A stretch of DNA of 64,000 nt. Source: Escherichia phage vB_EcoM-LTH01. The position numbers and the translations under genes were made by a program. Where the stretch lies: sequence record PP430345; one strand, given 5' to 3'. Numbering within the stretch: position 1 is the first letter of the stretch; each line of letters opens with the position of its first letter. The notes below the pieces were generated by a model. It had not been told where the DNA came from and ran no database searches. It saw only the letters and a list, made by a program, of their open reading frames with translations. Positions 1-64,000 of this stretch are shown piece by piece.

Positions 1-2
1 GA

Positions 3-164
3 TCAACGTCCTACATGAAGGCAGAGCACATTATTCGTATTCTTCCACTCGACCAGTTCGATGAAGAAGAAAAGAAAAAGGATAAACTTGTTTCCGATTA
101 TCGTGAAAAAGAACTTAAATTAAGACTTGACTTGTTGGAACAAGCTGGTGTAGACTATATCTAA
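3..164 (+). CDS. 3' end of a hypothetical protein (start lies upstream of the window)
   Basis: Frame is open from the window edge to TAA 162-164 (..LRLDLLEQAGVDYI*). Co-directional with the following gene train. Confidence 0.4.
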   Translation, partial: STSYMKAEHIIRILPLDQFDEEEKKKDKLVSDYREKELKLRLDLLEQAGVDYI

Positions 165-187
165 CTTGAAACGAAGAGGATAATATA

Positions 188-454
188 ATGTCAGAAAAAA
201 CTTTAGTTGGTATTGAAAAAGCTTTCATCGAATCTTTTGATGGGTGGGATGAAATTGATTGTGGGGTGATGTATTTTTACGACGTTGTGTTAAAAGAAGA
301 ATATAAGCATCTCGTACCAGAAGGAACTGCCTCTGTAGGTATGGCTGTTAGTTCGACTGAGAGCTATGTCCAATTTAATTTCTTCGACAAGGACGACAAA
401 GCTACAACAAAAGCTTTCGAGATTAATCTTACTTTAGGTAAAGAAAAGTTATAG
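188..454 (+). CDS. hypothetical protein (88 aa)
   Basis: ORF track. GAGGA SD upstream of the ATG. No recognisable motif. Confidence 0.6.
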   Translation: MSEKTLVGIEKAFIESFDGWDEIDCGVMYFYDVVLKEEYKHLVPEGTASVGMAVSSTESYVQFNFFDKDDKATTKAFEINLTLGKEKL

Positions 455-475
455 ACTACCGAGGGGAATAAATAA

Positions 476-733
476 ATGAAATTTTACTCAGCAAAACATA
501 AATTTAGCGGTGAATTTGTTTCATTTTGGCAGACTGCCGACGATGATGGTTTTGTACATACAAAATTAAGTCTTTCTAATAACGAAAGGGACACACCTTT
601 TGTGACCTCGTTAGAACAGGTAGCCAAACTGATCAAAGGTAATCTTAACAATGATTGGTCTATTATTGTATACGATGAGCTTAAGGAAGCTGTTGAAAAT
701 TCAATGCTTGAAATCGTAGTAATTGATATCTGA
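476..733 (+). CDS. hypothetical protein (85 aa)
   Basis: ORF track. GAGGGG SD upstream. Confidence 0.6.
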   Translation: MKFYSAKHKFSGEFVSFWQTADDDGFVHTKLSLSNNERDTPFVTSLEQVAKLIKGNLNNDWSIIVYDELKEAVENSMLEIVVIDI

Positions 734-915
734 TGAAAGTCAAAATCTTAGAATCAAAGACCAAACTGCTTGAGCAACTTAAGTATTACGGTGTCCAAAA
801 AGATTCAATTCTTTTCGTGACAAAAGAAAGCGCGTCTGGTACTATTATTGCGAATAAGGGCAAGGGCTATCAATTTATGCTCTTGAAAGATGAATACGAA
901 ATAGTTGAAGAATAG
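733..915 (+). CDS. hypothetical protein (60 aa)
   Basis: ATGA stop/start overlap with the upstream ORF suggests translational coupling. Confidence 0.55.
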   Translation: MKVKILESKTKLLEQLKYYGVQKDSILFVTKESASGTIIANKGKGYQFMLLKDEYEIVEE

Positions 916-923
916 GAGTCACC

Positions 924-1160
924 ATGTGGCCTTTTAAAAAGAAAGAAACTGAAGAAAACAAACCAAGTTGTAAACATGATTTTGTCATTACTCAATGTAA
1001 TCAAGTTACAAAGGTAATGTCTCGCTTCTACGATACAGAAGAGATCAAGACAACAGTTGTGTCACGTATTTGTCGGCAATGCCTTGTACAAGAGGCTCAC
1101 ACTGTTCCAGGTCACATTGATTATTCTAAAGCTTTAAATATTTTTGGAGGTACTCGATGA
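924..1160 (+). CDS. hypothetical Cys-containing protein (78 aa), possible zinc ribbon
   Basis: AGGAG SD. Cysteine pairs at CKH..C and CRQC. Confidence 0.55.
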   Translation: MWPFKKKETEENKPSCKHDFVITQCNQVTKVMSRFYDTEEIKTTVVSRICRQCLVQEAHTVPGHIDYSKALNIFGGTR

Positions 1161-1543
1161 GTTTATCAAAAAATAGAAAAGAGTTTAATGAATTTATTGA
1201 CAGCTTGGCAGGAAAGCCTTATATTAATGCCATCGTCTCTAAATATCCTTTGGCGCATCTGACCTTTGTTCCAGAAAAGCGATTGTACCAACTGGAAGAG
1301 GATGAAGTATTTTGCTGTACGTGCGGTTGTGGTGAGGTAAAACCTATTATGGTCCCTTACCCAACATTGAGTGTTGTATCACATACCGACGGACTGGAGG
1401 AGGCAGTAATCCACGGTTTTTGGGTATCACCTTGTAAACAAAAAAGTTCTTTTGATGATGAAGGTATTGTTGAATACTATGACATTGAAGTATTCAATGA
1501 TAAAACTGGTGAAATTGTTAAAGTGGAGATCAATTACGAATGA
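1157..1543 (+). CDS. hypothetical protein (128 aa)
   Basis: ATGA overlap with the upstream ORF. Contains a CCTCGCG cysteine cluster. Confidence 0.6.
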   Translation: MSLSKNRKEFNEFIDSLAGKPYINAIVSKYPLAHLTFVPEKRLYQLEEDEVFCCTCGCGEVKPIMVPYPTLSVVSHTDGLEEAVIHGFWVSPCKQKSSFDDEGIVEYYDIEVFNDKTGEIVKVEINYE

Positions 1544-1857
1544 AAATTGTATGGGGTTTTACTAAAATAATCTTTATGATCCTGTGCCTTGCTGTACTAA
1601 ACCCACATCGTTTACTGCTGGCCTTGATTCACCTTTTAGCTGCAATATTTAGTTTTATCGCTTGGCGACTAGAAGACCTCGCGGGCTTTATGGGGAAGTG
1701 CGTTAAGAAAGGCATGAAGAAATTCTGGCTTTTTGGTGAGAAGTTATTATCTGAGCCTTTACATAAGGAAATCGAAAAGCTGGATATTATTTTGAAGGCC
1801 GCAGAAAAGAAACTCAATCCGAATAATGTTGACAAGGAAAAGGATGATGGTGTATAA
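1540..1857 (+). CDS. small membrane protein (105 aa, 2 TM)
   Basis: ATGA overlap. Hydrophobic helices IIFMILCLAVL and LLALIHLLAAIFSFIAW are followed by a Lys/Glu-rich tail. Confidence 0.55.
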   Translation: MKIVWGFTKIIFMILCLAVLNPHRLLLALIHLLAAIFSFIAWRLEDLAGFMGKCVKKGMKKFWLFGEKLLSEPLHKEIEKLDIILKAAEKKLNPNNVDKEKDDGV

Positions 1858-2050
1858 AGTATTCTGCGAATGGGATATTGGTCAAGAAGGTATTGCATTT
1901 GTTTCAGAAAAGGCAGCACTCAATTGGATAGAGGGTCAAAAAGATATTCTTCTGTCTGACATTGATGAGACTATAAAAAGTCTTATGAAGCAACGTCTTT
2001 TAGTTATTGAGCCACTAATTGTTATTGATGAAAAAGGAGAAAGAGTATGA
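1844..2050 (+). CDS. hypothetical protein (68 aa)
   Basis: Track ORF is 1826..2050. ATG 1844 follows AAGGAAAAGG and is the better-placed start. Confidence 0.5.
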   Translation: MMVYKVFCEWDIGQEGIAFVSEKAALNWIEGQKDILLSDIDETIKSLMKQRLLVIEPLIVIDEKGERV

Positions 2051-2655
2051 TCAAGAAGTTTGTTGCTTGGGTAAAATCGCTGTTTATTCCTCTGGAAGTA
2101 GAAACTGCGGCGATCGACAAGTATATTGCAAAGCAGGCCGAACAGCGTAAGGAGACTGAAAGCGTTAAATTCGGCCCAGTTGAAACACGCGATCTGGAAG
2201 AACCATTAAAAGAAAATGAGGTATTGGTTGGGGTAAACATCAAAGATAAGACGATGAAGGTTGTTGATATCTCTGTTGAACGACCAAAATCACAGGCTAC
2301 GCCGCCGAAACCGTTGGATGAACAACTGAAGGGTGTTGAATTACCGTCCTATGCTCAAGGTAAGAAATTACCACCGAAGGCAAAGCGACAGTATATTGAT
2401 CAGGCCCGTCGGGCAGCACCACGTAAGATGAGCGACTCTCCAAATGGGTATGGAACTAGCCAGGTTGATCCTCAGGTGGCAGCTTTAGGTGGTGTGGCAA
2501 CGTATACTGCTGTAATGTCCTCCAGTGAAGATCGTACAAGTAGTTCAAGTTCTCACTGTTCTTCAAGTCGGTCAAGTTCGTATGATAGCTCATCATCGTA
2601 TGATAGTTATTCTTCTGATAGTAGCAGCAGTAGTTCTTCAAGCAGTTGTGATTGA
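2047..2655 (+). CDS. hypothetical protein with poly-Ser C-terminus (202 aa)
   Basis: ATGA overlap. The last ~45 residues are almost pure Ser (SSSSHCSSSRSSSYDSSSSYDSYSSDSSSSSSSSSCD). Confidence 0.6.
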   Translation: MIKKFVAWVKSLFIPLEVETAAIDKYIAKQAEQRKETESVKFGPVETRDLEEPLKENEVLVGVNIKDKTMKVVDISVERPKSQATPPKPLDEQLKGVELPSYAQGKKLPPKAKRQYIDQARRAAPRKMSDSPNGYGTSQVDPQVAALGGVATYTAVMSSSEDRTSSSSSHCSSSRSSSYDSSSSYDSYSSDSSSSSSSSSCD

Positions 2656-2664
2656 TATTTAAGA

Positions 2665-2684
2665 GAGGGGCCGAAAGGCTCCTC
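2665..2684 (+). terminator. stable hairpin with GAAA tetraloop after the Ser-rich gene
   Basis: GAGGGGCC-GAAA-GGCTCCTC forms 8 bp including one G.U. There is no immediate U-run, so it may be a stability or processing element rather than a terminator. Confidence 0.4.
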
Positions 2685-2722
2685 ACATCGGGAGTAAGAG
2701 TTTTAATTAGAGGAGTGATGAA

Positions 2723-3124
2723 ATGCGTAAAGTATACCCTAAGAAGCCAAATGCCACTAAAACCCCACGCTACGGTTCTGAAGAATGTCCGCGAATCACG
2801 GATGAAGAATCTCGTATCGTTAAGGAAAATTTTGCAGAAATATTTTTGTTTGGTCCCACTAATAATGATCCGTACACTCTGTTGGCTGAACGTTTAGGCT
2901 CAGATCGCAATCGAGCAAAAACTGTATACTATGCTTGGGTTTATCGACAGAAAGGTCATTATTTTCGTCATGTTACTCGGGAGCGTCAAGTTCGTTCACG
3001 TTTAGTCTGTCGTATCAAAAAGTACACAGAATTCTTAAACAATCCAGAAACTATCTATCAGATTATGTGTCGTGCAGAAGATGAGGTTGACGAACTGATT
3101 GCTAAGGGGACTATCAAACAATGA
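2723..3124 (+). CDS. hypothetical basic protein (133 aa)
   Basis: ORF track. AGAGGAG SD upstream. Confidence 0.6.
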   Translation: MRKVYPKKPNATKTPRYGSEECPRITDEESRIVKENFAEIFLFGPTNNDPYTLLAERLGSDRNRAKTVYYAWVYRQKGHYFRHVTRERQVRSRLVCRIKKYTEFLNNPETIYQIMCRAEDEVDELIAKGTIKQ

Positions 3125-3276
3125 TGATTTCTCCAGAGATTTTTGTAACGTTTTTCATTATGGTTTCTCTTGCAGGATCAAGGTTTTTACCTTTCAACGT
3201 ACTAAGTGCGACATGGTTCATACTTGGGACAATATTTGCAGTAGAGACTACAAAATATTTTGGAGGTAGCTATTGA
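3121..3276 (+). CDS. small hydrophobic protein (51 aa)
   Basis: Absent from the track because it is under 60 aa. ATG 3121 overlaps the upstream TGA. Product MMISPEIFVTFFIMVSLAGSRF..WFILGTIFAV.. looks like 2 TM helices. Confidence 0.35.
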   Translation: MMISPEIFVTFFIMVSLAGSRFLPFNVLSATWFILGTIFAVETTKYFGGSY

Positions 3277-3572
3277 AAAGGTTAATCATTTTATGTATAC
3301 TTCTTCTTGTTGGTTGCGGAGAGGGTGAAGATGAGCAGACAAAGCGATACAAAAATCTACCTTCTCTGATGCCAACAGAGGTTAAGGAGTTACACGAATT
3401 TTGCAAGAAGCAACACAATTATTACAACAGTTATGCGGTTGTTGTTGATGGTGAAGCAAAATCTGTAATTTGCAAGTTCAAAGATAGTGAACGTGAAAAA
3501 GGTATCTCCTCAGGTTATACGTGGGATGCTCAAAGTTTAAGAGATAAAATGAAGGGGGTTAAAAATGAGTAA
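3273..3572 (+). CDS. lipoprotein (99 aa)
   Basis: TTG start. Signal peptide with lipobox MKRLIILCILLLVG|C. Confidence 0.6.
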   Translation: MKRLIILCILLLVGCGEGEDEQTKRYKNLPSLMPTEVKELHEFCKKQHNYYNSYAVVVDGEAKSVICKFKDSEREKGISSGYTWDAQSLRDKMKGVKNE

Positions 3573-3753
3573 TGATCTTAGTTCACATGCGGTAATGGGA
3601 CCTGGTGGTGCACTGATCGGGATCGCAATCACAAAAGGTATTGCAAATGAAATTATCATGGAGTTTCAAAAGAAAGGTCGAACGGGTTACTATGCAACCC
3701 CTGTAGAAAGTTGGATGTTAGATTACTTTAAAGACGATACCGAGGAGGCTTAA
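3565..3753 (+). CDS. hypothetical protein (62 aa)
   Basis: ORF track. Overlaps the upstream stop. Confidence 0.5.
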   Translation: MSNDLSSHAVMGPGGALIGIAITKGIANEIIMEFQKKGRTGYYATPVESWMLDYFKDDTEEA

Positions 3754-4340
3754 TGGAATACATTAGTTGGTTGTTTATCTTATCTGCGTGGGTTATCTTT
3801 GCTATCTGGTTAGCCCCTGTGATCATCGCTTTCCGTCGTAATCACAAGAACAAGGTTGTAATTTTAGCTTTGTCATTCTTTACTTCAATGATCCCTTACC
3901 CGCTTGCATTGTTTGCTTGTTGGATAGTTCTGTTGGCTTGGTCATTGTATAAAGTTTCAGTGGTCAATGATGGCTCAAAGTCTGCATATTTAGATTCTAA
4001 GTATCTTGAGTATGCAAAAGGACCGCAAGGTTTACCTGGTCCAATGGGTCCCCGTGGAGAGTCTGCTTATGAAACATACCTGAGAATTCTTCGTAAAGAA
4101 GATCCTAGCGCTATCCCACTAAATGAGAAGGATTGGCTGGATAGTTTAAAAGGGTTGGATGGTGACAAAGGTGATCGAGGGCCATCTGCATACGATCTGT
4201 ATTGCTTATCTGTATGGTCCAAAGGTGATGGTAAAGTACCTCTGTCTTTAGATGAGTGGCTAGAATCTCTCCGTGGTAAAGATGCAGACGAATTACCTTT
4301 ATCTAAAAAAGGTGTCGTTAGTCCACCAAAACGTCCTTGA
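3753..4340 (+). CDS. membrane protein: superinfection-immunity-like TM domain fused to collagen/tail-fibre repeats (195 aa)
   Basis: N-terminus WLAPVIIAFRRNHKNKVVILALSFF..WIVLLAWSL resembles the Imm_superinfect TM motif. C-terminus has a GPQGLPGPMGPRGE G-X-Y run and two 'SAY....W(L)(D/E)SL(K/R)G' tail-fibre repeats. Confidence 0.6.
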   Translation: MEYISWLFILSAWVIFAIWLAPVIIAFRRNHKNKVVILALSFFTSMIPYPLALFACWIVLLAWSLYKVSVVNDGSKSAYLDSKYLEYAKGPQGLPGPMGPRGESAYETYLRILRKEDPSAIPLNEKDWLDSLKGLDGDKGDRGPSAYDLYCLSVWSKGDGKVPLSLDEWLESLRGKDADELPLSKKGVVSPPKRP

Positions 4341-4373
4341 CAGAAAGTTAAGTGTGGGGCATAATGGCCCCAC
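4337..4373 (+). promoter_or_regulatory. sigma70-type promoter with embedded GGGG/CCCC stem-loop (PeSL-like)
   Basis: TTGACA (4337-4342, overlapping the upstream TGA stop), 17-nt spacer, CATAAT (4360-4365). Hairpin GTGGGGC-ATAATG-GCCCCAC spans 4354-4373. Confidence 0.55.
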
Positions 4374-4394
4374 TTAAACAACAGAGGAAAGAAG

Positions 4395-4775
4395 ATGAGT
4401 ATTTTTGACGGTAAAGATTATTTGGTTGCTGATTGGATTCCTATCTCTGCGACACGTAACATTCACATTTACGATGGTGTTAAGAATTTGAATACGACGA
4501 TCATCTACACAAACAGTGAAGAAGACCGTGAAATGCAAATCATGAGTGTCTTCGGTATTGATGATGAGAATAAGATTGAAAAAGGTCGTGCTCGTATTGG
4601 TATCGACATTTTCGACCTGTCTGGTGACCAAAGTGCAGATCCCGTAAACATTGACCGTTCTCGTGTGTTTGCTCACAAAGAAGAACAATTTACGGAAGAA
4701 CTTATTAAAGACTTGCAGATGATCAACACTTTGTTTGATAATGTTCATGAAAAAGTTAAGCGAGTTTATCTCTAA
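4395..4775 (+). CDS. hypothetical protein (126 aa)
   Basis: ORF track. GAGGAAAGAAG SD upstream. Confidence 0.6.
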   Translation: MSIFDGKDYLVADWIPISATRNIHIYDGVKNLNTTIIYTNSEEDREMQIMSVFGIDDENKIEKGRARIGIDIFDLSGDQSADPVNIDRSRVFAHKEEQFTEELIKDLQMINTLFDNVHEKVKRVYL

Positions 4776-4782
4776 AAGTTGT

Positions 4783-4811
4783 TTGCAATTCAAATAAGTT
4801 AGTTGTAATAT
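4783..4811 (+). promoter_or_regulatory. sigma70-type promoter upstream of ssb
   Basis: TTGCAA (4783-4788), 17-nt spacer, TAATAT (4806-4811). A strong SD AAAGGAG lies before ATG 4859. Confidence 0.55.
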
Positions 4812-4858
4812 AGTTTCTCGGCCTTAAGTGGTGTGTTCAATAGTTAAAGGAGATTTAA

Positions 4859-6034
4859 ATGTCTGAAGTTAAAGTTATCAATGCTGTATACGATGCTGTT
4901 TCCGATACCACAGTAAACATTGCAGCAGGTACGATTGAACGTATCCTCATTAAACGTATTAATGAAGATGGTAGTCCACGCGTTACCACCTTTAAAGATA
5001 AGAATACAGGTCAGCAAAAAAGCATTAACAATACCCACCGCTATGCAGTTCTTCTGAAAGAAGGTGAAGACCAGGCTTGGATTTCTTTTGGTGAAGGTGA
5101 AGTTAAAAACCTGAAGTATGAGAATCAGTTCCAGATTAAAAATCCTGAAGGTGGTTACACTGATCTTAAAGAAGGTATGAAAATTCGCTTACCTGTTGTT
5201 ATCAAGACCTACACCAAACAAGATGGTAGTCAGGGTTCTTCTACGGAAGGTAAGAAAGCACGTATCAAGATTACTGACGCATCCGGTGCTCGTGAGCCTC
5301 GTCAGCAACAGCAGCAATCAAGTGGTTCCCAACAGCAGCAAAAGCCGTCTGGTGGTGCAGCTAAGAAGATTTATGGTGATATCACATCTATCGAAGGCAA
5401 TAAGGTAGTTGTTAAGCTGGAAGACGGCACAGAAGTTACTGTAAACCTCACTGATGAACAGACGGGTCAGATTACAGAAGGTGGTCGTATTGCAGGTGTT
5501 CGTTCAGATGATGGTACGGTTACAAGCTTTAAAGCTTACGGTCCAAAAGGTGCAAATACTGGAACAGGATCACGTTCAGGTAAAGGTAAAGACGATCTGC
5601 CTATTCGTTTAGGTAATGCACTGTCTATCACAGATGCGATGTTCCCGAATGAAACGATCGCAAATCAGGGTATTGTTGTAGAGCAAGTTCTTGCAGCGAT
5701 GGACTCCATTAAAGCAAAACTTCGCGAAGAGTTTAAATCTATGGATGATTATTCTTTTGGTGCTCGTTTAGGCCAGTGTGGTATTCTTTCTGCCCGTTGG
5801 GGAAGTAATAACATTGAAACGTTTATTGCTAAAACAGAAGAGAATTTCCGATTTATCTGTCAGTTGGAAGATAAGATCCGTAACGGGGCTTCAACCCCTA
5901 AGCAAGAAGAAAAGAAATCTGAGCCGGAACCGCAGTTAACTCCGTCAGCAGAAGATTCACCTACACCTGATATCGAAGGCCATGTGAATATGTCTGTAGA
6001 TGATATGGATTTTGACGACGATATTCCGTTTTGA
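4859..6034 (+). CDS. ssb: single-stranded DNA-binding protein (391 aa)
   Basis: C-terminus ..DDMDFDDDIPF is identical to the E. coli SSB acidic tip. Has a Gln/Gly/Ser-rich linker (QQQQQSSGSQQQQKPSGG), a strong SD and biased codons. Confidence 0.8.
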   Translation: MSEVKVINAVYDAVSDTTVNIAAGTIERILIKRINEDGSPRVTTFKDKNTGQQKSINNTHRYAVLLKEGEDQAWISFGEGEVKNLKYENQFQIKNPEGGYTDLKEGMKIRLPVVIKTYTKQDGSQGSSTEGKKARIKITDASGAREPRQQQQQSSGSQQQQKPSGGAAKKIYGDITSIEGNKVVVKLEDGTEVTVNLTDEQTGQITEGGRIAGVRSDDGTVTSFKAYGPKGANTGTGSRSGKGKDDLPIRLGNALSITDAMFPNETIANQGIVVEQVLAAMDSIKAKLREEFKSMDDYSFGARLGQCGILSARWGSNNIETFIAKTEENFRFICQLEDKIRNGASTPKQEEKKSEPEPQLTPSAEDSPTPDIEGHVNMSVDDMDFDDDIPF

Positions 6035-6054
6035 TCGTAAAATTTAGATAAAAA

Positions 6055-6082
6055 TAAAGGCGCTCATTTGAGCGCCTTTTCT
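6055..6082. terminator. bidirectional rho-independent terminator at the convergence point
   Basis: GGCGCTC-ATTT-GAGCGCC (7 bp) is flanked by an A-run upstream and a T-run downstream. Sits between ssb (+) and the 411-aa gene (-). Confidence 0.7.
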
Positions 6083-7318
6083 TTATGCTGGAATAACTAT
6101 ACCTTCCAAGTTAAACTTCTGAGCTATCGTATTAGAGGCCGTAAAGTCAGCAGGGTACATAGCCCCTGTGTAACCTCTCCCTGTCCAGTAAAGATTACCA
6201 TTGCCACTAACAATTACTTTAAAAGTGTCAGCCAATGAGCCAGTCATATGGAGAATGCCGCCATCATCTATAATATCTTGATGTATGCTTTCAAAAGATG
6301 TTGCGTTGGTGGTTATAGGAAGATCTCTAAATAAGGAGTATGTGTATCCACCTTGTCCACCTGTCGATTGATAAACTCCATTAACCCTGTCAGAGATGAA
6401 TACTTGCAGTGCTGCCCTAGTGCTCACACTTGCGTTTGTATAACTGATCTGGTTAGTTAGGTAAACTTCAACTCCAGCAGGAATGCTTGCCATAGGTGCT
6501 AAATTAGGACCGAGGACGTTGGTTGAGTTTATCCCTGCTCTTGCTGCCGATCCAACTGCATCCCATGACCCATCTTCCCTCTGTGCAACAATAAGTATAA
6601 TAGATTGAGCACCTGAACCGCCAGCCGTGTTAGCCACTTGACCACGAGCACATTTTGCCCTAATATATCTTACAGAAGGGTCCCCAATAGTTGTCCAAGT
6701 TGATAATATTGTTCCGGCAGAAGTACCTGCTACTTGATCTACACCATTGTCGCCTCGGTATTTTAAAGTCCCATCAACCTCGACACGAATAGCATTATAG
6801 TTTGCAAAATACAGATATTTTGTTTTTTCACCCCAAGCTATTTGGGGTCCGTCTGGAAGAAGTCTATAAACAGTGCCGTCAGGTTGGATCGCATATGATC
6901 TAGCTATTTGTATTGCGGAAGATAAGATATTTACGCCGTCAACAATGTATGCAGATTCAGGCAAGACGTTCCAACTGTTTTGGAGAGTTGTGTCAACAGC
7001 GGGGAAGATTACGGCAGAGATATATTCATAGTGGTTATTATTTTTCTTAACCCATACACCGCCGTACAGTGTACTGTCTGTGCCTGCCTCATAAACTTCT
7101 TCGACACCCGTGTTAGTGAGTGTCCATCCAGAAGTTGCATTATTTGTGGTCCCTGTTTTACCAAGCCCGTTTAAATAATTAGATCCGGTTACATACAGAT
7201 GCCCATTAGTAAGCAAAATAAAAATATTTCCTGTACTGGTGCTTACGGCATATTTGATTGTAACGCCTACAGGCAGCGGAACACCGCCGCCGAAGTTAAT
7301 AATTGGAAAAGGGATCAT
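6083..7318 (-). CDS. putative distal tail-fibre / receptor-binding protein (411 aa)
   Basis: Immediately downstream of the 1077-aa fibre gene, with an AGGAGG SD. Gly/Thr/Asn-rich with recurring 'LY.TG..Y..G.G' strands suggesting a beta-propeller-like fold (inference). Confidence 0.5.
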   Translation of the reverse strand: MIPFPIINFGGGVPLPVGVTIKYAVSTSTGNIFILLTNGHLYVTGSNYLNGLGKTGTTNNATSGWTLTNTGVEEVYEAGTDSTLYGGVWVKKNNNHYEYISAVIFPAVDTTLQNSWNVLPESAYIVDGVNILSSAIQIARSYAIQPDGTVYRLLPDGPQIAWGEKTKYLYFANYNAIRVEVDGTLKYRGDNGVDQVAGTSAGTILSTWTTIGDPSVRYIRAKCARGQVANTAGGSGAQSIILIVAQREDGSWDAVGSAARAGINSTNVLGPNLAPMASIPAGVEVYLTNQISYTNASVSTRAALQVFISDRVNGVYQSTGGQGGYTYSLFRDLPITTNATSFESIHQDIIDDGGILHMTGSLADTFKVIVSGNGNLYWTGRGYTGAMYPADFTASNTIAQKFNLEGIVIPA

Positions 7319-7330
7319 TTATCCTCCTAA

Positions 7331-7353
7331 AAAGAAAAGGCCCCGAAGGGCCT
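7331..7353 (-). terminator. rho-independent terminator (UUCG tetraloop)
   Basis: Minus strand reads AGGCCC-TTCG-GGGCCT followed by TTTTCTTTTT. Confidence 0.7.
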
Positions 7354-7356
7354 CTA

Positions 7357-10300
7357 TTAGCGACGAGTGATGAATACGTCAATCAATGGGCCTTTGCCAC
7401 GATAAACCATGTTAACTACCGATACAGTGTTTGCATCTGTGTTGATGGTTTCAGTACCGTGTACAACAAACTCCGATCCGAATGTTACCGCATGTCCACC
7501 TGTACCATCCTGTTCAAAGAAGAGGAACACTGACTCACCTTTTCCTGAACTCAACAGGCCAATCGGTGCTTTCACTTCAACATCATTTATAACGTTTACG
7601 TTATATATGCTCGTTGAGCCGTCTGGGATATAAGAAGAAGAGGTGGTGCTTACTTCTTTTGGTGTGGTGCTGAACTTGCTTGCGGAAATGGCGTTTTCAG
7701 AACTAAGGGATTGAACATTTAACGGTACAGTCGGGATATTAAACTGACCAGTTACAGTCAGGTCTGTTATGTTCGCCGTCGTTAACGTAGCTGTCGTGGT
7801 AGACAAAGATGCAGGCTCGATCGCCTTTCCAGACAAGTCGATATTGCCAGAGATGTTACCAACAACAGTCAGGTTTCCACCAACTCGAAGGTTCTTGTTG
7901 ATGTTTGCACCGGAAAGAGAAGTTATCCCGTATGTAGGTGCACCTTCATAATCTTCACCGAATGTACCAGATAATCCAGTTACCGATGTACGAGACTCAA
8001 TGGAAAGGGCACTTACTGTTCCCGTTGAGGTCATAGAAGCAACGTTAACGTCTTGAGAGCTAAGGTCAATGTTGCCAGTTACAGTTCCTGTTACGTTAAG
8101 GTCGCCCTGAATCTCACCTGGTCCACGAACTTCAAGAGCAGGATCACTAGACCCGACAGTACGAGTGATAACCGTGTTACCTGAAGTTACTTTACCAGCA
8201 CGGATATCATCGGTGATGACTTGATCAATGTTGCCTATCCCTGAAACCTCTAAGCTTCCTGCCATTACTTGTCCAGTTGAAATCAAAGAACCAACTTCAG
8301 CTTGACCTGTGGCAACAATTGCAGTAGTCTGAATCTCAACTTGAGCGGTTACGCTACGGGGAGAGATATCTTTACCGTTTATGCTTTCCGCTGTCCCTAA
8401 GGCGTTACCATTCGCGTCCAGAAGAGATCCAAATACCTGTACGTCATTGAAGCTTGCTTGACCTTGAACAGATGTGATATTACCAGCGGTGATAGTCAAA
8501 CCATCATTTAAGGTAACAGCACCTTCCAAGAGGCTAGTCTCTTCGACACGTAGCGTTTTAGTTCTCACAGACGTTGCAGACTGCACACTATTTGGAAGAA
8601 TGTCTTGACCAGTGACGTTTGCAAAGAATTGCTCACCATTGGCATTTGTCAGGTTTCCAGTTACCTGAAGATCTACCGTAGTAATCTTTTGATTGTTGGT
8701 TATGTTATTAGCAGTAACCTCGTCAAAAGTTGATCCACGAGTAACCGTCAGGGTATTAACCTGAATGTCCCGCCCAGTGAGGTCTACTTCAAAACCTGTT
8801 ACAGTTCCCGTGATTGTCAGGTTATTTACCTGAGTTTCTCCAGTGGCTGTCAGGTTTGCCGTTGTAACGCTCTCAGAAGCTTCTACAGACGTTGTTTCCA
8901 CAGAGGATGGGAGAATGTCTTGTCCGTCAACATTTCCCGTTACAGTGATTCCTGTGGTGGTTCCTGTGACTACAAGATTGTTAACCGTTGTGGTCGAAGT
9001 TGTTCCTGCGGTAATGTCGCCACTAACTGAGAGGCTCGCACCATCAATTGCAGCAGCCGTTATGTCCCCAGTATCTAAGCTTTGGATACTTAACTCACCG
9101 TCTAGAGTAATATCACCACGAACACGCATGTTGTTACCAACATCGATGTTTCCTGTGGTTGTCACCGAAGAAGGAGAGATTGCTTCACCATCAATAGAGA
9201 CTGTAACTCCCGTCAGGTTTCCAGTGATCTCAAGATCCTTGATCGTTGCCTTGTTAGTCACTGTCAGATCTTGGAATTCAACAGCAGAAGTTCCAAAGTC
9301 GATATCGGCCCTGAGTGTTCCATTAACCGTCAGGTTGTTTACCGTAACATCGCCGGAAGCAGTAGTAGGTCCAGTAATGTTTAAGCTCTCTGCCACAGTA
9401 ACAGATGTTGCACTCACATTACGAGGGGAAATGTCTTTCCCGTCAACACCGATTCCAGCACCCGTGAGAGTACCTTCGATTCTTACATTTTTCAATACTG
9501 TATTGCCAGCAACGGCAAGATCTGCACCGAGAGTTGTATTTCCCTTGACCTCCGCAGTTCTTTCAACCACAATGCTGTTAGGATTAATATCCAGACCTTC
9601 AACGTCAGCCTTCAATCCTTCAATGGTGTTCGTCACACGAAGAGTATTTATTTCCGCAATACCGTCAACGATCAGCTGTGGGCGGTCTTCTGCGTTATTG
9701 GCATTACCCTCTAAGTGAAGATAGTCACCTTGCATGAATCCATCAACATCAAGAGAATTCGTGGAAACAGAGGTATTTCCAACCTTGATCTCTCTCGCAG
9801 TTATATTATCGCTATCAACAACACCAGTGGTGACTTGGAAAGGCTTTATATTTGTTCTTTTGGTTAACCCTGCCTGGGGTGGAACGCCATTTTGTTCAAA
9901 TGCGATTTCTGCGTCTGTGCCTGTCATTCGTAATCTTTTTAAAGATAATTCGGCATCAAGAGCAGCGATCCTGTCGCCAGTGAAGATGGTTTCTCCACTT
10001 ACATAGAGATCTTTCAGACTCGCATCATCTGCAACGATAATGTTTTGGAATTCACCTTTGGACTCTTCAAGAACCTCACCACGTACTTTTTCTATTTCTC
10101 GGCTAACCCAAGCGGTGTTCGCGATAGTAAATGAGCTATCACCTTCAGCAGCAAGAGGTACAGTAGGGTTTCCACGGAAGACAGGGGAAAGGATAGGGGC
10201 GTAAGTTTCTTGAATGTTACCTTTATCGAAGAAAGGTCTGAACTTCCCGTCGTTGATCGGACTGTCTCGCATAACGACAGGGGTACTAGTAGTTGCACCT

Positions 10301-10590
10301 GGGGCATACCACCAAGTTACGTTGCCATTTACATCGGTAAAGGCATACAACTGATTGAATTCAATAACTGAACTTCCATTTCTCCACGGTAACGGTGGAG
10401 TTTTGAAATAAAAGTTATCAATTATTGCTTTACGTACACTCGGGATTAAGCTACCATCTTCTGTAACAGCTTGTTCAGTTGCTGTGCCGTTGACGATCAA
10501 ATGAAGTCTTCGAGAGTCTTCGATGATCTGATCAACAGCAAGGTCTGCTTCGGTGCTTACCAGTGCCAATATATCAGTATTAGACGACAC
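7357..10590 (-). CDS. long tail fibre / tail spike protein (1077 aa)
   Basis: GTG start. About 8 degenerate repeats of 'G(K/Q/E)(D/A)I.P.SV..T.....L.VTG' consistent with a beta-helical shaft. Located in the tail-fibre block. Confidence 0.75.
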   Translation of the reverse strand: MSSNTDILALVSTEADLAVDQIIEDSRRLHLIVNGTATEQAVTEDGSLIPSVRKAIIDNFYFKTPPLPWRNGSSVIEFNQLYAFTDVNGNVTWWYAPGATTSTPVVMRDSPINDGKFRPFFDKGNIQETYAPILSPVFRGNPTVPLAAEGDSSFTIANTAWVSREIEKVRGEVLEESKGEFQNIIVADDASLKDLYVSGETIFTGDRIAALDAELSLKRLRMTGTDAEIAFEQNGVPPQAGLTKRTNIKPFQVTTGVVDSDNITAREIKVGNTSVSTNSLDVDGFMQGDYLHLEGNANNAEDRPQLIVDGIAEINTLRVTNTIEGLKADVEGLDINPNSIVVERTAEVKGNTTLGADLAVAGNTVLKNVRIEGTLTGAGIGVDGKDISPRNVSATSVTVAESLNITGPTTASGDVTVNNLTVNGTLRADIDFGTSAVEFQDLTVTNKATIKDLEITGNLTGVTVSIDGEAISPSSVTTTGNIDVGNNMRVRGDITLDGELSIQSLDTGDITAAAIDGASLSVSGDITAGTTSTTTVNNLVVTGTTTGITVTGNVDGQDILPSSVETTSVEASESVTTANLTATGETQVNNLTITGTVTGFEVDLTGRDIQVNTLTVTRGSTFDEVTANNITNNQKITTVDLQVTGNLTNANGEQFFANVTGQDILPNSVQSATSVRTKTLRVEETSLLEGAVTLNDGLTITAGNITSVQGQASFNDVQVFGSLLDANGNALGTAESINGKDISPRSVTAQVEIQTTAIVATGQAEVGSLISTGQVMAGSLEVSGIGNIDQVITDDIRAGKVTSGNTVITRTVGSSDPALEVRGPGEIQGDLNVTGTVTGNIDLSSQDVNVASMTSTGTVSALSIESRTSVTGLSGTFGEDYEGAPTYGITSLSGANINKNLRVGGNLTVVGNISGNIDLSGKAIEPASLSTTTATLTTANITDLTVTGQFNIPTVPLNVQSLSSENAISASKFSTTPKEVSTTSSSYIPDGSTSIYNVNVINDVEVKAPIGLLSSGKGESVFLFFEQDGTGGHAVTFGSEFVVHGTETINTDANTVSVVNMVYRGKGPLIDVFITRR

Positions 10591-10602
10591 AGTTTTCTCC
10601 TC

Positions 10603-10863
10603 TTACTTGTTTTCGTCGGAAGGGTCTTTATCTTTTTTCAAAGATAATCCCCAACGGAGGTTGATGAGGTCACTCAACAGGTGTGGGGCCACTACCGTAG
10701 GGGCATAAAGCCATACGTACCATTCAGGCAATGTATTGTTGAATCCATACCAGAGAAAGACGGCAGTCATAGCAGCCATACCTACGTTAGACCAAAACTT
10801 CGTATGAGAAGCTTTATCTGGTTCCACCGCAGAGGTCACTAGGTCTTTGAGAAATTTTAACAT
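10603..10863 (-). CDS. small membrane protein, holin-like (86 aa)
   Basis: Two hydrophobic helices (NVGMAAMTAVFLWYGF, VWLYAPTVVAPHLL) and a charged C-tail KKDKDPSDENK. Confidence 0.45.
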   Translation of the reverse strand: MLKFLKDLVTSAVEPDKASHTKFWSNVGMAAMTAVFLWYGFNNTLPEWYVWLYAPTVVAPHLLSDLINLRWGLSLKKDKDPSDENK

Positions 10864-10885
10864 AGATCACCTTCATTATCAATGT

Positions 10886-11344
10886 TCATACCATGTGGGC
10901 AATGAGCACTAGAAATATCACTACTGCTGTTCTTATCCATTCCGGTACGGTATTATCCTTCCAAGAATAAACGAACACAAAGGTTTCTATGAAATATTTG
11001 TGAGCGTCTCTAAGAGCGAATTCGTAAACCCATAAGGGGAACAATTCTGGATATTGGATTGCAAACACTTGAATAAGCATGAACGGAATACTTAGGCATA
11101 CGATAAGTTTTTGTCGTAATCCTTTCACTGTACAACCCATAGTGAAAAGCAGTATCGAATCCAATGTCCAGACGACATTAAAATAAAGAGTGATATCGAA
11201 ATTGATTTGCGTAGAGAAGAACCAAAGGATCAGGTTCTCCAATACGAGATAGGCCAGGCAAAGCCCAGCCATTATCTTTGTTCCACTCTCTTTTCGAGTA
11301 GCAAGGATTACGAAACAAATGCCATATATTATGGCTGTAATCAT
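10886..11344 (-). CDS. polytopic membrane protein (152 aa, ~5 TM)
   Basis: Hydrophobic segments run throughout. Start overlaps the upstream gene. Confidence 0.5.
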   Translation of the reverse strand: MITAIIYGICFVILATRKESGTKIMAGLCLAYLVLENLILWFFSTQINFDITLYFNVVWTLDSILLFTMGCTVKGLRQKLIVCLSIPFMLIQVFAIQYPELFPLWVYEFALRDAHKYFIETFVFVYSWKDNTVPEWIRTAVVIFLVLIAHMV

Positions 11345-11673
11345 TTGCGGTTCTCAATAATTTTGTTTAGTAATTCTCGAATATCCTTCTGTAGAGCGTG
11401 GTTTTCTTCTTTTGCTTCCTTTCGCATATCTGTGATATCGGTCCTAATATCTTGGATCGTATCGGTGATATGTTTTATCTTACGGTCAAGAATGGCATCG
11501 ATACTATCCTTAGTAACCGCAGATTCCTTCAAGCGAAGAACATCTTTTTCAAGCTCACTTTGACGTGACTCTAATTTTTTAAAGTCGGTGTAAAAGATCT
11601 TTAATGCACCCAGCAAAATGAATGTTAAAAGACCCCAAAGTGCTTTCAGAACTGCCATTATATCAACAATCAT
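11341..11673 (-). CDS. membrane-anchored coiled-coil protein (110 aa)
   Basis: The track start at 11706 lies inside the upstream terminator hairpin. ATG 11673 follows a GGAG SD. N-terminal TM (ALWGLLTFILLGAL) with a heptad-rich C-terminus. Confidence 0.5.
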   Translation of the reverse strand: MIVDIMAVLKALWGLLTFILLGALKIFYTDFKKLESRQSELEKDVLRLKESAVTKDSIDAILDRKIKHITDTIQDIRTDITDMRKEAKEENHALQKDIRELLNKIIENRK

Positions 11674-11683
11674 AAGTCTCCAT

Positions 11684-11703
11684 AGTCGGGCCGAAGCCCG
11701 ACT
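11684..11703 (-). terminator. hairpin with UUCG tetraloop after the tail-fibre assembly gene
   Basis: Minus strand reads AGTCGGGC-TTCG-GCCCGACT (8 bp). No long U-run follows. Confidence 0.5.
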
Positions 11704-11712
11704 CATCTAAGG

Positions 11713-12225
11713 TTAAAAGGTGAACTCTGACCAGTCGATATCACCAGGGGAGGTGCTATCAGGGATACGCATGACTTTAACTCTCATCTTGCGAAGATCG
11801 TTATATCTCTCAAGCTCATCGTCTGTAGCATCTCCCAATTCAACAGCATCCTGAAGCGGAACGATAACAGAACCGATCACTTGCAGAATGCCAGCCTTTC
11901 TTGCAGCGGTGCTAAAAGCAGGGTCATAATCTGCCTTAACTACCTGTTTACCGTTGAATGACCAAACACCGCCTTGCAAAGAAAAATCTTTGGGAAGTGT
12001 ATTAAGATCCACAACAGACAAACCACCTGGGTGAAGACGAGTAACCTCTTCACTCTTTGCCCAGCCACGGACAATACTATGTTCATCAAAGAAAACAACA
12101 TATTTCTTTTTGAACAGTTCGCGAGAGTCGTAGAAATCACGACCTTTATCGTCCTGAAAATACTGAACACCTTCTCCAAAAGCTTTAACTTCCGGTGTAT
12201 AAAGCTTGAAGTTATTCATTCTCAT
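11713..12225 (-). CDS. tail fibre assembly chaperone (171 aa)
   Basis: C-terminus PLQDAVELGDATDDELERYNDLRKMRVKVMRIPDSTSPGDIDW matches the lambda Tfa / P2 gpG-type signature. ATG 12225 has a GGAGGG SD. The track start at 12333 would overlap the fibre gene. Confidence 0.75.
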   Translation of the reverse strand: MRMNNFKLYTPEVKAFGEGVQYFQDDKGRDFYDSRELFKKKYVVFFDEHSIVRGWAKSEEVTRLHPGGLSVVDLNTLPKDFSLQGGVWSFNGKQVVKADYDPAFSTAARKAGILQVIGSVIVPLQDAVELGDATDDELERYNDLRKMRVKVMRIPDSTSPGDIDWSEFTF

Positions 12226-12227
12226 AA

Positions 12228-13862
12228 TTAGCCCTCCACCGTTACCCATACGCCAGACATACGCTTCTGGATTGGTTTGTAATAACCTTGGTTTAATCCA
12301 AGTCCCGCTGAAACAACACCAGTGATTACGCAACCTGCCGGAGCACGTACAGGACTGGTATAGTTGTCCCCATTCATTGTCGTTTGTTGCTCAATACCTA
12401 AACGAACATCTTCGATAGTTTGAACAACTACGGCTGGAATAACTGTAACCTGCCTTGTTGCTTGGATTCCCGTAATAGATCCACGAACAGTAATAACAGC
12501 AGTACCTGGAGCAACACCCGATACATATCCACTTTGTGTAACGACAGCAACGTTAGCATTACTGGTGGAATACACTAGCGGCTCGTTGGAGTTGGCAGGT
12601 GTTCTGTTAACAGGGATCACTTCAGAATCGTTAACTTCCACACTAGGGATGCTGCCGATACTGATCGCTGTCAATGGTGTGTATGAAACTATTTTAACCT
12701 GTGCCGATATACCTGTGGAGATAGAGGCAATGATGTTAGTTTCACCTGGTCCAGTCAATCTTACATTACCAGCGCTATCCACGGTTGCAACATTACCATT
12801 CTGAGAGGTCCAAGTAACAGGATATTGGCTCGCCAAGTTTGCAGGGAGAACTTGAGCAGATATCCCTTGGGTAAAACCTACACGATTTGTAATGCTATCT
12901 GGTGTAGTAACAAGTGCAGTTGGTGACAGACTTCCAGTACCTTGTGCCTGATCAGTCTTGATAATGTACATCACTGCGACGTTCTTAGGTCTGTTTTCCG
13001 GTGCAGTCGGAACTACACGGCTTGCATCGAATCGAACATCACCTGCTGGGTTTTTACGATCGTGGTCAGGACCCGAGTTTGAGTTATATTGCGTATAAAG
13101 CGCACCTTGTTCACGATAACCGTGATCAGTACGGATACTTTCGTAACCCATTACACCCGTAATGTTTCGAATCGCATCACCTTGAATAGAACCTAAAGCA
13201 CGACCAGAGTCAGGGTCGTAAGCTCCAGATCCGTGCGCCCATCCACGAAGGAACAATCCACGATAATCAGGGACTACGTTTCGTCCTAAAACTTGGTACA
13301 GTCGTGGGTTCTGAGATGTACTGAATACTTGCCCGTTACACTCCAAGAATCCCGCCGGAGGAACTTGACCAGCCCAAGTAAGAATTGCACCAATCGGAAC
13401 CAGACGAGGCTCAAGCTCATCAATACGTGCGTTTAATCGGGAAACTGCATTATCTAAGTCTTGAGATAAACGAGTAACACGCTGATCAACCGCAGTGATC
13501 TCACGACGAAGATCTGCAACAGTCTGCTCTACATAAGTTCTTAAAGTTGCAACAGATTGTCTTACGTTCGCAACATCTTCACGAATAACTTCCAGTTGAT
13601 TGTTTACTCGTGTTTCGAGTTCCTGAATCAGTCGCTTGTATTCTTCTTCAACCTCTGGAAACTTCTCTTCTACGATCCAATTAAGCCAAGCACCAGACTG
13701 GTGAAGAATATAGTTGAATTCTTCTGCCGCTGGTTTTTGCCCTTTGTCATAGCCCTTTGCTAAAAGGTCATCAATCGGTTTTGATTTGTTAGGTCTTCCA
13801 GTACCAGGAAGGTTAACATCTTGTGCCGCAAAGACAACAATCGGTGTTGTTGGTCTAGCCAT
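12228..13862 (-). CDS. tail fibre protein with tail-collar and Big_2 domains (544 aa)
   Basis: N-terminal coiled coil. Collar motif PIGAILTWAG..PAGFLECNGQ..PDYRGLFLRGW. Two Ig-like (Big_2-type) repeats (..VTWTSQNGNVATVDSAGNVRLTGPGETNIIAS..). Confidence 0.75.
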   Translation of the reverse strand: MARPTTPIVVFAAQDVNLPGTGRPNKSKPIDDLLAKGYDKGQKPAAEEFNYILHQSGAWLNWIVEEKFPEVEEEYKRLIQELETRVNNQLEVIREDVANVRQSVATLRTYVEQTVADLRREITAVDQRVTRLSQDLDNAVSRLNARIDELEPRLVPIGAILTWAGQVPPAGFLECNGQVFSTSQNPRLYQVLGRNVVPDYRGLFLRGWAHGSGAYDPDSGRALGSIQGDAIRNITGVMGYESIRTDHGYREQGALYTQYNSNSGPDHDRKNPAGDVRFDASRVVPTAPENRPKNVAVMYIIKTDQAQGTGSLSPTALVTTPDSITNRVGFTQGISAQVLPANLASQYPVTWTSQNGNVATVDSAGNVRLTGPGETNIIASISTGISAQVKIVSYTPLTAISIGSIPSVEVNDSEVIPVNRTPANSNEPLVYSTSNANVAVVTQSGYVSGVAPGTAVITVRGSITGIQATRQVTVIPAVVVQTIEDVRLGIEQQTTMNGDNYTSPVRAPAGCVITGVVSAGLGLNQGYYKPIQKRMSGVWVTVEG

Positions 13863-13874
13863 TAAATTCTCCCA

Positions 13875-14516
13875 TTAAAAGCCCCAAGGGTCTTCGTCGT
13901 CAGATACATAAACTAAAGTTGCAAGTCCACCCGCGCCAGTACGATCAGTGTCGTAGACGGATGCCCACCCAAATGCTTGTTCGTCACCCTCAAATCCAAA
14001 CGGGTATCCCTGATTCTCCACAACTCGCAAGTGAGTCACCAGAGGGAGCATATCAAGTATTTGGTCAAGAATAAGCTCAACTTCCACACAGGTATTGAAG
14101 ATGTTAATATCCATACGGTAATTTCTACCCTTATAGGTAGTCACACCCTCCTCACCGAATAATTGCTTCAGTGTGGATATAATTTCAGATCTTGTTCCAC
14201 TTTTAGATCCAATAGCTGTAAGGATTATAATAACAGCCCTGTACTCAGGATCATTCAATCCGTTACGGAAGATACCGTTTTGTCTGCCTATTTCGTCGAG
14301 AGTGTCGCCCTCTGCATTGATGATTGTTCTCATCTCTGCCAGTTCAACAGCTTTCTGATCTATGAGTTCAAGACGTTTCAAGAAGATCTCAAGGACCTTT
14401 TGGATGTTATCTTTATTCTCAAAGATCTCAGGGGGTAAATAATCAATACCCCCTTTGACGAAATCAGGCAGAGGATGGATGTGGTTAACATCCTTCTTTT
14501 CTGTAACCTCTGCCAT
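13875..14516 (-). CDS. baseplate protein, P2 gpI / Mu gp48-like (213 aa)
   Basis: Positioned after the J-like gene. N-terminus ..YLPPEIFENKDNIQKVLEIF..INAEGDTLDEIGRQNG resembles the DUF2313 tail protein family. Confidence 0.55.
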   Translation of the reverse strand: MAEVTEKKDVNHIHPLPDFVKGGIDYLPPEIFENKDNIQKVLEIFLKRLELIDQKAVELAEMRTIINAEGDTLDEIGRQNGIFRNGLNDPEYRAVIIILTAIGSKSGTRSEIISTLKQLFGEEGVTTYKGRNYRMDINIFNTCVEVELILDQILDMLPLVTHLRVVENQGYPFGFEGDEQAFGWASVYDTDRTGAGGLATLVYVSDDEDPWGF

Positions 14517-14525
14517 TCTTTCTCC

Positions 14526-16010
14526 TTAAACTATCTGACGGAATTCAATATTCTCTGCGGACAGGGCGAATACTTCAGTAACATCGGCAGATACATCTGT
14601 TCCAACATAGGAAGACTCAGGTTCTTCTACGTTCTTAATCTCAACAAAAACTTGAGTGAAACGAGATGATGCCGTTGAACTGATAACTGTACCTACCAAC
14701 TGAACGTTGTACAGAGTTCCGGCTATAATAGTCCCATTTATCGCAGTAATCAAGCTATTTGAGATAGTTGTTTCTTCGACAACAGAAAGAGGTCTTCCAC
14801 GATAGCTGATTCTCATACTCAGGTTACGAGCTTGGGCCTTCGTGTGCCAGATTGTTTCTACTTGGTCATCTTCAGTGGTGATGTTGTAGAAAGTACTCCC
14901 TGACGTATTGTTGGAACCAGCGATAGTGTCGTAAAGTACCTGACTGATTTCAGCAGTGTTACCACCGTAAACAACAGGCATGAAGGAGTAAGGAGGCACA
15001 CCAACAGAGTTTGTCTTGTCGGTATTGTTTGCAAAGATCCTTACCTTCTCTATACCCTCAACTTTGTTCAGCAGTGCAGAAAGGATCGCTGCACGAGTGG
15101 CCTTTCCTGTGTTAACTGCATCAATTGCACGGAGACGGTATTCATTATCTGATTCTACGTCTGACCCTGGGGTGAATGCAATCAGGTTCGTCAAGTCAAG
15201 GAAACCCGCCGGAACCGGACTTATTCCACGAACACTGAAAGCATCACGAGATGTTAAACCAGGCTCCGTAGCTCTAACATCCATTGTGATAGTTCTAGTA
15301 CCTGCCAATGGTTGAGTACGGAAATCGATTCTGCTTGACAAGCCGATAAGGTTCTTGTTACTATCATACCCAATGTGGATAGAGTTGGCTACGGAATCAA
15401 TAATGATTTTATCACGGTTGGACAGGATAGTGTTCTCCACAATGAAATCTTTAATTGCAGAGAAGAATGCGATAACAGGCGCACCAGTGGTGGCTGTCAA
15501 TTGATATGTCATGGTCTTGATCGATTGATCATTGATGTTCTGGATCTGTAATCGGTAACTTCCGACAGAAAGATCCGAACCACGGATGACCTGAGCAAAA
15601 ATGTTTCCTGCAACCTGAACATCGTTAGATAGACGATAATCGTTGTCGATGGTGTATGCAGAGGCAGAGTAAATCATGTTGTAAGGGATAGTGGAATCAA
15701 TGGTCAACTGAACCTGACCTGTGCTTCGAGTCTTCCCGTTACGATAAATACCACGCTTAGATAAAAGGTCGTCAAGGTAAATACCTTCTGCACCTTGCAT
15801 TGTCTGTGCGTAATAAACAGAACCCATCAACAACCAGAGTTGATATTCACGTTCGTTAAAGATAGAAATGAGTTTGTCAGCAACTGAGTTACTTTCGGTA
15901 TTGAAATCTTCACCAAATTCATTCTTGAAAGTTTTCTTCGTTTCCTGAATCAAGTCTTCCATCGGCGGGAGGTTAAATCCACTACCCGTTAGACCGTAAT
16001 TGGACGCCAT
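14526..16010 (-). CDS. baseplate wedge protein, J-like (494 aa)
   Basis: Size and position (after the W-like gene, before the I-like gene) fit a Mu/P2-type baseplate order. Confidence 0.55.
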   Translation of the reverse strand: MASNYGLTGSGFNLPPMEDLIQETKKTFKNEFGEDFNTESNSVADKLISIFNEREYQLWLLMGSVYYAQTMQGAEGIYLDDLLSKRGIYRNGKTRSTGQVQLTIDSTIPYNMIYSASAYTIDNDYRLSNDVQVAGNIFAQVIRGSDLSVGSYRLQIQNINDQSIKTMTYQLTATTGAPVIAFFSAIKDFIVENTILSNRDKIIIDSVANSIHIGYDSNKNLIGLSSRIDFRTQPLAGTRTITMDVRATEPGLTSRDAFSVRGISPVPAGFLDLTNLIAFTPGSDVESDNEYRLRAIDAVNTGKATRAAILSALLNKVEGIEKVRIFANNTDKTNSVGVPPYSFMPVVYGGNTAEISQVLYDTIAGSNNTSGSTFYNITTEDDQVETIWHTKAQARNLSMRISYRGRPLSVVEETTISNSLITAINGTIIAGTLYNVQLVGTVISSTASSRFTQVFVEIKNVEEPESSYVGTDVSADVTEVFALSAENIEFRQIV

Positions 16011-16044
16011 TGTTCCTCCTGCTCCAAAATTAGACGATAAGCGT

Positions 16045-16053
16045 ATTTTATCA
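16045..16053 (-). promoter_or_regulatory. extended -10 element TGaTAAAAT (late cassette)
   Basis: Lies directly downstream of terminator 16070-16095 and 35 nt upstream of ATG 16010. Confidence 0.45.
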
Positions 16054-16069
16054 TAATATCCAGAGAATT

Positions 16070-16095
16070 AAAAGAAAAGGGAGCACGAGGCTCCC
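16070..16095 (-). terminator. rho-independent terminator
   Basis: Minus strand has stem GGGAGC / GCUCCC (6 bp, loop CUCGU) followed by TTTTCTTTT. Confidence 0.65.
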
Positions 16096-16101
16096 TTGAG
16101 G

Positions 16102-16626
16102 TTATTTCCAGGTATTGACCCAAGTAGAGTCACCATATTTCGGTAATCTGAAGTTAATCAGGTAGTAAAGCTTGTTCTTGAATTCAATTAAAGAACCTTC
16201 GTCACCACACAGTTCAACGTTACCTTCCGGCGGTGTTGGATACTCATAAGTATCATCACCTAAGAATGCGAAGTTAATCTCTTCACCCTCTGACGTTACA
16301 ACCGTAAAGAAGCATTTATAACTACGGCTGTAAATCTCTACAGAGGAATTGAAATCTTTTATCGCGATCACATCCGGCTCTTGACGAACCTCTTGCTTTA
16401 TCCTATTATCCAGTACAGTTTTTGATAGTTTCTTGGCAATAAACATTCCGTAAGGGAAGCCTATTGTTTCATCGAAATACCAAGTTCCCTGCCAGATCCC
16501 GAAGCGAAGATAAAGCCTTTGACGTAAACTCATCTGGTTAGAGGTAACAACCTGCAAAGTCCTTGTCGAGAAATCAAGATCCCCTGTTAAGGGATCTAAA
16601 AGGAAGTCTTTAAATACTGTAGCCAT
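16102..16626 (-). CDS. baseplate protein, gpW/gp25-position (174 aa)
   Basis: Position after the spike gene. Motif SLRQRLYLRFGIWQGTWYFDETIGFPY resembles XkdS/DUF2634-type baseplate proteins. Confidence 0.5.
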   Translation of the reverse strand: MATVFKDFLLDPLTGDLDFSTRTLQVVTSNQMSLRQRLYLRFGIWQGTWYFDETIGFPYGMFIAKKLSKTVLDNRIKQEVRQEPDVIAIKDFNSSVEIYSRSYKCFFTVVTSEGEEINFAFLGDDTYEYPTPPEGNVELCGDEGSLIEFKNKLYYLINFRLPKYGDSTWVNTWK

Positions 16627-17318
16627 TATACTTTAACCCCACTGGTATCACCACCTCTTTCAACGCCACTATGTCTATGGTTGAGGTAGTCGGCATAAAA
16701 ATCTTCCAGATCAACACCGGAAGCTGTGATCACGTTACCGGAGGTTGTTATGGTGCAACCATTCACCCTTACCATTCCAGACTCCATCACTTCTATGTTG
16801 GCAGGACCATTCGAAAACGTCATCTTACCACTTTGCTCAATCTTTAGATTGGCAGCAGGATTCTGAAACGTCATCGTCCCATCAGGCATCAGTGTCATAA
16901 CACCTTTATCGTTCTCAAGAACAACGTTGTCGGGATGAGCAGCCTTTCCATTACCTTCGGTAAATATCTGCGTCACAGCCCAACCAGGGAATAATTGATG
17001 GGTATTCACATCCTTAAAGTCACCTTCGTTCCTTTCAGAGAAAGCAACACCCACCAAATCTCCGACTTTTATAGGCATAGATAATCTTGCCTTTCCACCT
17101 GCGCCGGAAGGGAAGTTAATCGGAACATCGTAAATAACTGGATAAGCTTCTACTGTTCCGTTATCAAATTCCGTTTGTGCCATAGGTTTAACATCGACAG
17201 AGGGGATGGCGTAATTAACGCCAACCACTGTTCCTCGGATGTTAGTATGCACGTTGTTTCGCAGATATCTTCCGACAAAGACAGATAGTGCTGCATCATA
17301 ACGATCTACGTAAGCCAT
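16626..17318 (-). CDS. baseplate spike / assembly protein V-like (230 aa)
   Basis: N-terminus looks like an OB fold (GTVVGVNYAIPSVDVKP, KVGDLVGVAF). C-terminus is Gly/Asn-rich and beta-helix-like. Confidence 0.6.
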   Translation of the reverse strand: MAYVDRYDAALSVFVGRYLRNNVHTNIRGTVVGVNYAIPSVDVKPMAQTEFDNGTVEAYPVIYDVPINFPSGAGGKARLSMPIKVGDLVGVAFSERNEGDFKDVNTHQLFPGWAVTQIFTEGNGKAAHPDNVVLENDKGVMTLMPDGTMTFQNPAANLKIEQSGKMTFSNGPANIEVMESGMVRVNGCTITTSGNVITASGVDLEDFYADYLNHRHSGVERGGDTSGVKV

Positions 17319-17321
17319 AAG

Positions 17322-18278
17322 TTATCTTATCAACTCCCCTCGTGTTTCTGCAAGACCTAATTCGGTTACCCAGTCGCCTGTTTCGTAACCGCCCCTGTGT
17401 GTCAACTCAATGACTTTGTAAAAACCCTTAATGTATCGAGTGTTCAGGTATACTGTAGACTCAGGAAGGATCGCACCATTAAGGAGTGTAGTCACTGTCA
17501 AACCAACGTCCTCCTTTACATTCTTCTCCTTCTTCTTTGAAGTCTCTTTTGTATCTTTTTTCTTTTTCTTCTTCGAGATGTTTGGTTGCTTTAACGTTGG
17601 AGTGCCAACCATCCCGCCTTCCTCGGAGATCTCGAACATCACATTTGCAAACCTGGAGCCTTCTTTTGTCCAATAAACAGCACCATCCTGTATGGAAAAG
17701 GTAGATCCAGTATTTTTTGCAAGGTTTTCTAAGTTCTGTGCCGCATTACCAGTAAATGCCATAGAACTCTGCAATGTGTCAGCACTAAAAGGAACAACAC
17801 GCCCTTTGGGTAGCTTAAGATCAGAGATAAGGTCATTAAGAACCTGATTCACAGGCGTTCCCTTTCGGTAAGATCGGGAGGTTGTGGCGGTAGTCAAGTT
17901 TAGCGTTCCATCACCAAAAATAAACTTAGTCTCTCGTGTTTCCTCTGAGAAAGTATCCTCTACAAACTCGATTGTTCCAGAAAAGATAAGTTTTTCGTCA
18001 CCATTGTACCCCGCTTTTAAAAGGACAGCGAGGGATTCTCTTTGGTTTATACTGAGGTAGTTAACAACGTCATCGGAAAGGTTAAATACACTTACGTATC
18101 CCTTGTTAGGTTCCTTTGAGTTGTCTTTCTTTAACTGAAAGGTAATATGAAGATCCTTGATCTCATATGCTTCACCTTGGTTACTGTTACTGGCGTAGCG
18201 CTCAATGTTGACGGGCTTTTCACCAATATAAACAGGTCTTCCGATAACTAAAGTATATGTCCTTTCCAATGCCTTCAT
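17322..18278 (-). CDS. baseplate hub protein (gpD-like position, 318 aa)
   Basis: Call is by position. Contains an unusual Lys-rich insert NISKKKKKKDTKETSKKKEKNVKED. Confidence 0.45.
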   Translation of the reverse strand: MKALERTYTLVIGRPVYIGEKPVNIERYASNSNQGEAYEIKDLHITFQLKKDNSKEPNKGYVSVFNLSDDVVNYLSINQRESLAVLLKAGYNGDEKLIFSGTIEFVEDTFSEETRETKFIFGDGTLNLTTATTSRSYRKGTPVNQVLNDLISDLKLPKGRVVPFSADTLQSSMAFTGNAAQNLENLAKNTGSTFSIQDGAVYWTKEGSRFANVMFEISEEGGMVGTPTLKQPNISKKKKKKDTKETSKKKEKNVKEDVGLTVTTLLNGAILPESTVYLNTRYIKGFYKVIELTHRGGYETGDWVTELGLAETRGELIR

Positions 18279-18646
18279 TAATTAATCGCCTCCACATCTT
18301 CCTCTCTGGATGCATAAATCATCTGGACACCAGAAAGAGGTCCAACATTATAACGACCCACACGAGTAGCAATATCTCGCAATGGGAATAAATACAGGTT
18401 ACCATCGGGAACATTATCCAAATAACGATAAGGTCCGATAATATCACTATAGCAAGTCAATTTGGTAGTTATCGTAGGAGAAACACCGATATCACCTAAA
18501 GAGAATAACCAAGACTCATCCCTTTCATTCCATGTAAAACGAACCTCGTAAGTTACGGAGTCGAGGACCACACGGAATGTTTCGTCAGGGTATCCAGTCA
18601 ATTCAAAATCGAATGTTCTCACATATTTCTTGTTAAGATCAATCAT
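18278..18646 (-). CDS. tail/baseplate protein (122 aa)
   Basis: Sits in the baseplate operon with overlapping start/stop on both sides. Confidence 0.45.
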   Translation of the reverse strand: MIDLNKKYVRTFDFELTGYPDETFRVVLDSVTYEVRFTWNERDESWLFSLGDIGVSPTITTKLTCYSDIIGPYRYLDNVPDGNLYLFPLRDIATRVGRYNVGPLSGVQMIYASREEDVEAIN

Positions 18647-18648
18647 TA

Positions 18649-19524
18649 TTACCTCTTCAAAGATGCTGGATCAAATTCATATTTCTTACCTGCCTCTCCA
18701 GAGAAATCTGTCGTTCCTGTAAGTGCGTTTTCGATTCGCTCTTTTGCAGCAGCATTCTTTCCGAGATACGGTGTTTTACGCTTACCTTGAGCGTTGTCGC
18801 TAACAGAACCATTCTCTGCGGTCTGTTTAGTGCCAGAGTTTACATTCTTAGCTTTCTTAGGATCAGCAGTAGTTCTTGCTAAAACTGTTTTAGAAATATC
18901 ACGGAAACGGAACTCTTCTAGGGTCAAACTAACAGCAATGCTACCTCCCTGACCATTGTCACGAGTAACAGAGAAGTTTGTGATCACATAGTTCGTCAGG
19001 ATATCATCTTCTGTTACCAAGGTAACAAGTTGATGACCATCACCAATTTGCTTAAGGATCTCTACAGCTTTTGCTGGACGCTTGGATTGTAACGGGTTAT
19101 TTTTGTCTGTATCGAAATCAATATAGTTTCTCTCGTTTATAATTAAAGGAGAGTCAGTGATGACTGCCGAAAAACTAAATTTACCATCTTGAGTTACAAC
19201 ATGATCAGATGCTTTAGCTTTTGACTCTACAGCATAGCTGGTCTTGTTATAATCCTTTGTGTAGGTGTGGGTAGTAACAACGTCAAACAGGATAGCAATA
19301 TCGTCTGTTTGGTTCTTGTCGTAAAGAAGTGGTGCTCTACCTGTATTTATACCAGAAGCGAAGAGTGTGTATTGAACATCTTCACGCAACTTGGTATTCT
19401 GTGCCGTCTGTTTTTGACGGGCCTCTTCAGCTTGACCTTGCTGATACGCCTTGTCGATAGCAGCAATCTGCTCAGGTGAATACGTACCCATTTTGTAAGT
19501 GCTAGGTTTTAAATCAGTAGCCAT
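18649..19524 (-). CDS. tail/baseplate protein following the tape measure (291 aa)
   Basis: Occupies the position of the DNA-circulation / tail-tip protein in Mu-like modules. Confidence 0.4.
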   Translation of the reverse strand: MATDLKPSTYKMGTYSPEQIAAIDKAYQQGQAEEARQKQTAQNTKLREDVQYTLFASGINTGRAPLLYDKNQTDDIAILFDVVTTHTYTKDYNKTSYAVESKAKASDHVVTQDGKFSFSAVITDSPLIINERNYIDFDTDKNNPLQSKRPAKAVEILKQIGDGHQLVTLVTEDDILTNYVITNFSVTRDNGQGGSIAVSLTLEEFRFRDISKTVLARTTADPKKAKNVNSGTKQTAENGSVSDNAQGKRKTPYLGKNAAAKERIENALTGTTDFSGEAGKKYEFDPASLKR

Positions 19525-19542
19525 AAGTTTCCTCCTTTCAGT

Positions 19543-19551
19543 ATTTTAACA
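19543..19551 (-). promoter_or_regulatory. extended -10 element TGtTAAAAT (late cassette)
   Basis: Directly downstream of terminator 19565-19587 and upstream of SD AAAGGAGG / ATG 19524. Confidence 0.4.
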
Positions 19552-19564
19552 CGAATAAGTACAA

Positions 19565-19587
19565 TAAAAAAGGGGGCCGAAGCCCCC
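19565..19587 (-). terminator. rho-independent terminator (UUCG tetraloop)
   Basis: Minus strand reads GGGGGC-TTCG-GCCCCC followed by TTTTTTATT. Confidence 0.7.
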
Positions 19588-19592
19588 TGTAA

Positions 19593-22016
19593 TTATTGGT
19601 TACCACCCTGAGTGAGCAGGTTGATATTGAATCCGTTCTCTTCATCCACAATTGCACGGATATATTGACGAATCTCTCCACTCTTGATCTCAACGGTGAT
19701 CTTACCTTCAGGTGGTGCTGCTGGAGTTTCCAGAGGAAATCCGCTAGGGCGAATACCAGATGGAGTCGAGATAGTGTTAGGATCTACAGTTATGTCACGA
19801 GAGCCACCAAACAACTCTCTGAACACATCAGTTAACCCGACAGGTTGTGGAGTTACACCATATTGCTGCTGGAAAGCTGTTGCGTCAAGCCCTGCTCCAG
19901 CCAATCGGCTCTCTCCACTTTGGATAAAGCGGTCATTGATTTCTGACCCTGCTGAATAAAGCGTACCAAGGCCAAAAAGATTACCAAGCTTACCAAGTTG
20001 ACTGAATCTTCCAGCTACACTTGTCTTACCTGGGGTAGTTGCGCCACCAGAGGCTGTGGTGTTTGCACCAGTTGTGGTTTTTCCACCCGTAGCTAAATCT
20101 CCACCAAGGGTTCCACGAATCTCCTTAAGTGCACCTTTTAATCCTGCAATCTTAGCTAGGATATTAAACACTTTAGTTAGACCGCCGAGGAACAATCCGA
20201 TACCAAGGAGATAAGAACCCCAATCAAACACTTGACGAAGAGTATCACCTTCAACACCTATTTTCTTGAAGTAATAAGACACCACACGATCCAAAAGGAC
20301 AAGGTTATCATGTATTTCAAGAACCATGTCTGTAAATCCTTCAATTACGTTACCGAAGAATCTACCGATGGTGCTTGCAACGTTACCATTACTTGATAGG
20401 ATTGTAGCTAAGTTATTGAAAACTCTTGTCAGTTGTTCACCAAAGCCACCTTGGAATATTCTGTTTTGAAACTCTGCAAAAGTCTGAGTTAAACGCTGGT
20501 AAGCAACACGGTTACTTTCCAAAGCTTTATCCAGTGCACCACCTTTGTTAGCAGCCTCTGCATAGTATTTACCAACCAAAGGTATGATCTTGGAGGCTTT
20601 CAATTCACCATCTTCCATCAACTTCAACAATTTTGCAATGTCGATAGAGGTGTCGCCGAATGCTTCTTGAGTTGCTTTCAAGAATACCTGTAAAGAACCA
20701 GGAATTGCTTCAGCCAACTGACCCTTTAGTTCTTCAGCCATTACTTGACCTTTACCAAGGATCTGTTGAATTGCTGTAATGCCACGCTGATATCTTACAG
20801 GATCGACCTGAAGTGCGGTGGAATATTCAGAAAATGCACTAAATAATTCGTCTGTTTGAGATTTACTAATAACACCATCAGCAGAGATCGCTAACTGGGT
20901 AAATCCCTGCGATGCAGTTTTCAGATCCAAACCTAAACGGTATGCTTCGTCACGAACAAACTTAACACGCTGACCAGCTTCTTCTGCCGAATCAGAGATC
21001 AACAGAGATGTTGCATTGATTCCTTCGAAGAATTGACCTTGACGAGTTATTGATGCACCTGCTGAGAAAACTCCATATGCGGCAGTAGCACTTACCAAGC
21101 TGGAACGAACATCTTTAAGTGTGGAAGAGAAAGATCCAGCACTTGACTGTGCAGCACGGAATTGTCTTTCTAGCGCCTGTATGCTTTGACGATACTGCCC
21201 AGATGATAACGTACCAGCACGAAATTGTCTATTAAGATCTTCAATCCCACGACCTTCCGAGTCACGACCCAAAGCACCTGCATAACCACGACCATATCGA
21301 GAGGATAGACGAATACGTTGTTGTGCTGTAACATCATCAATACGGGCAGCAGCACGAGCAGCGCGGACACGTTCACGTTCCTGTTCTTGAGTTTGTTGCT
21401 TCTGCATTCTCTCTTTGATACGAGAACTACGTTGCATCGCTCTGTTTTGTGCAGCAATTAAATCAGGGTTGAATCGGCTATTAGGATCTCCAACAATACC
21501 TGACCCTGGCTCTCTGTTACCGCGAGATAATAATTGATTTGCAGCTTCCACACGTTGGATGTTGAAAGGCGGTAAAGGTGTCGCTGTACGGTTTGCAGAT
21601 CTTGCAGCAGCACGGGCAGCTTTCTCCTGTTCCTGATAGAACTTTCTCATCTCAGCAGAACCAGGGGATGCAGCCGTCAGGCTTTTAACCTGTTGTCGTA
21701 TTCTTGCAGCAGAAACCTTCTGAATTGCCTCTTTTGCCTTGGCTTCTTTCTTTGCCAGAGCAATACGATAATCAGTGGCCTTCTTCTCCTCACGCTTCCG
21801 AGTTTCTTCCAGACGTTTACTGACTAGTCTCATTTCACGAGCGGATTGTTTATAAGCCTCAGCAGGAGAATTCTTTCCGGCAGCGGTAGCCTCTGTTGAA
21901 GCCTTTTTCCATTCGTTGGAGAGTTTTCGGATCTCCTCACGAGCTTTTCGATAGGAACCTTTGTCAGTTTCAAATATGACTCGGTTCTTTGTTGTTGCAA
22001 TTACTTCAACAGCCAT
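19593..22016 (-). CDS. tail tape measure protein (807 aa)
   Basis: Large Ala/Gln/Arg-rich helical protein lying between the chaperone pair and the baseplate genes. Hydrophobic segment LLGIGLFLGGL. Confidence 0.8.
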   Translation of the reverse strand: MAVEVIATTKNRVIFETDKGSYRKAREEIRKLSNEWKKASTEATAAGKNSPAEAYKQSAREMRLVSKRLEETRKREEKKATDYRIALAKKEAKAKEAIQKVSAARIRQQVKSLTAASPGSAEMRKFYQEQEKAARAAARSANRTATPLPPFNIQRVEAANQLLSRGNREPGSGIVGDPNSRFNPDLIAAQNRAMQRSSRIKERMQKQQTQEQERERVRAARAAARIDDVTAQQRIRLSSRYGRGYAGALGRDSEGRGIEDLNRQFRAGTLSSGQYRQSIQALERQFRAAQSSAGSFSSTLKDVRSSLVSATAAYGVFSAGASITRQGQFFEGINATSLLISDSAEEAGQRVKFVRDEAYRLGLDLKTASQGFTQLAISADGVISKSQTDELFSAFSEYSTALQVDPVRYQRGITAIQQILGKGQVMAEELKGQLAEAIPGSLQVFLKATQEAFGDTSIDIAKLLKLMEDGELKASKIIPLVGKYYAEAANKGGALDKALESNRVAYQRLTQTFAEFQNRIFQGGFGEQLTRVFNNLATILSSNGNVASTIGRFFGNVIEGFTDMVLEIHDNLVLLDRVVSYYFKKIGVEGDTLRQVFDWGSYLLGIGLFLGGLTKVFNILAKIAGLKGALKEIRGTLGGDLATGGKTTTGANTTASGGATTPGKTSVAGRFSQLGKLGNLFGLGTLYSAGSEINDRFIQSGESRLAGAGLDATAFQQQYGVTPQPVGLTDVFRELFGGSRDITVDPNTISTPSGIRPSGFPLETPAAPPEGKITVEIKSGEIRQYIRAIVDEENGFNINLLTQGGNQ

Positions 22017-22029
22017 TTCGACTCCTCAT

Positions 22030-22065
22030 AATAAAAATAAAGGCCAGAGTCTTTCGACTCCAGCC
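22030..22065 (-). terminator. hairpin plus U-run between chaperone and tape measure genes
   Basis: Minus strand reads GGCTGGAGTC-GAAA-GACTCTGGCC (two internal mismatches) followed by TTTATTTTTATT. Confidence 0.5.
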
Positions 22066-22073
22066 CTATTTAT

Positions 22074-22810
22074 TTACTTTCTCCGTTTTAACTGGGCCTC
22101 TTGTTGTTCCATTCGCTGGCGTTCGTATTCCTTCTCTTTCTCTTGAACACCTTCCAAATATTCTTGAATATCTATATATTCATTTTTCTTAAGAAGGTCT
22201 TCCATGTCCCCACTTTCAATAGAAAGTTCATTAACTCCCTTGAATTTCTCCATGACACGGAAATAAAGATAGTCATACCATTTCAGACTGGAGTTTTTCC
22301 TACAATACTCCAAGGCCCTTTCCACCGTACTCAGCGGCCTCAGGCTTCCGTCTGATCCAGTTGGTCCACCTTGCGAACCAGACCGAACTTCTGAAGGAGA
22401 TTTTCGATTGTCCCGAAACCGCTCTTGCCGAAAAAACAGCCGTAGTTCACCTGTATGATTTCAGCAAGTAACTTGAACAAATCTTCTACGTGACCATCAA
22501 ACACTTCATCGATATCAATCGGGCCGCCCATGTTGTCTACTTCAACGCCTTCCAGTAAAAGGTTGATAATTTCCAGACCACCTTCATCGATACGATCCAG
22601 AATATAAAGAATTGCGGTTGGGACAGCATCTTGAAAATCTTGTCCACCGGAAATAGCAGAGCCTGCCATTGTACCCAAAGGAACAGCTACCAGCTTGCCA
22701 ATTTTAGGCATATTACGGATAACTTGAGTAGGCGACCAATGATAAATCGTGAATCGCTTACCGCCGCAGAGAGTGATCTCTGTAGTCTTTTTAAATTTAA
22801 AACCTTGCAC
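22074..22810 (-). CDS. tail assembly chaperone, -1 frameshift fusion product (gpGT-like)
   Basis: The -1 frame is open without stops from the slippery heptamer (22436-22430) through track ORF 22074..22325. The coordinate phases (1 vs 2 mod 3) fit a -1 shift. Confidence 0.6.
22340..22810 (-). CDS. tail assembly chaperone, short product (156 aa)
   Basis: GTG start. Located between the tube and tape measure genes. Carries the slippery site near its 3' end. Confidence 0.7.
   Translation of the reverse strand: MQGFKFKKTTEITLCGGKRFTIYHWSPTQVIRNMPKIGKLVAVPLGTMAGSAISGGQDFQDAVPTAILYILDRIDEGGLEIINLLLEGVEVDNMGGPIDIDEVFDGHVEDLFKLLAEIIQVNYGCFFGKSGFGTIENLLQKFGLVRKVDQLDQTEA
22430..22436 (-). promoter_or_regulatory. 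programmed -1 ribosomal frameshift slippery heptamer T_TTT_TTC
   Basis: Minus strand tgT TTT TTC ggc is in the zero frame of ORF 22340..22810 (..GCFFGK..). This is a classical X_XXY_YYZ site. Confidence 0.6.
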
Positions 22811-22889
22811 GTTTACACTCCTGTGTCCACTTTGTTAATATAAATATGTCCATAGCGTGAGAAGGGCCTCATCCTTGAGGCTCACGTAA

Positions 22890-23372
22890 TTATTGATCCA
22901 GTCCGAGTATTCCACCGATACCAGCAGCAACGCCTTGAATCTGATCAGCGCTCAACTGTGCATCGACTACGCCAATTTCCCAGTCCATCTGACCTACTTC
23001 AGAACCGTAGGTCAGGTCTGGTTGACGTTGAATCCATCCGAAGGTGTTCAGAGATAGACCCTGAGAACCTTCAATCTGAATCGGGAAGTAAACAAGTCCG
23101 GTAAGACGGGCTTGCAACTGCCATTGAGAGAGATAACCGTTCCATACAGAGGTATTCTGCAAAGAGATGGTCACTACGCCGGAGTTATCACGGACGATAG
23201 CAGAACTCACTTCACCATCTACACCCGACAGCGGAGTAATGTTATCATTGTTACGAGAAACAACGACTTTCGTATCAGCGGCGAATCCAGAAACACGTTG
23301 ACCACCGATAAAGATCAGGACTTTGGCTGGGTCATACGCCTGGAGACTAATTAACTTAGGATTCAGTGCCAT
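22890..23372 (-). CDS. tail tube protein (160 aa)
   Basis: Lies 3 nt downstream of the sheath gene. Size and beta-rich sequence are typical of myovirus tube proteins. Confidence 0.8.
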   Translation of the reverse strand: MALNPKLISLQAYDPAKVLIFIGGQRVSGFAADTKVVVSRNNDNITPLSGVDGEVSSAIVRDNSGVVTISLQNTSVWNGYLSQWQLQARLTGLVYFPIQIEGSQGLSLNTFGWIQRQPDLTYGSEVGQMDWEIGVVDAQLSADQIQGVAAGIGGILGLDQ

Positions 23373-23375
23373 CTA

Positions 23376-24791
23376 TTACACCCCTACAGAAGAAGTAGTG
23401 AAAGAAGTCTGAGTGCTTTGGGTCGTAGTTTGAGGACGATCCAGAACAACAGCAGCGCGAATTTTAACGTAGTGCAGGGAGTTGTTGTAAACTACTTCAA
23501 CTTTAACATCACGCAGGATACGGTTAGCCAAGTCGTTGCTTGGAATTTCAGCACGACGAGGAATAGTAATGATTGGATCGTAGCTCACACGGTTCACTGT
23601 ATCATAACCAGTCAGAATACCACCGTTACGAATACCGATGTTGATTGGATTATTGAACAGGATAGAACGCAGAACCGGAAGATCTTCATCACTCATCTTC
23701 ATGGACTGGCCTTGATCAGAACGACGCTTCATGTATCCGAATACAGATTCTTCCATGCGGAATTTCAGCCAATGGGAGAAACGAATAACGTCAACATACT
23801 GACCGCTGGAGGTACGACCTTCGATGTAGCTGTTAGTGCCGTACATTGCACGATAGATGTTTGCGTTACGTCCCCAAGCGTTGCTACGCTGAGTTTCGGA
23901 GATGGTAGAAGGCTTCATGCCAGGCATTGTCTTCAGGTGAATAGAGTCACCGTAAGAAGGATCGTTGGCAGCCATTGCACCGATAACAGAACCTTCGGTG
24001 AATTCTACATCCGCTTCTTTGTCGTAAGTACCCAGAGAGTTGTAACCCAGAGCTTTCAGTGTATCAAACACGGAAGCGCTTTGGTTAGCTGCTGCCAGAG
24101 CATCGCTGTCACTGGAATTATATACGTGCAGTTTATAATTGGCTTGTGCAAATTCAGCCGCTGCAACGATATCTGCATCAGAACGTTGTTCGTGAGACAG
24201 GAAGTACCAGTTGTGGTTTTCAGCAAGTACCTGCGGAAGAACAGTTGCAACAGTTTCAACAGAGGTGTTTACAATCTTGTAATTACCTTCGCCTTTTCCT
24301 ACGCTGATAATTTCTGCGGATTGTACAACAACGACGACACCACCTTCAACAGTTGCAGTAACGCGACCAGCCAAATCCGCATCGTTGTTAATGCCTTCTG
24401 CCAGAGCGGTTGCGATCTGACCAGGGGTGTTTCCAACGTTAACCAAAATGGTGATTGCTTTAACAACCTTATTGATGGTAATATTTACAACAACACGTTC
24501 GGTATTGGTAGTGCCAGTAAAGTCGATTCGAGAACCCGACATAGACATACGACCAATAGCCACCAGTTGCGGAGCAAAAGAACCGCCAAATGCATTGGAT
24601 GCAAACTGATGCGCTGCGGAACCAACTGCAAATCCATCACCAACCAGACTTTCCAAAGACCCGTACAGACGGAGACGTTCAGGGAAGTTGTTGTGTACTG
24701 CTAAGAACATTGGGGTTTCAAACCCTACGGTATCAATAGGTTGAGTGCCAAGAGTTACCTCGACGTCAACTACCTTATCTTCATAAGCCAT
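23376..24791 (-). CDS. contractile tail sheath protein (471 aa)
   Basis: Size and position before the tube gene. Strong codon bias, with no TTA/CTA/TCA codons across the ~430 codons covered by the 428-codon aligned antisense ORF. Confidence 0.85.
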   Translation of the reverse strand: MAYEDKVVDVEVTLGTQPIDTVGFETPMFLAVHNNFPERLRLYGSLESLVGDGFAVGSAAHQFASNAFGGSFAPQLVAIGRMSMSGSRIDFTGTTNTERVVVNITINKVVKAITILVNVGNTPGQIATALAEGINNDADLAGRVTATVEGGVVVVVQSAEIISVGKGEGNYKIVNTSVETVATVLPQVLAENHNWYFLSHEQRSDADIVAAAEFAQANYKLHVYNSSDSDALAAANQSASVFDTLKALGYNSLGTYDKEADVEFTEGSVIGAMAANDPSYGDSIHLKTMPGMKPSTISETQRSNAWGRNANIYRAMYGTNSYIEGRTSSGQYVDVIRFSHWLKFRMEESVFGYMKRRSDQGQSMKMSDEDLPVLRSILFNNPINIGIRNGGILTGYDTVNRVSYDPIITIPRRAEIPSNDLANRILRDVKVEVVYNNSLHYVKIRAAVVLDRPQTTTQSTQTSFTTSSVGV

Positions 24792-24846
24792 GTTTATCCT
24801 CTGCTTCTAGACGATTATTGACTAGCACCGGAAGTGCCAATTGATT

Positions 24847-24862
24847 AGGGGCCGAAGCCCCT
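24847..24862 (-). terminator. hairpin with UUCG tetraloop upstream of the sheath gene
   Basis: Minus strand reads AGGGGC-TTCG-GCCCCT. Confidence 0.45.
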
Positions 24863-24902
24863 CATTTGTCACTGATAAGCGTGGGCCTATCAATAACCGG
24901 AT

Positions 24903-25562
24903 TTACTTCTCGTTTACAGTAACGATAGTATCGATGTAAGTGAAAGGAATATCCGGTTCTGGCGGGATACTAGGACCATCACCACCTGGTTTGACGTTGA
25001 TATCGATAAGGGCTTCATTTTCGATCTTGTTTCCAGAGGGATCTGAAACACTAGTGTCGATAATGATGCTTTCGATATTTTCAAACTGACCGAAGTCACT
25101 TTCAACGAATGTAACGTTAAAGGTAATCAGTACCCTTGCCCTGTTTTCGTAATATTGCTCATTAAGGGGAATTCTTAATCTTGCAATAGAAGAAGTGGAC
25201 GAGTAAGCATAAGGTGATCCGACAGGGAAGTATTTATCTCTTATCCATGCAAGGCTCAATGCCTGATGAAAACGAGTCAATGCCCAGTGAGGTTTTCCAC
25301 GATATGCGGTGAGTGTGTATGTTGCAGTGTAGTTGTGAACAGTGTGGGTGATACCATTCTCAACAATCTGATTTGTTTCCCAATCGAGAGGGCTTAAATC
25401 TGATAGGTCTACGAGGATGAATGGTCCCTCAACTTTAGGGATTGTTTCACCAGCTTCAACCACCTTGTAAGTGGTTACGTCTTTCAAGAGACGACCGATA
25501 ACCTTTGTGAGATTGCCCATAATCTCGTCGGAGTTTGTAAACTCATTAGGCAATTGATCCAT
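24903..25562 (-). CDS. neck / tail-completion protein (219 aa)
   Basis: Last gene of the head-tail joining cluster, before the sheath. Call is by position only. Confidence 0.4.
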   Translation of the reverse strand: MDQLPNEFTNSDEIMGNLTKVIGRLLKDVTTYKVVEAGETIPKVEGPFILVDLSDLSPLDWETNQIVENGITHTVHNYTATYTLTAYRGKPHWALTRFHQALSLAWIRDKYFPVGSPYAYSSTSSIARLRIPLNEQYYENRARVLITFNVTFVESDFGQFENIESIIIDTSVSDPSGNKIENEALIDINVKPGGDGPSIPPEPDIPFTYIDTIVTVNEK

Positions 25563-26002
25563 TATAATCCACCCTCTGTTCCAACAGGTACAGCGATCAG
25601 ATAGTAACGATATCTCATGTTGCCTGCACTTGGATAACGGTCAGCTTTCATTACTGTAAACCAACTGTTCTCACCAACAGAATTGGGAAGCCACAATTGA
25701 TCAGAAAGTTTATCCGTTCCTTCTTGTGCACGATACAATACAGTTTCTGAATACACAGTATAGGAGTCGTAATCTTCCTCACCTGCTGTAGTCAGTTGGT
25801 TGTTTTGATCACGAAGCGCTTTGCCTCGGATTGGTTGAATGACACACTCAACAGCCGTGAATGGTGTGTATTCAATTTCCAGACCACCGTTGTCGAATGG
25901 GTCATCCAAATCAACCTTTTTATAAGAACGTCTGCGACCTTCAACCTCGATACGAGGGATAAGCTGGTTGCGACGACTTAACAATAAATAGCCACGAGAC
26001 AT
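25562..26002 (-). CDS. head-tail connector protein (146 aa)
   Basis: Call is by position. Start and stop overlap the neighbouring genes. Confidence 0.4.
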   Translation of the reverse strand: MSRGYLLLSRRNQLIPRIEVEGRRRSYKKVDLDDPFDNGGLEIEYTPFTAVECVIQPIRGKALRDQNNQLTTAGEEDYDSYTVYSETVLYRAQEGTDKLSDQLWLPNSVGENSWFTVMKADRYPSAGNMRYRYYLIAVPVGTEGGL

Positions 26003-26011
26003 TATGCCTCC

Positions 26012-26473
26012 TTAGTCTTTCGTAAGAGGAACAATCTTAAACTTCGCTGCATCTGAAAGATCGCCGTAATGGATCATTGCATCACTGAATCCTTTATAGC
26101 TCGCCCATGCAGTGGATACTCGGTTATTGGAGAACGTACCTTGATCAATTGTAAAACGAATGCTGTCAGCGTAGTCCTTACCGATTTTCTTGAGTGCAGG
26201 GCTATATGACTTACCTTTCAGCAAATCATCATTAAGCCTTTTGAGGTTCTTGATGAGTCCACCGCGATAATGAATCGAAGTAGAAAGCATGAAGTTACGT
26301 TCAGGAAGATTGTTCCATCCTAATTCGTGAATTGCTGCAAGAGTCGCCATATTTAGACCAGAATAGTGAGCCTCATCAAAGAAGCCCACCTCAATCTCTT
26401 TTGTTTCCAATTCAGAGAGTTGGTCGAAATAGTGATCCATGACAGAAAAATCAACTGTTGATGTTTTCTTCAC
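26012..26473 (-). CDS. head-tail connector protein (153 aa)
   Basis: GTG start with GGAG SD. Call is by position. Confidence 0.4.
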   Translation of the reverse strand: MKKTSTVDFSVMDHYFDQLSELETKEIEVGFFDEAHYSGLNMATLAAIHELGWNNLPERNFMLSTSIHYRGGLIKNLKRLNDDLLKGKSYSPALKKIGKDYADSIRFTIDQGTFSNNRVSTAWASYKGFSDAMIHYGDLSDAAKFKIVPLTKD

Positions 26474-26494
26474 GGTTATTTCTCCATGAAAGTT

Positions 26495-26503
26495 ATTTTA
26501 CCA
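26495..26503 (-). promoter_or_regulatory. extended -10 element TGgTAAAAT (late cassette), with a possible -35 TTGCTT 17 nt upstream
   Basis: Lies in the 63-nt gap upstream of GTG 26473. Confidence 0.45.
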
Positions 26504-26536
26504 CAATAGATGAGCAAAAGCAACAAAGTCAAAGCT

Positions 26537-27061
26537 TTAGTTGACCATCCAAGGATTACGCTTTCTTACACCAGTTCTTGTACCCACAGCAGGGAAAATA
26601 CCTGGTTCCATGAATCCATTGAAGGAATCCCGATTTCTTTTAACTCTCGCAAATTCACCATTCCTTGTTCCACCGATAATGATCAAACCGAGGCCAGAAC
26701 CTACGGCGTTGTCTTTAAGGCACGGGTCAATATACTCAGGATGCTCAGTCAACCAGTCGAGAAAGTCTTGCCAGTTTCCAGAGTTAGACCCGTATTTCAC
26801 AGATATGGTTTCATCGCCAACTTTTTCGAATCGTTCACGAATTGAAGAAGCACCACTTGAAACTTCCTGAACAATAAGCCAACGTACACAATCAAGAACG
26901 GTATTGTAAAGAATGATGGAGAACTGATCCGGCCTGTTTTCTAGGTCGTAACAAATCTTCCATTTATTATAGAAAAACAGAATCATGCTGTCAGGCATTT
27001 CATCTTCAGTAAGTCCACCTAAAAAGTTACGGACAAGTTGTACTACTTCTTCATCAGTCAT
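26537..27061 (-). CDS. head-tail adaptor candidate (174 aa)
   Basis: The track start at GTG 27094 would cover the promoter. ATG 27061 follows GGAGGATAAC. Functional call is by position. Confidence 0.45.
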   Translation of the reverse strand: MTDEEVVQLVRNFLGGLTEDEMPDSMILFFYNKWKICYDLENRPDQFSIILYNTVLDCVRWLIVQEVSSGASSIRERFEKVGDETISVKYGSNSGNWQDFLDWLTEHPEYIDPCLKDNAVGSGLGLIIIGGTRNGEFARVKRNRDSFNGFMEPGIFPAVGTRTGVRKRNPWMVN

Positions 27062-27084
27062 GTTATCCTCCAGTGTATTAAAAC

Positions 27085-27093
27085 ATATTATCA
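27085..27093 (-). promoter_or_regulatory. extended -10 element TGaTAATAT (late cassette)
   Basis: Downstream of terminator 27121-27144 and 24 nt upstream of ATG 27061. Confidence 0.45.
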
Positions 27094-27120
27094 CAAAATA
27101 AAGAGAAAGTCATTTGTATA

Positions 27121-27144
27121 AAAATAAAGCCACCCGAAGGTGGC
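27121..27144 (-). terminator. rho-independent terminator (UUCG tetraloop)
   Basis: Minus strand reads GCCACC-TTCG-GGTGGC followed by TTTATTTT. Confidence 0.6.
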
Positions 27145-27153
27145 CTTATACAT

Positions 27154-28851
27154 TTAATAGACATTACCGGTTTGAATAGTTTGTGTAGCTCCGTCAAAAA
27201 TACAAATAGAATATATTGACAATCTCCCACCTGTGTCACTTGAAGAAGATTTATTCATCGTTGCTGTTATCCAAACCCTCCAACAACTTCCGTCGTTATT
27301 GTCTGTAACAACAAGGTGCATTGTATCTGGATACCCTACAGTCGCCGACGCATTTTCAACATAAGCAACAGTATTGCTCAATGTTGCATTACTTACCCTC
27401 CCTGTTTTTATTCTATTAATATCCGTGTAGTTAGCCGTCAAGTACCATCCAAAATTTATTTGTCTGGAAGAAGACGATGTTCCTGCGGAGAAACCTACCT
27501 TAACTTGACTAGCCAAACCTGCGGCGTCAATAATAAGCCTTACATTACCATTATTAGTACCGGGTAAAGGTAACCACATTTTTTTAGTCCCAGTAGGTGT
27601 ATTATAAACCCCAGCTAAGGTAGGAGTAGCAGCTGGACCTACATCTCCTTTATCCCCTTTGTCCCCTTTCTCGCCCTTAGGACCTTGAGGGCCTATCATA
27701 CCTGCCGGACCTTGTGGTCCAATAGCACCTGTCTCCCCCTGAGGGCCAGTCGGACCCCTGATACCCTGAGGGCCAGCTATGCCTTGAGTGCCTTGAGGGC
27801 CTGCTGGGCCGATATCTCCTTTATCTCCCTTAGGACCTTGCGGACCCTCTGGGCCAGTTGGTCCTGCATCACCCTTCACTCCCTGGGGACCTTGTGGACC
27901 TTGAGGACCAGTCGGACCTATATTACCTTGAGGGCCAGTTGGACCCGTTGCACCAATTGGACCTTGAGGACCTTCAGGGCCTGCTGGACCTTCAGCGCCT
28001 ATATCCCCTTTAGGTCCTTGTGGTCCCATAGGACCCTGAGGTCCTTCAGCACCTTGATCACCTTTGGGACCAACAGCGCCTGCAATCCCCTGAATACCCT
28101 GGGGACCCTGAGGGCCTGTTGGCCCTTGTTCCCCCCTTGCACCTTGATCACCTTTTGGACCCTGCGGTCCTTGTGGACCTGTTGGCCCTTGAGATCCTTC
28201 TAAGGCTAAGATAACCCAATCTTCATTTGTACCAGGTTCTGAGCCAATACTGGCAGAACTGGCAAAATACGTTGAACCATTGTAAGAAACCGAATCATTT
28301 TCAGAATAAGATTCCTCAGCGTCCCAAGTACCTTTGAAAGTCAAACCAGCAGGGCCAACCTCACCTTTTTCCCCTTTAGGGCCTGTAAGTCCGATCGGTC
28401 CTTGCGGACCTTCTGCTCCAGTCTCACCCTTAGGACCTTCAGGGCCAACAAGTCCCTGAGGACCTTGCTCACCTTTTTGTCCTTGTGGCCCTTGCGGACC
28501 CATAGGTCCTTGAGGGCCAACAATACCAGCTGCCCCCGCTATACCTGCGGGACCTTGTTCTCCTTTATCACCCTTAGGACCTGTAAGGCCACGGACACCT
28601 TCATCTCCTTTGGGACCAATAGGACCTTGCGGTCCAATATCCCCTTTTGGACCCTGAGGGCCAGCAGGTCCAACTGGACCTTGTTCTCCCTGAGGTCCGC
28701 GAGGACCAGTGTTACCAACATCACCTTGTTCTCCGACACGGGAAAACAAATCTTTAAACAAATACCTCTTTCTTGCATTAAGATCGTAAACGGCAGTCCC
28801 GAAATAAACCCCGCTGTGATCTCCCGTAATACCTTTAGCTGTAGAAGGCAT
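27154..28851 (-). CDS. collagen-like fibre protein (565 aa)
   Basis: Two long G-X-Y tracts ([23 protein letters not shown]..) are split by a CBM5/12-like motif ([37 protein letters not shown]). The non-collagen C-terminal globular domain is ~170 aa. Confidence 0.8.
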
Positions 28852-28863
28852 AGATTACTCCTA

Positions 28864-29502
28864 TTAAACAGTGCGGAAAGATTCAGGTACGGAAGGAAGT
28901 TCTTCAATATTTTTTGCAATATTCACTTCTTTAATAAAAGTCCCCATATTATTGTAACTTTCTACATAAACGGAGATTATTTCTTTGATAAGTTCGATTA
29001 CATCTAGACGAAGATGCTCGATCACTTTATTATCATAAGTTAACAGACTAAATAATTGATCGTCTTCAGCCAGTTCTGCAACAGAAAGAATGGAGTGATA
29101 AAGAGACAGTGAATTTGAATCTACAGAATAGAAACTACCATCAACCTCTACGCCGCCCATGTTTTCATTTTCGAAATTAGATTTGGCAGAGTAGATTAAT
29201 TGTTCTTTTTCACGAGTCAAGTTATCAGCTAACTCTTCCTCGGTAAAATCCCTAACGTTCCAAGTTCTGTACCAGAAACCGTCTTCTCGCAATTCTGGAA
29301 GTCCTTCCGTCACAACATCCCCTTGCGGCATCGGTACATCATAAACCGCATGATATCCAACTTCAGCCATACCGACAGCGTAAACAAAGCTACCAATAGA
29401 TACGTTAGGATATTCAGCACGGTAGTCGGCCAGGTATACCGGATAACGCATGTCAGACATGCGGATCATGGGGGTCCAGCCATAAATCTTATCGATCACC
29501 AT
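28864..29502 (-). CDS. hypothetical protein between the two collagen genes (212 aa)
   Basis: ORF track. A possible fibre chaperone by position only. Confidence 0.5.
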   Translation of the reverse strand: MVIDKIYGWTPMIRMSDMRYPVYLADYRAEYPNVSIGSFVYAVGMAEVGYHAVYDVPMPQGDVVTEGLPELREDGFWYRTWNVRDFTEEELADNLTREKEQLIYSAKSNFENENMGGVEVDGSFYSVDSNSLSLYHSILSVAELAEDDQLFSLLTYDNKVIEHLRLDVIELIKEIISVYVESYNNMGTFIKEVNIAKNIEELPSVPESFRTV

Positions 29503-29522
29503 ATTAATTCCTTTCTGAAAGA

Positions 29523-29538
29523 GGGGGCCTAAGCCCCC
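29523..29538 (-). terminator. hairpin GGGGGC-UUAG-GCCCCC after the giant collagen gene
   Basis: 6-bp GC stem with no long U-run. Confidence 0.4.
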
Positions 29539-29547
29539 ATTTAAAAA

Positions 29548-32500
29548 TTAACCTATAGTCATTGCTTGAGTACCCGTCAGGAACTCACCATCCCAGAACA
29601 AGGTCAGGATAGTGCGAGTAGCCCCGAGAGTAGGTGCTGTTCCGTTAGACCAAGCGATCTGGCTATCCCAGTTAATCTGACCACCGTTACCAGTGAATCG
29701 TAAGACTATGGTTTTAGCCCTTCCTGCTGGCAATCCGGTGATGACTAAGGATTTGTTGGTAGTCCCATCTAAAGTCCAAGCGTTACCTGTGCTTGCATCA
29801 ATTGCCCCTGTAGAAGCAACAACACGCAAATCGTACTGGTCCAGCTTAACCCATGCGCCGTTTTCACGAACATAGAACCCACCTTCCAGCGGTGCTTCCA
29901 GAACTGGAACCGTCAATGTAGACCAAGCACCATCTTTACGGACGTACTGGTTACCATCACGAGGTGCTTCCAGAACTTCTGCGGTAGGCAGTTCAGTCCA
30001 ATCACCGTCGGTACGGACATACAGCTTTCCGTCCCCTGGTGCGTCATACACGTTACCACCACCTAAGAATCCGAGCAGTGCCCAGTTCGTTGCGGAAGTT
30101 TTACGGTAATATTCCAGAGTGGAAGAGTTCAGGTACAAATCGTTAAGACGACCATCGCTAACCATCGGTGCACGAGGGAAAACAACCCACAATGTACCTT
30201 GATCACCTTTAGCACCTGTCGGACCAGAAGGGCCTTGCGGACCTTGGTTACCCGTTGGACCAACTGGTCCTACTGGACCTTGGATACGTCCTAAGTTTTC
30301 GTATGCTGCACCAGTCCAACCCCAGAAGTCACCTTGGATAAGATAACCTTGACCCAAAGTACCAGTTGAAGGTAATTCATCAGAGGTATCAAATCGACCA
30401 ATGATCTCTACACCAGGACCAATATCTCCCTGAGGACCTTGCTCACCCTGTGGGCCTTGGTCGCCTTGTGGTCCTACTTCACCACGTTCACCCTGAGGAC
30501 CTTGCTCCCCTTGTGGCCCTGTGGCTCCAGTATCACCTTTGTCACCTTTAGCGCCAGTCAATCCCTGAGGGCCCTGAGTACCCTGAGGACCTTGCTCCCC
30601 TTGTGGGCCACGGGCAACCCCAGCCTCTACAAAAGCAGTTCCGTCGAAAGCGTAACCGATCCCAGTGTCGTCTGTGACATAGAAATCACCTACAGCACCA
30701 GTTTGAGGAAGGTCTGCTTGAGATGGTACAGTTCCTTTAGGGATCAGGCCAGAGCCAACATCCCCCTTGTCGCCTTTGTCTCCTTTTGCACCAGTTTCAC
30801 CAGCAGGTCCTTGTGGTCCTTGGTCACCCGTAGAACCTTTCTCACCTTGTGGACCTTGAGGACCAACTTCTCCTTGAGGGCCGACCTCACCCTGCGGTCC
30901 GCGAACGGTTCCGGCAGAAACGAATTCCACGCCATCCCAAGCGTAACCGATCCCAGTGTCTTCAGCTACGTAGAAGTCACCTAATTCAGCAGTAGAAGGA
31001 AGTTCAGCGGAGGTTGCAACCAAACCTTTCAGCTTCAGTGCATCACCTGCGTCGCCTTTGTCTCCTTTGTCTCCTTTCTCACCAGTGTCGCCTTTGTCGC
31101 CCTTCAGACCCTGAGGTCCACGAGTAAGACCAGTCAGTACCCATGCAGTGCCATCCCAAGCATAACCATTACCTTCAGACTCTACAACGTAGAAGTCACC
31201 AGTGGTGGCATCGGCAGGAAGTGCTTCTTGAGTTGCAACAATACCACGAGCAACGATACCAATTCCAGTATCACCCTTATCACCCTTATCGCCCTTGTCA
31301 CCTTTTTCGCCAGTCTCACCCTGTGGACCAATACCACCTTGTGGACCAGTCTCACCTTGGGGGCCAGCAGGACCTTGTGCCCCTGTTGCACCCTGCGGTC
31401 CTTGTGCACCAGTCAGACCAATAGGACCTTGTGGACCTTGTGGTCCTACATCCCCTTGGGGACCTTTGATGTTACCAACGTTAGTCCACTGACCGCCAGT
31501 AAAGATATAAAGATCAGCTTCAATCAGATAAGCATCACCTTCACTAATACCAGTCTGAGGCAATTGGTCTTCGGAAGCTACTGAGCCAAGGATATTCAGA
31601 CCCGCACCAACAGGACCTTGTTCACCTTGTGGACCAGTTAATCCACGAGGGCCAGTTGCACCCACGTCACCTTTTTCACCCTTCAAGGTTGCAAGGTATT
31701 CATTAACTGAACCTTCGAAACCGTTAGCAACCGCGATAGTGTAGTTGTCGTCTCCTTTATCGCCTTTATCGCCTTTGTCCCCTTTATCGCCTTTATCACC
31801 CTTAGCACCAACTGGGCCTTGTGGGCCTTGGAAAGATCCCAAATCTTCCCAGTTACCAGTACCATCAGAAACGAAGACATTAGTTCCGATCAGGTAAGCA
31901 TCACCCGCATCAGCACCTGCTGGCAAACTTGCTTCATCGGCAACAGAACCTAAGATATTAATAGCGTTAGCATTCTTACCGTCAACACCAGGTTCACCCT
32001 GCGGTCCTTGTTCACCAACATCCCCTTTCTCACCCTTCAGCGATTCAAGAAATTCACGTTGAGAACCAACGTTACCGTTAGCCAGCCAGACCTGATAAGC
32101 AGAACGACCTTCAGGGCCAATCTGGCCTACTGGTTGCCATTTATCGGTATCTCCCGTCCAAACATACATCTTTTCTTGAATGATGTAGGCATCACCAGGT
32201 TTGTTCTCTTCTTGAGGAAGATCTTCGATACGCTGGAAAGAACCAAGGAGTTGCAGACCTATACCGTCAGCACCACGAAGGGTAGCCAACCAGTCATCGA
32301 CTGTTCCAACAAAGCCTGCGGTTTCAGCAACTTCAAATGCAGAAAGACCTTCAGGTCCAGCGAAGTTACCTACGTTTCTCCATTGTTTGATACCACCTTC
32401 AGTGATAACGGTAAAGAAACTCTGTCCGATTACGTATGTATCACCATTCGCAAGATCAACAACAGAAGGCAATTGATCTTCAGATGCCAAGGTGTCGAGG

Positions 32501-33348
32501 ATGTTGATACCAATACCAGCAGGGCCACGAGGACCTTCTACACCACGAGGGCCAGTTGCTCCAGTCAGACCGATAGGTCCAGTTGCGCCAGCAGGACCGA
32601 CTTCTCCAGTATCCCCTTTATCCCCTTTTTCACCCTGCGGGCCAACAGGTCCAGTTTCTCCGGCTGGGCCTTGTGGACCTGCTGGTCCTTGTTCACCCTG
32701 ATCGCCTTTGTCACCTTTGATGGTTTCTACAAACAGACCATCTGAACGTTGTTCCAGTTTGTTACCTGCATCTTGAGAAATGTCAGCACCAACTGGAGCC
32801 ACATACAGTGCACCTTCACGAACTTGCAAGCTGTTGTCGATAGCGGGGGAAACTTTAACTGCCAAACCATCAGGGTCTACAGACAAAGCGTTAGTTGAAG
32901 AGGTGGAAACTTTCAGGGATATACGGGAGTTTTTAGCAACCAGAGGATCTGCGGTAATTTCCAGTGCGTCACCAACAGCGGTAGTGGTAGCATGAACTGG
33001 CTCAACCAGAACACCTTCCAAACTGGCATCACCTTGAGCAGCAGCTTCTTCCGCAGTGACGTATTTTGCAACGTTCGCCTGAGAGGTAGATACTTTAGCA
33101 TCTCCAGCGGAAGCAAACAAGCCTTCCTCGTTATCAGTCTGAACCAGAGTCAGGGCGTTACCTGCACGGCGAGATAGCTTAACTTGAGCTTGCAGAGGGG
33201 AAGAGGTAGTACCATTACCAACTAACAGGGTAGATACAGTATCTTCCGTTTCAATACCGTTAAAAATAACTCCACCACCAGTGGTAGTTACGACAGGATC
33301 AGGAGCAGTAACGAATGCTTCCACGACCTTATCATTATATTCAGCCAT
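29548..33348 (-). CDS. giant collagen-like 'beads-on-a-string' fibre protein (1266 aa)
   Basis: About 10 G-X-Y tracts alternate with 8 copies of a ~48-aa globular module (..I.G.V.S...LP.....GD.Y.......Y.W.G..W...G...GPQG) and with tail-fibre repeats (SAY....G..G....(F/W)L.(S/T)LKG). C-terminus has 3 copies of 'AP.DG..YVR..G.W..L'. Confidence 0.85.
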
Positions 33349-33373
33349 TTATAAAATTCTCCTAGGGATTTAA

Positions 33374-33389
33374 GCCCCTGAACAGGGGC
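33374..33389 (-). terminator. hairpin GCCCCU-GUUC-AGGGGC upstream of the giant collagen gene
   Basis: 6-bp stem directly after the stop of 33401..33994. Confidence 0.4.
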
Positions 33390-33400
33390 ATGAGGTGAGA

Positions 33401-33994
33401 TTAAAGTGCAGCAGCTAAATCTTCAAGCATCCCATCAAAGGTTTTACCTTTGCTCAGTGAAATGCCGTATTCCACAGCGAAAGCTTCCAATGCCGCCTTA
33501 GATGCAGACTTTTTGCTGTCGTCACGCAGTTCTTCAGCCTTGGCTAAGATCTGAGATTTTTCTTCTTCAGTACGAGCAGTTAATTCTTCCTTTACTTCAA
33601 CTTCTTTAACTTCTTCAACTTTAGTGTTGACAAGTACAGACTCTTCCATTACCTTAGTTGGAGTATCAGTAACAATGGCTTCTTTGACAGCCTCAATTTT
33701 CTTAACATCCAAACGGAATTTTAAAGGATCTTTAGGCTTCTCTTTAAAGAATACTAGGAAACTTGTACCTTTTTGCACAGAAGCAAGGGTGTCGATACCG
33801 AGAGCGGTCATCTTTTCCATTTGAGTTAGAAAATCATAAAGGCCACGGGCAAGGACTAGTTTTCCGTCGTAGCTGTAAAGGAATGCACCTAAACGTGCAG
33901 AGGTGTTTACATCAAGCTTTTCTAGATATTCACCGAAGAACTTGAGCATGTGATATTCACTTTTAAAAATTTCCAAGTGAGTTTGCTTAGACAT
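33401..33994 (-). CDS. hypothetical protein (197 aa)
   Basis: ORF track. First gene after the capsid gene terminator. Glu/Lys-rich helical C-terminus. Confidence 0.55.
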   Translation of the reverse strand: MSKQTHLEIFKSEYHMLKFFGEYLEKLDVNTSARLGAFLYSYDGKLVLARGLYDFLTQMEKMTALGIDTLASVQKGTSFLVFFKEKPKDPLKFRLDVKKIEAVKEAIVTDTPTKVMEESVLVNTKVEEVKEVEVKEELTARTEEEKSQILAKAEELRDDSKKSASKAALEAFAVEYGISLSKGKTFDGMLEDLAAAL

Positions 33995-34074
33995 TAAATT
34001 ACTCCTTCGTCATTGATTAGATTAATAGCCTATCTTATAATGGTACACTATTTTGCCTAAATTGTACAGGCATA

Positions 34075-34100
34075 ATAAAAAAGGCCACCCGAAGGTGACC
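34075..34100 (-). terminator. rho-independent terminator after the major capsid gene (UUCG tetraloop)
   Basis: Minus strand reads GGTCACC-TTCG-GGTGGCC followed by TTTTTTATT. Confidence 0.7.
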
Positions 34101-34118
34101 TTTAATCAGTTATTAAGA

Positions 34119-35114
34119 TTATTCAAACTTACCAACAGACTTAACTACCAGTTCAGGACGGTTGTTAACAGTCAGGAAGGAAGTTTCAGATTCGATCTTC
34201 GCTTCACGCAGGTACTGAGATTCTTTGAAGAATACATACAGTTCCTGAGCTACTTGGTTAGCACCTTCCAGAGTGTCGCTCGGCGCGTAATAGATTTCGA
34301 ACATACGATCGATACCACGAGGGAAGATGTATGCTTCACCAGCAGGGATGTTACCGGAAATGTCTTCGATGAACAGGATGTTCTTGTGTTCGAAGATACG
34401 GTTGTTGGCATTACCGCCCAGACGACGACGCAGGACTTCCTGAGTAGAAGGGTACTGAGAATATGCACCAGTTACCTGCGGGTGAGCGATCAGAGCAGAG
34501 AACCACTGACGGGATGCCATAACGACGATCTCGTAGTTGTCACCTTGGTCACCAGCGTAATCGATGATGTGTGCACGAGCTTCAGCTTCCAGCACTTCAA
34601 TCGGGTCAATAGCCAGAGCGGTGAAGTCAACGTCAGCAGTCTGCTGGGTTACACCCCAAACATCGTAGTAGTCGTAATCACAAACCGGATCGTTAGGGGA
34701 CCAGGAAGTACCTTTCAGAGCAGCGTACATTGCCTTGGATTTCAGAACCGCATGACTACGACGGATACGGGCCAAGTGACGAGCCACTTCAGCTTCAACA
34801 GTTGCCGGAGCGTTGTCAGTACCGAATTCACGGAAGTTCTGAATGTCTGCACGGTCGATAGAACGGTCAAGAGGGAAGAACGGGATGTTCAGGTTTACGA
34901 TCTTTTTACGATCATTACCCAGGTGCTGACGAACGCTACCACGCTGTACAGCATTGATCTGACCAGCACCGTCATCACGACGTTCGATTTTAGCGATAGT
35001 AGTACGACCAAAGTTCTCAGTGAACAGGTTCATGCTTTGAAGCAGGGTATCAACACGCGGCAGAGTAGAGATCAGGCCAGTGTAATCCAGGATTTGAAAA
35101 TCACCATTTTGCAT
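34119..35114 (-). CDS. major capsid protein, lambda gpE-like (331 aa)
   Basis: Size and position after the decoration/scaffold genes. Sequence resembles the Phage_cap_E family. Extreme codon bias (no TTA/CTA/TCA codons). Confidence 0.8.
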   Translation of the reverse strand: MQNGDFQILDYTGLISTLPRVDTLLQSMNLFTENFGRTTIAKIERRDDGAGQINAVQRGSVRQHLGNDRKKIVNLNIPFFPLDRSIDRADIQNFREFGTDNAPATVEAEVARHLARIRRSHAVLKSKAMYAALKGTSWSPNDPVCDYDYYDVWGVTQQTADVDFTALAIDPIEVLEAEARAHIIDYAGDQGDNYEIVVMASRQWFSALIAHPQVTGAYSQYPSTQEVLRRRLGGNANNRIFEHKNILFIEDISGNIPAGEAYIFPRGIDRMFEIYYAPSDTLEGANQVAQELYVFFKESQYLREAKIESETSFLTVNNRPELVVKSVGKFE

Positions 35115-35137
35115 TTAAATATTCTCCTTCGAAAAAG

Positions 35138-35569
35138 TTACAGGACAGCGCCGAGGAATTCGGTAGCTACTACACGATCAGTTACTTGGTTACCAGCTTT
35201 AGACAGTGCCAGCTTACCAGCATCGTCAATTGCAGTACCGTCAGCGTAGACCAGTTTGGTTGCGTTCAGGGTCAGACCACGAACAGCGATAGTCATAGGA
35301 AGCTTCTCACCAGCCATCGGGGTAGCGCCGTCATGCTTGGTAACACCAGGCAGAACTTTACGGTCAACCAGAACACCGTAAACGTCAGCAGCGTCTGCAA
35401 CAGCAGCCGGAGTACCATCAGCTTTAACCAGCAGACCTGCGACCAGATCAGCAGTATAATCCATTTCTACTTCTTCAAAGTTCCAACCAGTGTCACCAAA
35501 TGCAACAACACGGCCCAGTACGATATCAGAGTAGTTACCTTCGAGAGTTACAACATGTGCTTTAGCCAT
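35138..35569 (-). CDS. head decoration protein candidate (143 aa)
   Basis: Small Ala/Gly/Val-rich protein immediately upstream of the capsid gene, as with lambda gpD / gpE. Confidence 0.5.
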   Translation of the reverse strand: MAKAHVVTLEGNYSDIVLGRVVAFGDTGWNFEEVEMDYTADLVAGLLVKADGTPAAVADAADVYGVLVDRKVLPGVTKHDGATPMAGEKLPMTIAVRGLTLNATKLVYADGTAIDDAGKLALSKAGNQVTDRVVATEFLGAVL

Positions 35570-35589
35570 TCTATTCGTTTCCTCAATAA

Positions 35590-36684
35590 TTAGGCGTTAA
35601 TAAATTCAGCATTGCCGTTAGCAGCCTTAGCGATCTCTGCTGCACGTTCTGCGATTACTCGGTTCAAACGAGCCTGAGCGTCTTCAGAGCCTTTAGCAAC
35701 TTCAGTCAGTTGACCATCAGCACCTACTTCTTTGCCGTCAGCGAAGGATTTTTTGATCTCTTCGATTTCTGCATCTTTAGCGACGAGAGCTTCGTCTTTC
35801 TCTTTAAGAGCAGCAGCAGCTTTTTCCAGCACAGCAACAACAGATGCTTTAGCTGGGTCTTCGATCAGGTCAGCAACAGCTTCACGTTGGTCATCAGCAA
35901 CAAAACCAAAACTTGCAGCTTTGTTCAAGGCAACTTCACGTTTTGCAACAGCCTGAGCTTTAACGATTTCTTGAGCAGCGGTGAAGGTTTCTTTCATACC
36001 TTCAACCTGAGCCATCAACGCTTCATTAGCTTTCATCAGATCAATGAATTGTTGGGACTTGGTTACATCTACTTCTTTTTCCACAGGAGTCTCCTTGATG
36101 GTTGTGGTCGCTCCAGCGGAGCTTACAGGTTCAGGCTTAGTAGCTGATTTAACTACTTCACCAGTTTCTGGTTTGCGTAATTCTGAATTGTCACCAAAGT
36201 CAAGGCCCAATTCTTTACATCCGTCTTCAAACTGCTTGCGAGTCTTAATTAACTCGAAGCGTTCAACGAGAGAAAGGTCAGCACCTTCTTTTGCTTTCTT
36301 GATGATAGTGATTGTTTCAAGCTTCTCATCGAGATATTCTTGATGACGACGGATGTAATCAGCCGTATAAGAATCCAAGTCTTCAGGATCTTTATCAGCA
36401 TATTCGTCTTCGAAGGTAGTTGTGAAGCCCAGCAGCTTAGTAAGTAACTCAGCATCATCATAATACATGTGGAAGAAGCGACGTAAAAACTCTTCCATAC
36501 TGATAGTTACTTGAACTTGCTCAAGGGCTTTGATAACATCAACCGTCAGTTTGCTGGGGTCAATGTCAGATTTAGTGAGAAGGCTTACGTGGCGATTGTT
36601 CGCACTGTAACCTTGATCTCGGTGAGTTAGAGCAATTCCGCGAGATTTAATCTGGCGACCTTTCTCTATAAGGGTCTTAATCAT
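35590..36684 (-). CDS. scaffolding protein (364 aa)
   Basis: Acidic, Ala/Glu/Lys-rich helical protein lying between the protease and capsid genes. Confidence 0.6.
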   Translation of the reverse strand: MIKTLIEKGRQIKSRGIALTHRDQGYSANNRHVSLLTKSDIDPSKLTVDVIKALEQVQVTISMEEFLRRFFHMYYDDAELLTKLLGFTTTFEDEYADKDPEDLDSYTADYIRRHQEYLDEKLETITIIKKAKEGADLSLVERFELIKTRKQFEDGCKELGLDFGDNSELRKPETGEVVKSATKPEPVSSAGATTTIKETPVEKEVDVTKSQQFIDLMKANEALMAQVEGMKETFTAAQEIVKAQAVAKREVALNKAASFGFVADDQREAVADLIEDPAKASVVAVLEKAAAALKEKDEALVAKDAEIEEIKKSFADGKEVGADGQLTEVAKGSEDAQARLNRVIAERAAEIAKAANGNAEFINA

Positions 36685-37256
36685 TATTCTTCCTCTTCCA
36701 ATTCGATACTGAAATCAAGATCGGATAGCTCATTTGTTTCCTCATTCAACATACCACCGCACTGAAGAGATAATCCACCGACGATGCCAGCTTTCTTTAA
36801 CTCCCATGCTTCAGGTGAATATTGAACCTTTGCTACCCATGATCCTGCTTTTATGATTTCTCCTGTTTGTGTGACAGTTACATCAATTTCTGGCTGAATC
36901 CAATGATCTACGATCTTGAATGCTTCGGTATCAACCAAGTGGTACAAGTTCTCAGTTACCGCACCGATTTCTTGAGCTTTCTTGAAATCTTGTTGTGCTT
37001 TAACTAGTGTCTCTTTGCTCATCCATTGTCCATGAGCATCCGGCGTATCAGGTTCGTAAATGATCTCGTAAGAAATCATCTCTTCTTTCTGTGCAGCTTT
37101 TTGGACAAGAACGGAGCCAATGGCTCCAGAAATAGAAGCCTCTTTATTGAAGCCCTGTTTAAGTAGCTCATTGGCCTTTTTCACAGCCCGTCCCTTTTGG
37201 ATTCGGGACAGATAGGTTTGTGAAGGAAGGTCGGAGATAGTAATGTTTTCCATCAT
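36684..37256 (-). CDS. prohead protease candidate, XkdF-like (190 aa)
   Basis: Positioned after the portal gene. Motif ..YEPDTPDAHGQWMSKETLVKAQQDF..NLYHLVDT.. resembles XkdF-family proteases. ATG 37256 has a GGGAG SD (the track uses TTG 37301). Confidence 0.5.
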   Translation of the reverse strand: MMENITISDLPSQTYLSRIQKGRAVKKANELLKQGFNKEASISGAIGSVLVQKAAQKEEMISYEIIYEPDTPDAHGQWMSKETLVKAQQDFKKAQEIGAVTENLYHLVDTEAFKIVDHWIQPEIDVTVTQTGEIIKAGSWVAKVQYSPEAWELKKAGIVGGLSLQCGGMLNEETNELSDLDFSIELEEEE

Positions 37257-37322
37257 TGCTCCCGTGATATTTATTTTAACACTGAACGATTCGTTTTGCA
37301 AGAGTCTGATTTAAATCAAAGA

Positions 37323-38855
37323 TCAATTTTCTAAATTAGAAACTGAATTATCTCTTGTTCCGCTAATCTTTGCAGTCCCGTTTCCAGAAGTCCCCTGTGC
37401 AAAGCCATCGCCAGAACGACTGGTATTATCTCCAAGGAGAAGCATAAGTTCTTCTTGCGAAATATCTTCACCAACTTGATAATCGATTCCAAGAACATCA
37501 AGAATGCGATTAATAACTTCCGGTGTCTTAGGCAAGTAGCCGACAGCACCCATACGCTGAACCGCTTTAGAGAAACCTTCCATGTCTGTATCAACGATCT
37601 GACCAAATTTAACGAATGGCATTTCTTTTTCTGCCAGACGAATACCGTTCAGAGCCAGAAGCTGAGGGAGCAGGTTTTCATTCAGTGCTTCAGCGATAAT
37701 TTCATTAACACGTTGTACAAATTGAGTATGGATAGTTTGTTTTGATTCCGACAGGTTGTATGAACCAGAAGCATCATTACCTACGTTCAGGAATCCCGCG
37801 CCCAGACGATCAAGGATTGATTTTTTACGATCACTGATCAGGTCACGAGTACTGTACTGTTTACCCATACCGTCAATGCCCTTCAGAGACATTGAGTACA
37901 GGGGTGAGTTATCTTTAACGTCAGACGGTAACATAAAGAAAGATTGCTCGCCTGAGTGGGCGTTTGCGGCATCCATCATTAGACCTTGAACCATCTCAGC
38001 TTCGTAGCTGGAAGGGTCGATAGCTGCTTTGTTAAGAATAGCAGAAGGAATCTTCAGTTCGATAACACCACCCATGTCTTTCGTAGCACCAACAACTTCA
38101 AGGTTCTCGATAAGAACTTTTTCACGCCAAGGTCGGTAACAAGCAACCAGCGGAGAAACGCCGAGCGCTTGAGAAGAAGAACCGCCAGTCGTCATGATCA
38201 TCAGCTTGTTTGCTGGAATAACAACATCATTCCCTCTACGAGAACCAGTCAGGCCACTCATAGAAGCACCAAGTGGACTATCTGTGTAGTTCTTGAAAGA
38301 ATCAAGTGACTGTTTAACACCAATAACACGAGAACCATCATCGCTGTACACGAGAGGGTTTTTACGACTCAGAGAAGCCTGTGGACGGAATGCAAGGTTT
38401 TTAATCTTAAATCGTCCTGCATATTCACCAGTCTGGATCTGAGTATATACCTTCTCAACTACAGAGATGCCGTATTCGTTAAATGTGGCAGCGTCACGGG
38501 CAAATTGACGCAGGGTTTGACCTTCCATGTTACGAAGGCAGAAGGTAATGAACTCGGCTGCGTCTTGAGACTCTTTAGATTTGCCAGGGATTACTTTGAA
38601 GTCCTTGAATGCTTTCTCTACGAAAGTGTAAAGCATATCAAGACCAGTCGCTACCGTAGCATCTTGTTTCATAGCTTCAACTGTACCGATCAATTGAGGC
38701 CATTTAATTTCTTCAGCTTTCATGCGTTCAGTTTCTACCTGAACCTTAGCTAAAGCAAAAGTACCTTGCTCACTCATTCGTAAACGAGCAACGTTTAATT
38801 CTTCGCTCGTCGCTTTACGAACCTGTGTGTTGCGACCTTTATTCTTCTTCTTCAA
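37323..38855 (-). CDS. portal protein (510 aa)
   Basis: Size and position immediately after the large terminase. TTG start with GAGGGG SD. Confidence 0.8.
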   Translation of the reverse strand: MKKKNKGRNTQVRKATSEELNVARLRMSEQGTFALAKVQVETERMKAEEIKWPQLIGTVEAMKQDATVATGLDMLYTFVEKAFKDFKVIPGKSKESQDAAEFITFCLRNMEGQTLRQFARDAATFNEYGISVVEKVYTQIQTGEYAGRFKIKNLAFRPQASLSRKNPLVYSDDGSRVIGVKQSLDSFKNYTDSPLGASMSGLTGSRRGNDVVIPANKLMIMTTGGSSSQALGVSPLVACYRPWREKVLIENLEVVGATKDMGGVIELKIPSAILNKAAIDPSSYEAEMVQGLMMDAANAHSGEQSFFMLPSDVKDNSPLYSMSLKGIDGMGKQYSTRDLISDRKKSILDRLGAGFLNVGNDASGSYNLSESKQTIHTQFVQRVNEIIAEALNENLLPQLLALNGIRLAEKEMPFVKFGQIVDTDMEGFSKAVQRMGAVGYLPKTPEVINRILDVLGIDYQVGEDISQEELMLLLGDNTSRSGDGFAQGTSGNGTAKISGTRDNSVSNLEN

Positions 38856-38870
38856 AATAATTCCCCTCAG

Positions 38871-40358
38871 TTATCGTCTATACCTGGAATACATCGTAGG
38901 GGCGTGAGGTCGTGGTATTGGAACAGCACGGACAATTTCTGTTTTCTCCAGATAGTTAATACCCGAAGAGATGGCATCCACCCAGTCGTCCTTACGTGAT
39001 CCAGTTGACCTCTCGCCGTCGAAAGATTCAAGTTCCTTCAATAAAGCTTCTAATGTGTCCACAGGGAAAGATTTCTCAACAATCCGTACAAATCCGTTCT
39101 GTGCTAAGTTAGCGAACGGAGAGAAGCGTACAAGCTTCTTTTTGTTACCTGGTGTTGGGTCTTTCTCAACCATGAACCCTTGATTCAATAACTCACGAGA
39201 AGATGTAGTAAATTCGGATAGACCTGCTTGACCAGGGTCAACAGGGAAGATGATCCTAACGTCATCTCCGTCATGTATTGCCTGTTTAAGAATAATCTTG
39301 TCACGCTCACCTGCTTTTTTGCAGAAGCGTCCGGCTTGTCCAGTGGACCAATCGCCAGTATCAACGAATTCATCACAATAATCACCGAACAGGTAGTAGA
39401 ACCCATCCTGATCTCGCGCTACACCTATACCTGCCGTGAAGTCAGGTGTTTTGTTACCTGTGGAACGCTCTGTACCTGCTTTATCGTAAGATCTAACCTT
39501 GTCGCAATTAAGCGGGAGATGATCTACATTTTTGAGGAAAGAACGTTTAAAATAGTTTGCACCCTGCGGACGAGCATCCCAGTTACCATGAAGAAGTCGT
39601 GCACGGTCAACCTCGTTAAGACCTTCCAACTGAGCAAGGTATTCGGGGTTGTTGATAAGCATTGGCGGGTTGTCATAAATAGTGGAAGATATGAATGTGA
39701 ACGATACGGGCTTACATTTCTTACCATAACGTTTCTTCAACTCCTCTACTGAGTCTCCCCACATGTATTGGTCATCCACACGGACGAAATAACGAATAAC
39801 TCCGTCTTTTTCAGGATTAGGATAGCCATCCTTATCGAGATACCAGTCAACCATCTTACGAAGGTAATGATCAGGATCAGGGTTGCAACTTATTACCATA
39901 CGGGAAGGGTATTTTGAGTTTGAACGCAAACGGGACATCATATATTCCAACTGTTCCCATTCGAACTGTGTTCCTTCGTCAACTCCGATAAAGGTAAACT
40001 CCAATCCCTGAATATCGAATTTATCGCTTACGTGTTGCATAGACTGCCATTTAACGGTAGCCCCGTTAGGAAATGTTGCAGTCATTTCATTTTCTTTAAA
40101 CTTAGGCTTAACTACCGGAGGTAGTTGGTTGTAAATATCCTTAGCTTTGTCGAACAAACCACCTTGTCCACGAATCTGAGGGACGGTACGACGGAACATG
40201 ATACATGCTGTTCTGGGGTCGTTTACAATCAACAAAGGCATCAACTGGAGCAGGTAGGACTTACCTGATCCTGCTGCACCACCTATAACCATTATTTGTG
40301 CGTCAGATTCGAGAACCATTTGTTGCTTTCGACTCGCTGGTGCGAATGTAGCAGACAT
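38871..40358 (-). CDS. terL: terminase large subunit (495 aa)
   Basis: Walker A motif VIGGAAGSGKSYLL. Walker B / coupling region FIGVDEGTQF. C-terminal nuclease-type acidic motifs. Confidence 0.9.
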   Translation of the reverse strand: MSATFAPASRKQQMVLESDAQIMVIGGAAGSGKSYLLQLMPLLIVNDPRTACIMFRRTVPQIRGQGGLFDKAKDIYNQLPPVVKPKFKENEMTATFPNGATVKWQSMQHVSDKFDIQGLEFTFIGVDEGTQFEWEQLEYMMSRLRSNSKYPSRMVISCNPDPDHYLRKMVDWYLDKDGYPNPEKDGVIRYFVRVDDQYMWGDSVEELKKRYGKKCKPVSFTFISSTIYDNPPMLINNPEYLAQLEGLNEVDRARLLHGNWDARPQGANYFKRSFLKNVDHLPLNCDKVRSYDKAGTERSTGNKTPDFTAGIGVARDQDGFYYLFGDYCDEFVDTGDWSTGQAGRFCKKAGERDKIILKQAIHDGDDVRIIFPVDPGQAGLSEFTTSSRELLNQGFMVEKDPTPGNKKKLVRFSPFANLAQNGFVRIVEKSFPVDTLEALLKELESFDGERSTGSRKDDWVDAISSGINYLEKTEIVRAVPIPRPHAPTMYSRYRR

Positions 40359-40396
40359 AATTCTCCTTTAGTTCTTGACTTGAACTGATAAAAGGT

Positions 40397-40405
40397 ATAT
40401 TACCA
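40397..40405 (-). promoter_or_regulatory. extended -10 element TGgTAATAT (late cassette) upstream of terL
   Basis: Downstream of terminator 40412-40451 and 39 nt upstream of ATG 40358. Confidence 0.45.
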
Positions 40406-40411
40406 TAAAAA

Positions 40412-40451
40412 GGATAAAAAATAAAGGCCAATGCATAAAAGCACTGACCTT
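40412..40451 (-). terminator. rho-independent terminator after the spanin genes
   Basis: Minus strand reads AAGGUCAGUGC-UUUUAU-GCAUUGGCCUU (11 bp including 2 G.U) followed by TATTTTTTAT. Confidence 0.6.
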
Positions 40452-40458
40452 GTCAACA

Positions 40459-40758
40459 TTATTTGCAGAACTCTGGTGGATTTTCTTTAAAAATATTACA
40501 AACGTAGGTCTGTAATCCTTCAGCACGTCTTTCTATTCTTGCAGCACGAAGATTGTTATGACTAAGAACGTCAGCAACAGTTGTCTTTGCAGAGCGTTTT
40601 TCCATAACCAGCTTAGGACCTTCTTTCTTCATAAGTTCAAGATCCGGCTTTTCGATCAGCTTTTCTATCTTAACTTCTTCAGTAGGACCACAAATTTCTT
40701 TACTCTGACAACCAACAAGACCAAAACAAAGGATAATTCCGGCGATAATCTTCTTCAT
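40459..40758 (-). CDS. outer-membrane spanin lipoprotein (o-spanin, 99 aa)
   Basis: Signal peptide with lipobox MKKIIAGIILCFGLVG|C. Directly follows the i-spanin gene with a 1-nt overlap. Confidence 0.65.
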   Translation of the reverse strand: MKKIIAGIILCFGLVGCQSKEICGPTEEVKIEKLIEKPDLELMKKEGPKLVMEKRSAKTTVADVLSHNNLRAARIERRAEGLQTYVCNIFKENPPEFCK

Positions 40759-41117
40759 TATTCCCCCAGTGATTTGTTATAGATATCAACTATCTCATCA
40801 TCCATAAATATTTCTTGTCCCTTTTTAGATTTTGCATAGTCGATTCTCATTGCCTCTACTTCATCACGTAATTTTTCCTCAGCGATGATCCGTTTTGCAT
40901 TTGCATAAGAAAGTTCTTCATTCAATCTCTTATTCTCTTCCAATGTAGAGTCAAGCTTTCCTTTGTACTCAGTAGCTTTCTTTATCCAAGCCGTGTTTGC
41001 AGCATCGTAGCCTTTGTCATATCCCACAGACTCAACGTGTCCGAGATACAGTTTTCCAGAAGTAAATAACGCAACGCCGATCATTGCGTAAATGAAATAT
41101 TTTTTAGCGGGTAACAT
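40758..41117 (-). CDS. inner-membrane spanin (i-spanin, 119 aa)
   Basis: ATG 41117 has an AAAGGAGGA SD. N-terminal TM (YFIYAMIGVALFTSG) followed by a coiled coil (LEENKRLNEELSYANAKRIIAEEKLRDEVEAM). Confidence 0.6.
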   Translation of the reverse strand: MLPAKKYFIYAMIGVALFTSGKLYLGHVESVGYDKGYDAANTAWIKKATEYKGKLDSTLEENKRLNEELSYANAKRIIAEEKLRDEVEAMRIDYAKSKKGQEIFMDDEIVDIYNKSLGE

Positions 41118-41136
41118 ATAAATCCTCCTTTTGGAT

Positions 41137-41145
41137 ATTTTATCA
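41137..41145 (-). promoter_or_regulatory. extended -10 element TGaTAAAAT (late cassette) upstream of the spanins
   Basis: Downstream of the tRNA-operon terminator and 20 nt upstream of ATG 41117. Confidence 0.45.
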
Positions 41146-41155
41146 CCGAAATCAC

Positions 41156-41185
41156 AAATAAAAAAGCCTCCCAAATGAGGGAGGC
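41156..41185 (-). terminator. rho-independent terminator closing the tRNA operon
   Basis: Minus strand reads GCCTCCC-TCATTT-GGGAGGC followed by TTTTTATTT. Confidence 0.7.
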
Positions 41186-41234
41186 TGAGGCGAAGGAGAG
41201 GAGATTATATTATTGTTATTATATGAGGGTAAAT

Positions 41235-41309
41235 TGGCTGGGGATACTGGACTCGAACCAGTGAATGTTGGAATCAAAATCCAATGCCTTACCGCTTGGC
41301 TAATCCCCA
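41235..41309 (-). tRNA. tRNA-Gln (anticodon UUG), CCA encoded
   Basis: Hand-folded canonical cloverleaf. Acceptor TGGGGAT/ATCCCCA, anticodon arm TTGGA-TTTTGAT-TCCAA, T arm ACTGG-TTCGAGT-CCAGT. Confidence 0.9.
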
Positions 41310-41317
41310 TTTTTGTT

Positions 41318-41393
41318 TGGAGCGGATAACGAGACTCGAACTCGTGACATTCTGATTGGAAATCAGAAGCTCTACCAACTGAGCTATACCCGC
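41318..41393 (-). tRNA. tRNA-Gly (anticodon UCC), CCA encoded
   Basis: Acceptor GCGGGTA/TATCCGC, D arm AGCTCAGTTGGTAGAGC, anticodon arm TCTGA-TTTCCAA-TCAGA, T arm ACGAG-TTCGAGT-CTCGT. Confidence 0.9.
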
Positions 41394-41398
41394 ATATT

Positions 41399-41475
41399 TG
41401 GTCGGTGTACGAGGATTTGAACCTCGAACCTAATGCTCCCAAAGCATTCGCGCTACCAAGTTGCGCTATACACCG
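41399..41475 (-). tRNA. tRNA-Pro (anticodon UGG), CCA encoded
   Basis: Acceptor CGGTGTA/TACACCG, anticodon arm AATGC-TTTGGGA-GCATT, T arm CGAGG-TTCAAAT-CCTCG. Confidence 0.9.
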
Positions 41476-41479
41476 TATT

Positions 41480-41560
41480 TGGCGTGAAGGTGAAGAGTCG
41501 AACTCCTTACGACTGGTTTTGGAGGCCAGCTTGCCACCGTGACAATTATGTTACCCGCAC
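41480..41560 (-). tRNA. tRNA-Trp-like (anticodon CCA), atypical 81-nt form
   Basis: Canonical loop CTCCAAA, T loop TTCGACT and CCA. However, the acceptor GTGCGGG/CCTTCAC has a C.U mismatch, and 8 nt rather than 2 precede a TTGTCA-CGG-TGGCAA D hairpin. Confidence 0.55.
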
Positions 41561-41567
41561 ATTAATT

Positions 41568-41642
41568 TGGTTTCCGTACTGGATTCGAACCAGTATCACA
41601 ACGAGACGTTGCGGGAATCTTATCCTATAAGCCTAACGGAAA
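41568..41642 (-). tRNA. tRNA-Arg(UCU)-like with a closed anticodon loop
   Basis: Perfect acceptor TTTCCGT/ACGGAAA, T arm ACTGG-TTCGAAT-CCAGT and CCA. The anticodon arm is CGCAACG-TCT-CGTTGTG (opened, the loop is CGUCUCG with no U33). D arm is CTTAT-AGG-ATAAG. Confidence 0.5.
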
Positions 41643-41645
41643 ATT

Positions 41646-41732
41646 TGGTGCATTGTGATGGAGTCGAACCACCCGAGTTCTATGAACAGCAGATTTACAG
41701 TCTGCCCCGCTACCCCTACGGTCTAACAATGC
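41646..41732 (-). tRNA. tRNA-Tyr (anticodon GUA), type II, CCA encoded
   Basis: Acceptor GCATTGT/ACAATGC, anticodon arm GCAGA-CTGTAAA-TCTGC, variable arm GTTC-ATA-GAAC, T arm GGTGG-TTCGACT-CCATC. The D region is irregular, with 4 nt before the CCG/CGG stem. Confidence 0.7.
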
Positions 41733-42040
41733 CTTATCCTACGGTCACACAAGTCTGACCATCTATCTCTGAGCAAGGGATTTCAAAATGTCTCCCGTCC
41801 CCAAATACATCTCGCCACATAGTCTATTCGGAAGCGGGAGTCTATGCACACCCCTTGCGGTAAGTGACCTCACTTTGAGATCAGCATCTTCCTTATTCGA
41901 CGAGTTAAATTCTCTTTAAGGTAGCCAGTGTTCGCAGCACTAACTATGAGGTATCCGTAAGATGATTTCAGTCATCTACCGAAAAATTACACCAAGCAAC
42001 TACCTTAAAGAGAACTTCTTAGTAAAGGCCCTTGCGAGCC
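41733..42040 (-). ncRNA. candidate structured stable RNA(s) inside the tRNA operon (~300 nt, ORF-free)
   Basis: No ORF. A 15-bp perfect long-range helix (41910-41924 / 42000-42014) encloses two hairpins. Further hairpins lie at about 41742-41759, 41856-41873 and 42025-42042. Confidence 0.35.
41910..42014 (-). repeat. 15-bp perfect inverted repeat (TTCTCTTTAAGGTAG / CTACCTTAAAGAGAA) separated by 75 nt
   Basis: Read directly from the sequence. The loop contains AGATGA-CTGAAA-TCATCT and AGTG-CTGCGAA-CACT hairpins (minus-strand sense). Confidence 0.8.
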
Positions 42041-42042
42041 TT
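42025..42042 (-). terminator. strand-specific hairpin with GCAA tetraloop at the ORF stop
   Basis: Minus strand reads AAGGCUC-GCAA-GGGCCUU (7 bp, one G.U). The same position is a C.A mismatch on the plus strand. No U-run, so it is likely a processing or stability element. Confidence 0.45.
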
Positions 42043-42415
42043 AATCTTCACCTTCTGCCATTTTATACTCACGAATCTGAGTAGTTAATGGAATAGCATC
42101 TTTAAATGCATCAGAAGGGCCTTGATGAGTTTCTGAATTTGCAGAAGTAGTTCCTCCTGCCAGATCCTCTTCATTATCTTCCATTGTGTACAGATTGTTT
42201 GCCTTTTCAGCTTGCTCAAGAATATACTTCGCAGTAGTTTCTTTAACTTTCTCTGTACCGGAAGTCAGTAGACCTTCCAGAGTTTTAATTGCTTGAGGAG
42301 TAAGTCTTGCAAACTCGGAACGAGCATGAAGAATTGCTCTCTCAGTATTGATTGCAATGCTTTCCTCTGTAGTAGGCCGACCGCGTTTTCGAGTAACGAT
42401 TTCAGCTTTAGCCAT
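42041..42415 (-). CDS. putative DNA-binding protein embedded in the tRNA operon (124 aa)
   Basis: ATG 42415 lies 6 nt after GAGG. N-terminus MAKAEIVTRKRGRPTTEE carries an AT-hook-like GRP followed by helical HTH-like segments. It resembles small-terminase N-termini, but this is unproven. Confidence 0.5.
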   Translation of the reverse strand: MAKAEIVTRKRGRPTTEESIAINTERAILHARSEFARLTPQAIKTLEGLLTSGTEKVKETTAKYILEQAEKANNLYTMEDNEEDLAGGTTSANSETHQGPSDAFKDAIPLTTQIREYKMAEGED

Positions 42416-42442
42416 AAACACCTCAATTCAGTCGATATAACT

Positions 42443-42471
42443 ATATTAGCAGTATAATAGGATTATGTCAA
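42443..42471 (-). promoter_or_regulatory. sigma70-type promoter internal to the tRNA operon
   Basis: Minus strand reads TTGACA (42471-42466), 17-nt spacer, TAATAT (42448-42443). Confidence 0.6.
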
Positions 42472-42607
42472 GAACTTATTGAAATGTATTAAGAAATGAA
42501 ATGGGGGTGCGCCGTTTCTGCTGTAATCTACGTCGTTATCGTTGAGGGAACTCGTAGTCAGGGAACATCAGTCCGACGACTTATCGGGAGCGACCCGACT
42601 TCTTATG
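42472..42607 (-). ncRNA. ORF-free spacer RNA downstream of tRNA-Met
   Basis: Contains hairpin CGGG-TCGCT-CCCG and direct repeats AAGTCG x2 and GTTCCCT x2 (minus sense). No T-loop motif. Confidence 0.2.
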
Positions 42608-42682
42608 TGGTGGCCCTGGGTGGAATCGAACCACCGTCTGGCGATTATGAGTCGCTTGCTTGAACCGTCCAGCTACAGGGCC
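42608..42682 (-). tRNA. tRNA-Met (anticodon CAU; could instead be an Ile2-type), CCA encoded
   Basis: Acceptor GGCCCTG/CAGGGCC, anticodon arm AGCGA-CTCATAA-TCGCC (A.C at positions 27-43), T arm GGTGG-TTCGATT-CCACC. Confidence 0.85.
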
Positions 42683-42698
42683 TGTATTTAAAAGAACT

Positions 42699-42784
42699 TA
42701 GCGCGGGAGGAAGGACTCGAACCTTCATACTCCAATTACTCGATTAACGACGGTTTAGAAGACCGTTGAGATACACCCGCGCTA
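42699..42784 (-). tRNA. tRNA-like element: UCU anticodon loop, long variable arm, no D arm, no encoded CCA
   Basis: 9-bp terminal stem TAGCGCGGG/CCCGCGCTA. T arm GAAGG-TTCGAGT-CCTTC. Anticodon arm ACGGT-CTTCTAA-ACCGT begins only 9 nt after the acceptor. A 23-nt variable region carries the hairpin TTAAT-CGAGTA-ATTGG. Confidence 0.45.
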
Positions 42785-42786
42785 AA

Positions 42787-43093
42787 TTCTCTTGTGGGTG
42801 GTGACAGGTTTTGGATATTTAACGACAGGATAACCTTAAACCTCGTCATCATGACAAGGGGTACACCGTAAAAGATTGTCGTGGTATTAAAACTATAATG
42901 ATCCGTGGATCACTAATCAGACGATCTTCGACGGCTCCCCGATATACACAGGGATGGACTGGGCATCCCATTTAGTCGCAGTCAACCAAAAGCGTAAATC
43001 GCGGCGGTGGTATATTGGTTCCAACATATATTTATCCACCCAGCCTTCAAGATGACTAATCTCTCAGGCAACAAAATAATCTTACATATTTAA
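42787..43093 (-). ncRNA. candidate structured RNA / long leader upstream of the tRNA-like element (~300 nt, ORF-free)
   Basis: Hairpins at 42841-42859 (7 bp), 42899-42912, 42951-42969 (GGGATG/CATCCC) and 43006-43040 (GGTGG..CCACC composite). Confidence 0.3.
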
Positions 43094-43267
43094 TCAGCTA
43101 TTGTCAACAGGTTTTTTACCATTAATGCAGAGATTACACATCACTGATCTCTTTGGTCCTAAAAACCTGTAACCGCAAACAAAACACTGACAAGTGTAGC
43201 CTTTTTGTTTTTCATGGTTGCGAGGATCATCGAAACTTAGAGATTCAAAGGTCTGGTCTTTCATCAT
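43094..43267 (-). CDS. small zinc-ribbon protein (57 aa)
   Basis: CQCFVCG..CNLC forms two CxxC pairs. ATG 43267 overlaps the stop of a 23-codon upstream mini-ORF (ATGA). Confidence 0.5.
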   Translation of the reverse strand: MMKDQTFESLSFDDPRNHEKQKGYTCQCFVCGYRFLGPKRSVMCNLCINGKKPVDNS

Positions 43268-43335
43268 ACATCCCAATTCTCCTCGTTAATAATTCCTTCT
43301 CCGAATCCTACGAAACCATCAAATTCGTCTTTCAT
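43264..43335 (-). CDS. possible 23-aa mini-ORF (MKDEFDGFVGFGEGIINEENWDV)
   Basis: ATG 43335. Its TGA overlaps the next ATG. Too short to support strongly. Confidence 0.2.
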   Translation of the reverse strand: MKDEFDGFVGFGEGIINEENWDV

Positions 43336-43371
43336 TAACCTTCTCCGTATCCAATCATGTATCTTCTCCTA

Positions 43372-43590
43372 TTACAGTTTAACAACACTAACGCTAAAGC
43401 CAGGTATGGTTTTACACTCAGCTTCCATAGATTCAAGAGTCCCTTCAACAAGTTCTTTTTCTACAGCTTCGAAAATCTCTTCGATGCTCAAGCCGGACTT
43501 TTCCATCTTAGCTTTTAACATCTCTTCCATATCTTCGTTAGTGTAGTCAATTTCATAAGTAACCTTGAGTTCTACAACCTGTTTAGTCAT
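43372..43590 (-). CDS. hypothetical acidic protein (72 aa), paralogue of 43583..43807
   Basis: ORF track. Shares the pattern ..(V/F)T(Y/V)(E/D)..TNE....EM...(K/S)(E/M)..G(L/I)(S/T)(I/V)EE(I/L)(F/Y).. with its neighbour. Confidence 0.6.
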   Translation of the reverse strand: MTKQVVELKVTYEIDYTNEDMEEMLKAKMEKSGLSIEEIFEAVEKELVEGTLESMEAECKTIPGFSVSVVKL

Positions 43591-43807
43591 TGGCGATCTC
43601 CGAAACGGTAACTTCAGTAGTTAACCCAGGGAATTCTGAATCATCATTAGGGAACTGTTCTACAAACCCCTCAAGAAATTGCTGCGGGAATGTCTTGTAG
43701 AGTTCTTCAACTGTAATACCTTGACGCTCAGAAGCTTCTTTCATTTCTTTGCTAAGAGCTTCATTAGTCTTATCTACGGTAAAGTTCAATGTAATGCTAA
43801 ATTTCAT
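43583..43807 (-). CDS. hypothetical acidic protein (74 aa), paralogue of 43372..43590
   Basis: ORF track. The tandem duplicate overlaps its neighbour by 8 nt. Confidence 0.6.
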   Translation of the reverse strand: MKFSITLNFTVDKTNEALSKEMKEASERQGITVEELYKTFPQQFLEGFVEQFPNDDSEFPGLTTEVTVSEIAND

Positions 43808-44052
43808 TTTGCCTCCATAAAAGTCATCTTGTAACGAGAAGTTAAGTCACCCTCGTTGGGGTAGAAGAAGTATATTCGATTTCCTTTCCCAAAGTCAATC
43901 TTTTTCCAACACTCCAGAGAAAACCCTGTAGTCTCAAAAGCAATGTCGTTACCCTCATCGAAAGCTTCATCATAGCTGTTAAAGGTATCGATATACTCTT
44001 CCGTTACGTATCCAGCAGCACCGTATTCCAGTGCAAGTTTAAAGTTTTTCAT
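43804..44052 (-). CDS. hypothetical protein (82 aa)
   Basis: ORF track. ATGA overlap with the next gene. Confidence 0.55.
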   Translation of the reverse strand: MKNFKLALEYGAAGYVTEEYIDTFNSYDEAFDEGNDIAFETTGFSLECWKKIDFGKGNRIYFFYPNEGDLTSRYKMTFMEAK

Positions 44053-44110
44053 ATTAGTTAACCAGTCAAATAAAAGTATACCTCCATTTTACTGGCATAA
44101 CCAATGATAG

Positions 44111-44356
44111 TCAATGTAACTCAAGCGATTGAAGAAGTCCAGAAATTTCTTCTTCAAGTTTAGACTCTATTTGAATCTCCTTACATGGAATCATAAACTC
44201 TGGAACCATATCGGCATAAACTCTCTCAGAAACGATTTGAGCGTTCATTGCACTCCAGTCAAGAAAAGACATGACTTCATCTGTTTCTTTCATGAGAGAG
44301 CTTCCTATTGCGTTTAAACGGCATTCTGAAACCTGATTCACGATTACCTCCATCAA
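44111..44356 (-). CDS. hypothetical protein (81 aa)
   Basis: ORF track. Overlaps the upstream stop. Confidence 0.55.
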   Translation of the reverse strand: MMEVIVNQVSECRLNAIGSSLMKETDEVMSFLDWSAMNAQIVSERVYADMVPEFMIPCKEIQIESKLEEEISGLLQSLELH

Positions 44357-44739
44357 TATCCGTACTTCTCTTTAAGTATTGGGTCGTTAACCACAATGTA
44401 ATGACGTGGTTTCGACTTCCCGTTGATTATCACCTTATCTCTGTAAATCCTGATGTAACCGCCAGTCTCCATCTTCTTAAGGAATGCACTTACCTTGGCT
44501 TGACTGGTCGGTGACATTTGAAACAACTCACACAATGCCACCTGTGATTCATAGAAACACGTTTCCACTGATTCGCCCTGTCGAGAAGCAAACTCCGCAA
44601 AGAATGAAAATCTCCACCTCAAAAGTATCATCCTCTTTAAATCCTCGCCGGACATTTCAGTAACCCAACGAAGAGGAAGCATGGCGAACGCATCGTCTTC
44701 AAAAGTCTTCTTCCCAACAGAGGTGTTTATCTCAAACAT
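44353..44739 (-). CDS. winged-helix DNA-binding protein, candidate regulator / origin-binding protein (128 aa)
   Basis: First gene of the leftward operon, with a GAGGAGGG SD. The wHTH-like segment is QVALCELFQMSPTSQAKVSAFLKKMETGGYIRIYRDKV. Confidence 0.5.
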   Translation of the reverse strand: MFEINTSVGKKTFEDDAFAMLPLRWVTEMSGEDLKRMILLRWRFSFFAEFASRQGESVETCFYESQVALCELFQMSPTSQAKVSAFLKKMETGGYIRIYRDKVIINGKSKPRHYIVVNDPILKEKYGY

Positions 44740-44767
44740 AGACCCTCCTCTTAATCTTACCTTCGCT

Positions 44768-44795
44768 ATCTTACATGACTATCCCAACATGTCAA
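44768..44795 (-). promoter_or_regulatory. leftward sigma70-type promoter
   Basis: Minus strand reads TTGACA (44795-44790), 16-nt spacer, TAAGAT (44773-44768). Confidence 0.45.
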
Positions 44796-44879
44796 ACCCT
44801 TTATGCCCGTTTAGGCATACAATACTATATTAGATTTCCCTGGCTCGAAGCCTCTCGCCAAACCCTTTATCATTATAAT

Positions 44880-44929
44880 TTATTCATTTCATTCATAAAT
44901 TATATAATAATTATTCATTTCATTCATAA
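44880..44929. repeat. two 19-nt direct repeats TTATTCATTTCATTCATAA (44880-44898 and 44911-44929), period 31 bp
   Basis: Read directly. Each copy contains an internal TCATT triple. Iteron-like. Confidence 0.8.
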
Positions 44930-44952
44930 TTATTATTAAAAACAATAAAAAC

Positions 44953-45020
44953 AAGATCTTTTATAAGATCTTTTTATATATATGATCTATAGATCTACAG
45001 ATCTTAAAGGATCTTTTATA
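44953..45020. repeat. GATC / AGATCT box cluster with GATCTTTT(T)ATA repeats
   Basis: GATC at 44955, 44967, 44984, 44992, 45000 and 45010. Four are full AGATCT palindromes. Three copies of GATCTTTT(T)ATA. Confidence 0.8.
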
Positions 45021-45052
45021 GATTTTATACTAAATTTTTTAAATTTAAAGTC

Positions 45053-45081
45053 TTGACATGGAGTTTTTACATAGGTATAGT
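45053..45081 (+). promoter_or_regulatory. rightward sigma70-type promoter
   Basis: TTGACA (45053-45058), 17-nt spacer, TATAGT (45076-45081). Confidence 0.65.
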
Positions 45082-45116
45082 GACTCTACTTTAACAAACA
45101 ACAGGTTATCTTTATA

Positions 45117-45398
45117 ATGATTTTGAATAATAAATGTAAAAAGTTATCAGAGAATGAATTAAGTCATCTTCAAGCTATGAGAGAAGCTTGGCATTCAGCA
45201 AAAGCTGGACTGAAAGTATGTGTTGTGACTGTTTACGAATGTGACTGGTACACCATTTTGGGGAACTATTACGGAGTAATGAATCAGTATGTGGAAAAAG
45301 GCTTGATTTATCATCGTGTGGAAGATAGTATGAATCCTGACTTACAGCTTGTGGCTGAAGATTTGGATAATGTACTAATAACTTTGGAGATGATCTAA
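45117..45398 (+). CDS. hypothetical protein (93 aa)
   Basis: First gene of the rightward block, 36 nt downstream of the promoter -10. Confidence 0.6.
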   Translation: MILNNKCKKLSENELSHLQAMREAWHSAKAGLKVCVVTVYECDWYTILGNYYGVMNQYVEKGLIYHRVEDSMNPDLQLVAEDLDNVLITLEMI

Positions 45399-45541
45399 TG
45401 AAAGAGTGTAACGATATTGTTGCGTTTGGATTGAACATCGTGGAGTTTGGAACAGTGTGGTTTCTGATGCTAATAGCATTTGGTGTCAGTTTGGTTAAGT
45501 ATCTTAACAAAGGTATTGGAGAGAGGAAAAGTAAATCATGA
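45398..45541 (+). CDS. small membrane protein (47 aa)
   Basis: Absent from the track. ATG 45398 abuts the upstream TAA (TAATG) and its TGA overlaps the next ATG. TM segment VEFGTVWFLMLIAFGVSLV. Confidence 0.4.
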   Translation: MKECNDIVAFGLNIVEFGTVWFLMLIAFGVSLVKYLNKGIGERKSKS

Positions 45542-45837
45542 AATTGATCTTTAGTGATGAATTAAGCGAGCAGTTGGAAAACATCTTTCGTGCACAGGAA
45601 AAGCCTCGGTTCTACTTGTGGTGTACAGAACTGAATGACCAGTTTAAATACCTCGAAGAAATCCTCGAAGGGAGGGGTGTAGAACTCACTGTGGCGAAAG
45701 TAAGACAGAACTGTGACAACTTATGCCTCTCTGTGATTGGTGACGCTGACGAGGTTGCTTGGATGGATATGGCCCTATTGGTCTATTCACATAATCATCG
45801 TTATAAGCACCTTCTTGTTTTGGAGCATATGGAATGA
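45538..45837 (+). CDS. hypothetical protein (99 aa)
   Basis: ORF track. ATGA coupling on both sides. Confidence 0.6.
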   Translation: MKLIFSDELSEQLENIFRAQEKPRFYLWCTELNDQFKYLEEILEGRGVELTVAKVRQNCDNLCLSVIGDADEVAWMDMALLVYSHNHRYKHLLVLEHME

Positions 45838-46172
45838 AAAAGTCTATTGTGGCGTACAAGTTGTTTAGAGTCAGGAAAGACGGTACAATAGGCCCCCTAT
45901 TTATCAATAGATCTTTAGTCGTAGAAAAGAATAAGTGGATGGAAGCTGAAAATCATCCTACTCGGGGATTTTCTGTACGACCAGGTTGGCATTGTACACT
46001 TAAACCTGAAGCTCCTCATCTGAAGATAAACCTTAAATCGGGAGAGATCCGTAAATGGTTCAAGGTTGAAGTTCAAGGCACTGTTAATTTTCAAAGACCT
46101 GAATCTCAAGGCGGCACTTGGATATTGGCAGAAAGATTACGCGTTCTGGAGGAGGTATCTGGCAGTGTGTGA
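45834..46172 (+). CDS. hypothetical protein (112 aa)
   Basis: ORF track. Carries a conserved-looking motif AYKLFRVRKDGTIGPLFIN..RPGWH..APHL. Confidence 0.6.
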   Translation: MKKSIVAYKLFRVRKDGTIGPLFINRSLVVEKNKWMEAENHPTRGFSVRPGWHCTLKPEAPHLKINLKSGEIRKWFKVEVQGTVNFQRPESQGGTWILAERLRVLEEVSGSV

Positions 46173-46404
46173 ATGTGATAATTGTAAGCTTGGGAAAAGG
46201 ATCGGGGATGTTCGAGAATACCTGAAAGATCGCCCTGATCTTGTTGACACTCTTGATGAACTGTATAGTGAATACATTCATGTAAGTACGGATCTTGAGT
46301 GGCTTGAGAACGTTGTAAATAAAAGGTGGCCTAATTACCAGGGGTGTATGAAGGCTTATGGTTGGGTAGAGGACAAAAAGGAGACTAATGATGAAAGTTG
46401 TTGA
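46165..46404 (+). CDS. hypothetical protein (79 aa; start uncertain)
   Basis: Track ORF 46066..46404 overlaps the previous gene by 107 nt. GTG 46165 after GGAGGAGG is the more economical start. Confidence 0.4.
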   Translation: MCECDNCKLGKRIGDVREYLKDRPDLVDTLDELYSEYIHVSTDLEWLENVVNKRWPNYQGCMKAYGWVEDKKETNDESC

Positions 46405-46582
46405 TATAGAGATCAGTGAGAACATTGCTGGTGGGTATTCTCTTCTGGTATGTAATCGTGAAGGTGGTGAGATTGTTCACGGCTATAAGGTTGGTGGGAT
46501 GGACACTGTAGAGTCATTCACTGTTCCTTTGGACGTATTACTGGAAGCAATCAAGAATAACACCTACGATACTGAAGAGTGA
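46388..46582 (+). CDS. hypothetical protein (64 aa)
   Basis: ORF track. AAGGAG SD upstream. Confidence 0.55.
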   Translation: MMKVVDIEISENIAGGYSLLVCNREGGEIVHGYKVGGMDTVESFTVPLDVLLEAIKNNTYDTEE

Positions 46583-46586
46583 TGCT

Positions 46587-46958
46587 ATGACGACAGAGAA
46601 GAAGCCTTTTGACAAGACGGCCTTTGTTTTTAATACGCCAGTTGAAAAACTTGAAGAATGTTTGTTGACATGCAATGAAGAGTTGAGTAGACTGCTCACT
46701 ATTCCGAAACCGGACCCTTGGGTACAGGATCGTATCGACGATCTGTCTTATTGGTTGGGTATTTGGGAGCTACAGCTTCCTGACGCTAAGAGACGGAAGA
46801 TGACAACCGTTCCTATGAGTGCGATAGAAAGAGTCGTGCTTGGGCTGTATGAGAAGCCAGAGGAGCCTAAAAAGGCTTGGACCAAACCGAAAAAGAAAGC
46901 ACCACCAAAGGTGGAAAAGGAGAAGAAACGTGTCACAAAAAAGAAAAAGTCTGTCTGA
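46587..46958 (+). CDS. hypothetical protein with Lys-rich tail (123 aa)
   Basis: C-terminus KPKKKAPPKVEKEKKRVTKKKKSV may bind nucleic acid. Confidence 0.6.
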   Translation: MTTEKKPFDKTAFVFNTPVEKLEECLLTCNEELSRLLTIPKPDPWVQDRIDDLSYWLGIWELQLPDAKRRKMTTVPMSAIERVVLGLYEKPEEPKKAWTKPKKKAPPKVEKEKKRVTKKKKSV

Positions 46959-46977
46959 GAAATGGCTTAGTAACGGA

Positions 46978-47331
46978 ATGTCAAACCAGTGGATTGATTC
47001 TGGATTGGCAACCTGCTTGAAAAAGCCAAACAAGACGCTCATCGAAGAAGAACCAAAAGATGAAGTTTTCGAATCTCCGAATGGAAGTGTTTGGATTGTG
47101 GCTGTCGATTACAGTGGACGGGTAACCGTCCTTAAAGCACCAAATATTCATCCTGCATTGCTTGACGAGGGTCCTGAAGCGGAGTATATTGGTCTTCCAC
47201 CTGATTCAGATTCTGGCCCTGGTGTTTACCGTTGGACGTGTAGTTATCATGAAAGTAAGGATCGAGAATCTAATCTTGTGGACGGTTTTGAGTTTCATGT
47301 GGAGAAAGAAGAGGTTCTTTTCTCTGTTTAG
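46978..47331 (+). CDS. hypothetical protein (117 aa; start uncertain)
   Basis: The track start at 46840 overlaps the previous gene by 119 nt. ATG 46978 is the first start after that gene's stop. Confidence 0.45.
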   Translation: MSNQWIDSGLATCLKKPNKTLIEEEPKDEVFESPNGSVWIVAVDYSGRVTVLKAPNIHPALLDEGPEAEYIGLPPDSDSGPGVYRWTCSYHESKDRESNLVDGFEFHVEKEEVLFSV

Positions 47332-47340
47332 GAGGAAACA

Positions 47341-47562
47341 ATGAGGATAAGTAAGAAGACTCATCCGTTTTATTTCACCAATGTCTATATGGGTGGGGAA
47401 CTGAAGAAATCCAGCTTTGATGCTTGGTATCGAGGGATCAAAGCATTCGCATTTCTCCGTCGGAACATTGGTGGCATCATTAAAAAGAATGATCAGTTCT
47501 TTAAAGAGAATCCTGATTATGTTGAAGGTGCTCTTTGTGGAAAACTAAAGGAGACTAAATGA
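47341..47562 (+). CDS. hypothetical protein (73 aa)
   Basis: ORF track. AGGAGGAAACA SD upstream. Confidence 0.6.
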   Translation: MRISKKTHPFYFTNVYMGGELKKSSFDAWYRGIKAFAFLRRNIGGIIKKNDQFFKENPDYVEGALCGKLKETK

Positions 47563-47894
47563 AATATCGGTTCAATGGCTACAAAACTAAATTTACCTCT
47601 CTTAAGTTTGTTGTTGGTAAGGTATATGATTTCAAAGATCGAGTTTTTGAAGTTGCTAATGAAGATGGGATCATGCTATCGGGTAGCGACGAGAATGGTA
47701 CAACCGGAGTGATCGTATTTTTTAAGGACTATGATTTCGAAGTTGTTGGGGAGGGAAGTCCTGAGATACGGTATATTGTTAGTGGCAAGAATGTAACTAA
47801 AGAGGTCTTTGAAGAGGTTAAAAAATCCCTAGAAGATCTTGACAAGATTGGGTTTGGTCTGGCAAAATACACATTAGAAATCAAAGCAAACTAA
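47559..47894 (+). CDS. hypothetical protein (111 aa)
   Basis: ORF track. ATGA overlap. Confidence 0.6.
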   Translation: MKYRFNGYKTKFTSLKFVVGKVYDFKDRVFEVANEDGIMLSGSDENGTTGVIVFFKDYDFEVVGEGSPEIRYIVSGKNVTKEVFEEVKKSLEDLDKIGFGLAKYTLEIKAN

Positions 47895-47903
47895 GGAGAA
47901 GTG

Positions 47904-49271
47904 ATGAGCGTAACTAAGATTATCGAACAACTGGCAGCAACCGGATCAACAAAAGAAAAAGAAGCGATCTTACGTAGTCATGCGGATAACGATGGCCTGC
48001 GTGAAGTATTTCGGGTAGCATATAGCAAAGAGTTAAACTTCTTTGTTCGCAGTTTTAAGGTTGATCCTGCAACTTTCCACCAAGGAAGCCGTAATCTGCA
48101 AGAGAGTATTGATCTTATCGTCAACGATGTTGCAAGCCGTATGTACACTGGGCATGAAGCTCGTGATGTTCTCACGAATGCCGTTCAACTGTGTGAAGAA
48201 CCCGAAACCCTGATAAAGATCATCAACCGCGATCTTGAGTGTGGTATCCAGACAACTCTGACCAACAAGGTTTGGAAGGACCTGATTACAGAGCCTCCTT
48301 ACCAGAGCTATACTCTTTTCAAAGAGGATCTCCTTCGTAATTTCAACTATGAGGGTGCTTTCTCCGACGAGAAGATGGACGGACTTTATGCAGACATTAT
48401 GGTTTGGCCTGAGCAGGTCATTTATCGTTCACGATCAGGGAAAGAGCTTAATTTCCGGTGTATTACTTCACTTGAGCAAAACCTGAAAGAAAAAGCCAAT
48501 TCTGATGGTCCTTTTGTTATGCACGGGGAAGGTTTAGTTATTGACCTGTCATACCCGCACGGGGTTCAACCACGAGAGATCGGTAACGGATATCTTAACC
48601 AAGATCCTGAAAACATTGATCCTAATCTGGTACGTTTGGTTGTTTGGGATGTTGTTTCTATGGACGAGTATATCGCACGTAAATCCAAGAAAAAATATAA
48701 AGACCGTCGTAAGCAGGTTGAAAATATTGTCAACTATGTTGATGAGTCTTCTCATTTCCAGATGATCCGTGGTCGTCAGATAGGCAGTCTTAAAGAGGCT
48801 ATTGACCACTTTATCGAAATGCGTTTGCAGAAGAAAGAGGGTACGGTTCTTAAAGAAGCGAATATGCCTTGGGGAGATAACAAGACTAAGAAAGGGATCA
48901 AACTTAAAAATGAGTTCGATGTTGATCTTGAGGTTGTGGCGACAACGCCTCACAAGAAGAAGCCTGGGCTTATTGGATCTCTGGTCTGCCGGACTCGTGA
49001 TGGACTTCTTGAAGTTGGTGCTGGGTCTGGACTTACTGATGCGCTTCGTAAAAAGCCGAGTGAGTATTTCATTGGGCAGATTATTACGATCAAGGCTAAT
49101 GACATTACTGATGCGGAGAATAAAGATCTGAAATCGCTGTTTTTGCCACGTTTAAATTATAAGTTTGTTGAACTTCGCTTTGATAAGAGCGTAGCCAACA
49201 GCCTGGAAGAAGTGATCGAAGCATCGAACTCTCTTCTGGATCTTCTTCGTAAAATTGCAGAGGAGGTTTAA
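47904..49271 (+). CDS. ATP-dependent DNA ligase, T4 gp30-like (455 aa)
   Basis: Adenylation motif EKMDGLY (KxDG). N-terminus IIEQLAATGSTKEKEAILRSHADNDGLREVFRVAYSKELNFFV parallels the T4 ligase N-terminus. AAGGAG SD upstream. Confidence 0.85.
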   Translation: MSVTKIIEQLAATGSTKEKEAILRSHADNDGLREVFRVAYSKELNFFVRSFKVDPATFHQGSRNLQESIDLIVNDVASRMYTGHEARDVLTNAVQLCEEPETLIKIINRDLECGIQTTLTNKVWKDLITEPPYQSYTLFKEDLLRNFNYEGAFSDEKMDGLYADIMVWPEQVIYRSRSGKELNFRCITSLEQNLKEKANSDGPFVMHGEGLVIDLSYPHGVQPREIGNGYLNQDPENIDPNLVRLVVWDVVSMDEYIARKSKKKYKDRRKQVENIVNYVDESSHFQMIRGRQIGSLKEAIDHFIEMRLQKKEGTVLKEANMPWGDNKTKKGIKLKNEFDVDLEVVATTPHKKKPGLIGSLVCRTRDGLLEVGAGSGLTDALRKKPSEYFIGQIITIKANDITDAENKDLKSLFLPRLNYKFVELRFDKSVANSLEEVIEASNSLLDLLRKIAEEV

Positions 49272-49273
49272 TA

Positions 49274-49735
49274 GTGGAAGCTTTAATTATCGCTGTTGTG
49301 GGGATTACACTTTACCTTTCCGTAATTTTGGGCGTTCCCGTGTTGCTTACTCGTAAGCCAGCAGGTAAGATCTTGAAGTTGATTCGTGAAGGATCTTCTC
49401 GGTTTGAGGTACATTCTGGAGTTTTTGTTCCTGAGGGCCATGAAGATCCTTGTGAGGATAATGATGATCTTTGGTATGTTGATTATACAATTGTTGATAC
49501 GGTCACAGGTAAGGTTACTTACATTGAAAAGGTTTGTGGTATTATCTCCGATAGCCTTTTCGTAAATGGCGATCTGTTCTGGATGAATGATTATGAAGGT
49601 ACACGACTTTACCACACCTGTCGTCGAATCGTTAAGCGACGTAATAAGGCTTCAAAAAAGGACAAACGATCTAAGTTCGAGATCGAAAAGGATGAAGCAC
49701 GTAAAGTTGCACTAGAAACTTATAAAGACTGTTGA
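49274..49735 (+). CDS. membrane-anchored hypothetical protein (153 aa)
   Basis: GTG start. N-terminal TM ALIIAVVGITLYLSVILGVPVLL. Confidence 0.55.
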   Translation: MEALIIAVVGITLYLSVILGVPVLLTRKPAGKILKLIREGSSRFEVHSGVFVPEGHEDPCEDNDDLWYVDYTIVDTVTGKVTYIEKVCGIISDSLFVNGDLFWMNDYEGTRLYHTCRRIVKRRNKASKKDKRSKFEIEKDEARKVALETYKDC

Positions 49736-49761
49736 CAATGATAAGGGGCCATTATACATGA
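49732..49761 (+). promoter_or_regulatory. PeSL-like promoter / stem-loop
   Basis: TTGACA (49732-49737) overlaps the upstream TGA stop. Hairpin GGGGCCAT-TATAC-ATGACCCC (49745-49765, one mismatch) carries the A/T-rich -10-like loop. The spacer is shorter than ideal at 15-16 nt. Confidence 0.4.
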
Positions 49762-49788
49762 CCCCAAGTTAAACGAAAGGAGATTAAA

Positions 49789-50526
49789 TTGAAATACAAT
49801 GAATTGAGTACTGATCAAAAAACCTTTATTTCCGAGATGATTGATGTTAAGGGCAATAGCTTCTTTCGGGAAGCAGCAGAGCGAGTAAAAAATTGGAATT
49901 TTGTTGCTCGTGGTTTTCATGACTTCTCTGAAGATGTTTCAAAATTCCAAAAAACTCTTGTTATGGAAGAGTACAATGAACTTTATGATCTTGGTTTAAC
50001 TAAAAAGAATCGTAAGGAAATCATAGATGCACTTTGCGACTTGTTTGTAGTTGGATCATATTACAACTTCTTGAAAGGTGGTTCTGAAAACATCTGTCCT
50101 GCTGACAATGTTGGTACGTATAATCTGACTTCGCTTTATCGAACTCTTGATCAATTTATCGAGAGTGACAATACAAACGGGATCGTTATGGCGGTTGTTG
50201 CAATCATGCAGAACTCCAACTTTAATGCTCATCGTGCTTTAAATGAGGTTTTGGATTCAAATGATTCCAAGATCCCAACCGTGAAAGAATTTACAGAAGG
50301 TTTCTACAAGACGTATTACTTTTTTGCAGAAGCTGATTTTGATCTTGATGCCATGATGCGTTTGGAAGCAGAACAGATTGAACTGCGTAACCGTAACCGT
50401 TATCATGGTGTGAAGGGAAGTATCGTAAAAGGTGGTGATGGTATGGATCGAGTAGTATTTAAAGATAAGAACGGCAAGATCATGAAGCCGATCACTTATT
50501 TTGAAGCAAACCTAGAGGGAATGTAA
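49789..50526 (+). CDS. all-alpha NTP pyrophosphohydrolase (MazG/dimeric dUTPase-like) candidate (245 aa)
   Basis: TTG start after AAGGAG. Motif LVMEEYNELYD..EIIDALCDLFVV is typical of the MazG-type metal-binding EExxE/D helices. Confidence 0.4.
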   Translation: MKYNELSTDQKTFISEMIDVKGNSFFREAAERVKNWNFVARGFHDFSEDVSKFQKTLVMEEYNELYDLGLTKKNRKEIIDALCDLFVVGSYYNFLKGGSENICPADNVGTYNLTSLYRTLDQFIESDNTNGIVMAVVAIMQNSNFNAHRALNEVLDSNDSKIPTVKEFTEGFYKTYYFFAEADFDLDAMMRLEAEQIELRNRNRYHGVKGSIVKGGDGMDRVVFKDKNGKIMKPITYFEANLEGM

Positions 50527-50529
50527 TTA

Positions 50530-50706
50530 ATGCCGTTGTATTCTTACAAATGTGAAAAATGTGGTGAAGTTTTCGATCAAAATAGAAAGATCGCAGAACG
50601 TGAAAATGCTCCTTGCAAGTGTGGAGAGATTGCAGTAAAATGTTTGTCTGCTCCACGAGGAATTAAAAACGGTTATTGTGACCAGGGTAAAATGTTTGTA
50701 CGATAG
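50530..50706 (+). CDS. FmdB-type zinc-ribbon protein (58 aa)
   Basis: Absent from the track. MPLYSYKCEKCGEVFDQ..APCKCGE. The 'Y.Y.C..CG..F' opening is the FmdB/CxxC_CxxC_SSSS signature. Confidence 0.55.
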   Translation: MPLYSYKCEKCGEVFDQNRKIAERENAPCKCGEIAVKCLSAPRGIKNGYCDQGKMFVR

Positions 50707-50714
50707 GGGGAATT

Positions 50715-51059
50715 ATGAATCAAGAAAAAGATGTTGAAAAACCTGGCTTACCTGTGTATGATGGTTCTCAGACTAAAATTTCTTTTGATGGTTTAGTTAT
50801 TACGGGTCTTGCAAGTGGTAAAAAATATGCTCGTCGTCCAAACGGTTATCATGAGATCTATGTCAGTGCATTAAGTCCTTTTGTCCGTCAGTTCCAAATT
50901 GGACTAAAAGGTAATTTAACCTTGAAGATCCATACGGGTTATGAAACATTTGCAACGTGTACTTTACCTTGTGAAACTGTAGCTCTGCTTGTGTCAGAGA
51001 TCAGTGATGAAATCCCAGTCTTTCAGGTTGTTTTTAAAGAACTTAAAAATCCTGCTTGA
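50715..51059 (+). CDS. hypothetical protein (114 aa)
   Basis: ORF track. GGGGGAATT SD upstream. Confidence 0.6.
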   Translation: MNQEKDVEKPGLPVYDGSQTKISFDGLVITGLASGKKYARRPNGYHEIYVSALSPFVRQFQIGLKGNLTLKIHTGYETFATCTLPCETVALLVSEISDEIPVFQVVFKELKNPA

Positions 51060-51092
51060 CATAAGATATTGAATGGGGTATTCTTACCCCAT
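51056..51092 (+). promoter_or_regulatory. PeSL-like promoter / stem-loop
   Basis: TTGACA (51056-51061, overlapping a TGA stop), 17-nt spacer, TATTCT (51079-51084). A perfect 8-bp hairpin ATGGGGTA-TTCT-TACCCCAT spans 51073-51092. Confidence 0.55.
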
Positions 51093-51144
51093 CGAAGCAA
51101 AGAAGTTAACTTACTATTTAAACATTAAAGAGGAGAAATACAAA

Positions 51145-51456
51145 ATGGCTAAATCTAAAACTGACCTGATCACTACCCTGCCTTCTGACCTGGAAGTTCG
51201 TAAGCGTCTGGCTAACATTGTTCAGGAAGGTGTTGAAGCTGTTCGTCGTCAGAAAGATGCTGCTGAAGATCTGAAAAGCATCCTGGCGATCACTAAAGAA
51301 GACCTGAACATCGACCCTAAATTCCTACGTACCCTGATCAACGGTGAATATGATAAGCAAGATGCAGCAGAGAAGAAACGTGCAGCGCTTGAAAGCCAGA
51401 TTGAACAACTGAACGAACTTGATATCTTGATGGGCCGTGAAGTTGGTGAAGAATAA
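51145..51456 (+). CDS. abundant small helical protein, GapR/DUF2312-like candidate (103 aa)
   Basis: ATG 51145 after AGAGGAGAAATACAAA (the track start at 51073 lies inside the promoter hairpin). 9 of 13 Leu codons are CTG and 7 of 7 Arg codons are CGT. The segment ..AEDLKSILAITKEDLNIDPKFLRTLI..ALESQIEQL..LMG resembles GapR. Confidence 0.6.
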   Translation: MAKSKTDLITTLPSDLEVRKRLANIVQEGVEAVRRQKDAAEDLKSILAITKEDLNIDPKFLRTLINGEYDKQDAAEKKRAALESQIEQLNELDILMGREVGEE

Positions 51457-51496
51457 TATAAAGTTAATATCTTAAACTTCTATAAGGAGAAATTCT

Positions 51497-51718
51497 GTGA
51501 ATATCAAAGAAGTTAATCCAGGGCAGACAGTTAAGTTCAACCCACTGGGTAATTATGAGGATCGCTATAATTTGTACGGTGTTCAAGTTGGTGATACAGG
51601 TGTTGTTGAATTCGTTGATGAAGAATGTGAATATGTCACTGTTGCATTCACACGTCAGGACGGTGTTATCGTTGATGGTTTCTACGCAGAAGCTGAAGAT
51701 TTAGAACTCGTAGCTTAA
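51497..51718 (+). CDS. hypothetical protein (73 aa)
   Basis: GTG start 7 nt after AAGGAG. Confidence 0.55.
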   Translation: MNIKEVNPGQTVKFNPLGNYEDRYNLYGVQVGDTGVVEFVDEECEYVTVAFTRQDGVIVDGFYAEAEDLELVA

Positions 51719-51727
51719 GTAACGATC

Positions 51728-51747
51728 GGGCCACATTAGTGTGGCCC
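51728..51747 (+). terminator. hairpin GGGCCACA-TTAG-TGTGGCCC
   Basis: 8-bp stem 10 nt after the stop. Followed by TTATAAT rather than a U-run. Confidence 0.4.
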
Positions 51748-51781
51748 TTATAATGAAAAATACAAAAAAGGAGATACAAAT

Positions 51782-52024
51782 ATGAATATTAATTTTAACG
51801 ACGCAACTTACGAAAAACTGAAATACCTGGCTACTCTGGAAGGTCGATCAGTTGCAGCGTATATCTCCCAAAAGATGGATGAGCTTACAGGTCAACTGGT
51901 AAATGTTGAATATTCACTGAATGATATTCCAGAAGGTACGCCTCTTGCTCATATGGATCTAACTCCAAAGCCACGAATCGTAGATCGTGACACTGATGAA
52001 CAAGATGGTTACGCAAATTGGTAA
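51782..52024 (+). CDS. ribbon-helix-helix (CopG/Arc-like) DNA-binding protein (80 aa)
   Basis: MNINFNDATYEKLKYLATLEGRSVAAYISQKMDEL shows the beta-strand plus two-helix RHH pattern, with an acidic tail. Confidence 0.55.
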   Translation: MNINFNDATYEKLKYLATLEGRSVAAYISQKMDELTGQLVNVEYSLNDIPEGTPLAHMDLTPKPRIVDRDTDEQDGYANW

Positions 52025-52034
52025 AAATTTTTAA

Positions 52035-52058
52035 GCCGCCCTTCGGGGCGGTTTTTCT
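52035..52058 (+). terminator. rho-independent terminator (UUCG tetraloop)
   Basis: CCGCCC-TTCG-GGGCGG followed by TTTTTCTTT. The same 16-mer recurs at 59497. Confidence 0.75.
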
Positions 52059-52069
52059 TTATCTATCTC

Positions 52070-52097
52070 TTGACACCTGCCTCCAGTTCTGTATAAT
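52070..52097 (+). promoter_or_regulatory. sigma70-type promoter
   Basis: TTGACA (52070-52075), 16-nt spacer, TATAAT (52092-52097). Confidence 0.65.
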
Positions 52098-52126
52098 ACC
52101 TATATCAACCAACAACAGGAGATAAA

Positions 52127-52315
52127 ATGAATATTAAACTTACAAAAGAAATGATTGCCGTGTTTATGCAAATTTCGTCAGTTCGTGATGGGATGAGTAA
52201 AGAATCTAAGAGTATTAAGTTACCTGAAGTTGACTCTCTCGTAACACTTCTTGAAAATGTTGGAGCACTTATTCTTCGTGAAATGACCAAGCAAGATTCT
52301 ACTACAGAGGGGTGA
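52127..52315 (+). CDS. hypothetical protein (62 aa)
   Basis: ORF track. CAGGAG SD upstream. Confidence 0.55.
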
Positions 52316-52319
52316 TCAA

Positions 52320-52784
52320 TTGAAAACTTTTAAAGAACGTATGGAATTGTTAGATAAAGCTTTGTCTCGTGAAACTCCAGAGAGTTTGTTTGAAAAACTA
52401 CAGTCATACGGAAATGCTGATTACTCTTTCGAAGATATGATGGATGAGATTCCTGAGATCTGTTGGCAAACATGTTATTGGAATAACGATCAAAAAGTTC
52501 AACGTACTATTGTATGTGCAGCTAATCGGTTTAAATTGAAAGATGGTGGAACTCTGATTATCCCTGGATCTCGTCATTACTCTAAGGATATGGCAGAAGT
52601 GCTTGATGTGGTGGGGCCACAATTAGTATCTCAGCAAGTTTGTGGAGACGATCAAGGCTTTATCGACCAATACGGTAATTATTGGAATCGTGAAGAAGCA
52701 ATGATTATTGCAACTTATGCCGGACAGGTACGTATCGAACGTGGTGGAAGTGAGAAAGAACTTTACTCGGAGGACCTTTACTGA
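52320..52784 (+). CDS. hypothetical protein (154 aa)
   Basis: TTG start 9 nt after GAGGGG. The C-terminal half has a conserved-looking motif [36 protein letters not shown]. Confidence 0.55.
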
Positions 52785-53056
52785 TGAACACTAAACAGCT
52801 TACTATTGAAGCTTTGCAGCTTAAGATAAAACAAATCGAGTATCTTAACCAGATGATGAAAGAGGGTTGGGGTACGTATACTAATCAGCCTGCCTGGGAG
52901 GCTTTAGGTCATCCATACCTGAACGATGCTTGTAATGGTAATATTCCTCGTGATGGGTTGAAACCTTTCTTACGGGATATGTACATTAAGGTTAACGAAG
53001 AGATCATTGATTCCCTTTACTATCAGATCAGGAAACTCGAAAATGAGAGTAATTGA
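52784..53056 (+). CDS. hypothetical protein (90 aa)
   Basis: ATGA overlap. Confidence 0.55.
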   Translation: MNTKQLTIEALQLKIKQIEYLNQMMKEGWGTYTNQPAWEALGHPYLNDACNGNIPRDGLKPFLRDMYIKVNEEIIDSLYYQIRKLENESN

Positions 53057-53243
53057 TTCTAAAAGTGATTATTTCAATTCTTTAAATGATAAGGACAAGA
53101 CTAAGATTCGTCACTTCATCGTAGAGATGGGATACACCAACTCTGAAGATTTGAAAGAGCATATTCTCGAATGTTACGTAGCTAAGAAATTTTCTTTGAC
53201 AAGTAAGTGTTTAAATGAGATTATACAGCACTACACGGCTTAA
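53043..53243 (+). CDS. hypothetical protein (66 aa)
   Basis: The track start at 53007 overlaps the upstream gene by 50 nt. ATG 53043 is closer to the upstream stop. Confidence 0.45.
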   Translation: MRVIDSKSDYFNSLNDKDKTKIRHFIVEMGYTNSEDLKEHILECYVAKKFSLTSKCLNEIIQHYTA

Positions 53244-53256
53244 GGGGGATAGTTGA

Positions 53257-53589
53257 ATGGGTAAATTAGTTGTTTTGGAAGTTCGGGCAGCAGACTTAGC
53301 AAAGGCAGTTGGTTTCTTTAAATTTGAAGATTCTGAATTTCGTGAGCGATGGGGACTTAACTTACCATCCAAAATCTGTGGTCTTTTTAAGGCAAGTCAG
53401 ATCGAAGACCTGATTATTAAAAAGATTGTTAATCTTGATGGTGTGGAATTTAATAATATTGTCGTTTTCGACGAAGACTTTGATTGGTCTGCCTATTGCA
53501 GCCTTTCAGATTGGATTGCTAAATTCCCGATGGCAGAAAACTGTTCTGTTTCAATTCCTGGATCTTTACTGGAGATTGTGAATGTATAA
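53257..53589 (+). CDS. hypothetical protein (110 aa)
   Basis: ORF track. GGGGGATAG SD upstream. Confidence 0.55.
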   Translation: MGKLVVLEVRAADLAKAVGFFKFEDSEFRERWGLNLPSKICGLFKASQIEDLIIKKIVNLDGVEFNNIVVFDEDFDWSAYCSLSDWIAKFPMAENCSVSIPGSLLEIVNV

Positions 53590-53818
53590 TCAAGATATCG
53601 AAACGATTAAAGAAAGGCTTAAGTTGATGACAGCTTCGCCCAATGTAACGACTAAGGATGTTGATCTTATTCGTCAAACACTTCATGTAATAAATTCATT
53701 AGAAGAGGAGATCAAGTCTCTCAATGTTGATGTAGGTTGTTACAAACATGCTTATGTTGCGTTTGCTGACATTACGAAGATTATGGCTCGGGAGTTAGAA
53801 AAATCGAAACATTCTTAG
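53582..53818 (+). CDS. hypothetical protein (78 aa)
   Basis: ORF track. 8-nt overlap with the upstream gene. Confidence 0.55.
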   Translation: MYNQDIETIKERLKLMTASPNVTTKDVDLIRQTLHVINSLEEEIKSLNVDVGCYKHAYVAFADITKIMARELEKSKHS

Positions 53819-53954
53819 GGGTTATCGTTTTAATACTGGCATTCTACCTCTTCACAAGAGCGTGCTGGATTGGATTTTTCAGTACGCCTGACGGATTACT
53901 TTCGGTAGTGCTATTCTTGATTTCAATATCTGCATTGGATCTATAGGAGTTTTT

Positions 53955-54506
53955 ATGCGAGTCACTGATAAACATGTGTTCTTTTATTCTTATCGCGATG
54001 TTTTTAGTAATCATTACCAGGAGATCTCTCCATTCTCAAACTTCGACCAGAAGATGAAGGGGGTTTATTTCCACACTGGTGAGCATTACATGATGTATGA
54101 AAAGGCTATGCTTTTCGGTGACAAAGCTTCAGCGGAAAGGATCATTAAGGCCGTAACGCCGCAAGGTGCTAAAACGCTCGGTCGTAAGGTAAAGAATTTT
54201 GATCAGGCAGTTTGGGATGAAAATAAATTTAACATTGTGACCCGTTTAGTGTATAGTCGTATGTGTGATAATGGTAATCTCCGTGAACTTGCGGTAGGTT
54301 ACCGTAAAAAGGGTTTGAAGTTTGTAGAAGCCTCGCCGAGAGATCGTATATGGGGGATCGGTATGGACGAGAATCATCCTATGGTAGATGATGAAAGTTT
54401 CTGGTATGGAGAGAATCTTTTGGGGAAAGCCTGGGACGAAGCAACGGATATGATTATCGATGTTTCGGAAGCTATGAATATGATTGGTAAATGTGAGGCA
54501 TACTAA
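53955..54506 (+). CDS. NADAR (YbiA/DUF1768) family protein (183 aa)
   Basis: Family motifs FFYSYRDVFSNHY, YFHTGEHYMMYEKAMLFGD, WDENKFNIV and SPRDRIWGIGMDENHP..W.GENLLGKAW. Confidence 0.75.
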   Translation: MRVTDKHVFFYSYRDVFSNHYQEISPFSNFDQKMKGVYFHTGEHYMMYEKAMLFGDKASAERIIKAVTPQGAKTLGRKVKNFDQAVWDENKFNIVTRLVYSRMCDNGNLRELAVGYRKKGLKFVEASPRDRIWGIGMDENHPMVDDESFWYGENLLGKAWDEATDMIIDVSEAMNMIGKCEAY

Positions 54507-55010
54507 ATGAAATTAACTATCGAATTAATCCCAAGCACAGCTTGGGACAACAACCTTCGGTCTTACCTTACCCAATCTGGTTGGGACAAAGTTCGTCGAA
54601 AGTGCTATCAAGAAGCAAACTACCACTGTGAGGTTTGTGGAGGTCAAGGTGGAAATGGACGTAAGCATCCATGTGAAGCTCACGAGGTATGGGACTTTGT
54701 TGATGGGGAAGTTGTGTTAAGGGGTGTGATCGCTTTATGTCCTCCTTGCCACGAAGTAAAACATATCGGTCGTGCTCAAGCGACTGGTAACATGACTCGT
54801 GCAATACGACACTTTATGAAAGTTAACGGTGTTGACAAGAAGGCTGCTGAAGAATACATTAGGCAAGCTGCGGCATTGTGGCGAGAAAGAAGTAAGCAAG
54901 AGTGGTCTTTGAATATCGATTATCTGTATGAATACATGGGTAAAGATTTCAAATTCAAGCGACCAGTAAAAGAAGTTAAAGAAGACGAAGATTACGGCGA
55001 AGCATTTTAA
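54507..55010 (+). CDS. HNH / zinc-finger nuclease-like protein (167 aa)
   Basis: Starts 1 nt after the NADAR stop. Motif CEVCGG..H.CEAHEVW..ALCPPCHEVKHIG carries Cys4/His ligands. Confidence 0.5.
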   Translation: MKLTIELIPSTAWDNNLRSYLTQSGWDKVRRKCYQEANYHCEVCGGQGGNGRKHPCEAHEVWDFVDGEVVLRGVIALCPPCHEVKHIGRAQATGNMTRAIRHFMKVNGVDKKAAEEYIRQAAALWRERSKQEWSLNIDYLYEYMGKDFKFKRPVKEVKEDEDYGEAF

Positions 55011-55023
55011 TAAGGAGAGGTCT

Positions 55024-56133
55024 ATGGGTTATCCGGTAATTGAAGATTGGTCAGGTATTATCGAAGACAACGTGGTTGTTGCACTTGATCTCGATCAAAC
55101 TTGCTATGTTGCTGCGGCTGGTGCAGAAAAAAGAACGATCATCGCTCGACACAAGGAGACTGGAAGGGAAAAAGAATTTCGCAACAAAACAGAGTTTTGG
55201 GGTCGCCAAAAGAATGTTGTTGGTGGATGGTTAAAAGACCAAAACATTAATATGGAAGCAAAAGCGGTTGCTCGCGGAAAAGAATTTACTCCGTGGACCC
55301 GTGATGATTTCGAGATCATTGAAAAGCAAACTCCAGAACCAGTGGAGAACTGTCTTCACTTATTGAAGATTAAGATCAATGCTATTCTTGAACACGTAGG
55401 ATCAGCAAACGGGCTTGGTGTTTTAGGTGGGAGTGGTAACTTCCGTCTTGCACTCCCGACCCCTGAGATCTATAAGGGTAACCGTGAAGATACTTTACGT
55501 CCTCTGTTGCTTGGGGAGACTCGTCGATATGTTCAGCAGAAGTATGGTGCGATCATTGTGGATGGTATTGAGGCAGATGATTATTTATCGATCCTTGGTT
55601 ACAAAGGTTATTTAAATTATCGAAAGACTGGAAAGTTCAGTCATATTGTGGCATCCTTTGATAAGGATCAGGTTCAGGTTCCTTCTCTGTTGTTTAACAC
55701 GATGCGTGATTCAACAGAGCGTACTTGGAAACATCCTGAACTCTGGTTGATTGATGATTCTATGGGTGAGATCTGGATGGAGTCTGGAAAGGTAAAAGGC
55801 TGGGGTAAGAAATTCTTCGGTTACCAAATGCTATTTGGTGATGCAGCGGATAACGTTAAACCATATCAAACCTTCGAGGGTCTTCGCTTTGGTGAAACAT
55901 CGGCTTTCCAGGTCATCTCCCCTTGTGCAGACGAGAAGAGTATGTGGTTAGCTATTATTGATCAGTATAAGAAGTGGTTTCCTGAGGGTGTTGAATATAC
56001 AGACCACTTAGGGAATCATCGTAAGTTTTCAGCGGGTCAGTGGGCTTCTGTCATTTTCCAGTGTGTTTATATGAAGCGCACAGAAAATGATAAGACAACA
56101 TTATCCTCAACTTTAAAACGGGTAGGTATTTAA
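55024..56133 (+). CDS. 5'-3' exonuclease / flap endonuclease (T7 gp6 / FEN family, 369 aa)
   Basis: Ordered FEN motifs: LDLD, YKGNRED, GIEADDYL, ASFDKDQ and FGDAADNVKP. Confidence 0.7.
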   Translation: MGYPVIEDWSGIIEDNVVVALDLDQTCYVAAAGAEKRTIIARHKETGREKEFRNKTEFWGRQKNVVGGWLKDQNINMEAKAVARGKEFTPWTRDDFEIIEKQTPEPVENCLHLLKIKINAILEHVGSANGLGVLGGSGNFRLALPTPEIYKGNREDTLRPLLLGETRRYVQQKYGAIIVDGIEADDYLSILGYKGYLNYRKTGKFSHIVASFDKDQVQVPSLLFNTMRDSTERTWKHPELWLIDDSMGEIWMESGKVKGWGKKFFGYQMLFGDAADNVKPYQTFEGLRFGETSAFQVISPCADEKSMWLAIIDQYKKWFPEGVEYTDHLGNHRKFSAGQWASVIFQCVYMKRTENDKTTLSSTLKRVGI

Positions 56134-56444
56134 TGTCAGGCTTTTCTGAGAGTTTTGATGATGTTATGATCGCTGACGAAATTCGTGCAGCACTCGTTCC
56201 TGGCGCAAAGCGCCAGGTCTACAAGATTGAAGAACCTTGGACTATGCTGGAGGAGCCTTGGAGAATTCAATGGTTTGACAAGCGTGTTGATTCTATCTGT
56301 CAGGTCTATGTTGTTGGTGATCCGTTCTACGATGAGAAATATGTAACTTTTATGGTTTACATGGACGGAGAAGTAAAGAACTATGTGTTCTTAATCGACC
56401 AATATCATTATCTTGATAATACCGAAGAAGGGGAATCAGCGTGA
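56133..56444 (+). CDS. hypothetical protein (103 aa)
   Basis: TAATG junction: ATG 56133 overlaps the upstream TAA stop by 1 nt. Confidence 0.55.
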   Translation: MSGFSESFDDVMIADEIRAALVPGAKRQVYKIEEPWTMLEEPWRIQWFDKRVDSICQVYVVGDPFYDEKYVTFMVYMDGEVKNYVFLIDQYHYLDNTEEGESA

Positions 56445-57019
56445 AAATTTTATCCATCGATCAGAGTATGGCTTCTTGTGCATGTGTAGTTTTTGACGGT
56501 AATGAACCGATCTTTAAAGAAGTATTGAAAACAACAGGATCTGCAAATGCCAAAGACTGGCAGATTCGTTTTGATAATCCTGTTGAGCAGATGGCATACA
56601 TTTCTCGACACATTGCGGATATTTGTGAGTCTTTCCAGGTCGAGAAGATCGTGCTGGAGTCTTTGAGCTTTGGATCTGCTGGTAATGCCACAAGGGATCT
56701 TGCAGGATTATTTTTCTGTATTCAGTTGACACTACTTCGAGATGGATATAGTATGGACAACATACACACCATTGCACCAACATCTGTTAAATCTTGGGCG
56801 CGAGGTAAATTACCTGGTGAGGAACAAGAGGTGATGAATGCAAAAGGTACGAAGATGGAAAAAATTAAAATGGATAAAGATCAAATGATGAAGGTTTGCG
56901 AGTTGATGGAACCTGGGTTTTTAGCTGGATATTCAAAGACAGGTAAGAACGGCGGGGCTACAGATCTTGCAGATGCCTACTTAATTGGGAGATGCTACCT
57001 TGAACGAAACGGTTATTGA
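56441..57019 (+). CDS. RuvC-like Holliday junction resolvase (192 aa)
   Basis: GTG start overlapping the upstream TGA. Catalytic acidic positions at MKILSIDQS, KIVLESLSFG and TDLADAYLIG. Confidence 0.65.
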   Translation: MKILSIDQSMASCACVVFDGNEPIFKEVLKTTGSANAKDWQIRFDNPVEQMAYISRHIADICESFQVEKIVLESLSFGSAGNATRDLAGLFFCIQLTLLRDGYSMDNIHTIAPTSVKSWARGKLPGEEQEVMNAKGTKMEKIKMDKDQMMKVCELMEPGFLAGYSKTGKNGGATDLADAYLIGRCYLERNGY

Positions 57020-57653
57020 ACGCTACGAATCTGAAGAGTTTTACCAGAGTAAGAAATTAGTGATCTGTTGGAATACCCTCGAAAGGGGGGATTTCATTGC
57101 TAAACTAAAGCACACTGCAAATAAGTTGGGGTTTGGTTCTTATCAGAAGGATCGTAGTGGTTACGATATAAACCTGTTTAATGAGCGATCTAAGCTGAAC
57201 ATGCACATTCAGACGATCAGTTCTGCACAGTGGTCTTTTTGGCAAAAAGTCAGAGGTATGTGTTTTGACGAAATCATCATCAGTGGGTATTCTTTTAAGT
57301 CTGTTTCTGATAAAGCTTCACTGAAAGAATTACTTTATTTGACGAAGCAAAAAGGTAATCCGATTTTTGATAATGCTTTAAGGGTTTTTATAAACTCAAG
57401 TCGATCTGAATTCTTTAAGGATTTTGATTCGAACGTTCCATCAGAGTTTAAAAATAATGTTGACAACAGTCTGTTTAGTAATATAAACTTTCCAATGTCA
57501 CTTTATCGCTTCGGAATGGAAGAGTATTTTGAAAACCCTGTTGCACCTACACACGGTGAGTTCTTAATGGCTTTGGCCTTGGAGGGAGTACATGCGAGTA
57601 CCGAGAGTGAGGAAGCGGCGGTCAAAGAGGCCACTATTCACAGCGAAGGATAA
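56985..57653 (+). CDS. hypothetical protein (222 aa; start uncertain)
   Basis: Only TTG starts (56985 or 57000) are available. Its 3' end overlaps the next gene by 62 nt. Confidence 0.45.
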   Translation: MGDATLNETVIERYESEEFYQSKKLVICWNTLERGDFIAKLKHTANKLGFGSYQKDRSGYDINLFNERSKLNMHIQTISSAQWSFWQKVRGMCFDEIIISGYSFKSVSDKASLKELLYLTKQKGNPIFDNALRVFINSSRSEFFKDFDSNVPSEFKNNVDNSLFSNINFPMSLYRFGMEEYFENPVAPTHGEFLMALALEGVHASTESEEAAVKEATIHSEG

Positions 57654-58170
57654 GGCAACTACACCTATCCGTGTTAAATTGAATAAGGATCTTTGGGTGA
57701 GTGGGTCGAAGGAAATAGCAAAATATCGTGATGAAATATTGCTTGACCAACAGGGAGTTTGTGCTATACTAGGTGAAGTTATGGAGAAGCCTTGTTTAGA
57801 CCATGATCACTTTGATGGAAAGGTTAGGGGTGTTATTGGAAGCACCCTGAACCTTTTCGAAGGTGGTGTACAAAAACTTTGGTCTAAACACATGGAAGAT
57901 AAAACAGACTTGACAATGAGTGAAGTTCTACGTAGAATGGCTGACTATCTCGAAAGGGATTACTCTTCAAGAAAGTTTCATGGTGAGATTGTTGCTGACC
58001 TGAAAAAATATTTGAAGAGATTAAAGAAAGAAACAATTGCAATGAACGCTTTATTGAGGTACAATGTAGTTATCGATGATAGTTTGGATAAAGGTGAAAT
58101 GATAACTCTTTATGTGAAAGCGTTTATCGATAAACTTGAGGAGGGTTATCTGTATGAGTCAAGAAGTTGA
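57592..58170 (+). CDS. endonuclease VII (T4 gp49-like) homologue lacking the zinc cysteines (192 aa)
   Basis: GGAGGGAG SD 4 nt upstream. Motif QQGVCAILGE..CLDHDHFDGKVRGVIGSTLNLFEG aligns with T4 gp49 GKCLICQ..HLDHDH..GKVRGLLCNLCNAAEG. Confidence 0.65.
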   Translation: MRVPRVRKRRSKRPLFTAKDKATTPIRVKLNKDLWVSGSKEIAKYRDEILLDQQGVCAILGEVMEKPCLDHDHFDGKVRGVIGSTLNLFEGGVQKLWSKHMEDKTDLTMSEVLRRMADYLERDYSSRKFHGEIVADLKKYLKRLKKETIAMNALLRYNVVIDDSLDKGEMITLYVKAFIDKLEEGYLYESRS

Positions 58171-58381
58171 CAATAACACCTACGGTTTACCAACCCTGCG
58201 GTTTTATTATCGCAATTGGAAAGGTGATTGTGGTTATCGTACTGTAACTGGTACGCCAGTGATGTGGTATGGTGAATCGCCGTATCATCGTGGCGAACAG
58301 TGGTTTATGAAAGCGTATGATGTAGATAAACAAGATATCCGTGACTTTGCTGTTGCCGATGTAATCGAATTTTTTAAATAA
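58154..58381 (+). CDS. hypothetical protein (75 aa)
   Basis: ATG 58154 follows GAGGAGGG (the track start is 58136). Confidence 0.5.
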   Translation: MSQEVDNNTYGLPTLRFYYRNWKGDCGYRTVTGTPVMWYGESPYHRGEQWFMKAYDVDKQDIRDFAVADVIEFFK

Positions 58382-58391
58382 GGAGTTTTTA

Positions 58392-59486
58392 GTGACTAAT
58401 AAAGTAACTTTTACTGTTGAACAAGTTCTGCAACTGATGAAACACGGTTTGTCTCAGCGCGAAGTAGCTCGCCAATTGGGTAAAGAGTCTCAGGAATCTA
58501 CGGTTCGTAATATGATCCGTCGTGAAATTCAAAAGAATGATGTTTCAAGTGTTAAGGAACTCCTTGAAATCACCCCAGCTTATGAAGATTACGAAAACTA
58601 TGCAGAATATATGCAGCAGAAAGAGTCAGGTGGGGAGTCTGTCGCTAAGATTGAAAAAGATTTCATTGAAAAGATCAAAGAGCAGAACCCAGGTGCTAAA
58701 GTTTTCCTTGGTGACATTGAAACATCTCCTTCTATAGCATATTCGTTTGGACGATTTAAACAGTTCATTGCACCGAAGCAGGTAATTATGGAACCGTACA
58801 TGCTGACATTCGCTGGTAAGTGGCTGCACAACCCATCGATCTTCAGCCGGAAGCTGACTGACTATCCAGAAGAGTTTGCACGAGATCACCAGTCAGATCG
58901 CAAGTTGATCGAAGACCTGTGGAAAGTTCTGGACGAATGTGATATCTTTATCGCACATAATGCTCGCTTTGACCGTGGTTGGGCAAATCAGCGTTTCGCA
59001 TATTACGGTATGCAACCGCCAAGCCCCTACATCACGATCGATACATTGGCTGCACTGAAAGAAGCTTTCTCTCTTCCTTCAAATGCACTTGAAGCAGCAT
59101 GTAACTATTTTGAACTTGATAGTCGTAAGCTGTCGCATGAAGGTTTCAGTCTGTGGCGACGTTGTGTTGAAGGTGACCCAACCGCATTTGAAGAGATGGA
59201 AGAATATAACATTGGTGATATTCCAACGCTGGAAGAACTGTATCTGACTGTACGACCTTTCATGCGGAAACATCCGAACATTGCATTGTTCCACAAAGAT
59301 CAATCAACTATGCGTTGTGTTCGTTGTGGTAGTGACGACTTAGTTATTGAGGAAGGTAAGTCAGCAGTAACGTTCTTGTCTAAGTTCAAGGTGTATCGTT
59401 GCCAGGAATGTGGTTCTTGTGCACGAGATCGTCAGAATGTTCGCGAGAAGGCAGCGATGAAGAAAACGCTGGCAAACATTCTGTAA
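58392..59486 (+). CDS. DnaQ/RNase-H-fold 3'-5' exonuclease with N-terminal HTH and C-terminal zinc ribbon (364 aa)
   Basis: GTG start after AAGGAG. HTH segment LSQREVARQLGKESQESTVRNMIRR. Exo motifs GDIETSP and IAHNARFDRGW. Zinc ribbon CVRCGS..CQECGSC. Confidence 0.6.
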   Translation: MTNKVTFTVEQVLQLMKHGLSQREVARQLGKESQESTVRNMIRREIQKNDVSSVKELLEITPAYEDYENYAEYMQQKESGGESVAKIEKDFIEKIKEQNPGAKVFLGDIETSPSIAYSFGRFKQFIAPKQVIMEPYMLTFAGKWLHNPSIFSRKLTDYPEEFARDHQSDRKLIEDLWKVLDECDIFIAHNARFDRGWANQRFAYYGMQPPSPYITIDTLAALKEAFSLPSNALEAACNYFELDSRKLSHEGFSLWRRCVEGDPTAFEEMEEYNIGDIPTLEELYLTVRPFMRKHPNIALFHKDQSTMRCVRCGSDDLVIEEGKSAVTFLSKFKVYRCQECGSCARDRQNVREKAAMKKTLANIL

Positions 59487-59496
59487 TTTTATTTAA

Positions 59497-59521
59497 CCGC
59501 CCTTCGGGGCGGTTTTTTTTA
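59497..59521 (+). terminator. rho-independent terminator (UUCG tetraloop)
   Basis: CCGCCC-TTCG-GGGCGG followed by TTTTTTTTATT. Confidence 0.8.
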
Positions 59522-59545
59522 TTGTGAAAATGAGAGGAGATTAGT

Positions 59546-60184
59546 ATGAAATTCATTAATTTAAATGGTCCTGCTTTTTCTGGTAAAGATGCTCTTGCTA
59601 AAGAGATTGCAGAGTTAGTTACGGTAGATAATAACGTAGGTATTCATGTTGAGTTTAAAGGTTCCCTTATCGATCTAGCTATTCGTATTGCAGGTATTAA
59701 TCGTGAACTGTGGGATGCACTTTACCACCGCGATTATAAAGAAGTACCTCAACCATATTTTAATGTTGCAGGTAAACAAGTGTCCCCACGTAACTGGCTG
59801 ATCCATATCTCTGAGAATGTTGCGAAGCCTCTCTTCGGAGAAGAATACTTTGGTGTTGCTCTTGCCAAGCGTGTTAAAGATATTGCGAAAGGTATGGAAA
59901 TGAATGGTTATACCTGTACGTTTATTAGCTCTGATGGTGGATTTGTTCATGAAAGTGTTCCGGTAGTGAAGGCGGTAAATGGCGATTACACATTGATCCG
60001 TCTGCACCGTACTGATCCACGAACTGGTAATAAATTAACTTTTGAAGGCGATTCTCGTAATTATATTTACTCTGAGAATTTTCCTGAAAGTGCACGACCT
60101 AGAGATTTCGACGTTGAAAACGTTAATGGTAAGCTAACTGAAACTGCAAAATTAATTATCAAACTCTCAGAGGGGAAAGAGTAA
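59546..60184 (+). CDS. deoxynucleoside monophosphate kinase candidate (212 aa)
   Basis: P-loop NLNGPAFSGKD at the N-terminus. Size and neighbourhood match phage dNMP kinases. Confidence 0.55.
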   Translation: MKFINLNGPAFSGKDALAKEIAELVTVDNNVGIHVEFKGSLIDLAIRIAGINRELWDALYHRDYKEVPQPYFNVAGKQVSPRNWLIHISENVAKPLFGEEYFGVALAKRVKDIAKGMEMNGYTCTFISSDGGFVHESVPVVKAVNGDYTLIRLHRTDPRTGNKLTFEGDSRNYIYSENFPESARPRDFDVENVNGKLTETAKLIIKLSEGKE

Positions 60185-60790
60185 ATGAAAAAAGCGATCA
60201 TTGTGGATGTTGACTTAACTATCGTTGATTCTGGATGGCCTTGGTTGCACTGGATGGAAAGCATCTATAATATGGAGGCTGATTCTGACCTTATGGAAAA
60301 GGACATTAGCGAGAATGGGTATTTTGATTACAATCTTTCTCGGTACTTTCCTGATCGCTGTAAGAAGGCTATCCCTCCATATGATTATTGGGAAGACCCT
60401 TTCTTGTATGATAAGATGTTCCCTATTGCGGGAGCAGTAGAGGCAATCAATAAGTTACATGCCGCAGGATTCCCTATTCGGTTTGTGTCTTATTGCAAGA
60501 AAGGTCATTTTAGTAGTAAAGTTCGTTTCTTGAAGCGACACTTCCCTAACCTGGATCTTGAAAATGGAACAGACGGGTGTGGTTTTTATGCTACAAAGTA
60601 CAAGGCTGGAGTTTCGGGTGATTACATCATTGATGATCGTAATAAATTTTTGAATCAATTTAGTGACAAGGTAGTAAAAATCAAGTATGATACACCCTTC
60701 AGTCAAGACGAAGAAGAGATCGGGTGTTACGACTTGGTAACTAGCGATTGGGCATCAATTGCTGAATTTATTTTGGAGAGAGAATCTTGA
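60185..60790 (+). CDS. HAD-superfamily (deoxy)nucleotidase candidate (201 aa)
   Basis: Starts immediately after the kinase gene's TAA stop (adjacent, no overlap). Motif I is AIIVDVDLTIVDS (DxDxT). A distal IIDDR acidic motif is present. Confidence 0.5.
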   Translation: MKKAIIVDVDLTIVDSGWPWLHWMESIYNMEADSDLMEKDISENGYFDYNLSRYFPDRCKKAIPPYDYWEDPFLYDKMFPIAGAVEAINKLHAAGFPIRFVSYCKKGHFSSKVRFLKRHFPNLDLENGTDGCGFYATKYKAGVSGDYIIDDRNKFLNQFSDKVVKIKYDTPFSQDEEEIGCYDLVTSDWASIAEFILERES

Positions 60791-60972
60791 GATGTGGTAA
60801 AGGAAGATGGGTAGTTAGGGAAGGTGATTATGTAGAGATCCTTTCTAAAGAAAAGGGAAGCCTTTTGGCTTCCTTCAAAGTAAAAAGCGACATGTGCAAA
60901 GAAATGTTTGACATGTATCTTCACATTATGTACGATATTAGCGTTGATTACAAAATCAGGAAAATAAAATGA
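60787..60972 (+). CDS. hypothetical protein (61 aa)
   Basis: TTG start overlapping the upstream TGA. GGAGAGAG SD upstream. Confidence 0.4.
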   Translation: MRCGKGRWVVREGDYVEILSKEKGSLLASFKVKSDMCKEMFDMYLHIMYDISVDYKIRKIK

Positions 60973-61175
60973 ATATAGTATTTTTCGAAGGTGAAGATTG
61001 GGAAGGTATTTATGTTGACGGTAAGTTAGTGTTAGAAGGCCACAGGGTAGACATTAAGGAATTTATTTCTTACTTGGCAAAGAAAAGACTTGCTAACTTA
61101 GAGATTGTAAGGGAAAATGATTTGAGTAGTCCAATTGAAGATTACTTGCCACAATTTGTTGAAGATTTAAATTAA
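60969..61175 (+). CDS. hypothetical protein (68 aa)
   Basis: ATGA overlap. Confidence 0.55.
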   Translation: MNIVFFEGEDWEGIYVDGKLVLEGHRVDIKEFISYLAKKRLANLEIVRENDLSSPIEDYLPQFVEDLN

Positions 61176-61191
61176 TAGAGAGGAGATTTGA

Positions 61192-62220
61192 ATGTCCATG
61201 ATTGAAGCCCGTATTATTGCAGATTCTGTTGGCTATCGTAGTAAAGCTCGTATCACCACGTTTGAATTGACCTATCCTCGATTCATTCACTCAGAACTTA
61301 TGACACACCGACTGTTTAGTAGAAATGCAATGTCTTCTCGTGCAGTGCCGATCAAGACAATGGTTAAACTGATCCGTGAAAATATGGCAATGCCTGTTCG
61401 ATTTGGTGCTAACCAACCTGGTATGCAGGATAAAGGAACAGAACATGATGGTAAAGTATGGTATGATTGGGTGGAAGATACAAGTGGCGTGTGTCATGAA
61501 CTGTACTGTACCGGACGAGAAGCTTGGGCGAAGGCTGCGGAAAATGCCTGTGAATGGGCAGAACGTTTCGAGGCAGCGGGGTTCCATAAGCAGATTGCTA
61601 ACCGATTGATCGAGCCGTTCCAGATGATGAAGACTATCGTTACAGCAACAGAATTTGAAAACTTCTTCTGGTTACGTGTTGATGCAGACGCAGACCCAAC
61701 GATCGAAGTATTGGCTAAGAAAATGCACGAAGCTTATAAAGCTTCTACTCCAGAATGGTTACAACCTGGTGTGTGGCATACGCCTTACGTAGACCATTGT
61801 TTCGACTCTGGACCTTTGGGTGATGGGCATATTTTTGCAGGGTATTGTGTACAGGATGAAGATGGAAATCACATTATGCTGTCCGAAGAAGAGGCTTTGT
61901 CTATCTCTTCCTCTTGTTGTGGACAGGTAAGTTATCGTCGTCTTAACAATACGAAAGATAAGGCTTTGGATATTTATGCCAAGCTCGTATCCGGTAAAAA
62001 GGTCCACGCTTCTCCGTTCGAGCATCAGGCGAAGGAGATAGAAGAGACATTTGAACCCGATGAAGTACAAGACGGTTACAATATGGTAAATGTCCCTTGG
62101 TGTTCAGCATCTTGGGAAGAGGGTATTACTCACGTAGATCGTGACGGTAACTTCTGGAGTGGAAACCTGAAAGGGTTTGTTCAACATCGTCAGTTAATTC
62201 CTGGTCATGTTGCAAAATAA
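61192..62220 (+). CDS. thyX: flavin-dependent thymidylate synthase ThyX (342 aa)
   Basis: ThyX signature THRLFSRNAMSSRA ((R)HRxxSxxxxSxR). GAGAGGAG SD upstream. Confidence 0.8.
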   Translation: MSMIEARIIADSVGYRSKARITTFELTYPRFIHSELMTHRLFSRNAMSSRAVPIKTMVKLIRENMAMPVRFGANQPGMQDKGTEHDGKVWYDWVEDTSGVCHELYCTGREAWAKAAENACEWAERFEAAGFHKQIANRLIEPFQMMKTIVTATEFENFFWLRVDADADPTIEVLAKKMHEAYKASTPEWLQPGVWHTPYVDHCFDSGPLGDGHIFAGYCVQDEDGNHIMLSEEEALSISSSCCGQVSYRRLNNTKDKALDIYAKLVSGKKVHASPFEHQAKEIEETFEPDEVQDGYNMVNVPWCSASWEEGITHVDRDGNFWSGNLKGFVQHRQLIPGHVAK

Positions 62221-62223
62221 GTG

Positions 62224-62277
62224 TTGACATTGGTTAGTTAATTTTATATTATTATCGGCGCTGGGGCATATTGCCCC
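62224..62277 (+). promoter_or_regulatory. PeSL-like promoter followed by a GGGG/CCCC stem-loop
   Basis: TTGACA (62224-62229), 17-nt spacer, TATTAT (62247-62252). Hairpin GGGGCA-TAT-TGCCCC (62263-62277) is then followed by TCTTTTT. Confidence 0.55.
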
Positions 62278-62308
62278 TCTTTTTAAAATGTTGTACGAGG
62301 AGATTAAA

Positions 62309-62782
62309 ATGGGTTTTAAGAAAGAAGTTAAATACGGTGCAGTAACTCTGGATTTCATTTTGGAATGTGCAAAAATCATGAACTTCGACCCGAAGGATGA
62401 CAAAACTCTTCGTAAAGTCCTTCACCTGATCGGTTTCCAAGTTTCAATTCTGAATGAAGAGACTGGTGAGTATAAACCTTGCCAGATTGACCGAATTAAC
62501 CGAGTGAATGTGCGTTGTATTGATAAACCGTACCTTTGCCGTGAAACAACAGTGTTTTCTGGACGTTTACGTGACAAATCAGAATTCCCACTGGTAGATA
62601 TCTACGAAAAGATGGATATCTTAGATGTTAGCAGTTCTAAAGCAACAGCTTTTGTTAATTCTTTGGATTTTGATATTCCGGTTGTTGAAAAAGTGAATAC
62701 CCGTAAATACACACGAAAAGAAGATCGTTCTGAAACAATCGTTATGGATCTTCCTGAGTTTTCTGAGACACTGATTAAATAA
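62309..62782 (+). CDS. hypothetical protein (157 aa)
   Basis: ATG 62309 follows GAGGAG (the track start at 62288 lies just 3' of the stem-loop, in its U-run). Confidence 0.55.
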   Translation: MGFKKEVKYGAVTLDFILECAKIMNFDPKDDKTLRKVLHLIGFQVSILNEETGEYKPCQIDRINRVNVRCIDKPYLCRETTVFSGRLRDKSEFPLVDIYEKMDILDVSSSKATAFVNSLDFDIPVVEKVNTRKYTRKEDRSETIVMDLPEFSETLIK

Positions 62783-62796
62783 TAAGGAGAAATTTT

Positions 62797-63045
62797 ATGG
62801 GTAAAGCTAAATTAACAGTTCCGGTTGAGCAGACTAAGTGGTTCCAACGTGGTTTTGCAAGCAAGCATGAATACTTGGGTTGGTTGCAGTTTAATGATCT
62901 GGTTGATGATTCGTTTGGTTATGACGACACTTACCACGATCAGTACTCTGGATTAACTGTTCGATTAGGTGAACCGACATTTGAAAATGTCGATAAATAT
63001 GATACACTGATCAACAAGTCTGCAACTAAAACTGAAACTAAATAA
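62797..63045 (+). CDS. hypothetical protein (82 aa)
   Basis: ORF track. AAGGAG SD upstream. Confidence 0.55.
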   Translation: MGKAKLTVPVEQTKWFQRGFASKHEYLGWLQFNDLVDDSFGYDDTYHDQYSGLTVRLGEPTFENVDKYDTLINKSATKTETK

Positions 63046-63056
63046 GGAGAAATAAA

Positions 63057-64000
63057 TTGGGTATTACTGTTCGTAAGCGTAATGGTTCTGTAGAGAAATT
63101 CGAAGCTGAGAAGATCAACCGTGTTGTAGTTTGGTCTTGTGAAGGGGTTAATGATGTAAGTCCTTCTGATATCCTGATGAAATCTCAGATTCAGATGTAT
63201 GATGGTGTAGAAACCGACGCGATTCACGATACCCTGATCAAGTCCGCAGCGGACCTAATTAGTGTAGAAAGTCCAAACTATCAGTATCCAGCAGCACGTC
63301 TGCTTCTGTTTAAACTGCGTAAGCAGGCTTATGGTGGTTTTGAACCTCGTCCACTGTACGCTCACATTCTTATGACTGTAGCTCGCGGTAAATACGATGA
63401 ACATCTGATTTCAGATTACACGAAAGAAGAGATTGAATTTTTAGATACAGTTATCGATCATGACCGTGATTTTGATTACACTTACGCAGCTATGCGTCAG
63501 TACGAAGATAAATATCTGGTCAAGGATCGTGTAACAGGTGAAATCTTTGAATCTCCTCAGACAGCACTGATGCTGATCGCAATGTGCTTGATGAGTAAAG
63601 AAGATCCTAAGAAGCGTCTACAAAAAGTGATTGATCTGTACAACATGGTTTCTACCATGAAGGTTTCTCTGCCTACTCCGATTATGGGTGGTGTACGAAC
63701 TCCGACTCGCCAATTCAGTTCTTGTGTTCTGATTGAATCAGGTGATGATATTAACCAGATCTTTGCAGCAGTTGAAGCACAAGGTAAGTATGCAGCACAG
63801 CGAGCAGGCATTGGTTTGAACTTTGGCGCTATTCGTGGACAGGACGCTCCTATTCGCGGTGGGGAAGTTAAACATGCAGGTACGGTCGGCATTGTTCGAA
63901 TGTATCAAGAATCTTTAGGTTGGGCATCTCAAGGTGGTCTGCGTAAAGCTTCAGCTAACTACTTTTATCCGATTTGGCACTGGGACTTTGAAAACCTGAT
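63057..64000 (+). CDS. nrdA: ribonucleotide reductase class Ia alpha subunit, N-terminal part (runs off the window)
   Basis: TTG start after AAGGAG. ATP-cone ITVRKRNGSVEKFEAEKINRV. The segment SLPTPIMGGVRTPTRQFSSCVLIE is nearly identical to E. coli NrdA. Frame is open to the window end. Confidence 0.95.
   Translation, partial: MGITVRKRNGSVEKFEAEKINRVVVWSCEGVNDVSPSDILMKSQIQMYDGVETDAIHDTLIKSAADLISVESPNYQYPAARLLLFKLRKQAYGGFEPRPLYAHILMTVARGKYDEHLISDYTKEEIEFLDTVIDHDRDFDYTYAAMRQYEDKYLVKDRVTGEIFESPQTALMLIAMCLMSKEDPKKRLQKVIDLYNMVSTMKVSLPTPIMGGVRTPTRQFSSCVLIESGDDINQIFAAVEAQGKYAAQRAGIGLNFGAIRGQDAPIRGGEVKHAGTVGIVRMYQESLGWASQGGLRKASANYFYPIWHWDFENL

Follow-up and report, generated by a model that had tools for sequence, protein, structure and literature searches.

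Several defences of E. coli act by cutting tRNAs. RNAs that are shaped like tRNAs but take no part in ordinary decoding are also familiar, for example, the stable RNAs C and D located in the tRNA cluster of phage T4, mascRNA, the vtRNAs of gammaherpesviruses and the tRNA-Other of B. cereus. As the canonical standard we used the elongator tRNA of Rfam RF00005 with the cloverleaf definition of PMC7609411: a 7-bp acceptor stem, a 2-nt connector between the acceptor and the D arm, a 5-bp/7-nt anticodon arm with U33 and a purine at position 37, and a 5-bp T stem closing a 7-nt UUCRANY-type loop. Among the non-canonical classes, tRNA-Sec has an 8/5 (or 9/4) geometry, a UCA anticodon, a long variable arm and a 6-bp/4-nt D arm, while tRNA-Pyl and mammalian mt-tRNA-Ser(UCN) combine a small D loop with a lengthened anticodon stem and a variable region that is very short (PMC7609411). 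The tRNA-Tyr of phage T5 resists the PtuAB nuclease of retron-Eco7 by means of its variable loop, and the tRNA-Tyr of T6 overcomes Septu by dosage (PMC11555353; PMC13096335). In a screen of 245 coliphage tRNAs, rescue needed a decoding anticodon (PMC12445682).

We analysed a window of 64,000 nt from Escherichia phage vB_EcoM-LTH01 (PP430345), a member of Vequintavirinae near Escherichia phage UPEC06 and the Septuagintavirus phages. Six tRNA-sized units, as an earlier note on this DNA had described, are packed on the minus strand at 41235-41732 with a spacing of 3-8 nt. Three of them are the textbook tRNAs that the note took them for, all called by ARAGORN and scored at 65.8-72.4 bits by Rfam: tRNA-Gln(UUG) at 41235-41309 (65.8 bits), tRNA-Gly(UCC) at 41318-41393 (72.4 bits) and tRNA-Pro(UGG) at 41399-41475 (67.6 bits). 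The other three are a Trp unit (41480-41560), an RNA that we refer to as Arg-like (41568-41642) and a Tyr unit (41646-41732), and the features that the note had listed for them are all present at these positions of the minus strand. Each of the three units is conserved and belongs to its own non-canonical lineage of the tRNA family. We consider it likely that the Tyr and Trp units are working tRNAs and that the Arg-like unit is a tRNA-shaped RNA unable to decode. Expression, processing, charging and any biological role of the three units we infer from sequence.

The odd units are apparently transcribed together with Pro, Gly and Gln. A consensus scan gave two pattern matches on the minus strand, a candidate sigma-70-like promoter at 42443-42471 (TTGACA-17-TAATAT with TG, 10/12), upstream of both the ORF 42044-42421 and the tRNA cluster, and an intrinsic-terminator-like hairpin at 41165-41186 (8 pairs, six of them G-C, followed by the U run TTTTTATTT) that may close the six-unit cluster. 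The flanking ORFs had zero matches in Pfam; in PHROGs the upstream ORF 42044-42421 fell into phrog_3330, a family without assigned function, and the downstream ORFs matched Rz-like spanins. Thus, by these searches, the cluster has no adjoining tRNA-related enzyme.

Covariance models do not fit the odd units as ordinary cloverleaves; such a fit is what the earlier note had named as a sign of faulty hand folding. With the Rfam tRNA model at its gathering score (29 bits), none of the Tyr, Arg-like and Trp units was reported. When all matches at E<=10 were considered, the Arg-like unit had zero matches in Rfam, while tRNA-Sec was the sole match both for the Trp unit (19 bits; gathering score 47) and for the Tyr unit (32 bits). 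ARAGORN called Gln, Gly, Pro and Tyr in the cluster and missed the Trp and Arg-like units. The same pattern was observed in relatives: the Trp and Arg-like homologues, as well as the Tyr of SSBI34 (the one Tyr of the same type tested in this check), were not called by the Rfam tRNA model, which gave all the canonical neighbour tRNAs 34-72 bits.

With respect to the canonical cloverleaf, all three units have the 7-bp acceptor, the 5-bp T stem and the 7-nt T loop of the UUCRANY type. The connector, 2 nt long (UA) in the Arg-like unit, has 4 nt in the Tyr unit and 8 nt in the Trp unit, and both long connectors are conserved in their respective families. The Tyr (CUGUAAA) and Trp (CUCCAAA) units have a 5-bp/7-nt anticodon arm with U33 and purine 37, whereas the Arg-like unit has 7 bp and 3 nt at this place and its relatives have loops of 3-9 nt.

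The Tyr unit was read earlier as a type-II tRNA-Tyr(GUA) with 4 nt ahead of its D stem, and this reading held. The acceptor strand GCAUUGU is followed by the connector UAGA at 41722-41725 and by a D arm that is better read as a 4-bp stem CCGU/GCGG with the 7-nt loop AGGGGUA. Downstream are the anticodon arm GCAGA-CUGUAAA-UCUGC (anticodon at 41696-41698), the variable arm GUUC-AUA-GAAC, the T arm and the 3' end ACAAUGC-A-CCA. The minimum-energy fold is this same cloverleaf. Homologues were found in 1,479 phage records, with 1,141 covering at least 80% of the gene, and identity among the non-UPEC06 matches listed was 74-88%. The unit is a typical representative of a very large family of phage tRNA-Tyr genes that includes T5-like and T4/T6-like phages and has as its signature a 4-5 nt connector ahead of an otherwise normal D arm. 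The parse of seven lineages showed a shared connector, the CCGU/GCGG stem and the AGRGGUA loop. The window's Tyr matches the family in T5-like phages (Demerecviridae), Tequatrovirus (the T4/T6 genus), Felixounavirus and rV5-like phages, where members carry a tRNA-Tyr annotation; the comparison was made with members of the T5 family and the T6 genus, not with T5 or T6 themselves. Common to both are a connector of UA plus 2-3 nt, the same D stem and loop, the CUGUAAA loop, a long variable arm and A73-CCA, and the difference is in the sequence of the variable arm. Compared to E. coli tyrT, the anticodon loop is the same and the variable arm is unlike. The unit is probably a working type-II tRNA that would supply tRNA-Tyr during infection; in its homologues such a supply defeats nucleases of the PtuAB type.

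The Trp unit has the parts that were noticed earlier, i.e., the loop CUCCAAA, a T arm, CCA, a mismatched acceptor, an 8-nt connector and the hairpin TTGTCA-CGG-TGGCAA. On the minus strand it reads GTGCGGG TAACATAA TTGTCA CGG TGGCAA G CTGGC CTCCAAA in the 5' half and ACCAG TCGTA AGGAG TTCGACT CTTCA CCTTCAC G CCA in the 3' half. The acceptor has a C4.U69 mismatch next to a G5.U68 wobble, and C4.U69 is conserved in the family together with the A49.A65 mismatch. The connector UAACAUAA is located at 41546-41553, and the D arm UUGUCA-CGG-UGGCAA, a 6-bp stem with a triloop, at 41531-41545. The anticodon is at 41520-41522, and G73 precedes CCA at the 3' end. The thermodynamic fold was not the cloverleaf (z = 0.06), and folding is uninformative for this unit.

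The Trp family comprises eight distinct sequences, from Seunavirus, Mydovirus, Avunavirus, SSBI34 and IMG/VR contigs. The loop CUCCAAA, G73 and CCA are invariant in 8/8 and the same as in E. coli trpT. The discriminator and the anticodon are the major Trp identity elements (PMC9976931); A1-U72 is a minor or context-dependent element for TrpRS. The set C34 C35 A36 and G73 is thus present in all eight members, while pair 1-72, G-C in the window, is A-U in four, G-C in two and G.U in two; pair 31-39 of the anticodon stem is C.A or U.G. In the SSBI34 copy the triloop is UGU and the T loop UUAGAUU, as expected if the G19:C56 tertiary pair had turned into U:A, a change seen in this single lineage. 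In the clusters of 14-24 tRNAs of PVP-SE1 and of a Mydovirus contig, the Trp unit is the only one with a CCA anticodon. Judged by sequence conservation, it is best described as a conserved tRNA-Trp(CCA) of Vequintavirinae. Its D arm, entered through the 8-nt connector, is a 6-bp stem capped by a YGG triloop; in a working tRNA the GG of this triloop may still dock on the T loop, and such docking would keep the L shape, the TrpRS identity (CCA and G73) and decoding, in a core that would be unlike that of every host tRNA.

The combination of an 8-nt connector with a 6-bp/3-nt D arm is absent from the non-canonical tRNA classes reviewed in PMC7609411. The closest resemblance is to tRNA-Sec, and the 6-bp D stem with its tiny loop explains why tRNA-Sec was the only weak Rfam match. 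We rejected an assignment to tRNA-Sec, as the long D stem is all that is alike and the 19 bits compare with a gathering score of 47: the Trp unit has 7/5 acceptor/T geometry, a short variable region, a CCA anticodon, a 3-nt D loop and a connector of 8 nt instead of 2 nt. A metagenome scan for further Trp variants yielded two loci, one of the known Mydovirus type and one chance match. Two narrow patterns in IMG/VR retrieved already-known genomes only. An IMG/VR pattern for the anticodon arm gave 120 loci, mostly canonical Trp tRNAs, along with new family members (L124, L080) and several other Trp tRNAs with mini D arms.

The D arm of a tRNA-Trp can tune decoding. The D-stem mutation G24A in E. 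coli tRNA-Trp allows reading of UGA with the anticodon unchanged, which would favour the idea that the remodelled D arm makes the Trp unit a specialised decoder, e.g., a Hirsh-type UGA reader. However, the window has 71 ORFs that are 100 codons or longer; 22 of them end in TGA, and none of these continues in frame for 80 codons or more. The window shows no sign of recoding, and we regard a UGA reader as very improbable. The preferred reading is still that of a conserved tRNA-Trp with an unusual core.

In the Arg-like RNA the features reported earlier are also present, namely, a perfect acceptor, the T arm, CCA, the 7-bp/3-nt hairpin and the triloop of the D arm. On the minus strand the 5' part is TTTCCGT TA GG CTTAT AGG ATAAG ATT CC and the 3' part is CGCAACG TCT CGTTGTG AT ACTGG TTCGAAT CCAGT ACGGAAA CCA. 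The 7-bp acceptor is followed by UA and the D region GG-CUUAU-AGG-AUAAG-AUU-CC; the hairpin at 41597-41613 stands in place of the anticodon arm, and a 2-nt AU link leads to a canonical T arm and ACGGAAA-CCA. The minimum-energy fold (z = -2.75) retains the acceptor, the hairpin and the T arm. The family alignment has 14 distinct sequences from five phage lineages; carriers of the RNA are Septuagintavirus-like phages, Phapecoctavirus, a Mydovirus, phiEB49-like siphoviruses and uncultured phages. An IMG/VR pattern of the D and T arms gave 60 loci, including the distant members L163, L195 and L174. A covariance model of the RNA, applied to ~1 Mb of loci with other phage tRNA clusters, gave no copy besides that of the window. 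The D-arm sequence is nearly invariant across the five lineages. Its register is ambiguous, since the NDO71 and Phapecoctavirus copies can form a more canonical D stem of 4-5 bp.

The earlier note saw here an Arg(UCU)-like species with a locked anticodon, and this part of it did not survive the comparison. Apart from this phage, UPEC06 is the only one with UCU as the central triplet. In close relatives the loop is UAU or AUAUC, Phapecoctavirus copies have 3-4 nt (CUUA, UUUA, UUU), and other homologues have AGGCAU, UUAACAA and RACUUAAGA. With loop lengths of 3, 4, 5, 6, 7 and 9 nt and no constant triplet, there is no conserved anticodon to lock. A tRNA-Arg(UCU) needs a 7-nt loop with U33, UCU and purine 37, while UCU here is a triloop closed by G-C. 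As far as the alignment can tell, the Arg-like RNA is a non-decoding tRNA-shaped RNA and not an Arg tRNA. At least one family member might still decode, as the phiEB49 copy has the 7-nt loop UUAACAA, called as Val-AAC by ARAGORN.

By description, the non-decoding tRNA-like RNAs listed at the outset resemble the Arg-like RNA in being tRNA-shaped, presumably cut by tRNA enzymes and outside ordinary decoding, and the T4 stable RNAs C and D also sit among phage tRNA genes. Size and architecture differ, and no sequence relationship was noted; the conserved D arm GGCUUA-NNGGN-UAAGA with a free hairpin, as in the Arg-like RNA, is not known from any of the others. The small D loop, the elongated anticodon stem and the very short variable region are shared with tRNA-Pyl and mammalian mt-tRNA-Ser(UCN) (PMC7609411). 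These two, however, retain a 7-nt anticodon loop and decode, whereas the Arg-like loop has 3-9 nt with no constant triplet. The Arg-like RNA is further distinguished from them by retaining G18G19 and a TΨC-type loop, with a variable region of 2 nt.

Could the odd units be decaying tRNA pseudogenes carried along in the cluster? The tRNA finders miss them, the Arg-like unit no longer has an anticodon loop that could be used and the Trp acceptor has a C.U mismatch, all as expected of decay. On the other hand, BLAST matched each unit to homologues of other phages, with E-values reaching 1e-20 or below, and the units are kept across genera and families at 75-90% identity. We observed compensatory double substitutions in all helices and pairing far above the shuffled and slid controls. 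In the Trp family, 12 pairs have changes on both sides and 6/6 pairs of the D stem covary; 89% of cells are paired (98% in the D stem). In the Arg-like family, nine pairs have both sides changed and 96% of cells are paired, with no variation, and hence no covariation, in the inner D helix. Covariation in both families exceeded 500/500 column shuffles (0/500 shuffles reached the observed value in either) and all slid-partner controls, in samples that are small: five lineages for Arg-like and eight distinct sequences (about seven groups) for Trp. In the Tyr family, changes in the stems of the acceptor and of the anticodon, variable and T arms are compensated throughout, across seven phage lineages. 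Even the C4.U69 mismatch is kept in 5/8 Trp sequences, and the Trp anticodon loop is invariant. The uncompensated stem changes that define tRNA pseudogenes were not seen, as pairing across genera and families stays at 89-96%. Pseudogene decay is thus largely refuted, and we give it hardly any weight. The compensatory substitutions that the earlier note had proposed to look for are present in all three families, and its view that random decay fits less well is borne out: selection keeps all three units.

Selection on the Arg-like RNA has preserved its acceptor, its T arm, the near-invariant sequence of the D arm and a helix at the anticodon position, and has left the loop free to vary. The RNA would be excised like a tRNA by RNase P and the 3' processing/CCA enzymes, and once excised it may act via its shape. 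It may be a mimic of tRNA that works in trans when a tRNA-binding protein binds it, a tentative reading to which we give somewhat over one chance in three. Slightly less probable is a role in cis, as an RNase P/processing module serving the adjacent upstream tRNA of a densely packed polycistronic transcript; the unit would then be kept only as an RNase P substrate, and possibly as a structural cap at the 3' side, that frees or protects the 3' end of that tRNA. The Arg-like unit is always located 1-6 nt downstream of a canonical tRNA, and the constraint on it (acceptor, T arm and the GG of the D loop kept, anticodon loop free) matches what RNase P reads. In 4/6 contexts ARAGORN finds no later tRNA; the orders are Tyr then Arg-like in A7_1 and A73, Arg then Arg-like in phiEB49 and Gln then Arg-like in L163/L174, and in NDO71 (Thr then Arg-like) a gap of ~270 nt precedes the next tRNA. 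Against a cis module, RNase P needs neither a D arm nor an anticodon-arm helix, yet both are conserved, the former almost invariant in sequence across five lineages. In the window and in Phapecoctavirus the Arg-like unit is internal and the following tRNA would itself offer an RNase P site. A simpler solution for the phage would be to delete the unit. Diversity within Phapecoctavirus is too low to separate the Arg-like RNA from its neighbours.

The earlier note suggested that altered anticodon and D regions let the RNAs escape host anticodon nucleases (PrrC, RloC, PARIS, PtuAB) or titrate them as decoys. Published support exists for the Tyr homologues only, which counter PtuAB nucleases through the variable loop or gene dosage (PMC11555353; PMC13096335); the window's Tyr belongs to the same phage family and has a variable arm different from that of E. 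coli tyrT. The Arg-like RNA, whose tRNA body holds an uncleavable hairpin, also resembles what one might expect of a competitive decoy. The alteration of anticodon and D regions for this purpose is not supported as stated. In Trp and in Tyr the anticodon loop is the same as in host trpT and tyrT, respectively, so nucleases directed at the loop would not be evaded, and the nuclease-related features of the Tyr homologues are in the variable loop and not in the D or anticodon regions. With anticodon loops like the host's, the Trp and Tyr units fall outside the class of nuclease-evading phage tRNAs with anticodon-loop mutations (PMC10264068), a class that is inapplicable to the Arg-like RNA because it lacks such a loop. 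In published work, phage tRNAs gave rescue only with an intact decoding anticodon (PMC12445682), a point against simple replacement by an RNA that, like the Arg-like one, has none. A literature search on defence systems directed at tRNA-Trp found none. Escape or titration of this kind is unlikely. Still more doubtful is the joint proposal of the Arg-like RNA as a new class of anticodon-less tRNA mimic acting as a decoy in trans and of a Trp core hidden from a tRNA-Trp nuclease that recognises the tRNA body. If it were true, the Arg-like RNA would be freed by tRNA-processing enzymes and would act against a tRNA-directed immune nuclease of the host, either as a decoy that resists cleavage or as an inhibitor, although its target could instead be another tRNA-binding factor, and a nuclease blind to the 8-nt connector and the 6-bp/3-nt D arm of the Trp unit would be one not yet described.

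An anti-defence role for the Arg-like and Trp units is hypothetical. A conserved non-decoding tRNA-shaped RNA would be a candidate counter-measure or processing device, and the Trp unit, as a decoding tRNA, would be a natural test of the core needed by the ribosome, EF-Tu and TrpRS. The literature searched did not yield a description of these RNAs, and five tRNAs are given for Septuagintavirus in its description (PMC11370258). The Trp gene is matched over at least 80% of its length in 40 phage records, with the label tRNA-Trp only in PVP-SE1 among the annotations listed. The Arg-like RNA is matched over at least 80% of its length in 79 records; in the annotations listed it is unannotated or covered by a hypothetical CDS, and in phiEB49 it is labelled tRNA-Val. 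With such genes missed, inventories of phage tRNAs, and the codon-usage arguments built on them, are incomplete. An 'RNA ligase' beside the Trp gene in a Klebsiella phage record was dismissed, as the CDS table of this record runs over the tRNA cluster and flags all its CDSs as pseudogenes. The Rfam scan of the window also showed a separate element, with a canonical CUUCUAA loop, at 42702-42780.

Six tRNA-sized units separated by gaps of 3-8 nt occupy the minus strand: tRNA-Tyr (41646-41732, called by ARAGORN), an Arg-like unit (41568-41642) and a Trp-like unit (41480-41560), both read from the sequence, and tRNA-Pro (41399-41475), tRNA-Gly (41318-41393) and tRNA-Gln (41235-41309), identified by ARAGORN and Rfam. 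A terminator-like hairpin (41165-41186) lies past the cluster. ARAGORN also called tRNA-Met at 42608-42682 and did not call the Arg-like and Trp-like units in the window. At the gathering score, the Rfam tRNA model detected Gln, Gly and Pro (65.8-72.4 bits) but left the three odd units (Tyr, Arg-like and Trp-like) uncalled. At E<=10, the sole Rfam match of the Trp-like unit was tRNA-Sec (19 bits), as it was for Tyr (32 bits), and the Arg-like unit had no match. In relatives, Rfam missed the Trp-like and Arg-like homologues, as well as the one Tyr of the same type tested (from phage SSBI34), while the canonical neighbours scored 34-72 bits. All features quoted in the earlier note, which had folded these units by hand, were found on the minus strand, and the Rfam scan of window and relatives did not return the odd units as ordinary cloverleaves. 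Since they were missed both here and in relatives, where canonical neighbours were detected, the hand folds are no artefact and the odd genes truly deviate from the standard cloverleaf.

The flanks hold two Rz-like spanin ORFs (phrog_4297, phrog_1267) on the minus strand at 40462-41117, with the large-terminase ORF (38871-40358) on one side and the tRNA terminator on the other. Upstream of the cluster, the ORF at 42044-42421 belongs to phrog_3330, a family without assigned function; gp82 of PVP-SE1 (similar to rV5 gp070 according to its record) heads the PVP-SE1 tRNA cluster in the same position, the likeness being positional.

The Tyr unit is an ordinary phage tRNA-Tyr, already known in kind. 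The 87-nt gene matched 1,479 phage records (1,141 with coverage of at least 80%), including T5-like Demerecviridae, Tequatrovirus, Jiaodavirus, Felixounavirus and rV5-like phages, the majority annotated as tRNA-Tyr. We parsed seven lineages, verifying each parse against its source sequence. All seven had a 7-bp acceptor, a D loop AGRGGUA of 7-8 nt, the anticodon loop CUGUAAA, a long variable arm, a T arm and A73-CCA. The connector between the acceptor and D stems, 2 nt in canonical elongator tRNAs, was 4 nt (UAKN) except in the T5-like copy (5 nt); the D stem was a normal 4-bp CCGU/GCGG (UCGU/GCGA in the T5-like copy). Sequences of the acceptor, anticodon, variable and T stems varied by lineage, with pairing always kept. 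Being shared across the parsed lineages, the lengthened connector is the hallmark of a large phage family that is evidently functional.

Homologues of the Trp unit were found in 51 phage records (40 near full length) from Seunavirus (PVP-SE1), Mydovirus, NDO71, Avunavirus Av-05 and SSBI34, plus two IMG/VR contigs; among the listed annotations, only PVP-SE1 records carried the label tRNA-Trp. A covariance model with six input sequences recovered eight distinct sequences at 64-107 bits, ordinary tRNAs reaching at most 52 bits. In the model-based alignment 89% of cells were paired and 12 of 23 pairs had changes on both sides; none of 500 shuffles reached the observed values, and partners slid by 1-3 columns were 44-54% paired. 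Strongest was the 6-bp D stem, 98% paired with all six pairs covarying (UUGUCA/UGGCAA, UUGCAG/CUGCAA, UUGCAA/UUGCAA, UUGCUC/GAGCAA, UUGCAU/AUGCAA, CUUCAC/GUGAAG and GGCGGG/CCUGCC). The connector UAACAUAA (consensus UARNNUAA) was kept across the family, as was the YGG triloop. SSBI34 instead has a UGU triloop with the T loop UUAGAUU (UUCGAYU in the family), a suggestive change, seen in one lineage, that would be expected were the last triloop base G19 and paired with C56. Without exception, the family members carried the anticodon loop CUCCAAA, G73 and CCA, as does E. coli trpT, a gene present once per genome in 5,426 genomes; Trp identity resides chiefly in the discriminator and the anticodon (PMC9976931). 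Besides, this was the sole unit with a CCA anticodon in PVP-SE1 and in a Mydovirus contig (14-24 ARAGORN tRNAs). We infer that this gene yields a functional tRNA-Trp. It resembles tRNA-Sec in the D arm (6 bp with a 4-nt loop in tRNA-Sec; PMC7609411) and in nothing else, and its 8-nt connector is outside the non-canonical tRNA classes reviewed there. The D region is of a new kind, in a conserved gene largely missed by annotation.

Other IMG/VR tRNA-Trp(CCA) genes, from uncultured phages, had a CUGGC...ACCAG arm with a C31.A39 mismatch. Three (L058 4467-4538, L097 10536-10607 and L144 8836-8909) had miniature D arms with a 0-1-nt connector, a 4-bp stem and a 3-5-nt GG loop; the fourth (L081 3563-3645) was closer to the window type (8-9-nt connector, 5-bp stem, UGG triloop). 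A further group (e.g., L031, L033 and L035) combined Trp anticodon arms with long variable arms.

The Arg-like unit is shaped like a tRNA but has no anticodon; annotation has largely missed this new structural variant. Homologues were present in A7_1 and A73 (95-96% identity), in dozens of Phapecoctavirus genomes (76-82%), where they fill a tRNA-sized stretch that lies between tRNA-Ile and tRNA-Met and carries no annotation, in Mydovirus NDO71, in siphovirus phiEB49 (annotated as tRNA-Val) and in three IMG/VR contigs. An alignment of 14 distinct sequences from five lineages was 96% paired, with changes on both sides in nine pairs; none of 500 shuffles matched it, and slid partners were 36-44% paired. 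Acceptors included UUUCCGU/ACGGAAA, UUCCCGU/ACGGGAU, GGCCCGU/GCGGGCC, UCCUCGU/ACGGGGA and UACCCGG/CCGGGUA, and the helix replacing the anticodon stem took the forms CGCAA/UUGUG, CACAA/UUGUG, CGCAG/GUUGCG and CCCAG/CUGGG. The loop, UCU in the window, was UAU, AUAUC, CUUA, UUUA, UUU, AGGCAU, UUAACAA or RACUUAAGA in relatives. With loops of 3 to 9 nt and no constant triplet across the family, the sequences indicate that UCU is an accident of this lineage, and the label Arg(UCU)-like does not hold; the nearest relatives carry UAU, which would alter amino-acid identity.

The D region, GG/GA-CUUA-NNGGN-UAAG-NNN-CC/UC, was nearly invariant in sequence. Its outer pair covaried (G-C vs A-U), one pair that supports an extended D arm of ambiguous register, since a more canonical stem of 4-5 bp is also open to the copies in NDO71 and Phapecoctavirus. 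The T arm follows after just 2 nt (AU or AC). A single synthetase probably does not charge the whole family, because the discriminator/CCA was inconsistent (C-CA in the window, A-CC or A-CA in Phapecoctavirus, A-CCA in phiEB49, G-CCA in NDO71) and there was neither G3.U70 nor a shared identity set. The nearest ordinary relative was a canonical tRNA-Ile(GAU) of an IMG/VR phage (52 bits). Positional orthologues directly after tRNA-Thr in a Mydovirus contig (L027 3313-3387) and in NDO71 (L024 597-671) both had 6-nt 'anticodon' loops; the D arm was canonical in the former, whose loop is ACGAUA and which ARAGORN lists as tRNA-??? (2-nt anticodon), and Arg-like in the latter. In Phapecoctavirus (L005 1280-1358; equivalent in L018-L023), the Arg-like RNA is directly followed by a tRNA-Met(CAU) of 76-79 nt with an apparently extended D stem, GAGGA/UCCUC; Rfam accepts this tRNA at 50 bits, and some records flag it 'tRNA-Pseudo-CAT' or 'tRNA-OTHER'.

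The tRNA region (41200-42800) was 97.5% identical to Escherichia phage UPEC06, and parts of it were 95-98% identical to Septuagintavirus A7_1, A73, W70 and A5-4 (all Vequintavirinae). None of these five records annotates tRNAs at the matching region; five tRNAs were reported for Septuagintavirus by ARAGORN (PMC11370258). The UPEC06 record draws hypothetical CDSs across the cluster (L001 3886-4612), without tRNA features, and the RNA-type covariation suggests that these calls are spurious. Small ORFs also overlap the cluster in the window (41433-41630 and 41567-41758, both plus strand).

The conservation and covariation of the odd units, their place within a terminator-closed tRNA cluster and the failure of general tRNA models were observed directly. 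The cluster would be co-transcribed from a promoter-like site at 42443-42471 and its units released by RNase P and 3' trimming; the Tyr and Trp units would decode, the Arg-like RNA would not. The latter was always 1-6 nt downstream of a canonical tRNA, and in four of six contexts ARAGORN found no tRNA within at least ~270 nt further downstream. Tentatively, it could be a trans-acting tRNA mimic bound through its shape and invariant D arm or, hardly less likely, a cis-acting RNase P/processing module serving the upstream tRNA. The pattern of constraint, with acceptor, T arm and elbow retained and the anticodon loop left to vary, matches RNase P recognition; the conserved D-arm sequence and anticodon-arm helix exceed the needs of RNase P. 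A decoy role is speculative. Decay of the odd units is largely ruled out by their covariation.

The observation in the earlier note is real and beyond chance, and its interpretation partly right and partly wrong. Selection rather than decay was borne out by conservation and by the pairs changed on both sides in the Trp and Arg-like families. The anticodon loops of Trp and Tyr are unaltered, being identical to those of the E. coli host, which speaks against evasion of anticodon nucleases; published support for evasion is confined to homologues of Tyr, which act by way of the variable loop or of dosage. T5 tRNA-Tyr resists retron-Eco7 PtuAB owing to its distinctive variable loop, and over-expressed T6 tRNA-Tyr overcomes Septu, with cleavage at C48/A49 in the variable loop (PMC11555353; PMC13096335); the kinship of the window's Tyr with them was traced through T5-like and Tequatrovirus family members. 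Rescue required the decoding anticodon when 245 coliphage tRNAs were screened (PMC12445682). A literature search for a defence directed at tRNA-Trp found none.

A second odd tRNA-like element occupies the minus strand at 42702-42780, with flanks reaching about 42695-42785. Its loop CUUCUAA (anticodon UCU) is canonical and its T arm normal, but 4 nt stand in place of a D arm, the variable region carries a 20-nt insertion, and a 10-12-bp stem TTAGCGCGGGTG/CTCCCGCGCTAA without discriminator-CCA closes the element. It scored 35.8 bits with the Rfam tRNA model (gathering score 29) and is conserved in A7_1, where one G-C pair has become G.U. This element may serve as the true Arg(UCU) decoder of the phage, or be one more tRNA-like RNA. 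In PVP-SE1, a gene annotated as tRNA-Lys (L006 1787-1872; Rfam 65.7 bits) was reported by ARAGORN as tRNA-??? with a 4-nt anticodon (ggca), i.e., an 8-nt loop, and could be a frameshift-suppressor-like tRNA. An IMG/VR phage contig with 17 tRNA genes also carried an ARAGORN permuted tmRNA (L185 8378-8676) with the tag ANDETFAIAA.

Follow-up and report, generated by a model that had tools for sequence, protein, structure and literature searches.

A tRNA-like element encoded on the minus strand of Escherichia phage vB_EcoM-LTH01 (sequence record PP430345) is probably a working tRNA-Arg(UCU) with a rewired core, in which the D domain would be present in a strand-swapped, or permuted, arrangement; this reading is built on comparative analysis of sequences. 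The element was analyzed within a 64,000-nucleotide stretch of the phage DNA, hereafter ‘the window’, and belongs to a phage-restricted family whose members are held by large phage tRNA arrays in place of the canonical tRNA-Arg(UCU). It contains no D hairpin, yet it is neither a truly D-armless nor a type-II tRNA.

The Rfam tRNA model RF00005 matches positions 42702-42780 of the minus strand with 35.8 bits, compared with a gathering score of 29 (E = 8e-4 for the whole window), in an alignment that reduces the 15 D-arm positions of the model to 4 nt, so that the D arm is deleted and 20 nt are inserted. ARAGORN, when run on the window, makes no call at this locus. A covariance model specific for the family finds exactly one copy in the window, and its score of 101.7 bits is close to that of the best family members (maximum 102.9 bits); all loop and core positions of this copy agree with the family consensus, and an identical sequence is found in UPEC06 and W70.

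The features of the element are collected in Table 1. As an initial annotation of the window had stated, the T arm is canonical, and it adjoins the acceptor stem directly, as RF00005 requires of a tRNA. The anticodon arm was also described correctly, and consists of a 5-bp stem and a 7-nt loop with U33 and a purine at position 37, as in other tRNAs. Its loop, CUUCUAA, is the anticodon loop of E. coli argU and T4 tRNA-Arg. No D hairpin is found between positions 9 and 26, so this part of the earlier description stands. The CUC of the connector is nevertheless paired, with a distant GAG. The 9-nt gap that had been placed before the anticodon stem becomes a 7-nt connector, UAUCUCA, when the G7-C pair is counted. 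Similarly, the perfect 9-bp terminal stem noticed earlier, in which TAGCGCGGG (42784-42776) pairs with CCCGCGCTA (42707-42699), is real as a pairing, and is part of a longer helix made by the acceptor stem together with the 5' leader and 3' trailer. The acceptor stem itself has seven positions, comprising six pairs plus a U6.U mismatch (42775/42708).

Table 1. Features of the element and its neighbourhood in the window, in the 5' to 3' order of the minus strand.
Feature	Positions	Strand	Basis or remark
Candidate sigma-70-like promoter (TTGACA, 17 nt, TAAGAT)	43079..43107	-	consensus scan only
5' leader strand AAGAGAAUUUAGC	42781..42793	-	outward extension of the acceptor stem, 13-bp helix
Acceptor stem, 5' strand GCGGGUG	42774..42780	-	pairs with 42703-42709 in the Rfam alignment
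Connector U8-A9-U10	42771..42773	-	family conservation
Helix X, 5' strand CUC	42768..42770	-	pairs with GAG at 42739-42741
Hinge base A14	42767	-	faces C at 42742; proposed 26.44-like layer
Anticodon arm ACGGU-CUUCUAA-ACCGU	42750..42766	-	UCU at 42757-42759
Linker or bulge CGUUAAUC	42742..42749	-	joins the anticodon stem to the 3' strand of helix X
Helix X, 3' strand GAG	42739..42741	-	pairs with CUC at 42768-42770
D-loop-like strand UAAUUGGAGUAU	42727..42738	-	continues straight into the T stem
T arm GAAGG-UUCGAGU-CCUUC	42710..42726	-	direct sequence and Rfam alignment
Acceptor stem, 3' strand CUCCCGC	42703..42709	-	Rfam alignment, family covariation
Discriminator G (42702) and 3' trailer CUAAGUUCUUUU	42690..42702	-	pairs with the leader; without encoded CCA
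Canonical tRNA-Met(CAU)	42608..42682	-	ARAGORN and Rfam

The family was found in 265 GenBank phage records and in many metagenomic viral contigs, from which 135 distinct members were collected; the covariation alignment contains 63 distinct sequences. Copies occur in Ounavirinae, Vequintavirinae, Stephanstirmvirinae, Asteriusvirus, Straboviridae, Sugarland-like phages and Streptomyces phages, with Felix O1, phi92, 121Q and rV5-like phages among the well-studied carriers, and a blastn search of 5,426 complete E. coli genomes gave no match to the family. A loose scan of viral contigs with a pattern for the 5' half returned mostly chance matches in AT-rich coding DNA, plus five real ones, namely four new members (L108, L123, L136 and L152) and a truncated copy (L131). 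CCA is encoded in 95 of the 135 members, and the 121Q and Felix O1 copies combine it with a perfect 7-bp acceptor stem. In existing annotation, the 121Q copy is listed as ‘tRNA-Leu(taa)’ and those in other records as ‘tRNA-OTHER’. The initial annotation had considered a pseudogene produced by deletion of the D arm, which is contradicted by the architecture being shared among 135 distinct sequences of very dissimilar phages and by the compensatory changes that each stem shows; the normal full-length tRNA that would have been the source of such a deletion is found at this locus in none of the relatives.

Covariation supports each of the helices in this architecture. In the 63-sequence alignment, pairing is found in 94.5% of cells, and covariation scores 0.78, compared with 0.19 for shuffles and 0.10-0.15 for slid controls. 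All seven pairs of the acceptor stem and all five of the anticodon stem covary across the family, and double changes are found in three of the five T-stem pairs. The CUC/GAG helix whose strands flank the anticodon arm, termed helix X, is only 3 bp long; all three of its pairs are present in 135/135 members, which between them show 26 sequence versions of the helix. For this helix 100% of cells are paired (13-41% in slid controls), and none of 500 shuffles reaches the observed value. In an unbiased ranking of all column pairs by mutual information, its two variable pairs come 6th and 12th, among the canonical stem pairs. When given the 63-sequence alignment, RNAalifold predicted the acceptor, anticodon and T stems only, with neither helix X nor a variable hairpin, so helix X rests on covariation counts and not on folding energy. 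At the junction with the anticodon stem, exactly one standard pair is formed by either layer 14-39 or the first anticodon-stem pair, 15-31, in 121/135 members, and both are paired in only 2/135.

Several connector and linker positions that lie outside the search patterns are also conserved, including U8 and A9 (each invariant in 135/135 members), U10 (129/135) and the linker bases C32, A36 and A37 (invariant in 135/135); in columns 43-64, which the search patterns fixed, invariance is in part a product of ascertainment. The motif UAAnUGGA is kept even in divergent relatives that were found without constraining it. In short-linker relatives the linker is just 3 nt, indicating that its length is not essential to the fold.

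In the proposed fold, the acceptor, anticodon and T arms would be ordinary, and the D hairpin would be replaced by the pairing of CUC on the 5' side with GAG on the 3' side of the anticodon stem. Like the D stem of a canonical tRNA, helix X may stack on the anticodon stem with one non-Watson-Crick layer between them, its strands serving as D-stem equivalents (CUC for positions 23-25, GAG for positions 10-12). The strand leaving helix X (UAAUUGGA...) would correspond to the D loop of tRNA-Arg, with its A14, G18, G19 and A20, before running directly into the T stem. A possible assignment of this strand is 13, A14, A15, 16, 17, G18, G19 and A20 followed by 45-48, and the roles that U8, A21 and position 22 have in a canonical tRNA could be taken by U8-A9-U10. 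What distinguishes the predicted molecule from a cloverleaf would be the relocation of the D-stem strand 10-13 and the D loop 14-20 from before the anticodon arm to behind it. The length fits such a move, as 76 canonical positions plus a 6-nt linker make 82, and the RNA is expected to adopt an L shape.

Reversal of the permutation, by moving columns 39-50 before column 9, caused ARAGORN to recognize 63/63 sequences as a 76-nt tRNA-Arg, compared with 0/63 of the originals, a result that has no discriminating power because 63/63 controls with a reversed segment and 48/63 with a shuffled one were also recognized. With a hidden Markov model (HMM) of 374 canonical phage tRNAs, un-permuted sequences scored 29.9 bits, reversed controls 27.5, shuffled controls 22.8 and the originals 14.6. 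The equivalence of helix X and the D-loop-like strand to a D domain is weakly supported. The more complete proposal, that the family represents a phage-exclusive elongator tRNA with a circularly permuted D/anticodon domain, which would be L-shaped, charged by ArgRS and used on bacterial ribosomes, has about an even chance of being correct, as judged from sequence comparisons.

The identity of the family as tRNA-Arg is suggested by its anticodons and its discriminator base. Although the anticodon was left unconstrained in the search, 134/135 members contain a standard Arg anticodon (UCU in 124, CCU in 5, ACG in 4 and UCG in 1), the exception being one with ACU, and C35 is present in all 135, the next base being U or G. 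In the window copy the anticodon is UCU, and the earlier identification of a bona fide Arg(UCU) anticodon loop on a tRNA-related element was correct. The discriminator is G in 79 members, A in 51, T in 4 and C in 1, so that a purine is present in 130/135 (G42702 in the window copy) and a pyrimidine in 5/135. The identity set of E. coli ArgRS consists of A20, C35, U/G36 and A/G73 (PMC9976931), and ArgRS may charge the window copy through an A20-like base, C35, U36 and G73. UGGA is present in the window copy (A at 42731), although the strand that carries it does not form a closed D loop; GG followed by A is found in 12/12 canonical phage tRNA-Arg versus 48/456 other phage tRNAs.

The predicted role of the element is to decode AGA and AGG, codons that E. 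coli uses rarely and the phage genes use five to six times as often (about six-fold for AGA). In the window ORFs they occur at 7.0 (AGA) and 3.4 (AGG) per 1000 codons, compared with 1.2 and 0.7 per 1000 in an E. coli K-12 sample of 14,832 codons. For example, the Felix O1 genome paper described AGA as over-represented and found no tRNA for this codon (PMC3185647). A separate canonical tRNA-Arg(UCU) exists at only 2/97 element loci (L055 and L081), and arrays of 20-28 tRNAs contain a canonical Arg(ACG) with canonical Arg(UCU) absent. In addition, rewired copies with CCU and UCU complete the Arg set of L064, and a CCA-less copy is the sole AGA decoder in the 23-tRNA array of L006. Because L055 and L081 have this canonical tRNA as well, decoding does not depend on the element in every case.

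The window copy is part of a subclass that has no encoded CCA and carries a leader/trailer clamp of 13 bp on its acceptor stem, formed by pairing of 42793-42781 with 42702-42690 (11 Watson-Crick and 2 G.U pairs). In tRNA register its 3' end reads discriminator G42702 and then CUA, and the initial annotation was right that it encodes no CCA, making it the only one of the eight cluster units without this sequence, as the other seven tRNA-like units all end in CCA. Leader/trailer extensions of 12-15 bp, the sequences of which differ between members, are found in 18/135 members; CCA is absent from all 18, and no extension is found in the 95 CCA-encoding members. Across the 18 extension helices there are 32 G.U pairs versus 2 A.C mismatches, an excess which points to selection on the RNA of this strand. 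The occurrence of 18 distinct sequences in unrelated phages, their compensatory changes and the G.U excess argue that the combination of a missing CCA and a clamp has been selected. Among CCA-less members, U6.U is kept in three sub-lineages while the adjoining pairs covary.

The window copy would be excised from a poly-tRNA transcript, perhaps with cleavage by RNase III in the ~20-bp helix, followed by RNase P and 3' trimming, and the host CCA-adding enzyme might then complete its 3' end. Three features of this copy, its U.U mismatch, the lack of CCA and the clamped 3' end, are points against simple decoding. A canonical tRNA-Met(CAU) starts 7 nt past the end of the extension helix (42690) and is likely a co-transcribed neighbour, and a candidate promoter ~290 nt upstream of the element could start a transcript containing both. 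Another unit of the cluster, at 41568-41642, had been counted as a second one bearing UCU; it was rejected as a second tRNA-Arg because this triplet is not conserved in the Schickermooser homologue.

A different explanation for these features is that the element is a non-decoding tRNA-like RNA, whose odd body would block normal use. Such an RNA might act as a decoy or sponge that binds a host or rival factor for the tRNA-Arg(UCU) anticodon loop, such as an anticodon nuclease or modification enzyme, or as folding or processing punctuation of the poly-tRNA. The textbook CUUCUAA loop on a non-canonical body would suit a decoy, as would the confinement of the family to phages, the absence of CCA and a 3' end locked in a 13-bp helix in the window subclass, and the additional presence of canonical tRNA-Arg(UCU) in L055 and L081. 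However, a decoy aimed at a reader of the anticodon loop could do without a purine discriminator (130/135), without CCA in the gene (95/135), and without the covarying 7-bp acceptor stem and the GGA motif typical of tRNA-Arg, nor would it be expected to have the CCU, ACG and UCG variants that, with UCU, make up a complete Arg decoding set. Moreover, no AGA decoder besides the element is present at 95/97 loci, among them arrays of 20-28 tRNAs. Colicin D cleaves tRNA-Arg isoacceptors and is the nearest case to a defence specific for tRNA-Arg(UCU), which was itself not found. The minimalist decoy or processing element, one of the readings initially put forward, is disfavoured by the retention of counterparts to all four elements of the Arg identity set, the Arg anticodons, the encoded CCA and the filling of a vacant Arg(UCU) slot, and is considered unlikely.

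It is less probable still that the family is functional and the window copy is a decaying pseudogene with a 3' end that cannot be released. Decay would account for the CUA in place of CCA, the U6.U in the acceptor stem, and the status of this copy as the sole CCA-less unit among eight, but it is hard to reconcile with a score of 101.7 bits (family best, 102.9), with identity in UPEC06 and W70, or with the fit of all loop and core positions to the consensus. In addition, the absence of CCA together with a 12-15 bp clamp is shared by 18 distinct sequences from unrelated phages, and U6.U has been retained in three sub-lineages amid covarying neighbour pairs. Least credible of all, and very improbable, is a class-II body with an Arg anticodon that SerRS or LeuRS would charge, leading to insertion of Ser or Leu at AGA. 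A 5-bp variable-arm hairpin (UUAAU/AUUGG), on which the initial annotation had based its type-II reading, can be drawn in the window copy, and its outer pairs U.G, U.G and A-U are possible in all members, with 35-48 changing from U.G to C-G in 3/63. Nevertheless, no pair of this hairpin has a double change in the 63 homologues, the inner pairs 37-46 and 38-45 fail in 21/63 and 40/63, its 5' strand is missing in short-linker relatives that retain the rest of the element, and the GAG of its loop pairs with the 5' connector instead. Charging by SerRS or LeuRS is further opposed by anticodons that are confined to Arg and by a discriminator and GGA motif that suit ArgRS.

The preferred reading, a tRNA-Arg(UCU) with a permuted D domain, can be compared with several known systems. 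Canonical tRNA-Arg(UCU) molecules (those of argU, T4, L055 and L081) have the same 7-bp acceptor stem, 5-bp anticodon stem, CUUCUAA loop, T arm with a UUCGA loop, purine discriminator and GG-A motif, and they too sit in phage tRNA arrays, where their expected job is to decode the host-rare AGA. They differ in that the phage family has no D hairpin, builds a D-stem-like helix from strands that flank the anticodon arm, leads its D-loop-like strand into the T stem, is 82 nt long as opposed to 76-77, and is missed or mis-typed by standard tRNA finders. Animal D-armless mitochondrial tRNA-Ser(GCU/UCU) also has no D hairpin and a short connector after the acceptor stem, and a UCU-type anticodon is found in some invertebrates (PMC7609411). 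However, these organellar molecules are reduced and flexible, with no equivalent of the D loop and no helix that replaces the D stem, whereas the phage family is longer than normal and keeps a covarying helix and a GG-bearing D-loop-like strand. A mitochondrial-type D-armless tRNA was rejected for this reason, the connector CUC being paired in 135/135 members.

A non-canonical order of tRNA segments has precedents. Soma et al. reportedly described, in 2007, permuted tRNA genes in the red alga Cyanidioschyzon merolae, and Pan, Gutell and Uhlenbeck are said to have made circularly permuted tRNAs in vitro in 1991, which folded with the backbone opened in the D loop. The C. merolae permutation involves the gene as a whole, at the acceptor ends, and an ordinary tRNA is recovered by processing through a circular intermediate. 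By contrast, the 5' and 3' acceptor strands of the phage family are colinear, in normal order and flank the whole element, which led to rejection of a Cyanidioschyzon-type gene; only the inner D/anticodon domain is rearranged, so the departure from the canonical form would persist in the mature RNA. Class-II tRNAs, tRNA-Sec, allo-tRNAs and nematode V-arm tRNAs resemble the family in having extra nucleotides between the anticodon and T arms, but the family has no variable hairpin that is supported by covariation, as a class-II tRNA would require. A tRNA-Sec or allo-tRNA was rejected on stem lengths, which are 7/5 in CCA-encoding members and not 8/5, 9/4, 8/4 or 9/3; the additional pairs in the window copy are formed by leader and trailer sequence that lies outside the discriminator. 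YrlA Y-RNA-like molecules, the tRNA-like domain of tmRNA and viral tRNA-like structures (TLS) share with the window subclass a tRNA-like acceptor/T domain on a long helix, but unlike the phage family they have no conserved decoding anticodon loop; a YrlA or tmRNA mimic was rejected because the locus has no Rfam match of this kind up to E = 5 and no ARAGORN tmRNA call. A mobile element with terminal inverted repeats was likewise rejected, as the ‘repeats’ vary between copies and contain G.U pairs.

No description of such a phage tRNA was found in the open-access full-text literature, and phage examples are absent from a 2020 review of non-canonical tRNAs (PMC7609411). The family would constitute an apparently undescribed natural departure from the cloverleaf in bacterial translation and, if the proposed fold is correct, the first natural non-cloverleaf tRNA in this system. 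It would then provide a measure of how much rewiring of the tRNA fold is tolerated by ArgRS, EF-Tu, RNase P, modification enzymes and the ribosome, and could serve as a natural scaffold for orthogonal tRNA design. It would also explain the gap in Felix O1, a phage that makes heavy use of AGA and supposedly has no tRNA for it, and the gene is unannotated or mis-typed in hundreds of phage genomes. Why this fold is kept in phages alone becomes a question of relevance to host defences that target tRNAs. Its persistence in unrelated phages could reflect a benefit of the altered body, such as escape from a host or rival factor that recognizes the canonical D arm.

The minus strand of the window from 42793 to 42690 reads 5'-AAGAGAAUUUAGC GCGGGUG UAU CUC A ACGGU CUUCUAA ACCGU CGUUAAUC GAG UAAUUGGAGUAU GAAGG UUCGAGU CCUUC CUCCCGC G CUAAGUUCUUUU-3', and every stem named in the initial annotation of this tRNA-like element is found in it. 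ARAGORN makes no call at the element, and its calls in the window are five ordinary tRNAs (Gln, Gly, Pro, Tyr and Met). The Rfam tRNA model matches the element with 35.8 bits (gathering score 29), in an alignment where 4 nt stand in for 15 D-arm positions, 20 nt are inserted ahead of the T arm and one acceptor-stem pair is non-standard. In this register the acceptor stem has seven positions, the T arm stacks directly on it, and the discriminator G42702 is followed by CUA rather than CCA, which bears out the earlier statement that no CCA is encoded. The pairs of the 9-bp terminal stem described at that stage also exist, but they are made up of the five outermost acceptor pairs and, beyond these, the first four of 13 leader/trailer pairs. 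The element has three canonical arms and passes the Rfam tRNA threshold but lacks the defining D hairpin, and Rfam holds no separate family for it.

Coordinates of features in the window and at related loci (L-numbers denote loci or contigs carrying family members)
Feature	Coordinates (strand)	Description
Promoter	43107-43079 (-)	Sigma-70-like
Leader	42806-42943 (-)	~138 nt, apparently non-coding, directly upstream of the element; ~82% identical to the unannotated rIII/30.9 intergenic region of T-even phages such as RB51 and RB68, a sequence thus common to unrelated phage families
Rfam tRNA match	42702-42780 (-)	Element
Helix X, 5' strand	42770-42768 (-)	CUC, alignment columns 11-13
Helix X, 3' strand	42741-42739 (-)	GAG, alignment columns 40-42
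tRNA-Met	42682-42608	
Second promoter	42443-42471 (-)	Strong, sigma-70-like (TTGACA, 17 nt, TAATAT, TG upstream); downstream of tRNA-Met, ahead of a small ORF starting at 42415
tRNA-Tyr(GUA)	41646-41732 (-)	ARAGORN call; too low for the Rfam tRNA gathering score, matched only by the tRNA-Sec model and below threshold there (32 bits, cut-off 47)
tRNA-like unit	41568-41642 (-)	Acceptor stem, T arm and CCA; anticodon-like loop CGUCUCG
Atypical unit	41489-41555 (-)	CCA; unusually long region replacing the D arm, imperfect acceptor stem; only a 19-bit sub-threshold match (tRNA-Sec model); the homologue carried by Salmonella phage PVP-SE1 is labelled tRNA-Trp (anticodon CCA, loop CUCCAAA)
L055 tRNA-Arg(UCU)	1522-1598 (-)	Canonical; separated by 12 nt from the CCA-less, clamped rewired copy upstream of it; anticodon stem mismatched at either end (C.A and A.C)
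Other-anticodon/short-linker set, L087	2689-2766	
Other-anticodon/short-linker set, L064	12999-13080	
Other-anticodon/short-linker set, L064	13348-13429	Otherwise invariant C11-G42 flipped to G-C
Other-anticodon/short-linker set, metagenome		L221, L225, L231, L295, L238, L197, L270, L271, L285

The element is one member of a large phage family, since sensitive blastn with the 111-nt region as query found homologues in 265 phage records and further copies occur in metagenomes. The closest relative of the window is Escherichia phage UPEC06 (Vequintavirinae), in which the element is identical and unannotated. The blastn homologues include Felix O1-like Ounavirinae, phi92-like Stephanstirmvirinae, Klebsiella Vequintavirinae, the jumbo phages 121Q and CMSTMSU, Sugarland-like phages, a Pectobacterium T4-like phage, Bas93 and Streptomyces phages; nearly all of these records lack an annotation for the element, with 'tRNA-Leu(taa)' as the label in 121Q and 'tRNA-OTHER' in two records. 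In the 121Q and Felix O1 homologues all 7 bp of the acceptor stem are intact, a discriminator is present and CCA is encoded, and their anticodon stems show compensatory changes relative to the window copy. Pattern scans located copies on 78 viral contigs of IMG/VR and on at least 120 metagenome contigs. By comparison, the single genomes of 185,579 bacterial and archaeal species gave only four real matches, all on MAG contigs, and the 5,426 complete E. coli genomes gave none. Therefore, the family is common among phages and essentially absent from cells.

The family members align without gaps. Covariation was analyzed in 63 distinct sequences (alignment A1) and pairing in a larger set of 135 distinct gapless members to which metagenome sequences had been added. 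In the smaller set, 94.5% of the cells in the acceptor, helix X, anticodon and T stems are paired, and the covariation score of the whole structure is 0.78, compared with 0.19 for shuffles (0 of 500 reach 0.78) and 0.10-0.15 with slid partners. Helix X, the proposed D-stem equivalent, is paired in 189 of 189 cells (75.6% in shuffles, 13-41% in slid controls), and an unbiased mutual-information scan of all column pairs placed 12-41 sixth and 13-40 twelfth, amid canonical stem pairs; the energy-based program RNAalifold did not predict it. All three pairs form in 135/135 members, in 26 versions: 11-42 is CG in 134 and UA in 1; 12-41 is UA in 81, GC in 25, AU in 25 and CG in 4; and 13-40 is CG in 112, GC in 11, UA in 10 and UG in 2. 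In 28/135 members a fourth pair, 14-39, forms as well. Exactly one of 14-39 and 15-31 (the first pair of the anticodon stem) is standard in 121/135 members, and both are paired in only 2/135, so a single non-Watson-Crick layer is maintained where helix X adjoins the anticodon stem.

These results change how the element should be classified. The initial annotation called it D-armless; however, the three connector positions occupied by CUC in the window copy pair in helix X in every member. The annotation also proposed a type-II body on the strength of a variable-arm hairpin (34-38 with 45-49), which shows zero double changes (n=63), is broken at 37-46 in 21/63 and at 38-45 in 40/63 sequences, and has no 5' strand in short-linker relatives that are otherwise complete (for example L087 and several metagenome sequences). 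The observation was real, but describing it as D-armless and type II was wrong. The element was likewise found to fall outside the class-II tRNAs, tRNA-Sec and allo-tRNAs, mitochondrial-type D-armless tRNAs, gene-level permuted tRNAs, and YrlA or tmRNA mimics. A search of open-access full text found no description of such a phage tRNA, a review of non-canonical tRNAs includes no phage case (PMC7609411), and a 2024 paper regards all known bacterial tRNAs as cloverleaves (PMC11551756).

The missing CCA and a U6.U acceptor mismatch might suggest a decayed gene, yet the family model gives the window copy 101.7 bits (best members reach 102.9), and the same mismatch recurs in L006 and in the L222 group, where neighbouring pairs covary. 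Eighteen members without CCA carry a leader/trailer helix of 12-15 bp, a clamp that continues the acceptor stem and includes the discriminator; 95 members encode CCA and have no such helix, and 22 have neither. The clamp varies in sequence between phages and contains 32 G.U pairs versus 2 A.C mismatches, and is therefore selected as RNA of the tRNA strand. In addition, the 23-tRNA array of L006 has no AGA decoder other than a clamped CCA-less copy. Together these features of the subclass disfavour a pseudogene. Clamp and acceptor stem combine into a helix of ~20 bp, a size accepted by RNase III. This or another endonuclease would open the clamp, RNase P and 3' trimming would follow, and the host CCA-adding enzyme, which completes CCA-less T4 tRNAs, would finish the end. 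The sigma-70-like promoter upstream could drive the leader, the element and tRNA-Met.

The position of helix X suggests that the element may contain a permuted D domain. It lies directly 5' of the anticodon stem with one mismatch layer between, exactly where D-stem strand 22-25 and position 26 are placed in a normal tRNA. The U-A-A-n-U-G-G-A that follows its 3' strand appears to read like 13, A14, R15, 16, 17, G18, G19 and A20 of a tRNA-Arg D loop (the corresponding stretch in the canonical tRNA-Arg of L055 is AGUUGGAUA); the remaining GUAU could stand in for positions 45-48 before the T stem, and U8-A9-U10 could take the roles of U8, A21 and position 22. Because the search patterns fixed columns 43-64, ascertainment accounts for part of their invariance; UAAnUGGA is nevertheless retained in variants found without constraining it, and U8, A9, C32, A36 and A37, all outside the patterns, are invariant in 135/135 members. 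Placing columns 39-50 ahead of column 9 and dropping a 6-nt linker yields exactly 76 nt, with a 4-layer D stem, an 8-nt D loop and a 5-nt variable loop; two scoring tests of such un-permuted sequences did not discriminate. On topology, conservation and arithmetic, three-dimensional equivalence of helix X and the D-loop-like strand to a D arm is somewhat favoured. Such an arrangement could plausibly have arisen by internal duplication of segment 10-44 and loss of the outer parts.

The anticodon was left unconstrained in the searches, and is UCU in 124 of the 135 members (CCU 5, ACG 4, UCG 1, ACU 1). The arginine identity set comprises A20, the main determinant for E. coli ArgRS, C35, U/G36 and A/G73 (PMC9976931). 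C35 followed by U or G occurs in 135/135 members, 130/135 have G or A as discriminator, and 95/135 encode CCA. GG followed by A is found in 12/12 canonical tRNA-Arg but 48/456 other canonical tRNAs of the same loci, and is always present in the rewired family. The rewired architecture also occurs with ACG, UCG and CCU anticodons, sometimes as two copies per phage, and in a short-linker form with 3 nt rather than the usual 7-8 between anticodon stem and helix X. One metagenome copy (L249, OGWC01005896.1; loop CUACUAA) has anticodon ACU, which would pair with the serine codon AGU, and keeps C35 and U36.

A separate canonical tRNA-Arg(UCU) accompanies the element in only 2/97 loci (L055 and L081), and arrays of 20-28 tRNAs contain canonical Arg(ACG) while lacking canonical Arg(UCU); in L064, canonical ACG and CCG with rewired CCU and UCU copies make a full arginine set. 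The second UCU unit initially annotated in the window is not a conserved Arg decoder, because U33 and purine 37 are absent from its loop, ARAGORN and Rfam both pass over it, and its unannotated homologue in phage Schickermooser has no UCU in its loop, which is 3 nt shorter. The 22 tRNAs listed in the genome paper on Felix O1 do not include the rewired one, and the paper comments that a tRNA for AGA, an over-used codon, 'might have been expected' (PMC3185647). In window ORFs, AGA accounts for 7.0 per 1000 codons (14.7% of Arg) and AGG for 3.4 (7.2%), compared with 1.2 and 0.7 per 1000 in a 42-gene E. coli K-12 sample. Since arginine identity, AGA slot-filling and codon demand agree, the element is read as the phage's AGA decoder, which would be charged with arginine; most likely it is a working tRNA-Arg(UCU) of rewired structure, belonging to a family spread widely among phages.

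Follow-up and report, generated by a model that had tools for sequence, protein, structure and literature searches.

M1, an 83-nt irregular hairpin RNA at positions 42858-42940 (minus strand) of the window, by which we mean the whole 64,000-nt stretch of DNA that was analyzed, is common to this phage and to T4 and represents an RNA family that we have not found described. M1 works as a folded sense-strand RNA, in which the stems vary while keeping their pairing and the bulge, the large internal loop, a C·U mismatch and two G·U pairs stay fixed. The module is part of a unit whose order is promoter, leader, M1, a second module (M2), tRNA-like element, tRNA-Met and a homolog of the T4 small stable RNA rnaD. 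The source is a Vequintavirinae-like E. coli phage, its nearest records being A5-4, A73, W70, UPEC06 and A7_1 (94-95% identity over 42400-43400), and all features of the segment lie on the minus strand.

A preliminary description of positions 42787-43093, made from the letters alone, had regarded them as an ORF-free and hairpin-dense segment, and this was right in spirit, since there is structured, conserved, non-coding RNA around the tRNAs; it was wrong on the promoter and on a neighboring spacer, to which we return below. The overlapping ORFs are all 40 aa or shorter, and homologs are separated by 2-nt insertions and deletions, so that neither the segment nor M1 is coding. Conservation of the leader, M1 and, where present, M2 among relatives is 91-100%, which is above that of the flanking ORF. 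The predicted 292-nt transcript (43072-42781) folds better than 200 of 200 shuffled sequences (z -3.28), and because its complementary strand also folds beyond shuffles (z -3.24), folding energy cannot tell which strand is relevant. On the minus strand from 42400 to 43300 no intrinsic terminator (GC-rich hairpin followed by a U run) was found, and no tRNA was recognized inside 42787-43093 by ARAGORN or at the gathering threshold of the Rfam model RF00005.

Four hairpins had been proposed within the segment, and all of them are present on the minus strand and fold individually: 42841-42859 at -8.9 kcal/mol (z -4.0), 42899-42912 at -3.8 kcal/mol (z -3.6), 42951-42969 at -6.9 kcal/mol (z -2.2) and 43006-43040 at -9.5 kcal/mol (z -1.8). 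As a set, however, they are not equivalent. Hairpin 42899-42912 is the tip of P3, the apical helix of M1, and the hairpins at 43006-43040 and 42951-42969 belong to the leader, while 42841-42859 bridges the junction between M1 and M2. As a conserved element the last has to be given up: a 60-nt deletion in A73 and W70 destroys it, insertions of ~4, 48-56 or 150-160 nt interrupt it in T4-like phages, and it competes with pairings that covariation supports. It is directly followed by UUUAAGG.

The structure of M1 was obtained from covariation, RNAalifold, single-sequence folds and a covariance model (R1). At its base, P0 (4 bp, GRGG/CCYC) is followed by a 1x3 internal loop with A opposite GUA; the middle part consists of P1 (5 bp, with an invariant G·U), an invariant C·U mismatch and P2 (8-10 bp, with another invariant G·U); and at the top an asymmetric internal loop (UGAU opposite UAGUUUUAAnACCnC) leads to P3, 8 bp closed by a tetraloop. 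Comparative analysis, which had been proposed as a check on the segment, supports both M1 (10-12 compensatory pairs) and M2 (3). When the hand-derived M1 structure was imposed on an alignment (A2) of 29 distinct sequences from T4-like phages, the window group, Kuravirus and Nieuwekanaalvirus, 98.2% of cells were paired and 10 pairs had changed on both sides, compared with 0 of 500 shuffles as good and 24-61% pairing in slid controls. RNAalifold independently arrived at the same fold and added the basal helix P0, with 12 compensatory pairs, and a reading of the per-pair counts gives at least about a dozen independent pair changes. In P1, for example, Kuravirus has U-A for C-G and the RB51 group has A-U for G-C; in P3, U-A has become C-G in Kuravirus and, separately, in the F2 group; and in P0, A-U has become G-C. 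Single-sequence folds of the window, T4 and Kuravirus M1 return the same hairpin, and R1 recognizes one copy in the window at 94.1 bits, the next match reaching 13.8 bits.

Across all pair cells of M1 there are ~88 G·U against ~7 A·C combinations, and the G·U pairs 11-86 and 17-80 are invariant in 29/29 sequences, which together mean that the pairing holds on the sense strand only. Besides the two G·U pairs, little or no variation is seen in the C·U mismatch, in the bulged A facing GUA or in most of the internal loop (CUGAUUA ... UAUAGUUUUA ... CC.C); the unpaired nucleotides of M1 are more conserved than its stems. Several familiar motifs were considered for these conserved nucleotides and rejected. 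For a hammerhead ribozyme, the near-invariant junction CUGAUUA ... UAUAG is not the CUGAUGA/GAAA core, and no Rfam ribozyme model matches; for a kink-turn in the internal loop, the G·A pairs are unconserved (AAUACC in the window, AAGACC in T4, AUUGCC in Kuravirus); and the likeness of CUGAUUA and GUUUUAA to anticodon loops is numerology, since these are not 7-nt hairpin loops.

Positions 42806-42946, which contain both M1 and M2, are ~80-87% identical to unannotated DNA in ~800 phage records. In T4, RB51, JS98 and Gelderlandvirus UTK0003 the matching DNA is the rIII-30.9 intergenic gap, oriented like its neighboring genes, and in Kuravirus 172-1 and its relatives M1 lies between gene 6 and the terminase gene; M1 also matches Nieuwekanaalvirus, upstream of the terminase gene. 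The element starts 5-9 nt past the stop codon in JS98-type T4-like phages and Kuravirus, and in T4 itself a hairpin intervenes, leaving ~30 nt between stop codon and element. In both T4 and Kuravirus it stands inside an operon with no promoter of its own, and it is single-copy in each genome. Three lineages, teqskov, UTK0003 and KBNP1711, have suffered separate internal deletions that removed P2 and P3 and left P0 and P1 with a short loop.

The borders of the modules are given by natural presence and absence. Kuravirus 172-1 and phiEco32 differ by a clean 92-nt presence or absence of M1, from CAGGGAGC to GUAGUGGA, with GGA microhomology (GGAAA / GGAGA) at the borders and no target-site duplications. 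A73 and W70 retain the M1 core and have lost the next 60 nt, M2 included, and the T4-like insertions of ~4, 48-56 and 150-160 nt fall exactly at the M1/M2 junction, after CUUGAAUGU. Taken together, these three kinds of difference make M1 (42940-42858) and M2 (42852-42806) separable.

The distribution of M1 appears to follow Escherichia-like hosts. R1 found no M1 in the rIII-30.9 loci of Klebsiella and Serratia T4-like phages, in phiEco32 or in the tRNA region of T4 (at most 13.2 bits across T4 60-80 kb). BLAST of E. coli genomes and plasmids gave no match, so M1 is not a recognizable copy of a host RNA. A pattern scan of bacterial genomes returned 42 matches, all attributable to chance and none recognized by nhmmer or R1, and scans of IMG/VR and metagenomes returned almost only T4-like phages and one Nieuwekanaalvirus contig, one further match being a false positive. 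Rfam 15, which had been suggested as the place to look, recognizes no family here: a narrow covariance search (E <= 10) of the window segment gave chance-level hits to SNORD27, Hrs1 and mcrA (E 3.4-3.7), and M1, M2 and a third module (M3, below) at the T4, JS98 and Kuravirus loci had no match. Likewise, literature searches, exact sequence strings included, found no description of M1 or M2 (the 10,006 candidates of PMC10690425 lay outside the comparison), and a T4 transcriptome paper (PMC9697503) does not mention the rIII-30.9 locus.

M2 (42806-42852, minus strand) is a hairpin with the stem GAUGAC-G-AGG / CCU-GUCGUU, whose loop (..GGUUAU) and tail UAAAUAUCCAAAACCU are conserved. Its pairing was kept in 92% of cells of a 12-sequence alignment (A4) that includes Klebsiella and Serratia T4-like phages, with 3 pairs changed on both sides and slid controls at 17-63%. 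In the Klebsiella and Serratia sequences the stem has been largely replaced and the loop GGUUAUC and the tail are kept. Although the minimum-free-energy fold of the window prefers the hairpin 42841-42859 over the competing M2 stem, the comparative evidence favors the M2 stem. Outside the window group, M2 occurs in T4-like phages only and is absent from Kuraviruses. Inspection of the hexamers and their spacing does not fit M2 to a T4 early, middle or late promoter, and an AUGAUG mini-ORF or leader peptide starting in M2 was also rejected, for its frame and length change among T4, RB51, JS98, Klebsiella phages and the window.

Further RNA structures were seen at the same locus in T4-like phages. 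JS98-type phages carry, between M1 and M2, a ~135-nt conserved RNA (M3) that has no copy in the window; it is found at the rIII-30.9 locus of Klebsiella, Enterobacter, Serratia and Citrobacter T4-like phages too, in 407 records that are mostly 90-96% identical. Its fold comprises seven helices, three of them crossing (pseudoknots), with 99.6% pairing and 6 compensatory pairs over 7 sequences. F2-type T4-like phages have another M2-like hairpin in the ~48-56-nt insertion that parts M1 from M2; its loop repeats the sequence AAAAAGGUUAUC, and this recurrence suggests a hairpin family defined by GGUUAU. In T4T a strong intrinsic terminator follows 30.9 and gives a sub-threshold Rfam match to Atu_C8 (31.4 bits against 50), which is probably mere similarity between terminators.

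In the window, M1 and M2 stand behind a promoter-like site. A consensus scan located a sigma-70-type promoter, TTGACA-17-TAAGAT, at 43079-43107 (minus strand, 10/12 matches), overlapping the 5′ edge of the segment and the stop codon of a 60-aa ORF (43094-43276), with a predicted transcription start near 43072. The pattern TTGACA-N16-18-TAAGAT occurs at two sites in the 64-kb window (43107-43079 and 44795-44768) against 0.04 expected by chance, and the former is 97-100% identical in A5-4, A73, UPEC06 and A7_1, the overlapping upstream ORF having only 64% nucleotide identity in UPEC06 and A7_1. The preliminary description had seen no convincing promoter and had considered the segment probably co-transcribed from a leftward early promoter at about 44790, which is the other copy of the pattern. 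The first statement is wrong, and with a site of the same type of its own the segment need not depend on the distant one; transcription would be expected to start here. The 60-aa ORF itself (minus strand) carries two CxxC pairs that give it a zinc-ribbon look, and it diverges around the embedded promoter.

The leader (42947-43072, minus strand, ~125 nt) matches close relatives only, among which it is 92-98% identical, and its hairpin 43006-43040 shows one compensatory change, U-A to A-U, between phage subgroups. A boxA-like CGCUUUUGG in the leader was dismissed as too weak a match. At the other end, a promoter-like site of the next gene (ORF 42041-42421), TTGACA-17-TAATAT with TG just before the second hexamer (42443-42471, minus strand), marks the downstream limit of the RNA operon. 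As had been anticipated, the segment lies upstream of the tRNAs on the same strand and therefore would have to be separated from them for the tRNAs to be freed.

Directly downstream of M2 is a tRNA-like element (42702-42780, minus strand) that scores 35.8 bits with the Rfam tRNA model against a gathering threshold of 29 and for which ARAGORN makes no call; it is 99-100% identical in relatives, and megablast of 42400-43400 gave no T4-like match for it. It is followed by a tRNA-Met with the anticodon CAU (42608-42682, minus strand), called by ARAGORN and at 60.3 bits by Rfam, whose 92% identity to the tRNA-Met region of T4-like phages indicates a T4-like origin.

The stretch 42472-42607, which had been taken for a 136-nt spacer, is mostly a homolog of T4 rnaD, the species 2 small stable RNA (42506-42606, minus strand). 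T4 rnaD is annotated at 71053-71171 of AF158101, directly after tRNA-Arg; its nt 10-50 are 92.7% identical to window positions 42597-42558 and its nt 101-119 are 100% identical to 42524-42506, so that 42606-42506 aligns with it end to end apart from a 17-nt apical deletion. The homology at both ends is accompanied by the corresponding placement immediately 3′ of a tRNA, the window copy starting 1-2 nt after tRNA-Met. Of the features noticed earlier in the supposed spacer, the hairpin CGGG-UCGCU-CCCG and the repeats AAGTCG and GTTCCCT are present in the sequence, and the hairpin is the one at the 5′ end of rnaD, where a C-G pair has become U-A with the stem preserved; over its full length the spacer shows no unusual degree of structure (z -0.49). 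Its 5′ part matches 815 phage records, mostly of T4-like phages, at positions consistent with tRNA clusters, although the records were not checked individually. Rfam 15 holds no match for the rnaD-like RNA. This homolog is, to our knowledge, the first outside T4-like phages.

Much of the cassette has T4-like counterparts, M1 and M2 in the rIII-30.9 gap, tRNA-Met and the rnaD-like RNA in the tRNA cluster, and in T4-like genomes these two halves lie ~60 kb apart. T4 species 1 (rnaC) and species 2 (rnaD) are non-coding, hairpin-rich RNAs that are co-transcribed with phage tRNAs and released from a precursor, and the predicted operon would make RNAs of this kind. M1 and M2 themselves are dissimilar to these RNAs, with no blastn-short match to rnaC or rnaD, and in T4 they are found ~60 kb away from them, unannotated.

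Among the mobile non-coding modules described in T4-type phages, the nearest are the PeSL cassettes, small intergenic modules at recombination junctions that are shuffled among genomes (PMC2839356, PMC4122927). They differ from M1 in every defining feature: PeSLs come in many copies, each a short terminator stem-loop with an early promoter, which in the T4/PST pair reads TTTACW-N17-TAYWAT (PMC4122927), whereas M1 is a single-copy 83-nt hairpin supported by covariation. M2 was inspected for the same promoter, and the nearest approach to it there, TTTATG and TATCCA 17 nt apart, departs from the consensus. M1 also resembles the orphan structured-RNA motifs collected by comparative genomics (Weinberg 2017, PMC5737381; Fremin and Kyrpides 2023, PMC10690425), as a conserved intergenic RNA structure that is defined by covariation and has no Rfam 15 match.

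The reading of M1 that we favor, tentatively and at somewhat less than an even chance, is that of a processed, protein-binding RNA. Under this reading the operon would be transcribed early from the sigma-70-type promoter and would yield only non-coding RNAs; host enzymes would cut the precursor and free the tRNAs and the rnaD-like RNA, RNase P acting at the tRNA 5′ ends and RNase E in the AU-rich linkers; and M1, with or without M2, would persist as a compact RNA whose invariant unpaired nucleotides could bind a protein. Since the module functions in three E. coli phage lineages that have no relation to one another, a host factor is the probable partner. Our preference follows from this portability, from the lack of M1 at the rIII-30.9 locus of Klebsiella and Serratia T4-like phages and, in this phage, from its place among stable RNAs. 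It is tempered by three considerations. Gel studies of T4 small RNAs in the 1970s reportedly resolved the tRNAs and species 1 and 2, all mapped to the tRNA cluster, and since M1 was not reported among them, an abundant stable M1 RNA in T4 is unlikely; M1 is promoterless and sits just past a stop codon inside the T4 and Kuravirus operons, which a role on its own transcript would fit equally well; and the three lineages without P2 and P3 mean that the conserved apical loops are dispensable at least sometimes.

Such action of M1 on the RNA that carries it, in processing or in stability, is a less probable but serious alternative. M1 could be a host endoribonuclease site or a barrier to 3′ exonucleases, for example a double-stranded substrate of the RNase III type or an entry site for RNase E at the AG/UUUU internal loop. 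In this phage its effect would be to set the leader apart from the tRNAs, and in T4 and Kuravirus to fix or shield the mRNA ends of rIII and gp6, respectively. Precedents are the RNase III sites of T7 and the RNase III cleavage of T4 species 1 RNA, and the hairpins of T7-like phages (R1.1 and others) are likewise irregular, intergenic, provided with an internal loop and sense-oriented within polycistronic early transcripts. With ~17-21 stacked bp in P0, P1 and P2 and a further 8 in P3, the predicted lower and upper stems would be compatible in length with the roughly two turns of double-stranded RNA that RNase III recognizes; the element is always intergenic on the sense strand, 5-9 nt (JS98-type, Kuravirus) or ~30 nt (T4) past a stop codon, and variants with the basal stem only persist in three lineages. 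However, RNase III is undemanding as to sequence, whereas M1 conserves its unpaired nucleotides more than its stems; an internal loop of 4 x 16-20 nt greatly exceeds those of T7-type sites in size and asymmetry; and M1 is common to unrelated phage families, and it is not obvious why three such lineages should need to acquire a generic stabilizer. A further serious rival, though in our view an unlikely one, is a processive antitermination or anti-Rho RNA whose nascent hairpin would bind E. coli RNA polymerase in the manner of put. The put element of HK022 is a folded nascent RNA of two stem-loops, ~70 nt in total, which acts on host RNA polymerase without phage proteins; it is portable and placed just after a promoter or first gene, and all three phage groups with M1 probably rely on the core of the host RNA polymerase for transcription. 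The contexts of M1 are suggestive: here it follows the promoter of an RNA operon that is not translated, in T4-like phages it lies within 200-350 nt of untranslated intergenic sequence in an operon, and in Kuravirus it stands ~25 nt before the intrinsic terminator located ahead of the terminase gene. In the window, a C-rich, G-poor tract follows M2. Against it, phiEco32 manages the same terminator and terminase arrangement without M1, the window has no predicted intrinsic terminator downstream, and M1 is one hairpin where put has two.

The patchy distribution of M1, the microhomology borders without target-site duplications and the reshuffling of modules among phages might instead betray an element acting at the level of DNA (a single-stranded DNA hairpin such as a signal for priming or recombination) or a selfish or neutral passenger spread by recombination between co-infecting phages. 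We consider this very unlikely, as three or four helices show compensatory changes and the G·U pairs are invariant, which indicates selection for pairing on one strand, always the transcribed sense strand, and as each genome holds a single copy. Scarcely credible is a small protein, for which the 40-aa ORF at 42849-42971 or the AUGAUG mini-ORF would be the candidates: short ORFs do exist, and hypothetical proteins are entered for this stretch in some GenBank records, but the 2-nt indels between homologs shift the frame of the 40-aa ORF, and the mini-ORF varies in frame and length and has no Shine-Dalgarno sequence in view before it.

Returning to the processed, protein-binding RNA, the capture of the M1 module by two unrelated E. 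coli phage lineages, here within a promoter-driven operon with tRNAs and an rnaD homolog, speaks for a host-linked RNA function that can move between phages. It is a rather speculative and, as we see it, improbable extension that M1, M2 and M3 are exchangeable structured-RNA modules traded by virulent enterobacterial phages, expressed early and acting on a host factor. They could act as RNA decoys or inhibitors against a defense system or nuclease specific to hosts like Escherichia, or could modulate RNA polymerase or Rho; if this were true, phages would possess in RNA an equivalent of the small early proteins of host takeover, one that has gone unnoticed in T4. T4 is among the most thoroughly annotated phages, and its rIII-30.9 gap still holds an unannotated RNA structure under clear selection; since the element is present in T4, its function is directly testable by genetics. 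The rnaD homolog outside the T4 family, for its part, gives comparative leverage on the still unexplained species 2 RNA. A further stretch, 41905-42017 (minus strand) inside the ORF-free region 41733-42040, shares 75-80% identity with unannotated sequence next to tRNA genes of Phapecoctavirus-like (~150 kb) and T5-like (~110 kb) phages, and may be another non-coding module common to unrelated E. coli phages.
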